A DNA stretch of 32,081 nucleotides from an uncultured Acidobacteriota bacterium (GCA_964518945.1 CAZFLB010000181.1:1-32081); one strand, 5' to 3'. Counted from the first letter of the stretch, positions 1 through 32,081 are shown. A program made the numbers and translations. Notes: generated by a model not told the origin, from the letters alone.

Positions 1-2
1 CT

Positions 3-1091
3 GAAGGAATAGGAAGAGAACCTTCGTTGCTCGTTTGGCGTGGTATTTTTGACGAGATCCTTAGGGTAGGCGCAGTATCTAAAGGAGTTCGGCTAATAGA
101 TTCGATGGCTTATCGTGTTGCACGAAGTCCCTCTGGGTACGAAGTGTTTTTTGGTGAAGAGTTCAAACTTGGTTGTCGGTTTTTAGTTGATGCCTCAGGA
201 CGAACTGCCATCGTTGCAAGAAAATACAGGCTCCGAGAAAGTCGTTTCCAAACACTTGCACTGACAGCCCATTTTCGAACAGATGAGACGAATCCACCTA
301 CTGTTGTGGAGGCCATTCCGGATGGGTGGATTTGGTCTGCTCCGCTTGCGAATGGCCTCCGTGATGTGACGGTTATGCTTGAAGGCGAAGCATCTCATCA
401 AGAGGCAATCGACGCTGCACCTAATTTGTCCGATCTCGTGAAGGAGACACCACGAGTCGGTAGCATTCGAGCCATTGATGCCACGCCATATGTTTCTAGT
501 AAATTTTGTGATGATAATGTCATTTTTGTTGGTGACTCTGGTTCGTTTCTCGATCCTCTGTCAGCGCACGGTGTACACAAAGCTATGGATGCTGGGATGG
601 TTGCTGCTGTAGTTGTTCGCACTGTACTCGAGCGGCCAGCTATGGAGAGAGACGCAGTCGAGTTCTTTAGTCAAAGAGAAAGCAATATATATAAGGTAAC
701 AAAAGAACGTTTGAGTCGCCTATATCGTAGTGAGACACGTTTTGCAGCTCGCTCTTTTTGGAAACAACGCTCAGGGAGCAAAGTTGTTGATGAACCGATG
801 ATACCTAGGTTGCCCTTGCGTTCTGACATGAAACTCAGATGTGGACCGGGTGTTGAGCTTGTCGAAGCTCCGGTCCTCGAGGAAGAATTTATTGAGCGAA
901 GAACAGTCCTGATGAGTCCTGAACGAGAGCGAGCGGTTCGATATTTTGGAGAGGTGTCTCTACCTGAAGTATTTTTACACGCAACTCGATCTGAAACTGC
1001 TGCTATCGCTGCGCGCTCCGCTCCATATCCTTTTGATAAAGCTTATAAAGCTATCGATTGGCTTTATAGCTCAGGTTATCTGATAGAATGA
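3..1091 (+). CDS. qhpG: FAD-dependent monooxygenase QhpG (CTQ tryptophan hydroxylase), 5'-truncated by the window edge
   Basis: Frame is open from base 3. Flavin monooxygenase/halogenase-like motifs VDASGR, GWIWSAP, VGDSGSFLDPLSAHGV. The small C-terminal domain ending KAIDWLYSSGYLI fits the winged-helix tail of QhpG. Lies directly upstream of qhpA. Confidence 0.82.
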   Translation, partial: EGIGREPSLLVWRGIFDEILRVGAVSKGVRLIDSMAYRVARSPSGYEVFFGEEFKLGCRFLVDASGRTAIVARKYRLRESRFQTLALTAHFRTDETNPPTVVEAIPDGWIWSAPLANGLRDVTVMLEGEASHQEAIDAAPNLSDLVKETPRVGSIRAIDATPYVSSKFCDDNVIFVGDSGSFLDPLSAHGVHKAMDAGMVAAVVVRTVLERPAMERDAVEFFSQRESNIYKVTKERLSRLYRSETRFAARSFWKQRSGSKVVDEPMIPRLPLRSDMKLRCGPGVELVEAPVLEEEFIERRTVLMSPERERAVRYFGEVSLPEVFLHATRSETAAIAARSAPYPFDKAYKAIDWLYSSGYLIE

Positions 1092-1116
1092 TATTCCCTT
1101 TGTTTCACGGAGGTTC

Positions 1117-2757
1117 ATGCAGTTGAGATGCTTGAGAGTTGCAAACTCGCTTCCCTTCCTTTTGTTGTTTTTTTCAGCTTCGTCCTTTCCTGAAGACGGA
1201 TTACCGGTAACGAGTGATTTGGTTCGTAGTGCTTGCGGGCCATGCCATGATACCGATGATAAAGGGCGAATGACACGGATTTCTTATGCACGCAAGACAC
1301 CTGAAGGATGGCAGCTTACTTTGAAAAGGATGATTCGAACCAATGACCTTGACTTAACACCAGACCAAGCAAGGCAGGTCGTGCGGTATCTGTCAGATAA
1401 CCATGGACTCGCACCTGAGGAGTCTAGGCCTTATTTTTATCATGCTGAGAAAAGACCTCAGCGTGAGATTATCGCTGATCAGCAGATTGTGGACACCTGT
1501 GTACGGTGTCATACAGGTGCGCGGTTTATGACTCAACGACGCACCTCAGAAGAGTGGAAGCTGCTAAAGGGTATGCACATCGGTTATTTCCCCGTGATAG
1601 AGTCGCAAACTTTCAGGGGGCCATCACCACTTGCTGATCCTGATGCATACGATTTAGATGGCATTGAAAACAAGTGGCGGGCAGATGTTGTGCTCGAAAA
1701 ACTTGCTAGTCAGTTCCCTTTTGAAACTCCGGAGTGGAAGGCATATCGCGCTAAGGGTTCTACACGCGAAATCGAAGGCCAATGGCTTCTGAAATCACGA
1801 GAAATAGGTAAAGGTCCTATAACAGGTATAGTGGTGTTTTCTGGGTCTGAAGGGAATTATACGTACACTGCTCAGATCAACCTCTCCGATGGTAGAACTA
1901 TTGAGCGTGAGGGGAGAGGTGTTCTTTACGGAGGATTTTCGTGGCGAGGCCGTTCAACTGGCCCTGTTTTCGGTGAGCGCCGTGAAGTAATGATGCTGTC
2001 TTCTGATGGTTCGCAACTGAGTGGACGGTTGTTTTATGGAAGCTATGGTGAATTGGGTGTGGATATTAGTCTTAAGCGTATTGGCACCGATCCTAAGATT
2101 GTGGCCGTTTGGCCCCGTTCGGCAAAGACCGGTAGTGGCGAAGTGAATCTTACTGTTTACGGTGCAAACTTTACAGACGAAGACTTGACCTTTGGCCAAG
2201 GGGTACAGGTCGTAAATATCAGAAATCGCTCAAAGACGATCCTTAATGTGACGGTCAATGTTGCAGAGGATGCACTTCTAGGTTATCGCGATGTGGCTGC
2301 AGGGCTTACGCAAGCAACTAATGCATTTGCCATTTATGATAGTGTCGATTATGTGAAAGTGATTCCCGAAGAAGCCTTGGCCCGAGTTGGTGGAGTGGGT
2401 GTTCCCAAACAATATATGAAATTTGAGGCGGTGGCCTATCATCGGGGTCCGGATAATGAATCTCTTACTGAAGACGATATTAAGCTAGGTGTTGTTCAAC
2501 CCGATTGGAGTATCGAGGAGTATCACATTCGTCATGGGGATGATGATAATAAGTATGTCGGGACAATCGGAAATAATGGCTTATTCACTCCAGCCGAGGA
2601 TGGGCCGAATCCTGACCGTGAGTTGAATGCTAACAATTTTGGAGATGTTTGGATTGTCGCAAGCTATAAGCCGGATGGTGCACAATCTGTTGTGCGGGGA
2701 CGTGCACTTCTAGTAGTGAGCATTCCAGTTTTTGTTTATTGGGATCTTTTACAGTGA
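1117..2757 (+). CDS. qhpA: Quinohemoprotein amine dehydrogenase alpha subunit (diheme c)
   Basis: GGAGG RBS, signal peptide, two CxxCH motifs (CGPCH, CVRCH), family motifs RISYARKTPEGW..RM, YLSDNHGLAPEE, ARVGG, GLFTPAEDGPNPDR, NNFGD. Confidence 0.95.
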   Translation: MQLRCLRVANSLPFLLLFFSASSFPEDGLPVTSDLVRSACGPCHDTDDKGRMTRISYARKTPEGWQLTLKRMIRTNDLDLTPDQARQVVRYLSDNHGLAPEESRPYFYHAEKRPQREIIADQQIVDTCVRCHTGARFMTQRRTSEEWKLLKGMHIGYFPVIESQTFRGPSPLADPDAYDLDGIENKWRADVVLEKLASQFPFETPEWKAYRAKGSTREIEGQWLLKSREIGKGPITGIVVFSGSEGNYTYTAQINLSDGRTIEREGRGVLYGGFSWRGRSTGPVFGERREVMMLSSDGSQLSGRLFYGSYGELGVDISLKRIGTDPKIVAVWPRSAKTGSGEVNLTVYGANFTDEDLTFGQGVQVVNIRNRSKTILNVTVNVAEDALLGYRDVAAGLTQATNAFAIYDSVDYVKVIPEEALARVGGVGVPKQYMKFEAVAYHRGPDNESLTEDDIKLGVVQPDWSIEEYHIRHGDDDNKYVGTIGNNGLFTPAEDGPNPDRELNANNFGDVWIVASYKPDGAQSVVRGRALLVVSIPVFVYWDLLQ

Positions 2758-4175
2758 TGTTGAATCTTGTTCACGCAGCAGAGTTTAAGCGTTTTAGGTC
2801 AGGAGACCGTGAGTTTGCTTTCCTTATCCCTTCGTCTATGGTGCTGGAATTAGATTCGGAAGTCGGAGCAATTCTTGATTCTCTTGAAAATGGTCCAGTA
2901 CCTATAGAGAAATTGGGTAAGACTCCTCAAGCTGTTAATGCATTACGAGAGCTTGGACGCGTTGGCGCGATCCGGCGAGATGATGCTCCTGATGTTGCTA
3001 TTAGTCAACTTGCCACCCCGGAAACTCCGCCACCGCTAAGCACAATTGTACTCAATGTTACAAACAGTTGTAATCTTAGCTGCCGTTATTGCTATGAATA
3101 TGGTGATGATCGACTTGAAGCTAAAGCAGCTCCACAGATAATGAACGAAGAGACTGCGCGGCAATCGGTTGATACTCTTTTCGCAGAATCTGGACGGAAC
3201 AATAAGTTGCAGATCACATTCTTCGGTGGAGAGACTCTTTTGAACTTCAAGGTGATTCGTCCCACTGTCGAATATGCACGAAGGAGGGCAAAAGAAGAGG
3301 GCAAGTTTGTTGATTTTAGTCTTACAACCAACGCTACGCTGCTGACGAGGGACATTAGCCAATGGCTTTCTGATAATCGTATTGGGGTGACTGTGTCTAT
3401 TGATGGTCCGAAAGAGGTCCAAGATAGCATGCGAATATATGGGAAGACCAATATGGGAAGCTATGATGTTGTTGCACCGCGCATCAAGGAGCTCTTGTCC
3501 TTGTATACGACACGTCCCATTGGGGCACGAGTGACCTTGACTTCTAAATTCATCGATGTGCCACGTATTTTTTCCCATTTAACAGAAGAAATGGGTTTTT
3601 ACGAAGTAGGATTTGCTCCTGTGACATCATCGGCAGGGCTTGATTATGCAATCGATGGTGGAGGATTTGATGAATTGCTGCGCCAATTCAAGAGTTTGGC
3701 AGGTCGCTATGTCGATGCAGCCTGTAAGGGAAAGTACCTAGGCTTTTCAAATTTAAGTGACATGCTTGGAGAAATACACAAGGGCGTTTCTAAAGCTTAT
3801 CCGTGCGGTGCTGGAATCGGACTGTTGGGCGTTGCTCCCAAAGGGGAGATAGGACTTTGCCATCGTTTTGCAGGAGCCGGGGATCACGATTTTGGCCATG
3901 TATCCTCTGGGATTGATAGCAAAAAGCGTGCTGAACATCTAACTCGTGGCCATATCGATAAGCGCACAGACTGCCATACCTGTTGGGTTCGCAGTCTTTG
4001 CTCGGGGGGGTGCTACCATGAAGCCCAGGTGCGTTATGGTGATCGGTTCCGTCCCAACCTTCATTATTGTGATTGGATCCGTGAGTGGACAGCACTGGGC
4101 CTTGATGTCTATGGGGAAATCTTGACTAACAATCCGGCGTTTCTTGACAGATTTGACGAAAGGAAGGTCGCATGA
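2757..4175 (+). CDS. qhpD: Radical SAM/SPASM maturase forming Cys-Asp/Glu thioether cross-links in QhpC
   Basis: CNLSCRYC radical SAM motif, FFGGETLLNF, SPASM cysteines (PCGAG..CHRF..CHTCWVRSLCSGGC..HYC), N-terminal RRE-like region. ATG 2757 overlaps the qhpA TGA; GTG 2754 is an alternative start. Confidence 0.95.
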   Translation: MLNLVHAAEFKRFRSGDREFAFLIPSSMVLELDSEVGAILDSLENGPVPIEKLGKTPQAVNALRELGRVGAIRRDDAPDVAISQLATPETPPPLSTIVLNVTNSCNLSCRYCYEYGDDRLEAKAAPQIMNEETARQSVDTLFAESGRNNKLQITFFGGETLLNFKVIRPTVEYARRRAKEEGKFVDFSLTTNATLLTRDISQWLSDNRIGVTVSIDGPKEVQDSMRIYGKTNMGSYDVVAPRIKELLSLYTTRPIGARVTLTSKFIDVPRIFSHLTEEMGFYEVGFAPVTSSAGLDYAIDGGGFDELLRQFKSLAGRYVDAACKGKYLGFSNLSDMLGEIHKGVSKAYPCGAGIGLLGVAPKGEIGLCHRFAGAGDHDFGHVSSGIDSKKRAEHLTRGHIDKRTDCHTCWVRSLCSGGCYHEAQVRYGDRFRPNLHYCDWIREWTALGLDVYGEILTNNPAFLDRFDERKVA

Positions 4176-4501
4176 AGCATTTGAAGGCTTGTAATCGTAA
4201 GGCAGAAGCCGTATTGGAGTTTTTGGAAGCTGAAGGTGGAAGCGTTGAGGCTCTACAACAAGACCGACCGCCACACTACCCGCCGGGCTGCACAACGATT
4301 TTCTCTCCGGGATGGGAGGTTGATGTGACAGGGGGTACAGCAGCGCTTTGCCAGCCAATGGAACGAGATCTCTATGACTGTTACAAGACTTGTTTTTGGC
4401 CCGCACAGGTTCCGGATTATTTGAATAATAATCCGGATTGGCATTCGGGTTGCGCAAGTGCTACACAGGATTGGCGCAAGATCGATCTCGTTTTTCCGTA
4501 G
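4172..4501 (+). CDS. qhpC: QHNDH gamma subunit precursor (leader + CTQ-bearing core)
   Basis: MKHLK..N.KA leader; core GCTTIFSPGWEVD..LCQPMERDLYDC...CFWPAQVPD; ATGA overlap with qhpD. Confidence 0.95.
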   Translation: MKHLKACNRKAEAVLEFLEAEGGSVEALQQDRPPHYPPGCTTIFSPGWEVDVTGGTAALCQPMERDLYDCYKTCFWPAQVPDYLNNNPDWHSGCASATQDWRKIDLVFP

Positions 4502-4526
4502 TCCGAAGGTTATCGTGGAACATTGG

Positions 4527-5612
4527 ATGAAAATTATTACCCGTGTCATCGTAATAACTCTCGTTTTTGGAGCCCCCGTTTTAGCTCAAGTAGAACCTAC
4601 CGTCTTCATTTGCGGTATCTGGCCGAATAAGATTTTGTTTTTTGATCAAACCACTGATCGATTCACAGATGCTTTGCAGTTGAACCACGGCGCTGTTACC
4701 AATGCAGCGTACACAAGTGATAAAAGTCGTTTTTTTGTTGTTACCGACCGGATGGAATCTGTTGAAGTTATAGACCCGGTTCGACGGGCAGTAATTGATG
4801 AATTCAAATTATCAACTGAGAACAGAAGAGTACGTATCTTTGGTGTATTTCCTAATCGTGAAGGAACAAAAGCTTACATAACCTTCAGTGCAACGGAAAT
4901 TAAAAGTGATCGTTTTGTTCGTAACGAAGAAGCTGATGTAGTCCTCTACGACCTCCGTAAGAAAAAAATTGTCGACCAATTCAAAATTCCTGATGAGGTT
5001 GCAGTGACCGGTAGGCCTCGGATTCATATCTCTCCCGAAGAAAAATCTATTTTTTTCATCGGAAGGGACATTTATGAAATGGATGCTGAGACTCACGAAG
5101 TGGTTGACAAATTAGAAATGTCAAAACCTATTCTTTCTGGTTACGGACCATTTCGCGGAGGTTTGAGTCTCACTGAAACTCAACCTGGAATTTTCTACGG
5201 TATCTATCGCACTGTCGATCCTTTCCAGAATAAGAAGATGTTTGGTATTGCCAAGCTAGATCTTTATGAAAAACAGATCACTTCTTTCGAATTAGGGCCT
5301 CAATTAAGACTTGGGCGCTTTGCGTTGTCTGCTGATGGCAAGAGAGGTTATGCGGGTTTGCACGACATGGTTGTCGTCGATATGGAAACTAAAAAGGTTT
5401 TACTGAAAAAAGAGGGTTTTGAGCGTGGCCGGACAAATATTTCTATGATTGTTTCTTACGATGGAACTAAACTCTACGTTTCGGGAGTTGGAGACACGAT
5501 GTGGGTGTACGATGCGAACTCGCTCGAGGAAATCACGTCTGTTTTTGCAGGAGGAGATTTTATGATGCCTCCGGTAGAGATACCAAACCCGAAGACTTCT
5601 GCTTCTCACTAG
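4527..5612 (+). CDS. qhpB: QHNDH beta subunit (beta-propeller)
   Basis: Start moved to ATG 4527, which gives the signal peptide MKIITRVIVITLVFGAPVLA. YVTN-like propeller repeats (VEVIDP, ALSADGKRGY, VSYDGTKLYV, WVYDANSLEE). Position follows qhpC. Confidence 0.85.
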   Translation: MKIITRVIVITLVFGAPVLAQVEPTVFICGIWPNKILFFDQTTDRFTDALQLNHGAVTNAAYTSDKSRFFVVTDRMESVEVIDPVRRAVIDEFKLSTENRRVRIFGVFPNREGTKAYITFSATEIKSDRFVRNEEADVVLYDLRKKKIVDQFKIPDEVAVTGRPRIHISPEEKSIFFIGRDIYEMDAETHEVVDKLEMSKPILSGYGPFRGGLSLTETQPGIFYGIYRTVDPFQNKKMFGIAKLDLYEKQITSFELGPQLRLGRFALSADGKRGYAGLHDMVVVDMETKKVLLKKEGFERGRTNISMIVSYDGTKLYVSGVGDTMWVYDANSLEEITSVFAGGDFMMPPVEIPNPKTSASH

Positions 5613-5613
5613 C

Positions 5614-7323
5614 GTGGGCTTATATCGCCGGGCTCTTGGTTTTGCTTTACCATATTGGCGGCGTCTCGGTTTTGTTCTTAGCGTGTCCATCTTTGCAACA
5701 CTCCTTGGTCTTGCCCAGCCATATTTTCTTAAGGTTCTGATTGATGACGCATTCCTTGCGTCGGACTTTGAACTTCTTGTCAAAGTGTCGGCACTGCTGT
5801 TCGTTGTTTCAATAGCAAGTGTTGTCCTAAACAGTGTTTCGGGTTACCGATATATTCAGGTTTCGACTGAAGCACTTTTTGACATTCGACTACGTGTGTT
5901 TCGACATTTACAAACTTTGTCGCCTCAATTTTATTCAAAGACCCCCATGGGGGACATACTATCTCGTCTCAATAATGATGTTTCAGAAATACAACGGATG
6001 GCATCGGATACGTTCTTGTCATTATTAACAAACCTTGTCTTTCTTGTTGGTACAGTATTCATCCTGATTTTGCTGGACCCACTTTTATTTGTACTAAGCA
6101 TTGCGCTTCTCCCACCGTCAATTTGGATAATCAGGCGTTACCGGGAGCAGGTAACTGAGAAAAATCTTCGACTAAGGGAGAGCAGTGCGGATATAGGAAA
6201 TTTTCTTGTCGAGTCTTTGCTTGGGATACGAGAAACTGTAGCTTCTCTTCAAGAAGAACGGGAGGTGAAGAGGTTTAAGGACAAAAATGATCACTTCATT
6301 CGAGTACTGCTTGATCGACAACTCACAAATTACTTTGCGTCTGGTATTCCAGGAGTTCTTCTATCCGTGTCAACATTGTTAGTGTTTTTAGTTGGCGGCC
6401 ACATGGTGATTAATGGAAGTTTCACGATGGGTAGCTTTGTTGCATTTACAGCCTACCAGGCTCGTTTGTTGGGTCCCTTGTCTGGGCTAATGGGCTTGTA
6501 CTTGAGTTTGCGAGCGACGAGGGCATCTCTTGAACGCGTTTTTGAGCTTCTTGACGAACCGACCGAAGTCGTGGAAGCGAAGAACCCTATCGCTGTAACC
6601 TCTTGTCGAGGAGAGATCACTTTTGACGGGGTCTGCCTTGATTATGGTCGCGAGCCAGTTCTTAAGGATTTGAGCTTTACCGTTGGTTCAGGACAAATGA
6701 CAGCTATAGTAGGACCTAGCGGTGTTGGTAAATCAACTTTGGTGGATCTGATTCTCCGTCGTATTGATCCGAAAGAAGGAAGAGTTTTACTGGACGGTGT
6801 TGATATTACAAAACTTAAGTTAAGAGATTTAAGAAGTTCGGTTGTTGTTGTGGAACAAGAGGCTTTTTTGTGGAATGTCTCAATTGAAGAAAACATACGC
6901 TATGCAAAGCCAGAAGCGAGTAAAGGAGATGTAGTGGCAGCAGCCAAGCTTTCGGGAATCCACGAGTTCATCACGGCACTACCCCAAGGCTACCGTACGT
7001 TTGTAGGGGAGCGAGGACTGCAGCTTTCAGCTGGTCAAAAGCAAAGGGTTGCCATTGCGCGAGCCATTATTCAGGATGCTCCTGTTTTAGTTTTCGATGA
7101 GGCAACTTCGGCGCTCGATGGCGAGATAGAGAATTCGATTACGAAAGCACTTTTCAACTTGCTAACACGGCGTACAACGATACTGTTATCGCATAGATTG
7201 CAAATTGTTGCTATAGCCGATCGTGTGTTAGTTCTTGAAGCAGGCCACATCGTACAGGAAGGATCAGTGCAATCGCTTTTGGCCGAAGAGGGTGTGTTTC
7301 AACGGCTTTTCGCTAAAATATGA
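5614..7323 (+). CDS. qhpF: ABC exporter (fused TMD-NBD), gamma-subunit exporter QhpF
   Basis: Multi-TM N-terminal domain, Walker A GPSGVGKST, signature LSAGQKQR, Walker B VLVFDEATSALD, H-loop SHR. Starts 1 nt after qhpB. Confidence 0.85.
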   Translation: MGLYRRALGFALPYWRRLGFVLSVSIFATLLGLAQPYFLKVLIDDAFLASDFELLVKVSALLFVVSIASVVLNSVSGYRYIQVSTEALFDIRLRVFRHLQTLSPQFYSKTPMGDILSRLNNDVSEIQRMASDTFLSLLTNLVFLVGTVFILILLDPLLFVLSIALLPPSIWIIRRYREQVTEKNLRLRESSADIGNFLVESLLGIRETVASLQEEREVKRFKDKNDHFIRVLLDRQLTNYFASGIPGVLLSVSTLLVFLVGGHMVINGSFTMGSFVAFTAYQARLLGPLSGLMGLYLSLRATRASLERVFELLDEPTEVVEAKNPIAVTSCRGEITFDGVCLDYGREPVLKDLSFTVGSGQMTAIVGPSGVGKSTLVDLILRRIDPKEGRVLLDGVDITKLKLRDLRSSVVVVEQEAFLWNVSIEENIRYAKPEASKGDVVAAAKLSGIHEFITALPQGYRTFVGERGLQLSAGQKQRVAIARAIIQDAPVLVFDEATSALDGEIENSITKALFNLLTRRTTILLSHRLQIVAIADRVLVLEAGHIVQEGSVQSLLAEEGVFQRLFAKI

Positions 7324-7374
7324 TTGTATTTGGTCTGAAGTCATGAAAGCGCTCTGTTCAACAGGAGACTTGTT

Positions 7375-8061
7375 ATGAAACGAGTTGTCCGAGTTGGTGT
7401 GGCTGATAGTGGTATCAATCCGGCACATCGCCATGTGGGCTTGGTTGCTGATGGAGTTGGTATCAACTTTGTCGATGGTGAACTTTTGATAGACGACGAT
7501 TGGTACGATCAAATTGGGCACGGCACTGCTGCGGCAGCGACCATCTGTGGTCATGCCCCGAAAGCGGAACTATACGCGATTCGTATTTTTCGGAGACGTC
7601 TCGAGACGCCGGTTGAAACACTTCTCTATGCGATCGATTGGGCGATTGCACACAAACTCGACATCTTGAATTTAAGTCTCGGTTGTACTGATAATAGTTG
7701 TCGTAGCGATTTTGTTACTGTTTGCAACAGGGCACTAACGGCCGGTTTGTCTATAGTGTCAGCTTACGAGGTTTTTGGTAAGGCATCATTCCCAGGTTCC
7801 CTTCCGGGCGTAATTGCGGTTACTTCAGATTCTCACTTGGCACAGGACGAAATCAATGTTGTTGAAGGTGTAATAAAAGCTTCGCCTTGGGCTCGCCAGC
7901 TTGGCAATCTTCCGAAAGAGAACAATTTTCACGGTCTAAGTTTTGCTGTAGCAAATGTTTCCGGAATCGTAGCAGGTTTGCTTCAAAAGACAGACTCAAC
8001 GGACGGAATTCTCAGTTGTTTGCAAAGAAGTGTGCGGTGTACTCCCAACGACCTTAAGTAA
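7375..8061 (+). CDS. qhpE: Short cytoplasmic subtilisin-like (S8) leader peptidase QhpE
   Basis: AGGAG RBS; triad motifs VADSG, GHGT, GLSFA; NLSLG; no signal peptide or propeptide; 228 aa; end of the qhp operon. Confidence 0.85.
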   Translation: MKRVVRVGVADSGINPAHRHVGLVADGVGINFVDGELLIDDDWYDQIGHGTAAAATICGHAPKAELYAIRIFRRRLETPVETLLYAIDWAIAHKLDILNLSLGCTDNSCRSDFVTVCNRALTAGLSIVSAYEVFGKASFPGSLPGVIAVTSDSHLAQDEINVVEGVIKASPWARQLGNLPKENNFHGLSFAVANVSGIVAGLLQKTDSTDGILSCLQRSVRCTPNDLK

Positions 8062-8099
8062 CTTGCCAATGTAACTAAAGTCCGTTGTGAAGGGATAGG

Positions 8100-8681
8100 G
8101 TGATGAAAAGTTTGTTAGCTCCGATCTTAGCGGTCCATGTTATGAGCATTCCGGTATCGGTAGAACCAGCGAAAGGCGTTTTTCTCGTTGCAAAGTCAAG
8201 TATTGATGGTGGGCCGTTTCACCAAAGTGTAGTTCTATTGCTTGCCCATGATGAAGGCGGGACGTTGGGAGTTATAGTAAATCGACGTACAGAAATTCCG
8301 ATAGTGAAAGCGGTTCCGGAACTTAACTTGAGCGAACGCTCATATGAGTTTTTTTTCGGAGGTCCAGTTGGTTTAGATGGCCTCTTCTTTGTGTTCCGCA
8401 GTGATGTCCCCAGAGATAACGTAGAGTTTGTGATTAAAGGTGTTTACTTCAGTGGAGATCGCTCGCTACTTGATTCGCTGATTGACAATGATGTTAAGGA
8501 CAGTGAAATCCATTTTTTCTTGGGACACTCGGGTTGGGCACCAGGTCAGCTTGACGTGGAGATTTTGCGAGGAGACTGGCATCTTTTACATGCAGATATA
8601 TTTACTATATTTGAAAAAGACCCTTCGAAGATGTGGAAGGAACTTTCAAAAAAGAAGGGGCTTAGGGCAAGTACCTTATAA
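8100..8681 (+). CDS. YqgE/AlgH (DUF179) family protein
   Basis: FLVA..FHQSVVLL.H..GTLGVIVNR, FFGGPV, FLGHSGWAPGQL..E...GDW motifs. Confidence 0.9.
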   Translation: MMKSLLAPILAVHVMSIPVSVEPAKGVFLVAKSSIDGGPFHQSVVLLLAHDEGGTLGVIVNRRTEIPIVKAVPELNLSERSYEFFFGGPVGLDGLFFVFRSDVPRDNVEFVIKGVYFSGDRSLLDSLIDNDVKDSEIHFFLGHSGWAPGQLDVEILRGDWHLLHADIFTIFEKDPSKMWKELSKKKGLRASTL

Positions 8682-9879
8682 CTACCCCTGCTTTCATTAC
8701 GAAACGTACCTGACGCAGTGAAGTAATGTCATTTAGAGGGTTTCCTTCGACGGCTATTAAGTCTGCCTCCATACCCTTAGAAAGTGTTCCGGTGATATGT
8801 TCTAGCCCAAGCGATCGTGCGGCAAGCGATGTTGCGGAGATAAGTGCATCGCTTGGGTCTTGACCACCTTTAGTGACGCGGTAAATCAATTCCTCCACAT
8901 TTTTCCCGTGAGCGCCAGCGACAGCATCGGTTCCAAATATGATGTTTAGTCCTTTTACCTTAAGGCCTTGTTTAAATGACTCGAGTGCTTTTGGTACAGC
9001 TAGTTCCATTTGCTTGAAGCCGTTGTCACTGTAATTCCCAATTCCGATGTAGCGGTGTTTGTTTTTAAAATAGTTATCAAAAATCAGATGAATGTGTGGA
9101 TCTAAAAAAACTTTGTGTTTTGACATGAGATTTAAGGTCTCGCGATTGAGAAGTGCGCCGTGCTCGATTGTCGTACATCCGGCAAGTACGCTGCGACGTG
9201 CACTCTCTGACCCGTGTGCGTGCACGACAGACCTGAGACCCATAGCGGTTGCCTCGCCACAGGCAGCGTTAAGTTGCTCTTGGCTCATAGTGGGTTTACC
9301 TCCATCGCGAATACTTGCTGAGCCAAAGATTTTGATGACATCGGCACCGTTGTGTTTCTGCTGACGCACGAAATTTCGGATAGTCTCAGGATCGCCAGTT
9401 TGAGCACTTGCGCTTTGAAGCGATGTGAGAATCCGCGGACCGGGGAGGATACCAGCATTTACAGCGTCTCTTAATGGTTTGTCAGTCGGAGAACCTAAGC
9501 TTTGGATTGTAGTTATGCCTGCGAGCAACATGTCATAAGCGTTTCCTGCTGCGTAAAGTATTTTTTCCTCAGGAGGTTCGTTGTCATCGCGATGAAGGCG
9601 ATCATCTTGATCGAAATGCCAATCCAAATGAACGTGGGTGTCGATGAGTCCAGGGAGGACCGTTAGACCTGACAAATTGTAATCTGAACGATCCGTTGCG
9701 CTTCGTTCGACGATTGTCTCAATGCGATTACCTTTAATGGTAATTGTTTGGTTTTCCAGCAGCGTTCCGAGTCCGTCAAAAACAAGGGATCCAGTAATAG
9801 TTACGGCACTTTGACCATTAGCAAGGCCGTTTGCAAGTAATAAAATAAGAACAGTTGAAGCGACGGGGTTTCTTGCCAT
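8662..9879 (-). CDS. Secreted metal-dependent amidohydrolase (prolidase/Xaa-Pro dipeptidase-like subgroup)
   Basis: PGLIDTHVH, VIKI, HAHG, IEHG, FGTDA, G..ADLIAV.GNPL motifs. Start moved to ATG 9879 (GAGGT RBS, signal peptide). The 3' end overlaps the yqgE-like gene by 20 bp. Confidence 0.88.
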   Translation of the reverse strand: MARNPVASTVLILLLANGLANGQSAVTITGSLVFDGLGTLLENQTITIKGNRIETIVERSATDRSDYNLSGLTVLPGLIDTHVHLDWHFDQDDRLHRDDNEPPEEKILYAAGNAYDMLLAGITTIQSLGSPTDKPLRDAVNAGILPGPRILTSLQSASAQTGDPETIRNFVRQQKHNGADVIKIFGSASIRDGGKPTMSQEQLNAACGEATAMGLRSVVHAHGSESARRSVLAGCTTIEHGALLNRETLNLMSKHKVFLDPHIHLIFDNYFKNKHRYIGIGNYSDNGFKQMELAVPKALESFKQGLKVKGLNIIFGTDAVAGAHGKNVEELIYRVTKGGQDPSDALISATSLAARSLGLEHITGTLSKGMEADLIAVEGNPLNDITSLRQVRFVMKAGVVIRYLP

Positions 9880-9883
9880 TACC

Positions 9884-11479
9884 TCATACCGGTGCGCGAC
9901 TGGGGTATTCTTTTGCAATCTCATCAGCCGAGCGAAGAGAAAGTGCGGCGAAGGTTAGTGTGCCATTGTTGCAGCCTGAGGAGACGATCGTTGGTGCACC
10001 TACTACCCACAAGTTTTCGTGGTCGTGGGTTCTCCCGAGTGGGTCGACAACACTTTCTTCCGAATTCTCACCCATCCGGCAACCACCGCCCGGGTGGTCT
10101 TGGAGATCATCAACACGTGACCTTAAAATCTTTCCATTCCCAGCAGCAACGATTCTATTGATGATTCCACGGATTTGCTCTTCTGTATATTGGCGAAGCT
10201 CCTTAGACCAATCGCTGTCTAAAAAGTCAATTTTCGGCAGGAGATCTCCCCAAGGATTCTTTCGTTTTTCATCTAGTGTTAGAGAGCTTTCTTTGGCAGG
10301 AATTACGTCGTAGTAAGCTCGCAAGCGGGCTACACCTGTACTTGTTCTTTTTTGCCAGTCATTTAAAAGGGCCTCACCCATCAGGCGTTGATTATCGTCG
10401 TCCATTAGTCTTGGTCGCCGATTAAAATCTGATTCCCATATTCTGAGATCATGCCGGATGTACCGTTCACTTTGTTTTTTTTGAAACTTCTTAGAGAGAA
10501 GGCTGTCTGCTCTATAAGTGCCAGGATATAGTTTTTCCGGAACTTCAATAAATGCGTTTATTGAACGGTGACCAGTAACGTATTTACCTACCATTCCGGT
10601 ACGGTTGGCCAGTCCATTAGGAAATCGTCCGTTAGCTGACAATAGCAGAAGATGAGGACTCCAGCAGTAACCTGAAGCAATAACAAAAGTTTTGGCACGA
10701 TAGAGGAGGTTCTCATTTGGGTTATCTCTATCTAGAGCTACAACGTGGTCGATTCGGTTACTTCCCTCTTGGAGAAGCAATTTTCGAACCAGGGTGCGGC
10801 TGTGAAGCTTGATTCTTCCATTTTGTAAAAGAGTTTGAAAGGTGAAGTCCGGCGTATACTTAGCTCCAGTCGGACAAATATTGCAGGTGTCGCATCGAGT
10901 ACACACATTGCGCCCTTGGTAAGGAATAGAATTTTTAGCCACGGGGTTGCGCCAAAAGGGAATTTCTGATTTTTCAGCCCATTTCTTTAGTTGTTCAAGG
11001 TTATATGACAAAGGAAGTGGAGGAAGAGGATATTGTTTTGATCTGGGATCTAGATCTGAGGGGCCTTGCTCACCAGCGACACCGAGGCGTTCTTCGGCTT
11101 CTTGGTAAAACGGTTCTAAATCGTCATAGGTTAGGGGCCAGTCATAGCCAATACCATAAAGCGATTTTACTCGAAAGTCCTCGGGGGAATATCTAGGTGA
11201 TGTTCCGCCCCAGTGAAGAGCTAGTCCACCGACCGACATCGAACGGGACTGAATACCTCTAGCCGTTTGCCCTTCGATATGATCTCCAGGCCATGGATTT
11301 TCGCGATACTTTAAGAAACGTTCTCTTAGTTCAAAACGCTCATCTAAATTAAAAATTTTATTACCCGCTTCGATTACTATGACCTGAGCGTTGGTTTTGT
11401 CGGTTATTTTTTCCGCAACCATAGCTGCGCTGATACCCGCTCCGATGATGACAATGTCTGTTTCAATAGTTTTTGTCAT
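9884..11479 (-). CDS. GMC-family FAD oxidoreductase, large subunit with Cys cluster
   Basis: IIGAGISA dinucleotide-binding motif, VGGLALHWGG, WPLTYDDLEPFYQEAE, CTRCDTCNICP, HPGGGCRMG, GRTHDHENL, TLT..ALSLR. Start ATG 11479 with GAGG RBS. Confidence 0.92.
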   Translation of the reverse strand: MTKTIETDIVIIGAGISAAMVAEKITDKTNAQVIVIEAGNKIFNLDERFELRERFLKYRENPWPGDHIEGQTARGIQSRSMSVGGLALHWGGTSPRYSPEDFRVKSLYGIGYDWPLTYDDLEPFYQEAEERLGVAGEQGPSDLDPRSKQYPLPPLPLSYNLEQLKKWAEKSEIPFWRNPVAKNSIPYQGRNVCTRCDTCNICPTGAKYTPDFTFQTLLQNGRIKLHSRTLVRKLLLQEGSNRIDHVVALDRDNPNENLLYRAKTFVIASGYCWSPHLLLLSANGRFPNGLANRTGMVGKYVTGHRSINAFIEVPEKLYPGTYRADSLLSKKFQKKQSERYIRHDLRIWESDFNRRPRLMDDDNQRLMGEALLNDWQKRTSTGVARLRAYYDVIPAKESSLTLDEKRKNPWGDLLPKIDFLDSDWSKELRQYTEEQIRGIINRIVAAGNGKILRSRVDDLQDHPGGGCRMGENSEESVVDPLGRTHDHENLWVVGAPTIVSSGCNNGTLTFAALSLRSADEIAKEYPSRAPV

Positions 11480-11483
11480 CGTT

Positions 11484-12095
11484 TCAACCTCTTCCCTTTG
11501 TAAGAGGTGTTGGTTTGTTTGGTGCACTGTCTAAACCACGACAGGTGTGTCGTTCGATTGCTGCATCATATGCGAGGTCATTTGCTTCAGAGGTACTGTA
11601 AAAAAAAGAGAGCAAGCCGATCGCTATATGTGGTGCGTCACCAGTGTATGGAAGGTCCAATGTGGCAGTGTTGGGGAGTTGGTGGTCCAAAATGACACGT
11701 TGTTTTTCAGCGCCGATATCTGAAAAACGTTTGCTGTAGCTTTTGGAAGCTTCGATTTCGAGTGCTTGAAGTTGTGCTGACCATTGCGGAGCCGGGTCTG
11801 GTCCCCCATATGTAATTTCATCTGTTGACAGGTAAGAATGGTTTAACTCTGCTACTGGTTCAAATTGGCTAAGCCATCTGAGAAAATCGTTTAGGGTTCT
11901 AGTAATGCCTTCTTCGCCCAATGTGTTTTTTGGAAGTACAAGGTGACTGAGCGCCGTGAGTGTGTCCCGATCGAGTTCGGCAGAGGGCTGTCGTTCAGAA
12001 TCATTTAAATTATTGGTTTCGCAGTTTTGAAGAGCAAGACCAGAGACGAGACCTGCAGAAGTTGCCAAAAAACGTCGGCGTGGTTGATTTGTCAT
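11484..12095 (-). CDS. Tat-exported small/escort subunit of the GMC dehydrogenase (gluconate-2-dehydrogenase subunit 3-like), probable lipoprotein
   Basis: PRRRFLA twin-arginine motif, LQNC lipobox-like, L..L...VLP, F..I..EKQ..IL, FFYSTSEA. Lies 4 nt upstream of the GMC gene. Confidence 0.75.
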   Translation of the reverse strand: MTNQPRRRFLATSAGLVSGLALQNCETNNLNDSERQPSAELDRDTLTALSHLVLPKNTLGEEGITRTLNDFLRWLSQFEPVAELNHSYLSTDEITYGGPDPAPQWSAQLQALEIEASKSYSKRFSDIGAEKQRVILDHQLPNTATLDLPYTGDAPHIAIGLLSFFYSTSEANDLAYDAAIERHTCRGLDSAPNKPTPLTKGRG

Positions 12096-12137
12096 TAAGT
12101 GTTACCCCTTGTGTTTATGAACCCTAAATAGGATCTT

Positions 12138-12860
12138 CTATTTGTCTATTCTGAGTCGACTCTCAAAACCAAGAATACCGGGTGTCGATCGAAGAATATG
12201 CTCAGCTTTAGTTTTTGCCAGCTGATTGTGGACGATTCCTGTTAATAAAACCCTGCTATTTTGTACGATGATGTTAATAGGGGGTAACGCCATGGTAGCG
12301 AAGTTTGAAAACAAGGAATCTCGATACAAACGGGTTGCGAGCGTCCGTCGTAGATTATTGTCATTCATGGAGTTTGGTAGTACGACTATTTCATTTCTAA
12401 ATTCTATGATGCCTAATACTTCGTGCATTCTTTCTTCAAGTCGTTCTTTTTTATGCGGCTGAGTTACAAACCCGAAAAGAACAACTCTTCCATTTTTCAC
12501 TATAGCACCAGCATCATCAAAAATCGTGAACTGACCATACCGACGAACTTCACGTATAACTGCTTCACCAAGCTTGTTATCATTTTCTGCTGATGCTATT
12601 TCAATATCGATGTCGACGGTCATTATTTCTTGATGTTCAAGTGCAATAGCAATGGCTTGATCTTGTTCGAAAATGTTGCGAACACTTCCGCTGAGTTTAG
12701 CTTCCTGATCTTGAATATCAATGCGTAGTGTTATTTTTTCTTTTTTAAATTCTTTTGCGATGGAGCTCTTCAAGTCTGAGATACTTCTTTGTGGGAAAAC
12801 TGAAAAGGGAACTAAAAACAATAAAAACAGGATGACGAGTGGTTTGTTGATAATGTACAT
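12138..12860 (-). CDS. Periplasmic BON-domain protein (about three BON repeats)
   Basis: AGGAGG RBS before ATG 12860, signal peptide, repeats AKLSGSV / GRVVLFGFV..NEIVV / INIIVQNSRVLLTGIV. Confidence 0.85.
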   Translation of the reverse strand: MYIINKPLVILFLLFLVPFSVFPQRSISDLKSSIAKEFKKEKITLRIDIQDQEAKLSGSVRNIFEQDQAIAIALEHQEIMTVDIDIEIASAENDNKLGEAVIREVRRYGQFTIFDDAGAIVKNGRVVLFGFVTQPHKKERLEERMHEVLGIIEFRNEIVVLPNSMNDNNLRRTLATRLYRDSLFSNFATMALPPINIIVQNSRVLLTGIVHNQLAKTKAEHILRSTPGILGFESRLRIDK

Positions 12861-13063
12861 GTCAATCCTCCTGTTCCGATTGTAGCTCATTTGTCCTAAC
12901 CACTTTTTCCAAACGTAAGGCACTAAAACTTTGGGGAGCAAGGTGATTCGTACATTCTATCCTTGTGAGTGCTCTAATCGTACCGTGTGTTAAAATCTCA
13001 AGGTTCAGAAGTCCCCTATCGGCAACGTTATTAGTACTTTCCATAATGAGGATAAACTTCAAT

Positions 13064-14116
13064 ATGAATCGCGGAACGGCCCATTTTCTATTATTAGCTA
13101 CTTTCATTTTCCTAAATGGTTGTGGTGGTGGCAGTGATGGCACCCCCAGCTCCCCTAGCGCTTCCATTGCTACAGCTCCAACACAAGCTGTTGACTCTTC
13201 GTTAACAGCCCCAACACCAGAAATGCCAGAGATTGGCCAAGTGGTTGAAGAAATTCAGCCTCTGCTTACAATAGGCAACTCCACAGGTGGTTCTGGAGCA
13301 AGAACCTATACTTTTGAGGTGGCTACAGATAATAATTTTCAGCAAGTTGTTGCTACCGAAAGCGGCTTGCAAGAAGGTTTGGGCGGTATCACAAATTGGA
13401 AGGTTGTTGAGCAACTGCAGCCCGATACTCAGTATCACTGGAGGGCGCGCGCAAGTTCAGATGGGGGTCCAGGGCCTTTTTCTACGAAGGCAGACTTTAG
13501 GATTCGCGCCGCTTTTACGCGCAATCGGGCTTCTGGAGGATTAGTTGTTTTTGACCCTCTTACTAATGGTGGATCTGTCGGAACAGCTATGGGAGGAGAA
13601 TTTGTAGCTGATGGCTGGCAGTCACAAAGCAATTCAGATTGTATTCGTTATCAAATACCGGTGCTGCCAGAGGGTAGAATAGAGTTTGAGACACGTAATG
13701 TTAGTTCTCCAAACCCAGTGCCTGGGAAACGTATGCTCATTTCTATGTGGAATCCTGAGAAGGGCGACTATACAACCAACCCATTTCGGATGCATCTTCA
13801 GAAACTGGACAAAACTACAGCTAAGTTCAATGATGTACGTCTCCGTTGGATTTCCCGGACACAAGAAACGAATACGGGAATCAGTTTTTATGATTTTGAG
13901 CCAGAGATAAATTATTCCTGGAGGATAGAGTGGGGCACATTCCCAGGAATTTCGTCCCAGCATGTCAAAGTGTTTCTTGATGGGTATGAAATACTCAATC
14001 GCCACTACGATCGACCATATAGTCTTAATCCACACTGGGTAGAGCTTGGTAACTGTGAGCGCGAGGAAACATTGGAACAAGCTATCTGGTCCAATCTACG
14101 AATTGGCACACGATAG
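13064..14116 (+). CDS. Lipoprotein with Ig/FN3-like domain and C-terminal beta-sandwich domain, function unknown
   Basis: ATG 13064 with GAGG upstream, lipobox LNGC, Gly/Ser/Pro linker, YTFEVATD..F and L.PDTQYHWRARA FN3-like motifs, Trp-rich beta C-terminal domain. Confidence 0.7.
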   Translation: MNRGTAHFLLLATFIFLNGCGGGSDGTPSSPSASIATAPTQAVDSSLTAPTPEMPEIGQVVEEIQPLLTIGNSTGGSGARTYTFEVATDNNFQQVVATESGLQEGLGGITNWKVVEQLQPDTQYHWRARASSDGGPGPFSTKADFRIRAAFTRNRASGGLVVFDPLTNGGSVGTAMGGEFVADGWQSQSNSDCIRYQIPVLPEGRIEFETRNVSSPNPVPGKRMLISMWNPEKGDYTTNPFRMHLQKLDKTTAKFNDVRLRWISRTQETNTGISFYDFEPEINYSWRIEWGTFPGISSQHVKVFLDGYEILNRHYDRPYSLNPHWVELGNCEREETLEQAIWSNLRIGTR

Positions 14117-14183
14117 ACACTTGAAGTAACTAAATGTAGCCAATCAAGGTAGCTGTATTAGCCACACTAGAGAATTAATAAGG

Positions 14184-15563
14184 CTATTCAGTTGCGGTTG
14201 CTTCTTTTGTCTTTATCAAATCGGTACGGCGAAGACGTATTTTATCGAAGCTACTGGCAGAAATAACGTAGTACCATGGCTGAAAGCGCGATGTAAGTTG
14301 AGCTGTCTTTTCCTCACCTTCTTTGATGTTTTCTTGCCATCTTTTGTGTTCGTCCGCGACTCGCTTATTTTCTTTGTCCATGTCTGTTAAGTCTGTGTCT
14401 TGTTTGTCTTCAAAATCGTAATTTGCTGGTTTTGGCGGTTCGCTAAAGGTTGTTGGATCGAAAGAAGCAGTTATGAATAAATAACGGTTTTCACCTGGCC
14501 CCATCTCTGAGTCATTTGCAGAATCTGTGCCGGCGCTGATAGCTTCGCCCGTGCCATAAAGAATTTCACCAAACCGCAAAGTGTATGAGATTCCGTCGTT
14601 GGAGCGAATTTGTAGCTCTCCTTCATTTGAGAGAAGATCCCCAGATCGTGTTAAGTAGTATCCACGGCTTTGAAGAGATAGCACATCGGATTGAGAAACT
14701 GTCATGCCAGAGAGTCGAGCATCAATCCCTTCGGGTTTTGGCCGAACACCGACAATGGCGAGTTCTGAAATTTCCTTTAGAAAGTCATCTAATTTTGTTG
14801 TATCAAGCTCTTGGGCTGCTCTTAAGCGGTCGGCTTTCCATTCTTCGCTCTCTTTGGTAAGAGTGAAGGTGTCGTTTTGGTTGACTCTGTAGGTTCGTTC
14901 GTCAATCGAGTAGTCCATGAGTACTATCTTGTTGATACTCGATTGTTCTGCAGCTAGAAGATCTTGTTCTATCCAATCTTCAAACTTGGTTGAGATCTCT
15001 ACATCGATCTTTGCTGCGTACACTCTTTTTTGCGTTGGGACTCGAACAAAATGGTAGTTTTCGCGACCCTCAACTTCACTACCAACGATAAGGTCAGCAA
15101 GGACAACATCGTTGCTTCCTTTTAAAGTAATTCGTTTACCTCTTCCCGTGAGACCTGTTTCTGTTTCATCTAGTGGATCCACAACGCCCAGCACTTCATG
15201 ATCTGAGACGTTGTCAGAACGGAAGTCATCCTTGGTTATGGTGATGACTCCTGCTGCTGTTTGTGAGAGGCGTTCTTCTCCGTCTGCTACGTAGTTGTGG
15301 TGGGACGGAATTGTCCATCGACCTTCATCGTTTTGGACTTTGAAGGGTCTTGCTGAACCTGTATCTTCATCAAACTCAATAACTTCGAGCGTCATTGCTT
15401 CATTTGGGTCTTGAAAAGTTGGAAAAAACAACTCTCCTTGGTCAAGGAATGCACTGGGAGTGATGTTGCGGGGTGCAGTTACGAGGGCGACTACTGCTAG
15501 AAGTCCGGCTGCACCGGCAAGTGTTTTAGTGAGTTTAAGTTCGTTTTTTTGATCTGTTACCAT
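14184..15563 (-). CDS. DUF4340 domain membrane-anchored protein (Gld-like ABC partner)
   Basis: Single N-terminal TM, WTIPSHHNYVAD, LIVG..YHFVR, W..Y.IS..FDK. Abuts the GldF/G gene; AGGAGG RBS. Confidence 0.8.
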   Translation of the reverse strand: MVTDQKNELKLTKTLAGAAGLLAVVALVTAPRNITPSAFLDQGELFFPTFQDPNEAMTLEVIEFDEDTGSARPFKVQNDEGRWTIPSHHNYVADGEERLSQTAAGVITITKDDFRSDNVSDHEVLGVVDPLDETETGLTGRGKRITLKGSNDVVLADLIVGSEVEGRENYHFVRVPTQKRVYAAKIDVEISTKFEDWIEQDLLAAEQSSINKIVLMDYSIDERTYRVNQNDTFTLTKESEEWKADRLRAAQELDTTKLDDFLKEISELAIVGVRPKPEGIDARLSGMTVSQSDVLSLQSRGYYLTRSGDLLSNEGELQIRSNDGISYTLRFGEILYGTGEAISAGTDSANDSEMGPGENRYLFITASFDPTTFSEPPKPANYDFEDKQDTDLTDMDKENKRVADEHKRWQENIKEGEEKTAQLTSRFQPWYYVISASSFDKIRLRRTDLIKTKEATATE

Positions 15564-18257
15564 CTAAGCATCCTCCTTCAAACGATGGGCGATGATTGCC
15601 CCTTCCCGTTCACGGTTTTGTCGGCGGATGAAAATATAGACACCCAAGATAAACACGGGAATTGGCGGCAAGATCACAGCAAGCATTCGGATGCCGCTCT
15701 GTATAGTACGAATCTGTGATTCCATTCTAGTTTTACTGGCACGGATTTGAGCTTCTTTCTCAGCTTCGATATTGGTTTTTTGTACTTCAAAGCGACGATT
15801 CTCAATTTCCTGGAGATTACGGGCCATGATTTCTTTAGTTTGCGCGTCGAGGTCTTCACGATTTCTGACGGCTGCGACTTTTGTGTCAAGTCGCTGCTGT
15901 GCTTCCGCGAGTTCTTGATCAGCGAGACGTCCTGCATCAGACTCCTCGTTTGTACGTTGTTCTATAAAATTGCGTGTCTGTGCTTCGACGCGGGCTAGTG
16001 TTCGATGACGCATGCGGCGGTTACGTAGCGCGATAAAAGAGTCATCACCGACTAGGGTATCCATTGAATTTAGAAAGAACGTGACATTGTCAAAATTTAA
16101 GTTACCTGGGCCAACCCTTCGAATCTCGAAGAACTGTTCAGAGATGAAGTCGAGGTCAGTTACGACGATTACATGGAGAGGATTTACAGTGCTGTCAGTT
16201 TCGCCCTCTTTCTCAACGTTTTCTGTCAGTTGAGTAGTCGCAATTTCTGCTGCATAGGTGTAAATCCGGCCATCAGGCTGATGCGGCAAGTTGCGATTCA
16301 ATGACGCTCCTAAAAAGTTTCTCTGTACCATCTGAAAGTAAGGAAAACTCCCTGAGAAAGCGCCTGACTGAAGTAAGGGTTTGTAAGTCAACCCTTCAGC
16401 TGATGCGGATTCAATTTGTCCGGGGTAAAGCATTACCATTTGTTGGAGCGCTGAACTTGCAGGGTGTCCAACGTTAAACACGTCCGGGTTCTGGTTGCCA
16501 TCGCCAAGAAAAACCACTTCAGGGGGTAGGTGGGCTAGATCCGGATGAGGGTTGTAAGCATCCCATGTGATGCTAGCAGGATCCCATCTGAAACCTAATT
16601 CTGCGAGAAATGCTCTTATGTCACCTTTGGGTTGAGGTGGAGCTTGTTGTTGTTGCATGAAAGGATTTTGGCTAGCACCAGGTTGTTCCGATGGAGCCAG
16701 CCCTAGATTTACAATCGGAAGAGGGTCTACGAGTAAAAGAGCTGGAGTGCCTTTTTTGATGAAATTTCGCACGTTGTCCATTTCTGGTTGAGTTAGTGAG
16801 GATGGCAATGTCACAAGCAGACCGTCTACCTCCTCGGAAATTTCACTCGATGGGGTGATTTGAACGACTTCATACTGTTTCCTTAGTTCTTCAACCACTG
16901 ACCACGAAGGTGTTGACTGCATGGTGTTAAAGTCAAGTCCGCCAAACAGACGTAGTTGAGTGTTTATTACACCGACCTTTTTACGATTAGTGTTGGCAAC
17001 GACGCGTATACTTCTGGCGATTTCATATTCCGCTGGAAGTCCACGGTCAAAAAAAGGGATGACCTGTTCTTCGCCACCACTAGTGAAAGCGAATCCTAGA
17101 AAGACTTCCGAAAAGCCGGCCCGCGCACTGGAGAGGTTCGGTATCTCTCTTGGTTGGATGCCAAATTTTTCTAACGCTTCGCGAGCTTCTTCACTAAATG
17201 GCTCAGTATCATAAATTGCGACTTGGACTCGACCACCACTTGCAGAACTCATTTCTTTCAAGAGTCCAACAGCATTTGCTCGTGTTTGTACGTACTGCAC
17301 GGGTACGGTAGGGCTTACATATGCTTGCACAAAGACCGGTCGATCAGAGTCTATTTGTTTCAGAAGGCTTTTAGTCTCGCGACTAAGAGAGTGTATCCTT
17401 TCTGCAGTACCATCCACACGAATTCCAAGTCTTCCAATTATGGAGATTACTGACACAGCTATGACAATTGCTGCGCTGACACGGATGATATTGTGCGTCG
17501 ACAGGCGCATACCATTCATTGAACGCGGCCAATGTCGTCGGCTTAACAAAAGAACATTTATGTAGATAAACAAACATGTCACTGCCGAAAAATAGAGAAG
17601 ACCTGTAAGAGTGATTACGCCACGGCCAAAATCTTCGAAGTGGACAAATACTCCGAGAGGACCGACCAGGTTCGATAGAAAGTTACTTAATGTGCCTGTT
17701 ATTGCTTCAACAGAAGAAGCAATACTGCAGAAGATTGCACCTAGGATGAAAGCGATCGTTACATTACTTGAAAGTTGTGATGCCAACATACCGATGGCAA
17801 TGAGAGCTGCACCTATGAGCCAAAAACCAAGATAGTTGACGAACATCAGACCTAAGTCGGGACTGCCTAGCCATAAAAGCACTAAGACGTGACTAGCTGA
17901 AAGAAGGAGTGAAACAGTGTAAATGGAGAGCACTGCTGAATACTTACCTAAGACTATTTCCAGGTCTGTTGCTGGAAGCGTTAAAAGAAGCTCGTCGGTC
18001 CCTTGTTTTTTTTCTTCTGCCCAAACTGACATTGTTAAAGCTGGGACAAAGAAAGTTAGAAGGAATGGAAAGACGATGTTCAATTGATCTAAGTTCGCGA
18101 GGTTGTTAAGAAAAAAACGGTCCTGCCAAAATGCAGCGGCGGCACTTAAAAAAATGAACAAAGTTATGAAAACGTAGCCAGTTGGATTGTTGAAATACAT
18201 TTGCAGATCGCGCTTTGCTATGGCACGAACAACATTCCAGTTAATATTTTTAATCAT
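15564..18257 (-). CDS. Fused GldF-type ABC-2 permease and GldG-type (GIFT) periplasmic domain
   Basis: AIAKRDL..YF..PTGY, PALTMSVWAEEKKQGTDELLLTLP, IVLGKY; then RVDGT.ERIHSLS..T..LL, EYEIARSI, LLLVDP, N..FFLNSMDTL.GD; C-terminal TM. Confidence 0.88.
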   Translation of the reverse strand: MIKNINWNVVRAIAKRDLQMYFNNPTGYVFITLFIFLSAAAAFWQDRFFLNNLANLDQLNIVFPFLLTFFVPALTMSVWAEEKKQGTDELLLTLPATDLEIVLGKYSAVLSIYTVSLLLSASHVLVLLWLGSPDLGLMFVNYLGFWLIGAALIAIGMLASQLSSNVTIAFILGAIFCSIASSVEAITGTLSNFLSNLVGPLGVFVHFEDFGRGVITLTGLLYFSAVTCLFIYINVLLLSRRHWPRSMNGMRLSTHNIIRVSAAIVIAVSVISIIGRLGIRVDGTAERIHSLSRETKSLLKQIDSDRPVFVQAYVSPTVPVQYVQTRANAVGLLKEMSSASGGRVQVAIYDTEPFSEEAREALEKFGIQPREIPNLSSARAGFSEVFLGFAFTSGGEEQVIPFFDRGLPAEYEIARSIRVVANTNRKKVGVINTQLRLFGGLDFNTMQSTPSWSVVEELRKQYEVVQITPSSEISEEVDGLLVTLPSSLTQPEMDNVRNFIKKGTPALLLVDPLPIVNLGLAPSEQPGASQNPFMQQQQAPPQPKGDIRAFLAELGFRWDPASITWDAYNPHPDLAHLPPEVVFLGDGNQNPDVFNVGHPASSALQQMVMLYPGQIESASAEGLTYKPLLQSGAFSGSFPYFQMVQRNFLGASLNRNLPHQPDGRIYTYAAEIATTQLTENVEKEGETDSTVNPLHVIVVTDLDFISEQFFEIRRVGPGNLNFDNVTFFLNSMDTLVGDDSFIALRNRRMRHRTLARVEAQTRNFIEQRTNEESDAGRLADQELAEAQQRLDTKVAAVRNREDLDAQTKEIMARNLQEIENRRFEVQKTNIEAEKEAQIRASKTRMESQIRTIQSGIRMLAVILPPIPVFILGVYIFIRRQNREREGAIIAHRLKEDA

Positions 18258-19006
18258 TACTCCTGCTCCTTTACTACGGATTCCTCTGTAAGTCGCTGGA
18301 ACGGAAGCTCAAGAGAACCTTCCTCTTTTAGGTCGCTGGTCAGCCCTTCAAATACTAAACGGCCATTGTGTACAAAAATGACATAGTCTGCTATTGCATC
18401 GACTTCTTGAAGAATGTGCGTCGACACTAAAATTGTTTTTGAACTTCCAAGCTTTCTGATGTTCTGACGAAATTGGCGGATCTGATTTGGATCCAGCCCA
18501 GCAGTGGGTTCATCCATGATAAGAACATTAGGATCGTGGAGAAGGGCTTGGGCGAGACCAACGCGCTGGCGTAAACCTCGAGAGAGTTTGCTGATGGACT
18601 TTTCTAGAACATTGTGAAGATCGCAAAGTTCACACACTGCTTCTATGCGATCTTTTAGTTTCTGAGGAGCTAGTTCACGAGCCTCACCGAAAAACTCGAG
18701 AAGTTCGAGAGGAGTCATATCGAGATAGAGTGGCCCGTTTTCTGGAAGATAGCCGAGCTTTTTTGATGCTTCTATTCGTTCGGTGTGTATGTCGAGTCCT
18801 GCGATTTTGGCCGATCCTTCACTTGGAGCGAGATAGCCGGTGAGCATCTTCATTGTAGTTGTCTTGCCGGCACCATTTGGGCCAAGAAAGGCAACTACTT
18901 GGCCTTCAGGGATCGAAAAGCTGATATTTTCTATTGCAATGAAAGGGCCGTAGTACTTTGTTAGCCTACGAGCCTCTATCATCACTTTTGATGAATTTGA
19001 TTCCAT
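18257..19006 (-). CDS. ABC transporter ATP-binding protein (GldA-like)
   Basis: GPNGAGKTT, GYLPE..PLY, LSRGLRQRVG, ILMDEPTAGLDPNQI-type Walker B, STHIL. GGAGG RBS; 1-bp overlap with the permease. Confidence 0.93.
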   Translation of the reverse strand: MESNSSKVMIEARRLTKYYGPFIAIENISFSIPEGQVVAFLGPNGAGKTTTMKMLTGYLAPSEGSAKIAGLDIHTERIEASKKLGYLPENGPLYLDMTPLELLEFFGEARELAPQKLKDRIEAVCELCDLHNVLEKSISKLSRGLRQRVGLAQALLHDPNVLIMDEPTAGLDPNQIRQFRQNIRKLGSSKTILVSTHILQEVDAIADYVIFVHNGRLVFEGLTSDLKEEGSLELPFQRLTEESVVKEQE

Positions 19007-19286
19007 CTAGCAAAAACCTCCACCTGTAATTTATTGTAAGGATTAGTGCCTCTTTCCGGGGCTGGGATTGAGGTTTGTTTTTCTACAAGAAATTCTAGAA
19101 CAAGTATAGAAAAATACTACATAAACATATATTTCTAAACAAGTTTTTAGTTGAATTACATGAGATGATTTGTGTCATTTTGATTTTGTCAGTATGTTTA
19201 CAATATCTCGGTACTAATCCAACAAGCATCGTTGGTTCCTTGTTTGTTGTTTACCATATGAAATATTAAAGAGGAGGAAGCATTGT

Positions 19287-19943
19287 GTGATGGCTGATAT
19301 TAAATCACCTTTGGATGAAACTAGTATGCCCGAGGAAGAATATGCTGATTACATTATCGAGGGGGCGCGCTCAAGTCGTTCCAAATGCAAGACTTGTCGC
19401 AAGGCAATAGAAAAGGACGTTCTGCGGCTAGGCATACTCATAGAGGGACCATATGGGATTGGTTACTTGTGGCACCATTTAACCTGTGCTGCGAAGAGAC
19501 GAATTGATGATGTTGAGGTAGCTTTTGAACAGCAAGCTTGGGAAAAAGCAAAGTTGCGACCAAACAATATTCCTTCAATTGAGGAGATGCGCAGCATAAA
19601 TAAAAAATCTCAGTTGAAACGTGAAAATTCAAAAAAGATACCTTATGCAGAGTTAGACCCCTCTGGACGTGCCACGTGTAAGCATTGTGGAGAAATGATG
19701 GTGAAGGGTTTGCTGCGAGTTGTCCTTGGGCGTGAGATTGAATTTGGTTCCCAATATCGAACGATGCCAATCACTGTTCATGTTACCTGTGTCGCTGGAG
19801 AAATAGGAAAGGTTGATTGCAACACACGCTCAGAGGGTTTTGAAAGTTCTATTCGTAAGAATAGCGATGGGTTGACAGCAGAACAGATTCTGTCCGTGCT
19901 GGAAAACATAGGTGAGCTTCCAGAAGATGTTGATGGTAATTGA
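19287..19943 (+). CDS. Stand-alone protein with two PARP-type (CCHC) zinc fingers
   Basis: GAGGAGG RBS. Finger 1 C34-x2-C37-x26-H64-x2-C67 (IEGARSSRSKCKTC..I.K..LR..WHHLTC); finger 2 C131-x2-C134-x30-H165-x2-C168 (SGRATCKHC..K..LR..HVTC). Confidence 0.85.
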   Translation: MMADIKSPLDETSMPEEEYADYIIEGARSSRSKCKTCRKAIEKDVLRLGILIEGPYGIGYLWHHLTCAAKRRIDDVEVAFEQQAWEKAKLRPNNIPSIEEMRSINKKSQLKRENSKKIPYAELDPSGRATCKHCGEMMVKGLLRVVLGREIEFGSQYRTMPITVHVTCVAGEIGKVDCNTRSEGFESSIRKNSDGLTAEQILSVLENIGELPEDVDGN

Positions 19944-19959
19944 GTGGCAACGTTTTGAA

Positions 19960-21363
19960 CTAATCTCTAAGTTTTTCAAAAAGTTTGGAGTATTTTTTAC
20001 TTTTGGTTTCTATAGGAAGTGGATAGTTGCCAGTGAAACAAGCTGAGCAGTAGTTGTCAGCGTCGGAGCTTACTGATGTCATAAGACCTTCTTGTGACAG
20101 ATATGTGAGAGTGTCGGCATCGATAAATTTTGCAATCTCCTCGACGGAATGTGTAGATGCGATGAGTTCCTCTCTTTTTGGCGTATCGATACCATAGTGA
20201 CATGGACCAGTTGTTGGTGGTGATGAAACACAGAAATGGACTTCAGTAGCTCCTGCTTGTCGAAGCATTCCCACTATTTTACGACTGGTTGTTCCACGTA
20301 CGATTGAGTCGTCAATAAGGACGATTCGTCGTCCTTTGATTACTGAGCGAACTGGGTTGAGTTTTACTTTGACGCCAAAATGTCGAATGGATTGCCTCGG
20401 CTCGATGAAAGTGCGACCTACATAGTGGTTGCGGATAAGTCCAAACTCCATAGGTAATTCTGATTCTTGAGAGTATCCGATTGCAGCAACGACACCAGAA
20501 TCTGGGACGGGGACGACCACGTCTCCATCAACCAGAGCTTCTCGTGCTAGTTGACGTCCCATAGCTATGCGTGTTGCGTGTACATCTCGGCCGAACACGC
20601 GGCTATCTGGTCTGGCAAAGTAAACATGTTCGAATATGCAATGGGAAAGAGGTTTTTCTTCAAAGGGCCACAAAGAGCGTATACCCTTCTGATCTATGAC
20701 GATCATTTCACCTGGTTCTACCTCACGGATGTATTCTGCTTCTATTAAGTCTAAGGCGCAGCTCTCTGAGCAAAGCACGTAACTATCTTCGAGTTTGCCA
20801 AGAATCAGTGGTCGAAAGCCTCGTGGGTCACGAACGCCAACGAGAGAGTTTTCAGTTAGAAAGAGAAGAGAAAAAGCGCCTTCCACGTTTCGAACTGAGT
20901 CTAGGATTGCATCTTCACTGTTGGTCTTCGCAGATTTAGCATAAAGATGCAGTATTACTTCGGTATCACTCGTAGTTCGAAATATTGACCCGCGTTCGAC
21001 TAACTCGTGTCGGAGTATGTGGGCATTCACCAGGTTTCCATTGTGGCACACAGCGATCTCTCCAAATCGGCACTTTATGTAAATTGGCTGGATGTTGGAG
21101 TTGTTACTTTCTCCGGCAGTAGAATAACGTGTGTGACCGACAGCTTTTGTGCCAGAGAGTTTTTCGAGGGAGTGTTCATCAAATACGTCCGCAACATAAC
21201 CTTGGCGCTTTCGGCTTCGGAATCCACCTTGTGTGGAAGTGATGATTCCGGCGGCCTCTTGTCCACGATGTTGTAGTGCATAAAGACCGAGATAAACAAG
21301 CCGTGCTGCATCATGGTGTCCGAAGACACCGAATACTCCGCACTCATCAGAAAATCCGCTCAA
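19960..21363 (-). CDS. purF: Amidophosphoribosyltransferase (Bacillus-type, short propeptide, Fe-S cysteines)
   Basis: [65 protein letters not shown] 21363 overlaps the purL stop (TTGA); 21396 is an alternative start. Confidence 0.97.
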
Positions 21364-23597
21364 GTTGATAATGCCTTTTGGATGGCTGTCCGCCAAGTAT
21401 TTCGGAGTTCGCTTACTTCAGCGGAGATAGTATTAAACCCGTTTATATGGACATTTAGCTGGTCACCACCAGTTACACCGATGTGCGATATTGGGATGTG
21501 ATGCTCCTCGGAGAGTTCTGTAAAGGCATCCACTGATTTTGTTGAAACACTAACTAATATTCTGCTTTGAGTTTCTGAAAATAAAACGCTGGTTGCATGC
21601 CTTGTAGTTTCCAGTGTAATGGTTGCTCCCATAGTTTCTCCTAAGGGTCCAAATAAGCTTTCAACGATAGACACCCCTAGGCCTCCATCACTTAAATCAT
21701 GTGCTTGTTGAAAAAGTTGCAGTGAGACGGCCTCTTTCATAAAACTATGAAGTGCTGCTTCGGCATCGAGATCGATCCCGGGCGGACATCCATCAATTCT
21801 TCCGTGGATTGTTTTCAAGTATTCAGTACCCCCAAGTTCATCGCTCGTGTTTCCAAGAAGATAGATCAGATCACCTCTGTTTTTGAAATGGTGTTGGATA
21901 ATGTGAGCACCGTTATCAATTAACCCAACTACTCCAACGACAGGTGTTGGATAAATACCTTCGCCTTCAGTTTCGTTATAAAAGCTTACATTGCCCCCCG
22001 TAATTGGAATATTTAGCCGTTTGCACGCATCACGCATGCCATCAATAACACGGGCGAATTGCCACATAATTTCTGGCTTCTCTGGGTTGCCAAAATTAAG
22101 ACAGTTGGTGGCTCCGACGGGAAACGCTCCCACTGATGCTACGTTTCGACATGCTTCTGCAACAGCGATTACACCACCGAGATAGGGGTTTAGATACGCG
22201 TAACGGCCGTTGCCATCTAAACACATTGCTAGAGACAGTGGTGTTCCTTTGATTCGGATGACGCCAGCGTCTGAACCTGGAAGTACAATAGTGTTGCTGC
22301 GTACCATGTGGTCATATTGTTCGAAGACCCAATGTTTACTCGCAATGTTGTGACTTTCGAGCATTTTCACTAGGGTGTCCGGGATGTTATTAGGCTCATC
22401 GAGACAGTTCGAGCTAATGGGTTTTTGTGCTCTTAAGCGGGAAGGTTCTTTCTGCGCCCTATCGTAAACGGGCCCTTCGTCAACTAGGCAGCGGTTAGGA
22501 ACAGTTGCGACGGTGCTTTTGTCGGCAATAACACGGAGTAACCCGTCTTTTGTAACTTTTCCAATTGCACTCGCATCTAGGTCCCATTTTTTAAAAATAG
22601 TTTCGACCTCTTTTTCTTTCCCTGCTTTTGCAACGAGTAACATACGCTCTTGTGACTCCGACAAAAGTATTTCGTAGGGTGTCATTCGGGTCTCACGTTG
22701 AGGCACTTTGTCTAGGTCGATCTCGATACCAACTCCACCACGAGCACCCATCTCTGCTGTTGAGCAAGTTAAGCCTGCTGCACCCATGTCTTGAATCGCG
22801 ATCAATGTGTCGGTTGCCATAAGTTCGAGGCACGCTTCAAGCAAGAGTTTTTCGAGAAAAGGGTCTCCTACTTGGACGGTAGGCCTCTTCTCTTCCGCTG
22901 TTTCGTCAAACTCAGCAGATGCCATCGTTGCACCGTGAATACCATCCTTACCAGTTTTGGCACCGACATAAAAAACAGGATTACCTTCCCCTTCTGCCTG
23001 AGCAAGAAAAATACGATCTCTTGGGGCTATCCCAAGACAGAATGCGTTAACAAGTGGGTTTAAGTTGTAACAGTCTTCGAAAACCACTTCGCCACCAATA
23101 GTGGGAATGCCTATGCTGTTGCCATAACCTCCGATTCCAGAGACGACACCGGACAGAAGTGAGCGGTTTTTCGCATTGTGTAGGGGACCGAATCGAAGGG
23201 AGTTCATCAGAGCAAGAGGTCTAGCGCCCATAGTAAAAACATCTCTTATGATACCGCCAACTCCTGTTGCCGCTCCTTGATAAGGTTCTATGAAAGACGG
23301 ATGATTGTGTGATTCGACTTTGAACACGGCCGCGAGGTCATGGCCTATATCGATAACCCCGGCATTTTCTCCAGGGCCCTGAATGACTCGTGGACTCAGA
23401 GTTGGCAGCCGTTTTAAGTGAACGCGTGAGCTCTTGTAACTGCAATGTTCAGACCACATGACAGAGAATAAACCTATTTCGGTCTGGTTAGGGCTACGTC
23501 CTAACTTCTTAACGATAGCGTCATACTCATCACGTGTGAGGTTGTGTGCTGCGAGAGTTTGTTCGAGGGAGTTATTCAACAGCGCGCCGTGGTCCAC
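21360..23597 (-). CDS. purL: Phosphoribosylformylglycinamidine synthase subunit PurL (small type)
   Basis: [50 protein letters not shown]. Confidence 0.98.
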
Positions 23598-24277
23598 GCT
23601 ACGAGACTTTCAAACAATTTCCTGCCATCGGCAGTTCCGAGTTTTGGGTCGTAGCATCGATCGGGGTGAGGCATCAGGCCAACAACATTTCCTTTTTGGT
23701 TGCTGACAGCGGCAATATGCCTGGATGCACCGTTAGGATTAGAATTAATTCCGATTGAACCATTCACATCCACGTATCGAAAAATAATCCGGCGTTCGCG
23801 CTCGAGAACATCTAACACATCTTCTTCGGCGTAGTAGTTTCCTTCGGCATGCCCAATTGGAATGTGTAGAACTTCCCCTTCACTTAAAGTTGAAGTTAGG
23901 GGTGAGTCCGAATGTTCTGTACGCAAATACAAATAACGGCAGATGTAAGTGAGTGTATTGTTCCTGAGCATTACACCAGGTAATAGACCCGCTTCCTGGA
24001 GCATTTGGAAACCGTTACAGATACCAATGACAGGTTTTCCTACATTTGCCATTTCAGTGACTGCATTCATAATAGGAGAAAATCGTGCTATAGCACCTGT
24101 ACGCAAGTAATCTCCGTGTGCGAAGCCTCCCGGAAGGATTACTGCATCATATCCAGAAAGTGATGCCTGCTTGTGCCACACTAAATCGGTAGTTTCTCCA
24201 AACTCGTTCTGTAAGGCATACTGTACGTCTTCTTCACAGTTGGATCCTGGGAAGACACAGACTGCGAAGCGGGGCAA
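23576..24277 (-). CDS. purQ: FGAM synthase glutaminase subunit PurQ
   Basis: [36 protein letters not shown]. Start set to TTG 24277, just after the purS stop. Confidence 0.97.
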
Positions 24278-24278
24278 T

Positions 24279-24521
24279 TTAACTTTCAACCTCGACATCG
24301 AAAATTTCAAGAACCGAATTAGACAAAACGCGCTCACCGATCTGGCGAGCCATGGTCTTTGCCTCCTCCTGTGAACTTACATCCAATGATAATTCAAAGA
24401 ACTTCCCTTGACGGACACTACGGACCTTGTCGAAAGAAATTCCTTCTAGTGCACGTCTGATGGTTTCTCCTTGTGGATCATGTACAGCTGCTTTTAGGCG
24501 AACTATGACATTGGCTTTCAA
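24279..24521 (-). CDS. purS: FGAM synthase subunit PurS
   Basis: V.LK..V.DPQG, VRQGK.FEL, L.N.V.E; sits between purB and purQ. Confidence 0.96.
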   Translation of the reverse strand: MKANVIVRLKAAVHDPQGETIRRALEGISFDKVRSVRQGKFFELSLDVSSQEEAKTMARQIGERVLSNSVLEIFDVEVES

Positions 24522-24523
24522 AA

Positions 24524-25825
24524 CTACTCCTCAAATACTCGTTGATAAATGGTGTCAACATGCTTTAATTGCTTTTCTAAATTGAAGGCCGAATTAATTT
24601 CTGAATCACTAAGCCATTTCGTAATTTCTTTGTCGGTGCTTATAAGTTCTTGGAATGAACTCTTGTTTTCCCAAACCAACATGGCATTTTTTTGCACCAG
24701 ACGGTAGGCTTCTTCACGAGAGAGACCTTTTTTCGCAAGTTCGAGCAGTACTTGTCCACTGAATACGAGGCCTTTCATAGATTCGAGGTTGTTCCGCATA
24801 TGTTCCGGGTAGACGATCAATTTATCAATCACTGTGGTTGCCCGTCTTAAAATATGATCTGTTAAGATGTAGCTTGAAGGTAAAATCATTCGCTCTGCGC
24901 TTGAGTGTGAAATGTCACGCTCATTCCATAGTGGAATGTTCTCGAGTCCAGCCTGTAAATTTCCTCTGATAACGCGAGCAAGTCCGCTAATTTGCTCACT
25001 CACCACAGGATTTCTTTTATGAGGCATTGCCGAAGACCCTTTCTGTTTCTTGGAGAAAAATTCTTCAACTTCCCTGATTTCTGTCCGTTGGAGGCTTCGT
25101 ATTTCTACCGCGATTTTGTCGAGAGTACTTGCTAGTATTGCTAGGGAGGATAAGACTTCGGCATGTCTGTCACGTTGTAATACTTGAGTTGAGACAGCAG
25201 CAGGAGCCAAGCCAATTTTGGCACACACCTTCTCTTCTATATCAGGAGAAAGATGAGCAAAAGTGCCAACGGCGCCTGATAATTTACCTACGGCAACTCT
25301 TTGTCGCGCAGCTGTTAGTCTTTGGTGGTTGCGACGCATCTCGGAGTACCACAGGGCAAGCTTCATTCCGAAAGTCATTGGTTCTGCGTGCACTCCGTGA
25401 GTTCGACCGACCATTACCGTCTTCTTGTGTGTGTAGGCGCGTTCCTTTAATATACTTAGAAGCTTTTCAACATTTTTCAAAATAAGATCTGTCGCTTCGC
25501 GGAGTCTGATGCCAAGGGCAGTGTCAACGACATCATAGCTTGTCAGGCCAAAATGAATAAACCGACCTGCTGGTCCAACATTTTCGGCCATAGATTGAGT
25601 AAATGCGACAACATCGTGTTTAACTTCTTTTTCGATAGCGTCTATTCTTTCAATTGAATAATTTGCCTTCTTCCGAATTTCTCTTGCAGCATCTTGTGGA
25701 ATGATACCCGCTTCGGCCATTACCTCAGCCGCAGCAATTTCAACCTCCATCCAAGAATCAAATTTCGCTTCCTCACTCCAGATATGGCCCATTTCTGGGT
25801 GGACGTAGCGATTAGTTAGCATCAC
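24524..25825 (-). CDS. purB: Adenylosuccinate lyase
   Basis: HDVVAF, HFGLTSYD, GRTHGVHAEP, GSSAMPHKRNP, ERDISHSS. Confidence 0.98.
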   Translation of the reverse strand: MMLTNRYVHPEMGHIWSEEAKFDSWMEVEIAAAEVMAEAGIIPQDAAREIRKKANYSIERIDAIEKEVKHDVVAFTQSMAENVGPAGRFIHFGLTSYDVVDTALGIRLREATDLILKNVEKLLSILKERAYTHKKTVMVGRTHGVHAEPMTFGMKLALWYSEMRRNHQRLTAARQRVAVGKLSGAVGTFAHLSPDIEEKVCAKIGLAPAAVSTQVLQRDRHAEVLSSLAILASTLDKIAVEIRSLQRTEIREVEEFFSKKQKGSSAMPHKRNPVVSEQISGLARVIRGNLQAGLENIPLWNERDISHSSAERMILPSSYILTDHILRRATTVIDKLIVYPEHMRNNLESMKGLVFSGQVLLELAKKGLSREEAYRLVQKNAMLVWENKSSFQELISTDKEITKWLSDSEINSAFNLEKQLKHVDTIYQRVFEE

Positions 25826-26658
25826 GAGAAGACGAGCGAGCCCTGTTTGTTGTTGGTTGTTTTGTGTGTAGGCGCAGTCAAGCGAAGAAGAGGCGTAGGC
25901 TGTCTGTTGTGTGTAAGGTGCAGTTTAGGTGAGGAGCCTCCACGTCGCGCGAGTGCTTCAAGACAAGAATCCAGTACTAAGCTCTCATGGTTGTTTTGCT
26001 GCGACAAGTGTGCCAAAAACAGATGTCGCACGCCATCAGGAAGACGGTACTCTAGGTAATGAGCTACTGCGTCGTTGGACAAATGCCCCCATCTGCCTCC
26101 TATGCGTTTACGGATCGATTCGGGATAACTACTGTTGCGTAGCATATCAATATCGTGGTTAGCTTCTATCAGAATAGACGAACATCCGCGAAGTCCATTA
26201 ACAACATTCTCAGAAATGTGTCCGAGATCGGTGACGTGACCAAAGGCAAGTTTTCCCCTTCGTATACGAAAGCCAACAGGATCAGCTGCGTCATGAGGAG
26301 TTGAGAAGAAGTCAACTAGGAGTTTTCCGATTTTCATGCTGGAATTAGCGTAGACACGTACCCATTCAACATTCTTATCTGAAATTTTACTGATCCCTTC
26401 GTGCGTTCCCAATGTCGCAAAGATCTTGGCACTATGCTTTGCACAAAATCGCCAGGCGCCTTTTGTATGGTCACTATGCTCATGTGATAGAAGAACGGCA
26501 TCGATGTTTTTTGATTCAAAGCCTATTGTACGCAATCTCCTCTCAATTTCTCGGCAAGATAGGCCGGCATCTATTAGGATATTGACCGATCCGTCCGAAA
26601 GGAATGTTACGTTTCCGGAACTACCACTACCGAGTACTGAGATGTGAAATTCAGGCAA
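25822..26658 (-). CDS. MBL-fold metallo-hydrolase, YycJ/WalJ-like
   Basis: LGSGSSGN, LIDAG, SHEHSDH, PHDAADP, TDLG, EANHD..ML...YP, GHLSN, LAHLS..NN. Confidence 0.9.
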   Translation of the reverse strand: MPEFHISVLGSGSSGNVTFLSDGSVNILIDAGLSCREIERRLRTIGFESKNIDAVLLSHEHSDHTKGAWRFCAKHSAKIFATLGTHEGISKISDKNVEWVRVYANSSMKIGKLLVDFFSTPHDAADPVGFRIRRGKLAFGHVTDLGHISENVVNGLRGCSSILIEANHDIDMLRNSSYPESIRKRIGGRWGHLSNDAVAHYLEYRLPDGVRHLFLAHLSQQNNHESLVLDSCLEALARRGGSSPKLHLTHNRQPTPLLRLTAPTHKTTNNKQGSLVFS

Positions 26659-27907
26659 CTAACATCTCCGGTTTGAAATCCCAGTTTTTGTTCTTTCCCA
26701 GTATAGCCATAGCTAGCTGTCTTTCGCCAAACATATCTTTTGCAAGTTGGCAGACCTCTTCGGCCTCGACCTTTTCTAGATGGTCAAGAGTTTCTTTAAC
26801 CTCTATATCTCGGCCGAAATCTATTTCTTGTCGCGCCGCATGTGACATCCGTGCTCCGGGAGATTCGAGACTCATAAGTAAGCTGCTTCGAAAGTATGCC
26901 TTGGCGCGCAACAATTCTTCTGTTGATATGAGCTCGGTCTTTATACGACCGATTTCTTCCATCGTCAGTGTGACCAACTCTTTGGCGTTCTTTGGGTCTG
27001 TGCCGGCATATACGGTAAGTTGGCCACAATCATGATAGCTACTAATGCTGGAGTGAACCGTGTAGGCAAGGCCTCTGTCCTCACGAATGACCTGAAACAA
27101 ACGCGAACTTAAATTTCCACCGAGCACAGCATTAAGCACATATGCTGCGAATCGGCTGGGTGATGCTGAAGCTGGTGCTATTGTACCTACAACTAAGTGT
27201 GCTTGCTCGAGATCTTTTTCCTGAGAGTAAATAGTTGAAACCACATTCGGTGCAGTATCAGTAAGGCTGTCTGGTGACATCTGGAGGCTGCTAAATTTGG
27301 ATTCTACTATGTCTTGAAACGCTGCATGGTCGAGCCTTCCTGCTGCTGCGACGACAATGTTTGTAGGCGTATAAGTTCTCTCGAAGAACCGTGTTACTTC
27401 ATCTCGTTTAAAATCGCAGATTGTTTGGGGATTTCCTAAGATAGACCTCCCGAGGCTGTGATTTGGCCAAAATTGAGACGAAAAGATTTCGTGGACTAAT
27501 TCTTCTGGAGAGTCTTCTAAGCTTTTGATCTCTTCTAGAATGACCAGACGTTCATGCTCTAAGTCTTGGATATCGAAACGCGGTTCCAAAACAATATCTG
27601 AAAGAAGGCTGACAGCATGCGGAAGATCTTCACTGAGGACTTGTGCATGGAAGCCTACATACTCTTGAGATGTAAAAGCATCTATTTGGCCACCTATTGC
27701 GTCCATCTCTTGCGCAATTTGTGCCTGAGTTCGTGTGTTGGTACCTTTGAAAACCATGTGTTCGATGAAATGAGCTAACCCACTTTCCTGCTCTTCCTCG
27801 TGACGACTCCCTCTCTTTAGCCAAATTCCAACAGCAACGGATTGGACGTTAGGCATTTTTTCGGTAAGGATGGTAAGTCCGTTGGTTAGAATTTTTTTAC
27901 GGATCAT
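26651..27907 (-). CDS. M16 (pitrilysin/insulinase-like) zinc peptidase
   Basis: GSR.E...G.AHFIEHMVFKGT inverted HxxEH motif, SSRLFQ.IRE.RGLAY. Start moved to ATG 27907. Confidence 0.93.
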   Translation of the reverse strand: MIRKKILTNGLTILTEKMPNVQSVAVGIWLKRGSRHEEEQESGLAHFIEHMVFKGTNTRTQAQIAQEMDAIGGQIDAFTSQEYVGFHAQVLSEDLPHAVSLLSDIVLEPRFDIQDLEHERLVILEEIKSLEDSPEELVHEIFSSQFWPNHSLGRSILGNPQTICDFKRDEVTRFFERTYTPTNIVVAAAGRLDHAAFQDIVESKFSSLQMSPDSLTDTAPNVVSTIYSQEKDLEQAHLVVGTIAPASASPSRFAAYVLNAVLGGNLSSRLFQVIREDRGLAYTVHSSISSYHDCGQLTVYAGTDPKNAKELVTLTMEEIGRIKTELISTEELLRAKAYFRSSLLMSLESPGARMSHAARQEIDFGRDIEVKETLDHLEKVEAEEVCQLAKDMFGERQLAMAILGKNKNWDFKPEMLVA

Positions 27908-27969
27908 CCGGGAAGAGGAGAGGTTATCACAGCCGAATTGAAAGGAGCAAAATTCCAACTTTTGGTACC

Positions 27970-29001
27970 ATGACTTCTATGAATCTTGTGGGTTTAACTA
28001 GCTCAGAGCTTGAACGAGAGATGGTTTGCTGAGGACTTCCAGCTTATCGAGGCAGGCAGGTATACCGTTGGCTTTACGCGACTCCAGTAGAAAATTTTGA
28101 TGGAATGACGGATTTGCCTTTAGTTGTGCGTGAGCAGTTGAAATCGGATTTCGTTTTGAGTCGTCCGAATGTCGGGAGACGGCAAATTGCTAGCGACGGG
28201 ACTACCAAGTTTCTATTCGATTTCCGAGACGGTTCAAATGTAGAGACTGTGTACATTCCAGAGGGAGAACGCCATACCTTCTGCTTATCGACACAGGTGG
28301 GGCGTCCACTAAAGTGTTCTTTCTGTTTTTCAGGCAAGGTCCGTTTCGAACGTAATCTTGAGTGTGGAGAGATTATCTCGCAGTTTATGGCAGCCAGAAA
28401 TTCGCTGAGCACTTTACCTGCACGGAGTAACGTCGTGTTTATGGGAATGGGTGAGCCATTGCTGAATTTTGATGCAGTCGTTAAATCAATACAAATCTTA
28501 ACGGATGCTAAAGGGTTAGGGATCTCACCACGGCGGATAACCTTGTCGACAGCCGGACTAGTTGATGAAATTAGGCGTTTTGCCGAGACATTACCTGCTG
28601 TTGGTATTGCAATAAGCCTTCATGCAACAACAAATAAATTGCGGGAGAGAATCATGCCCGTCAACAAGAGCAATCCTATTGAAGAATTAATTCAAATGAC
28701 TCGCGACCTACCATTGCCTCGAAGAAGAAGAATTACTTTTGAGTATGTGCTTCTGGGTGGTGAGAATGACTCAATACTGGATGCAAAACAGCTTGTCTCC
28801 CTTCTTAAGGGTGTGAAGGCTAAGGTGAATCTCATTGCATACAATCCTTGGCCAAGCTCACCGCATCGAAGATCACCGACAAAGTCAACGGAGAATTTTC
28901 TGGAAGTACTAATGAATTCTGGTATGACAGTAAGCCTTAGAAGAAGTCGAGGTGATGATATTCTTGCTGCATGCGGACAACTTGCAAACAGCAAGGCCTA
29001 G
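27970..29001 (+). pseudogene. rlmN: 23S rRNA/tRNA C2-methyltransferase RlmN with in-frame TGA (28030-28032) and Cys->Arg in the radical SAM motif
   Basis: Same frame from ATG 27970/27979: MNLVGLTSSELEREMVC*GLPAYRGRQVYRWLY..FDGMTDL. DGTTKFL, VETV, FMGMGEP, ISLHA, FEYVLL, AACGQL are intact. The motif reads QVGRPLKCSFC instead of QVGCxxxCxxC. Confidence 0.8.
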
Positions 29002-29036
29002 TTTTTTGAAATCAGAAAAAGGATTTAAACGTTTGT

Positions 29037-29552
29037 TTAACCTTGCTGGAGTTCTCTGGTTAGTTTCTCTGAAGCTTCTATTACTTCGCTGGCTTTTTTT
29101 TGGCGAAACTCATGAATTTTGTTGCGGATAGTTTCGTCTGATGTTGCTATGATTTGGGCAGCTAGGTGCGCTGCGTTTCGAGCGCCGGCCTTGCCAATTG
29201 CTACTGTTGCCACGGGAAAACCTGCCGGCATTTGAACGGTTGCAAGAAGTGAATCCATTCCGCCTAATGAGGTTGCGGATAGAGGAACACCGATGACAGG
29301 AAGGCAACTATGTGCAGCCATAGCGCCAGCCAAATGAGCTGCAGCACCCGCACCTGCAATAAGTACTTTAACACCTCTTTTTTCTGCTTCTGAAGCAAGT
29401 TTGGCACTACGTTCGGGTGTCCTGTGGGCAGAATACACACCTATTTCGTAGGGTATTTGAAACTCATTTAGAACAGTTGCAGCTTCACTCATGACTTCTT
29501 TGTCAGAGATGCTCCCCATGATAATTATTACTTGTGGCTTGGTTGACGACAA
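29037..29552 (-). CDS. purE: N5-carboxyaminoimidazole ribonucleotide mutase
   Basis: IMGS.SD, SAHRTP, AGAGAAAHLAG, PVIGVP, VQMP.G.PVATV, NAA.LA. Confidence 0.97.
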   Translation of the reverse strand: MSSTKPQVIIIMGSISDKEVMSEAATVLNEFQIPYEIGVYSAHRTPERSAKLASEAEKRGVKVLIAGAGAAAHLAGAMAAHSCLPVIGVPLSATSLGGMDSLLATVQMPAGFPVATVAIGKAGARNAAHLAAQIIATSDETIRNKIHEFRQKKASEVIEASEKLTRELQQG

Positions 29553-29556
29553 TTTT

Positions 29557-30852
29557 TTAGCCTCCAGTTATGCGATTAAGAACCTTACGTCCGATATCTT
29601 TGCGAAAGTGCATTCCATCAAACTGAATACGTTTGATGCCCGTGTAACATTGTTCTACTGTAGTTTGCAAATCCTTACCCAACGCGGTTACGGCAAGAAC
29701 CCGTCCACCTGCGGTGATAAATTTGCCATTATTAGTTTTGGTGCCGGCGTGAAAAACAAATAGGTTTTCCTCACTGTCAAAGGTGAAAGATTCAACACCT
29801 TTTATTATATGGCCAGTTTGGTACTTGCGGGGATATCCGTTGGAAGCTAAGACGACACTGACCGCGGTTTCTTCTGTCCATATAGGGTTTTGGTGTCTTA
29901 ATTCTCCTGAGACGACACTCATTAGTAGCGGCAGGAGATCTGATTCTAAGCGAGGTAGAATTGCTTGGGTTTCAGGGTCTCCTAGGCGGACGTTAAACTC
30001 AAGAACCTTTGGCCCCGTGTTAGTTAGCATTAAGCCGCAGTAAAGAATCCCTTTATAATTTCGATCTTCAGCTGCGAGACCATCAATGGTTGGCTGGACA
30101 ATATTGTCGAAGATCCAGTCAAATGACTCCTGGTTTAGATTGGTTGCAGGGCAAATGCAACCCATTCCACCAGTATTTGGGCCTCTATCGTCGTCGAATG
30201 CACGTTTGAAATCTTGGGCAGCAACGAGTGGAATAGCGTTTGCTCCATCTGATAGAGCAAAAATTGAGACTTCTTCTCCATTTAGAAATTCCTCGAGCAC
30301 TAGCTTAGAACCAGCCTCGCCGAGACGATGGTCAGTAATTAATTTGGTGCATTCGCGAAGTGCATCTTCGACTGTGTTTACGATCAAGACCCCTTTGCCA
30401 CCTGCTAGTCCATCAGCTTTTATGACTAAAGGCATTCCGATTTCTCCACTGTCAAGGACTGTTGTTACTTCGTGCATGGAATTAACACTTCGATAACGAG
30501 CGGTGGGTATTTTGTGCCGCTGCAGGAAATGTTTTGTAAAGATTTTACTGCCTTCTAATGCAGCTGCTGCACGATTGGGTCCGAAAAGAGGTAGCCCTCT
30601 TTTCATGAATTCATCTGCAATACCTAATATTAAAGGTAGCTCTGGACCTACGACGGTAAGGTCAATGGAGTTGTGCTCTGCAAAATCGGCAATACTGTTA
30701 ATGTCAGCATTATCGATATTCACACAGTTTGCGATGGTGCTTATCCCGGCGTTGCCAGGAGCGCAATAAAGTGACTCGATTTCAGGGCTTTGTTTGAGCT
30801 TCCATGCGATCGCGTGTTCTCGCCCGCCGCTGCCAATAATTAAAACTCTCAA
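29557..30852 (-). CDS. purD: Phosphoribosylamine-glycine ligase
   Basis: IGSGGREHA, PGNAG, VGPE.PL, KADGLAGGKGV, QD.KR..D.D.GPNTGGMG, EFNVRLGDPE, GGRVL. Confidence 0.98.
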   Translation of the reverse strand: MRVLIIGSGGREHAIAWKLKQSPEIESLYCAPGNAGISTIANCVNIDNADINSIADFAEHNSIDLTVVGPELPLILGIADEFMKRGLPLFGPNRAAAALEGSKIFTKHFLQRHKIPTARYRSVNSMHEVTTVLDSGEIGMPLVIKADGLAGGKGVLIVNTVEDALRECTKLITDHRLGEAGSKLVLEEFLNGEEVSIFALSDGANAIPLVAAQDFKRAFDDDRGPNTGGMGCICPATNLNQESFDWIFDNIVQPTIDGLAAEDRNYKGILYCGLMLTNTGPKVLEFNVRLGDPETQAILPRLESDLLPLLMSVVSGELRHQNPIWTEETAVSVVLASNGYPRKYQTGHIIKGVESFTFDSEENLFVFHAGTKTNNGKFITAGGRVLAVTALGKDLQTTVEQCYTGIKRIQFDGMHFRKDIGRKVLNRITGG

Positions 30853-30904
30853 GATGACATAAACTTCAATAAATCAGCAATTTAAGCTAAAAAATCGACC
30901 TGAG

Positions 30905-30934
30905 ATTATCCCACGGTGATCTTGGAAGTGTCAA
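30905..30934 (-). promoter_or_regulatory. Probable sigma70 promoter for purD-purE
   Basis: Minus strand TTGACA (30934-30929), 18 bp spacer, GATAAT (30910-30905) preceded by TG-n (extended -10). Confidence 0.65.
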
Positions 30935-30965
30935 CAATTGAGTTGCATAAGAGCAAAAGAACTGT

Positions 30966-30995
30966 TTGACAATCGACAATCTCGTTACTTATAGT
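30966..30995 (+). promoter_or_regulatory. Probable sigma70 promoter for rpsU
   Basis: TTGACA (30966-30971), 18 bp spacer, TATAGT (30990-30995); predicted start near 31002. Confidence 0.75.
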
Positions 30996-31001
30996 ACATT
31001 C

Positions 31002-31148
31002 AATTCGGGCTAAGCCCGAACACCACACGAACCACATTCACCCTCTTTTACTCTCCAAGAAAGAGTTGGGAGTGGCGTCTCTTGAGGCGTCTGATAGAGT
31101 CTGGGTTTCGGTTCCGTGTTGTGGGTAAGAGAGGAGGTGCTATTAAAG
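31002..31148 (+). promoter_or_regulatory. Structured 5' leader RNA of rpsU (candidate cis-regulatory element)
   Basis: Hairpin TTCGGGC-TAA-GCCCGAA (31004-31020); long-range stem 31021-31033/31110-31123; inner hairpins 31050-31073 and 31075-31090; anti-SD 31039-31051 complementary to 31125-31139. Confidence 0.5.
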
Positions 31149-31388
31149 TTGGTGGAAATCCGAGTCAGTGATAATGAATCTATTGAGAGTGCGTTACGAC
31201 GTTTTAAGCGTAAGGTACAGCAAGAAGACATTATTAAAGAGATAAAAAAACACTCGTTCTATATGAAGCCGGGTGATAAAAAACGTGCTAAGCAGGCGCT
31301 AGCTCGCAAGAGACAGCGCAAGAAAATGCGTCGCGAACAAACTGACTGCGAAGCGGCTGTGTGCTGTTTGAACCCTCATTTCATGTGA
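31149..31388 (+). CDS. rpsU: 30S ribosomal protein S21
   Basis: ESIESALRRFKRKV....I..EIKKHSFY.KPG..KR. SD GGAGGT at 31133-31138; start TTG 31149 (GTG 31152 alternative). Confidence 0.95.
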   Translation: MVEIRVSDNESIESALRRFKRKVQQEDIIKEIKKHSFYMKPGDKKRAKQALARKRQRKKMRREQTDCEAAVCCLNPHFM

Positions 31389-32081
31389 TTGTTCTCACTG
31401 GATTGTATGGAGGTGATGGCTGCAACGTTCACTATGTCCTCTATGCTACAACCCCGGGAGAGATCGTTTGCAGGTGCAGATAAACCTTGAAGTATAGGGC
31501 CAGTTGCTGAAGCGCCTGCTAATCGCTCTACGAGTTTGCAGCTTATATTTCCTGAATTAAGGTCAGGAAAAATCAATGTGTTTGCACGTCCGGCAATTTG
31601 ACTCGTAGGTGATTTACGCTCACTTGTGTCAGGATTGATCGCTGCATCTGCTTGGAGTTCTCCATCACAAAGCAGTTCGGGAGACCTCGTTTTTAATGTG
31701 CGTGTAGCTTCTGCCACTTTGCGAGCATGTGGATGCGTTGTACTTCCTTTTGTAGAGAAAGATAGAAGGGCAACGCGTGGCTCCGTATTTAGAAACAAGC
31801 GTGTGTTGGAAGCGGCGAGCTGTGCGACCTCAACGAGTTCTGAAGCATTGGGTTCTGGAAGTACTGCGCAATCGGCAAAGACGTACTGCCCCCGCTCATC
31901 TTGAAAACTCATAAGAAAAAAGCTAGACACTCGTCGAATACCCTTCTTTGTCCCGAAGACCCGGATTGCGGCTCTTATGACACTTGCAGTATGGTTTTCT
32001 GCCCCCGCTACGTATCCGGCAGCTTCACCTGATGCGACCATCAGGGCACCGAAATTAAGGGGTTCTTTGACCTGTTTGCGC
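31376..32081 (-). CDS. pta: Phosphate acetyltransferase, 5'-truncated by the window edge
   Basis: Frame is open to the window end (..PLNFGALMV). FADCAV.P.P, LSFSTKGS, DGELQADAA, ANTLIFPDLNSGNI, GPILQGL..PANDLSRG. Confidence 0.88.
   Translation of the reverse strand, partial: RKQVKEPLNFGALMVASGEAAGYVAGAENHTASVIRAAIRVFGTKKGIRRVSSFFLMSFQDERGQYVFADCAVLPEPNASELVEVAQLAASNTRLFLNTEPRVALLSFSTKGSTTHPHARKVAEATRTLKTRSPELLCDGELQADAAINPDTSERKSPTSQIAGRANTLIFPDLNSGNISCKLVERLAGASATGPILQGLSAPANDLSRGCSIEDIVNVAAITSIQSSENNHMK

What the first reader, a model, noticed from the sequence alone, without database searches (positions are those of the whole stretch)
19287..19943. Bacterial stand-alone tandem PARP-type zinc-finger protein resembling the PARP1 break sensor without a catalytic domain
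Seen: two CCHC fingers joined by a basic helical linker. Finger 1 (YIIEGARSSRSKCKTCRKAIEKDVLRLG..GPY..WHHLTC) closely follows the recalled PARP1 Zn1 pattern (YRVEYAKSGRASCKKC..IPKDSLRMA..PMF..WYHFSC), including the backbone-grip Arg and an aromatic in the base-stacking loop (Y56; F153 in finger 2). Known: these fingers detect DNA nicks and breaks in eukaryotic PARP1 and ligase III. No ART, WGR, BRCT or ligase domain is fused or adjacent. Inference: an uncharacterised bacterial DNA-break sensor or adaptor acting in trans in repair or anti-phage signalling; also relevant to the origin of the PARP1 Zn1-Zn2 architecture.
Basis: partly seen in the sequence, partly recalled or inferred. Interest (0 to 1): 0.75.

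Follow-up and report, generated by a model that had tools for sequence, protein, structure and literature searches.

The report
Bacterial two-finger PARP-type zinc protein
A marine acidobacterium carries a small, well-conserved gene made of nothing but the two zinc-finger domains that human PARP1 uses to find DNA breaks, so it probably binds broken DNA with no enzyme attached, and such bacterial proteins have not been tested at the bench.

Summary
Window 19290-19943 (+) encodes a 217-aa protein made of two complete PARP-type zinc-finger domains: Pfam zf-PARP 71.5 bits against a cut-off of 39.3, and both CCHC ligand sets invariant in 28 homologues. The predicted fold matches PARP1 Zn1/Zn2. No other domain is present.

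The gene stands alone between an ABC-transporter operon and purF. I found no PARP catalytic, WGR, macro, ATP-ligase or Ku gene in its 85%-complete genome.

It belongs to a conserved family of about 200-230 aa, found in Acidobacteriota (Vicinamibacteria) and Planctomycetota MAGs. That family sits inside a wider set of bacterial tandem-finger proteins. This scan flagged the same family earlier on another genome.

Most likely it is a non-catalytic binder of DNA nicks, gaps or ends. This is an inference from conserved DNA-contact residues.

- The "basic helical linker" is part of domain 1.
- A finger tree does not pair bacterial finger 2 with PARP1 Zn2.
- Nothing supports an anti-phage role.

One new lead: 58 of 121 near-length homologues end in an acidic tail plus [PA]PF, like the SSB C-terminal tip of the same organisms. 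The window's copy lacks this tip.

Verdict: new variant of a known kind, interest about 0.6.

The parts
19290..19943 (+). Coding sequence of the 217-aa tandem PARP-type zinc-finger protein (P0001), stop TGA included. An in-frame GTG lies at 19287.
19273..19277 (+). GGAGG ribosome-binding site, 12 nt before the ATG.
   Evidence: read from the sequence
19007..19272 (+). Intergenic region shared with the divergent ABC-transporter operon. It presumably holds the gene's own promoter. The consensus scan found no + strand sigma-70-like site.
19290..19346 (+). Acidic N-terminal tail, residues 1-19 (pI 4.05). Low model confidence, variable among homologues.
19347..19628 (+). zf-PARP domain 1, residues about 20-113. 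It has a beta hairpin with CCHC ligands, then helices 64-86 and 97-113. Basic (pI 9.44).
19386..19487 (+). Finger 1 zinc-ligand span C33-C36...H63-C66, with R30 just upstream and Y55 at the hairpin tip.
19635..19919 (+). zf-PARP domain 2, residues about 116-210. It includes the C-terminal helices 184-191 and 197-207.
19677..19790 (+). Finger 2 zinc-ligand span C130-C133...H164-C167, with R127 upstream and F152 at the hairpin tip.
19920..19940 (+). Short acidic C-terminal end (residues 211-217, ending EDVDGN). It lacks the [PA]PF tip that most close relatives carry.
19941..19958 (+). Stop TGA followed in frame by four codons (V-A-T-F) and a second TGA. Possibly the remnant of a lost xPF tip.
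   Evidence: the TGA is unchanged in the run X12 variant

Best explanation
The gene encodes a non-catalytic DNA-binding protein that is the bacterial counterpart of the PARP1 Zn1-Zn2 DNA-binding module: two complete PARP-type CCHC zinc-finger domains and nothing else.

The most likely mechanism has three steps.
1. Each domain binds one zinc through its CCHC ligands. Shown: the ligands are invariant.
2. Each domain recognises a DNA discontinuity (nick, gap or end) independently of sequence. It would do so through an arginine contacting the backbone and an aromatic residue at the hairpin tip stacking on exposed bases, the two domains together covering both sides of a break. Inferred from PARP1.
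3. The bound protein acts in trans by marking, shielding or handing over the break, not by chemistry of its own. Inferred.

In most close relatives a flexible acidic tail ending in [PA]PF, like the SSB C-terminal tip, could recruit SSB-client enzymes. The window's own copy has lost that tip, so here shielding or competition at breaks is the simpler reading.
For: - Domain identity: zf-PARP at 71.5 bits against a cut-off of 39.3, in two stretches. The best solved relatives are PARP1 F1F2, at E 5e-14.
- Fold: the AF2 model has mean pLDDT 91.1 and pTM 0.73. All 26 Foldseek PDB hits with E<=1e-3 are PARP1 zinc-finger entries. The top hit is PARP1 N-terminal domains on nicked DNA, 9mi8, at E 6.7e-11. 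The DNA ligase III finger follows at E 1.8e-3.
- Structural alignment: VIA-align gives 3ode_A (Zn2 on DNA) at Z 9.4, rmsd 3.4 A, over 88 residues. 2n8a aligns over 169 residues, model 14-210.
- Conserved contact residues: all eight zinc ligands, R27, R46, W61, R127, R143, R148 and F152 are invariant in 28 homologues. R30 is at least 90% conserved. R30 aligns with PARP1 R18 and R122. A review names these as the phosphate backbone grip, and F44 and the Zn2 loop hydrophobics as the base-stacking loop (passages of PMC8150716).
- Selection: there are 450 homologues of 119-380 aa at E<=1e-3, and the 120 listed all carry PF00645. An ortholog-level match (E<1e-60) is present in 15 of 18 genomes of the same family. 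A population variant (run X12) has 14 coding differences, 7 synonymous, none at a ligand.
- Stand-alone: only 4 longer forms were found, all uridine-kinase fusions. No partner gene is shared across phyla.
- Precedent: S. pombe Hpz1 is a PARP-type finger plus an acidic C-terminus with no PARP activity, and its deletion is UV- and HU-sensitive (PMC3435320, abstract and section 5).
Against: - No experiment exists for any bacterial member that my searches could find.
- Finger 2 alone is below the Pfam cut-off (27.8 bits), and phmmer did not align it to PARP1.
- Domain 2 is slightly acidic, pI 5.66.
- No DNA-repair gene is a consistent neighbour. The window's neighbours are an ABC transporter and purine-biosynthesis genes.
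- I could not define an SOS operator, so damage induction is untested.
- The model places the two domains differently from PARP1 F1F2 on a nick: rmsd 9.7 A over both domains, Foldseek TM 0.32.
- PARP1 fingers also bind intact and non-B DNA and RNA (recalled), so the fold does not by itself prove break specificity.
Confidence: 0.6

Rival explanations
1. It is a general DNA-architectural or regulatory protein. It would bind undamaged or non-B DNA (hairpins, cruciforms, promoter DNA) and affect transcription or nucleoid structure, not repair.
For: The gene is monocistronic in a housekeeping setting with no repair neighbours. Domain 1 is basic, pI 9.44. PARP1 is described as also binding undamaged DNA and as a chromatin architectural protein (abstract of PMC6135609 in the listing).
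Against: The residues kept invariant are those PARP1 uses at breaks. There is no helix-turn-helix or other sequence-reading domain. The family is patchy: ortholog-level matches in 6 of 401 sampled genomes of the phylum, which is unlike a core nucleoid protein.
Confidence: 0.2
2. The fingers have been re-used for something other than DNA. They would bind RNA or serve as a zinc-stabilised protein-interaction module.
For: Finger 2 is divergent (27.8 bits alone). All bacterial second fingers form a separate, long-branched group in the tree. Domain 2 is acidic.
Against: The arginine in the R-x-x-C register, a second invariant arginine and the hairpin-tip aromatic are kept in finger 2 as well. Model residues 116-209 superpose on DNA-bound Zn2 at Z 9.4.
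Confidence: 0.1
3. It mimics the PARP1 DNA-binding fragment and is aimed at eukaryotic cells (grazers or hosts). It would occupy their DNA breaks as a dominant-negative.
For: It is the same module as the N-terminal PARP1 DNA-binding domain. The window's genome is small and of low G+C compared with its kin: 2.79 Mb and 45% G+C in the window, against 4.5-10.2 Mb and 58-64% G+C in 15 kin loci, L015-L027 and L047.
Against: The N-terminus is acidic with no signal-peptide-like stretch. The carriers have large genomes and come from marine and other environmental metagenome assemblies. The holders of this stretch are marine plankton metagenomes. The bacterial fingers form their own clades, not nested in eukaryotic ones.
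Confidence: 0.04
4. It is the sensor part of an anti-phage or other conflict system.
For: None found beyond the general idea that DNA-end sensors occur in defence systems.
Against: The only PADLOC hit for P0001 is E 0.0034, 15.1 bits. There is no tblastn match in 50,697 phage records. The flanks are transporter and purine genes. Neighbours differ between phyla and include none I recognised as a defence gene among the clusters I annotated.
Confidence: 0.03

Closest known systems
Human PARP1 zinc fingers Zn1-Zn2 (F1F2; PDB 2n8a, 4av1, 3od8, 3odc/3ode, 9mi8)
   Same: Two tandem zf-PARP domains at similar spacing. CCHC ligands. An arginine in the R-x-x-C register and a hydrophobic or aromatic residue at the hairpin tip. 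The second finger has a longer ligand span than the first: 38 against 34 here, 39 against 36 in PARP1-like sequences.
   Different: No Zn3/PADR1, BRCT, WGR or catalytic domain. Sequence identity is only 21-25% in the structural alignments. Bacterial finger 2 does not group with Zn2 in the tree. The Zn1 aspartate D45, needed for PARP1 activation according to the review, aligns with I57 in the alignment, so it has no acidic counterpart here.
S. pombe Hpz1 (PMC3435320)
   Same: A small protein with a PARP-type finger, no PARP activity and an acidic C-terminal region. It acts in trans in the response to UV and hydroxyurea. This is the nearest studied 'finger without enzyme'.
   Different: It is eukaryotic and is described with one PARP-type finger domain, not two. 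I did not compare the sequences, because none was at hand from a tool.
DNA ligase III-alpha zinc finger (PDB 1uw0) and plant ZDP-type 3'-phosphatases (zf-PARP + PNK3P)
   Same: The same finger fold, used as a nick or break sensor: 1uw0 at Z 6.3. PNK3P fusions appeared among the representatives.
   Different: There the finger is fused to the enzyme it serves. Here it is free.
Other bacterial tandem zf-PARP proteins of 175-200 aa (for example P0163, P0178, P0184), whose nearest ESM Atlas clusters are mostly Myxococcota
   Same: Homologous over the full length. Both fingers group finger by finger with those of this family. They are zf-PARP-only proteins.
   Different: About 30% identity. No acidic [PA]PF tail in the four sequences I read. 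Also unstudied, and some carry the source label 'exonuclease VII small subunit' without any XseB match.
C-terminal tip of bacterial SSB
   Same: 58 of 121 near-length homologues end in an acidic run plus [PA]PF. The SSBs of the same acidobacterial family end in acidic residues plus VPF.
   Different: The window's own protein ends EDVDGN and lacks the tip. That the tip binds SSB partners is recalled knowledge about E. coli SSB, not tested here.

Membership tests
zf-PARP domain family (Pfam PF00645) | Profile match above the curated cut-off | tested here: met
   71.5 bits against 39.3 for the whole protein. Finger 1 alone scores 45.6 bits. Finger 2 alone scores 27.8 bits, E 4e-6, below the cut-off on its own.
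zf-PARP domain family (Pfam PF00645) | C-x2-C ... H-x2-C zinc ligands in each finger | tested here: met
   C33/C36/H63/C66 and C130/C133/H164/C167, all invariant in 28 sequences. The spans are 34 and 38 residues.
zf-PARP domain family (Pfam PF00645) | The zf-PARP fold: beta hairpin with zinc site plus a helical C-terminal part | tested here: met
   This rests on a predicted model only, pLDDT 91.1. All 26 Foldseek hits at E<=1e-3 are PARP1 zinc-finger entries. Z is 9.4 to Zn2 and 8.5 to Zn1.
zf-PARP domain family (Pfam PF00645) | Binds zinc and recognises DNA strand breaks | not testable with these tools
   Needs purified protein.
PARP1-type break-activated ADP-ribosyltransferase | PARP catalytic domain in the protein or the genome | tested here: not met
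   The protein has no other Pfam domain. PF00644 was not found in the 85%-complete genome, but that control rang in 0 of 14 genomes, so the genome-level blank is weak.
PARP1-type break-activated ADP-ribosyltransferase | WGR domain, or macrodomain/PARG-type erasers, in the genome | tested here: not met
   WGR was not found, with the control ringing in 2 of 14. Macro was not found, with the control ringing in 8 of 14. PARG was not searched. The genome is 84.9% complete.
Finger-guided repair enzyme (ligase III or ZDP type) | Finger fused to, or encoded beside, a ligase or 3'-phosphatase | tested here: not met
   No such domain in the protein or its neighbours. No ATP-dependent ligase and no Ku were found in the genome.
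Proteins carrying an SSB-like C-terminal tip | Extreme C-terminus of acidic residues followed by x-P-F | tested here: not met
   The window's protein ends EDVDGN. The feature is met in 58 of 121 homologues and in 11 of 56 genome loci.
Known anti-phage defence proteins (PADLOC-DB 2.0) | Significant match to a defence-system model | tested here: not met
   The best hit is E 0.0034, 15.1 bits.

The most novel reading that the evidence does not exclude
In its usual form this family is a 'break-SSB'. It would be a nick or end sensor built from two PARP-type fingers that carries a copy of the SSB C-terminal tip (an acidic run plus [PA]PF). Through that tip it would bring the enzymes that normally dock on SSB (helicases, nucleases, primosome and recombination mediators) to lesions that expose no single-stranded DNA. 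That would be a bacterial, ADP-ribose-free analogue of PARP1 signalling, in which a peptide tip replaces the polymer as the recruiting signal. The window's marine lineage would have lost the tip through a stop codon: in-frame V-A-T-F follows the TGA. That loss would leave a pure break-capping protein.
Probability: 0.2. Interest if true: 0.8.

Novelty: new variant of a known kind. Interest (0 to 1): 0.6.

Why it matters
PARP-type fingers are the textbook eukaryotic sensors of DNA strand breaks, and they are always discussed as parts of PARP1, ligase III or plant ZDP.

Here the same two-domain module is under strong conservation as a free protein in bacteria. In this genome I found no PARP catalytic, WGR, macrodomain, ATP-dependent ligase or Ku gene.

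If it does bind breaks, it shows what the module does on its own. It would also give a small, enzyme-free nick or end probe, and it would reveal an unrecognised step in bacterial break handling.

The SSB-like tip in most relatives gives a concrete, cheap-to-test idea of how such a sensor could signal without ADP-ribose.

For the origin of PARP1, the finger tree argues that the bacterial and eukaryotic tandems arose by separate duplications, or that bacterial finger 2 diverged beyond recognition. It does not support inheritance of the tandem as a unit.

Tried and rejected
- SOS regulation. I looked for LexA-type boxes recalled from other phyla (GTTC-N7-GTTC, GAAC-N4-GTTC, CTGT-N8-ACAG) upstream of the gene. 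Only two one-mismatch matches turned up. The upstream regions of the genome's own lexA and recA show no such box. Across the family's two lexA types, GTTC-N7-GTT[CT] occurs in 3 of 18 and 0 of 12 upstream regions. No operator could be defined, so damage induction is untested, neither for nor against.
- Conserved partner. BLAST clustering of ORFs from 56 loci plus the window found no neighbour shared across phyla. My ORF picking was crude in high-G+C DNA: the target itself was recovered in only 33 of 57 sources, and one large cluster mixed kinase/TPR genes with likely shadow ORFs.
  - The commonest neighbour is a deoxyhypusine/homospermidine-synthase-like gene directly upstream in 14 loci (Pfam-checked in two).
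  - Then come NadA (9 loci), a GT2 glycosyltransferase (9) and xseA (7). These loci mostly bear Planctomycetota titles.
  - A PHP / CehA-McbA-like hydrolase gene lies upstream in 8 acidobacterial loci by shared 3' end sequence. It was Pfam-checked in two, is below the NCBIfam cut-off and has no PDB relative.
  - I read all of these as lineage synteny.
- Source label. 'Exonuclease VII small subunit' on two distant homologues has no XseB match at E up to 5.
- 'TGA inside' three ortholog matches. These are only the normal stop codons read through by the search.
- Expression. No RNA holder is listed. Two runs labelled metatranscriptomic are marked 'probably DNA'.
- Defence and phage. There is nothing significant.
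- Literature. Searches found no study of a bacterial zf-PARP protein. One search was badly posed, because taxon words swamped it.
  - Perina 2014 (PMC4245714, passages) describes bacterial PARPs as mostly WGR plus PARP domains, and the passages I saw mention no zinc fingers in them.
  - Aravind 2012 (PMC3417536, passages) does not mention the finger.
  - PMC3435320 says only that the motif occurs 'even in bacteria'.
  - Subscription journals are not covered by these searches.

Full report
**The gene**

Window 19287/19290-19943 (+) is an open frame of 218/217 codons. A GGAGG sits 12 nt before the ATG at 19290. The 94%-identical homologue P0002 is 217 aa. I therefore take the ATG as the start and number from it.

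The gene is transcribed divergently from an ABC-2-type transporter operon (18257-19006 and 15564-18257, minus strand). It converges on purF (19960-21396, minus strand), which is followed by purL, purQ, purB, purE and purD homologues. The consensus scan gave no + strand promoter-like site and no terminator after the gene.

**Domain identity**

- Pfam gives zf-PARP at E 1e-19, 71.5 bits, against a cut-off of 39.3, in two stretches. No other domain is significant.
- Taken alone, the N half scores 45.6 bits and the C half 27.8 bits, E 4e-6.
- NCBIfam has no family for it.
- phmmer against all PDB chains returns 15 distinct sequences at E up to 1. All are PARP1 zinc-finger constructs, plus the DNA ligase III finger. 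The best is 2n8a (F1F2 on a single-strand break) at E 5.3e-14. Both PARP1 fingers align to the query's first finger only.
- An AlphaFold2 model built on a 28-sequence alignment has mean pLDDT 91.1 and pTM 0.73.
- Foldseek against the PDB gives 26 hits at E<=1e-3, all PARP1 zinc-finger entries. The best is 9mi8, PARP1 N-terminal domains on nicked DNA, at E 6.7e-11.
- In VIA-align, model residues 116-209 cover the whole Zn2 domain: 3ode_A residues 111-200, Z 9.4, rmsd 3.4 A, 88 residues. 2n8a aligns over 169 residues of model 14-210, but at rmsd 9.7 A.

The protein is therefore two complete zf-PARP domains, roughly residues 20-113 and 116-210. They lie between an acidic, disordered N-terminal tail and a 7-residue acidic end. 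The relative placement of the two domains in the model differs from DNA-bound PARP1. I could not inspect inter-domain confidence.

**Conserved residues**

In the 28-sequence alignment (mean column identity 65%) these are invariant: the eight ligands C33, C36, H63, C66, C130, C133, H164, C167, and also R27, R46, W61, R127, R143, R148, F152, C177 and T179. R30 and Y59 are at least 90% conserved.

In the HMMER alignments R30 pairs with PARP1 R18 and R122. Y55 falls next to F44 of Zn1, and opposite the leucine of the Zn2 loop. A structural review names R18/R122 as the phosphate backbone grip, and F44 and the Zn2 loop hydrophobics as the base-stacking loop (PMC8150716, passages). Its Zn2 numbers, L161/I164, do not fit the chain numbering, where the loop lies near 151-154, so I do not lean on them.

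R127 stands in the same R-x-x-C register before finger 2, and F152-G153 mirror Y55-G56. Domain 1 is basic (pI 9.44) and domain 2 is not (pI 5.66).

**Distribution**

- The word-indexed search found 450 homologues of 119-380 aa at E<=1e-3 among 617 candidates. The 120 listed are 165-279 aa and all carry PF00645. Where named, they are 'hypothetical protein' or the bare domain name, and the named organisms are Vicinamibacteria and Acidobacteria MAGs.
- Searching longer proteins gave only 4 hits, all fused to a uridine-kinase domain.
- A profile search of 1.84 billion representatives gave 885 proteins at E<=1e-3, 219 at <=1e-10 and 34 at <=1e-30.
- In one-genome-per-species contigs, 56 loci encode a relative. 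By record title, 18 are Acidobacteriota, including Candidatus Marinacidobacterales (class Vicinamibacteria), Vicinamibacteria and Polarisedimenticolia. A further 28 are Planctomycetota, 1 is Eiseniibacteriota, 1 is labelled Glaciecola and 8 are unclassified. All are MAGs. That scan depends on two peptide patterns, so it is a lower bound.
- The window's genome is a 2.79-Mb, 337-contig assembly, 84.9% complete, with this single zf-PARP gene.
- Among 18 other genomes of its family, 17 have some match and 15 have an ortholog-level match (E<1e-60). The two other families of the order give 2 of 8 (weak, about 30% identity) and 0 of 14.
- In an even sample of the phylum, 26 of 401 genomes match at E<=1e-5 (this count includes the unpublished G192). 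Only 6, the window's own included, are at ortholog level.
- The family is thus patchy but strongly conserved where present. It is shared by two phyla at 45-55% identity.
- The nearest ESM Atlas clusters are zf-PARP-only proteins of 181-195 aa, mostly from Myxococcota.
- This scan had already flagged the same family on another genome, with the same reading (e1-3386612). I reached the points above from my own calls.

**Relation to eukaryotic fingers**

I cut 87 single fingers from the following groups:
- 10 members of this family;
- 12 short bacterial-type proteins;
- 9 proteins of 533-996 aa, of which the 6 I scanned show nothing but an N-terminal tandem in Pfam (one is named as a Deltaproteobacteria MAG);
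- 6 PARP1-like sequences, of which the 4 I scanned carry PADR1, BRCT or SAP;
- 4 ZDP-like sequences (PNK3P).

In the maximum-likelihood tree all 31 bacterial second fingers are one side of a branch with 100/99 support. All 31 bacterial first fingers form a group with 99/100 support. The eukaryotic Zn1, Zn2 and ZDP fingers lie with the first fingers, unresolved.

Only 85 columns were used, and the bootstrap had not fully settled. The tree is unrooted. The origins of the unnamed groups are inferred from domain content. With those cautions:
- the bacterial tandem is old and shared by all bacterial subfamilies;
- no orthology between bacterial finger 2 and PARP1 Zn2 is visible;
- rapid divergence of finger 2 could mimic this result.

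**Partners**

In the window's genome I found no PARP catalytic domain (the control rang nowhere, so this is a weak blank). I also found no macrodomain (control 8 of 14), no WGR (control 2 of 14), no ATP-dependent ligase (control 6 of 14) and no Ku (control 1 of 14). The genome is incomplete, so these are 'not found', not 'absent'.

Neighbourhoods differ by lineage. None of the neighbour clusters I annotated is a repair enzyme in an operon with the gene. xseA lies nearby on the opposite strand in 7 loci that mostly bear Planctomycetota titles. PADLOC and phage searches were negative.

**A new lead: the C-terminal tip**

- Of 121 near-length homologues, 52 end in PPF and 6 in APF, each after a variable acidic run. 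Another 11 end in PD[LI], mostly within I-D-I-K-P-D-[LI]. Most of the rest stop right after the last helix.
- In the genome loci the [PA]PF tip is seen in 11 of 56, all with acidobacterial titles. None of the Planctomycetota-titled loci has it.
- SSB of the window's genome and of four relatives in its family ends in acidic residues plus VPF. Two further [PA]PF-carrying acidobacterial genomes also end in VPF, though one of them appears to be the same assembly as one of the four relatives. A Polarisedimenticolia-like genome has ...DDIPF and a planctomycete ...DDTPF.
- In the window's genome, of 2,586 ORFs of at least 100 codons only 2 end in PF. Only SSB has the acidic-xPF form.
- The length-variable acidic linker with an invariant tip is the signature of a short docking motif. 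In E. coli the SSB tip is the docking site for many repair and replication proteins (recalled).
- The window's protein and its 94% relative lack the tip (ending EDVDGN and EDVDDN). In the window the TGA is followed in frame by V-A-T-F and a second TGA. A 97%-like population variant keeps the TGA. I read this as a lineage-specific loss.

**Population and habitat**

The stretch is held by marine plankton, marine and seawater metagenome runs from 6 studies. In the run X12 variant, the 14 coding differences are 7 synonymous and 7 not. The non-synonymous ones lie at codons 8, 9, 13, 94, 174, 197 and 202, none at a ligand or at R30, R127, Y55 or F152.

**Verdict**

The function is inferred. I put about 0.6 on a non-catalytic binder of DNA discontinuities. 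The rivals are a general architectural or regulatory DNA binder (0.2), a re-used RNA or protein-binding module (0.1), a eukaryote-directed mimic (0.04) and a defence part (0.03).

The nearest studied case of a PARP-type finger without an enzyme is S. pombe Hpz1 (PMC3435320; abstract and section 5 read). That paper remarks that the motif occurs 'even in bacteria'. I found no study of a bacterial member.

It is a new variant of a known kind: a known domain in an unstudied stand-alone bacterial form.

Noticed in passing
window 19941-19958: The stop TGA is followed in frame by V-A-T-F and a second TGA. Most close relatives end in an acidic run plus [PA]PF, so this may be the remnant of a tip lost through a nonsense change.
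   Followed up: partly
P0003-P0060; L015-L027 and L047: An acidic tail ending in [PA]PF is seen in 58 of 121 homologues. It resembles the acidic-VPF tip of the SSB proteins of the same acidobacterial family (L071-L075, L077, L078).
   Followed up: partly
L030, L062; P0074, P0087, P0097, P0099, P0100, P0106, P0108, P0115, P0119: A second, different C-terminal motif (I-D-I-K-P-D-[LI]) occurs in a Polarisedimenticolia-like subgroup. SSB in one such genome ends ...DDIPF, so this tail is not an SSB copy. Its meaning is unknown.
   Followed up: no
P0122-P0125; P0218, P0237: Rare fusions of the tandem fingers occur: to a uridine-kinase domain (4 proteins) and, in more distant relatives, behind a 5-formyltetrahydrofolate cyclo-ligase domain. 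They may be real fusions or merged gene calls.
   Followed up: no
P0168, P0176, P0182, P0193, P0195, P0204, P0215, P0256: These proteins of 515-973 aa have the bacterial-type tandem fingers at the N-terminus and no other Pfam domain. P0182 is named as a Deltaproteobacteria MAG protein. The long C-terminal parts are unexplained.
   Followed up: no
P0126: A 1376-aa protein with 11 zf-PARP stretches and a weak C-terminal PNK3P fragment.
   Followed up: no
L080, L102-L112 (upstream of the second lexA-type gene): A stretch of about 45 nt before one of the two LexA-like paralogues is nearly identical across the whole family, the low-G+C window genome included. It is a candidate promoter and operator of unknown specificity.
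   Followed up: partly
whole window and G000: The window is 45% G+C and its genome is 2.79 Mb (85% complete). Genomes of the same family are 4.5-10.2 Mb, and 15 kin loci (L015-L027, L047) are 58-64% G+C. This looks like a streamlined marine planktonic lineage.
   Followed up: no
window 1117-5612: A quinohemoprotein amine dehydrogenase alpha-subunit gene is followed by a radical-SAM gene and an ORF without a Pfam match, then an ABC exporter and a subtilase fragment. This looks like a QHNDH maturation cluster.
   Followed up: no
P0276, P0277; L038, L046, L049, L050, L052, L058, L067: One source names distant homologues 'exonuclease VII small subunit', though no XseB profile matches. Separately, xseA lies 1-7 kb from the gene in 7 loci. 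This is probably a mislabel and synteny.
   Followed up: partly
PMC8150716, section 2.1: The review gives the Zn2 base-stacking residues as L161/I164. By the chain numbering in the alignment, C162 is a zinc ligand and the loop hydrophobics lie near 151-154.
   Followed up: no
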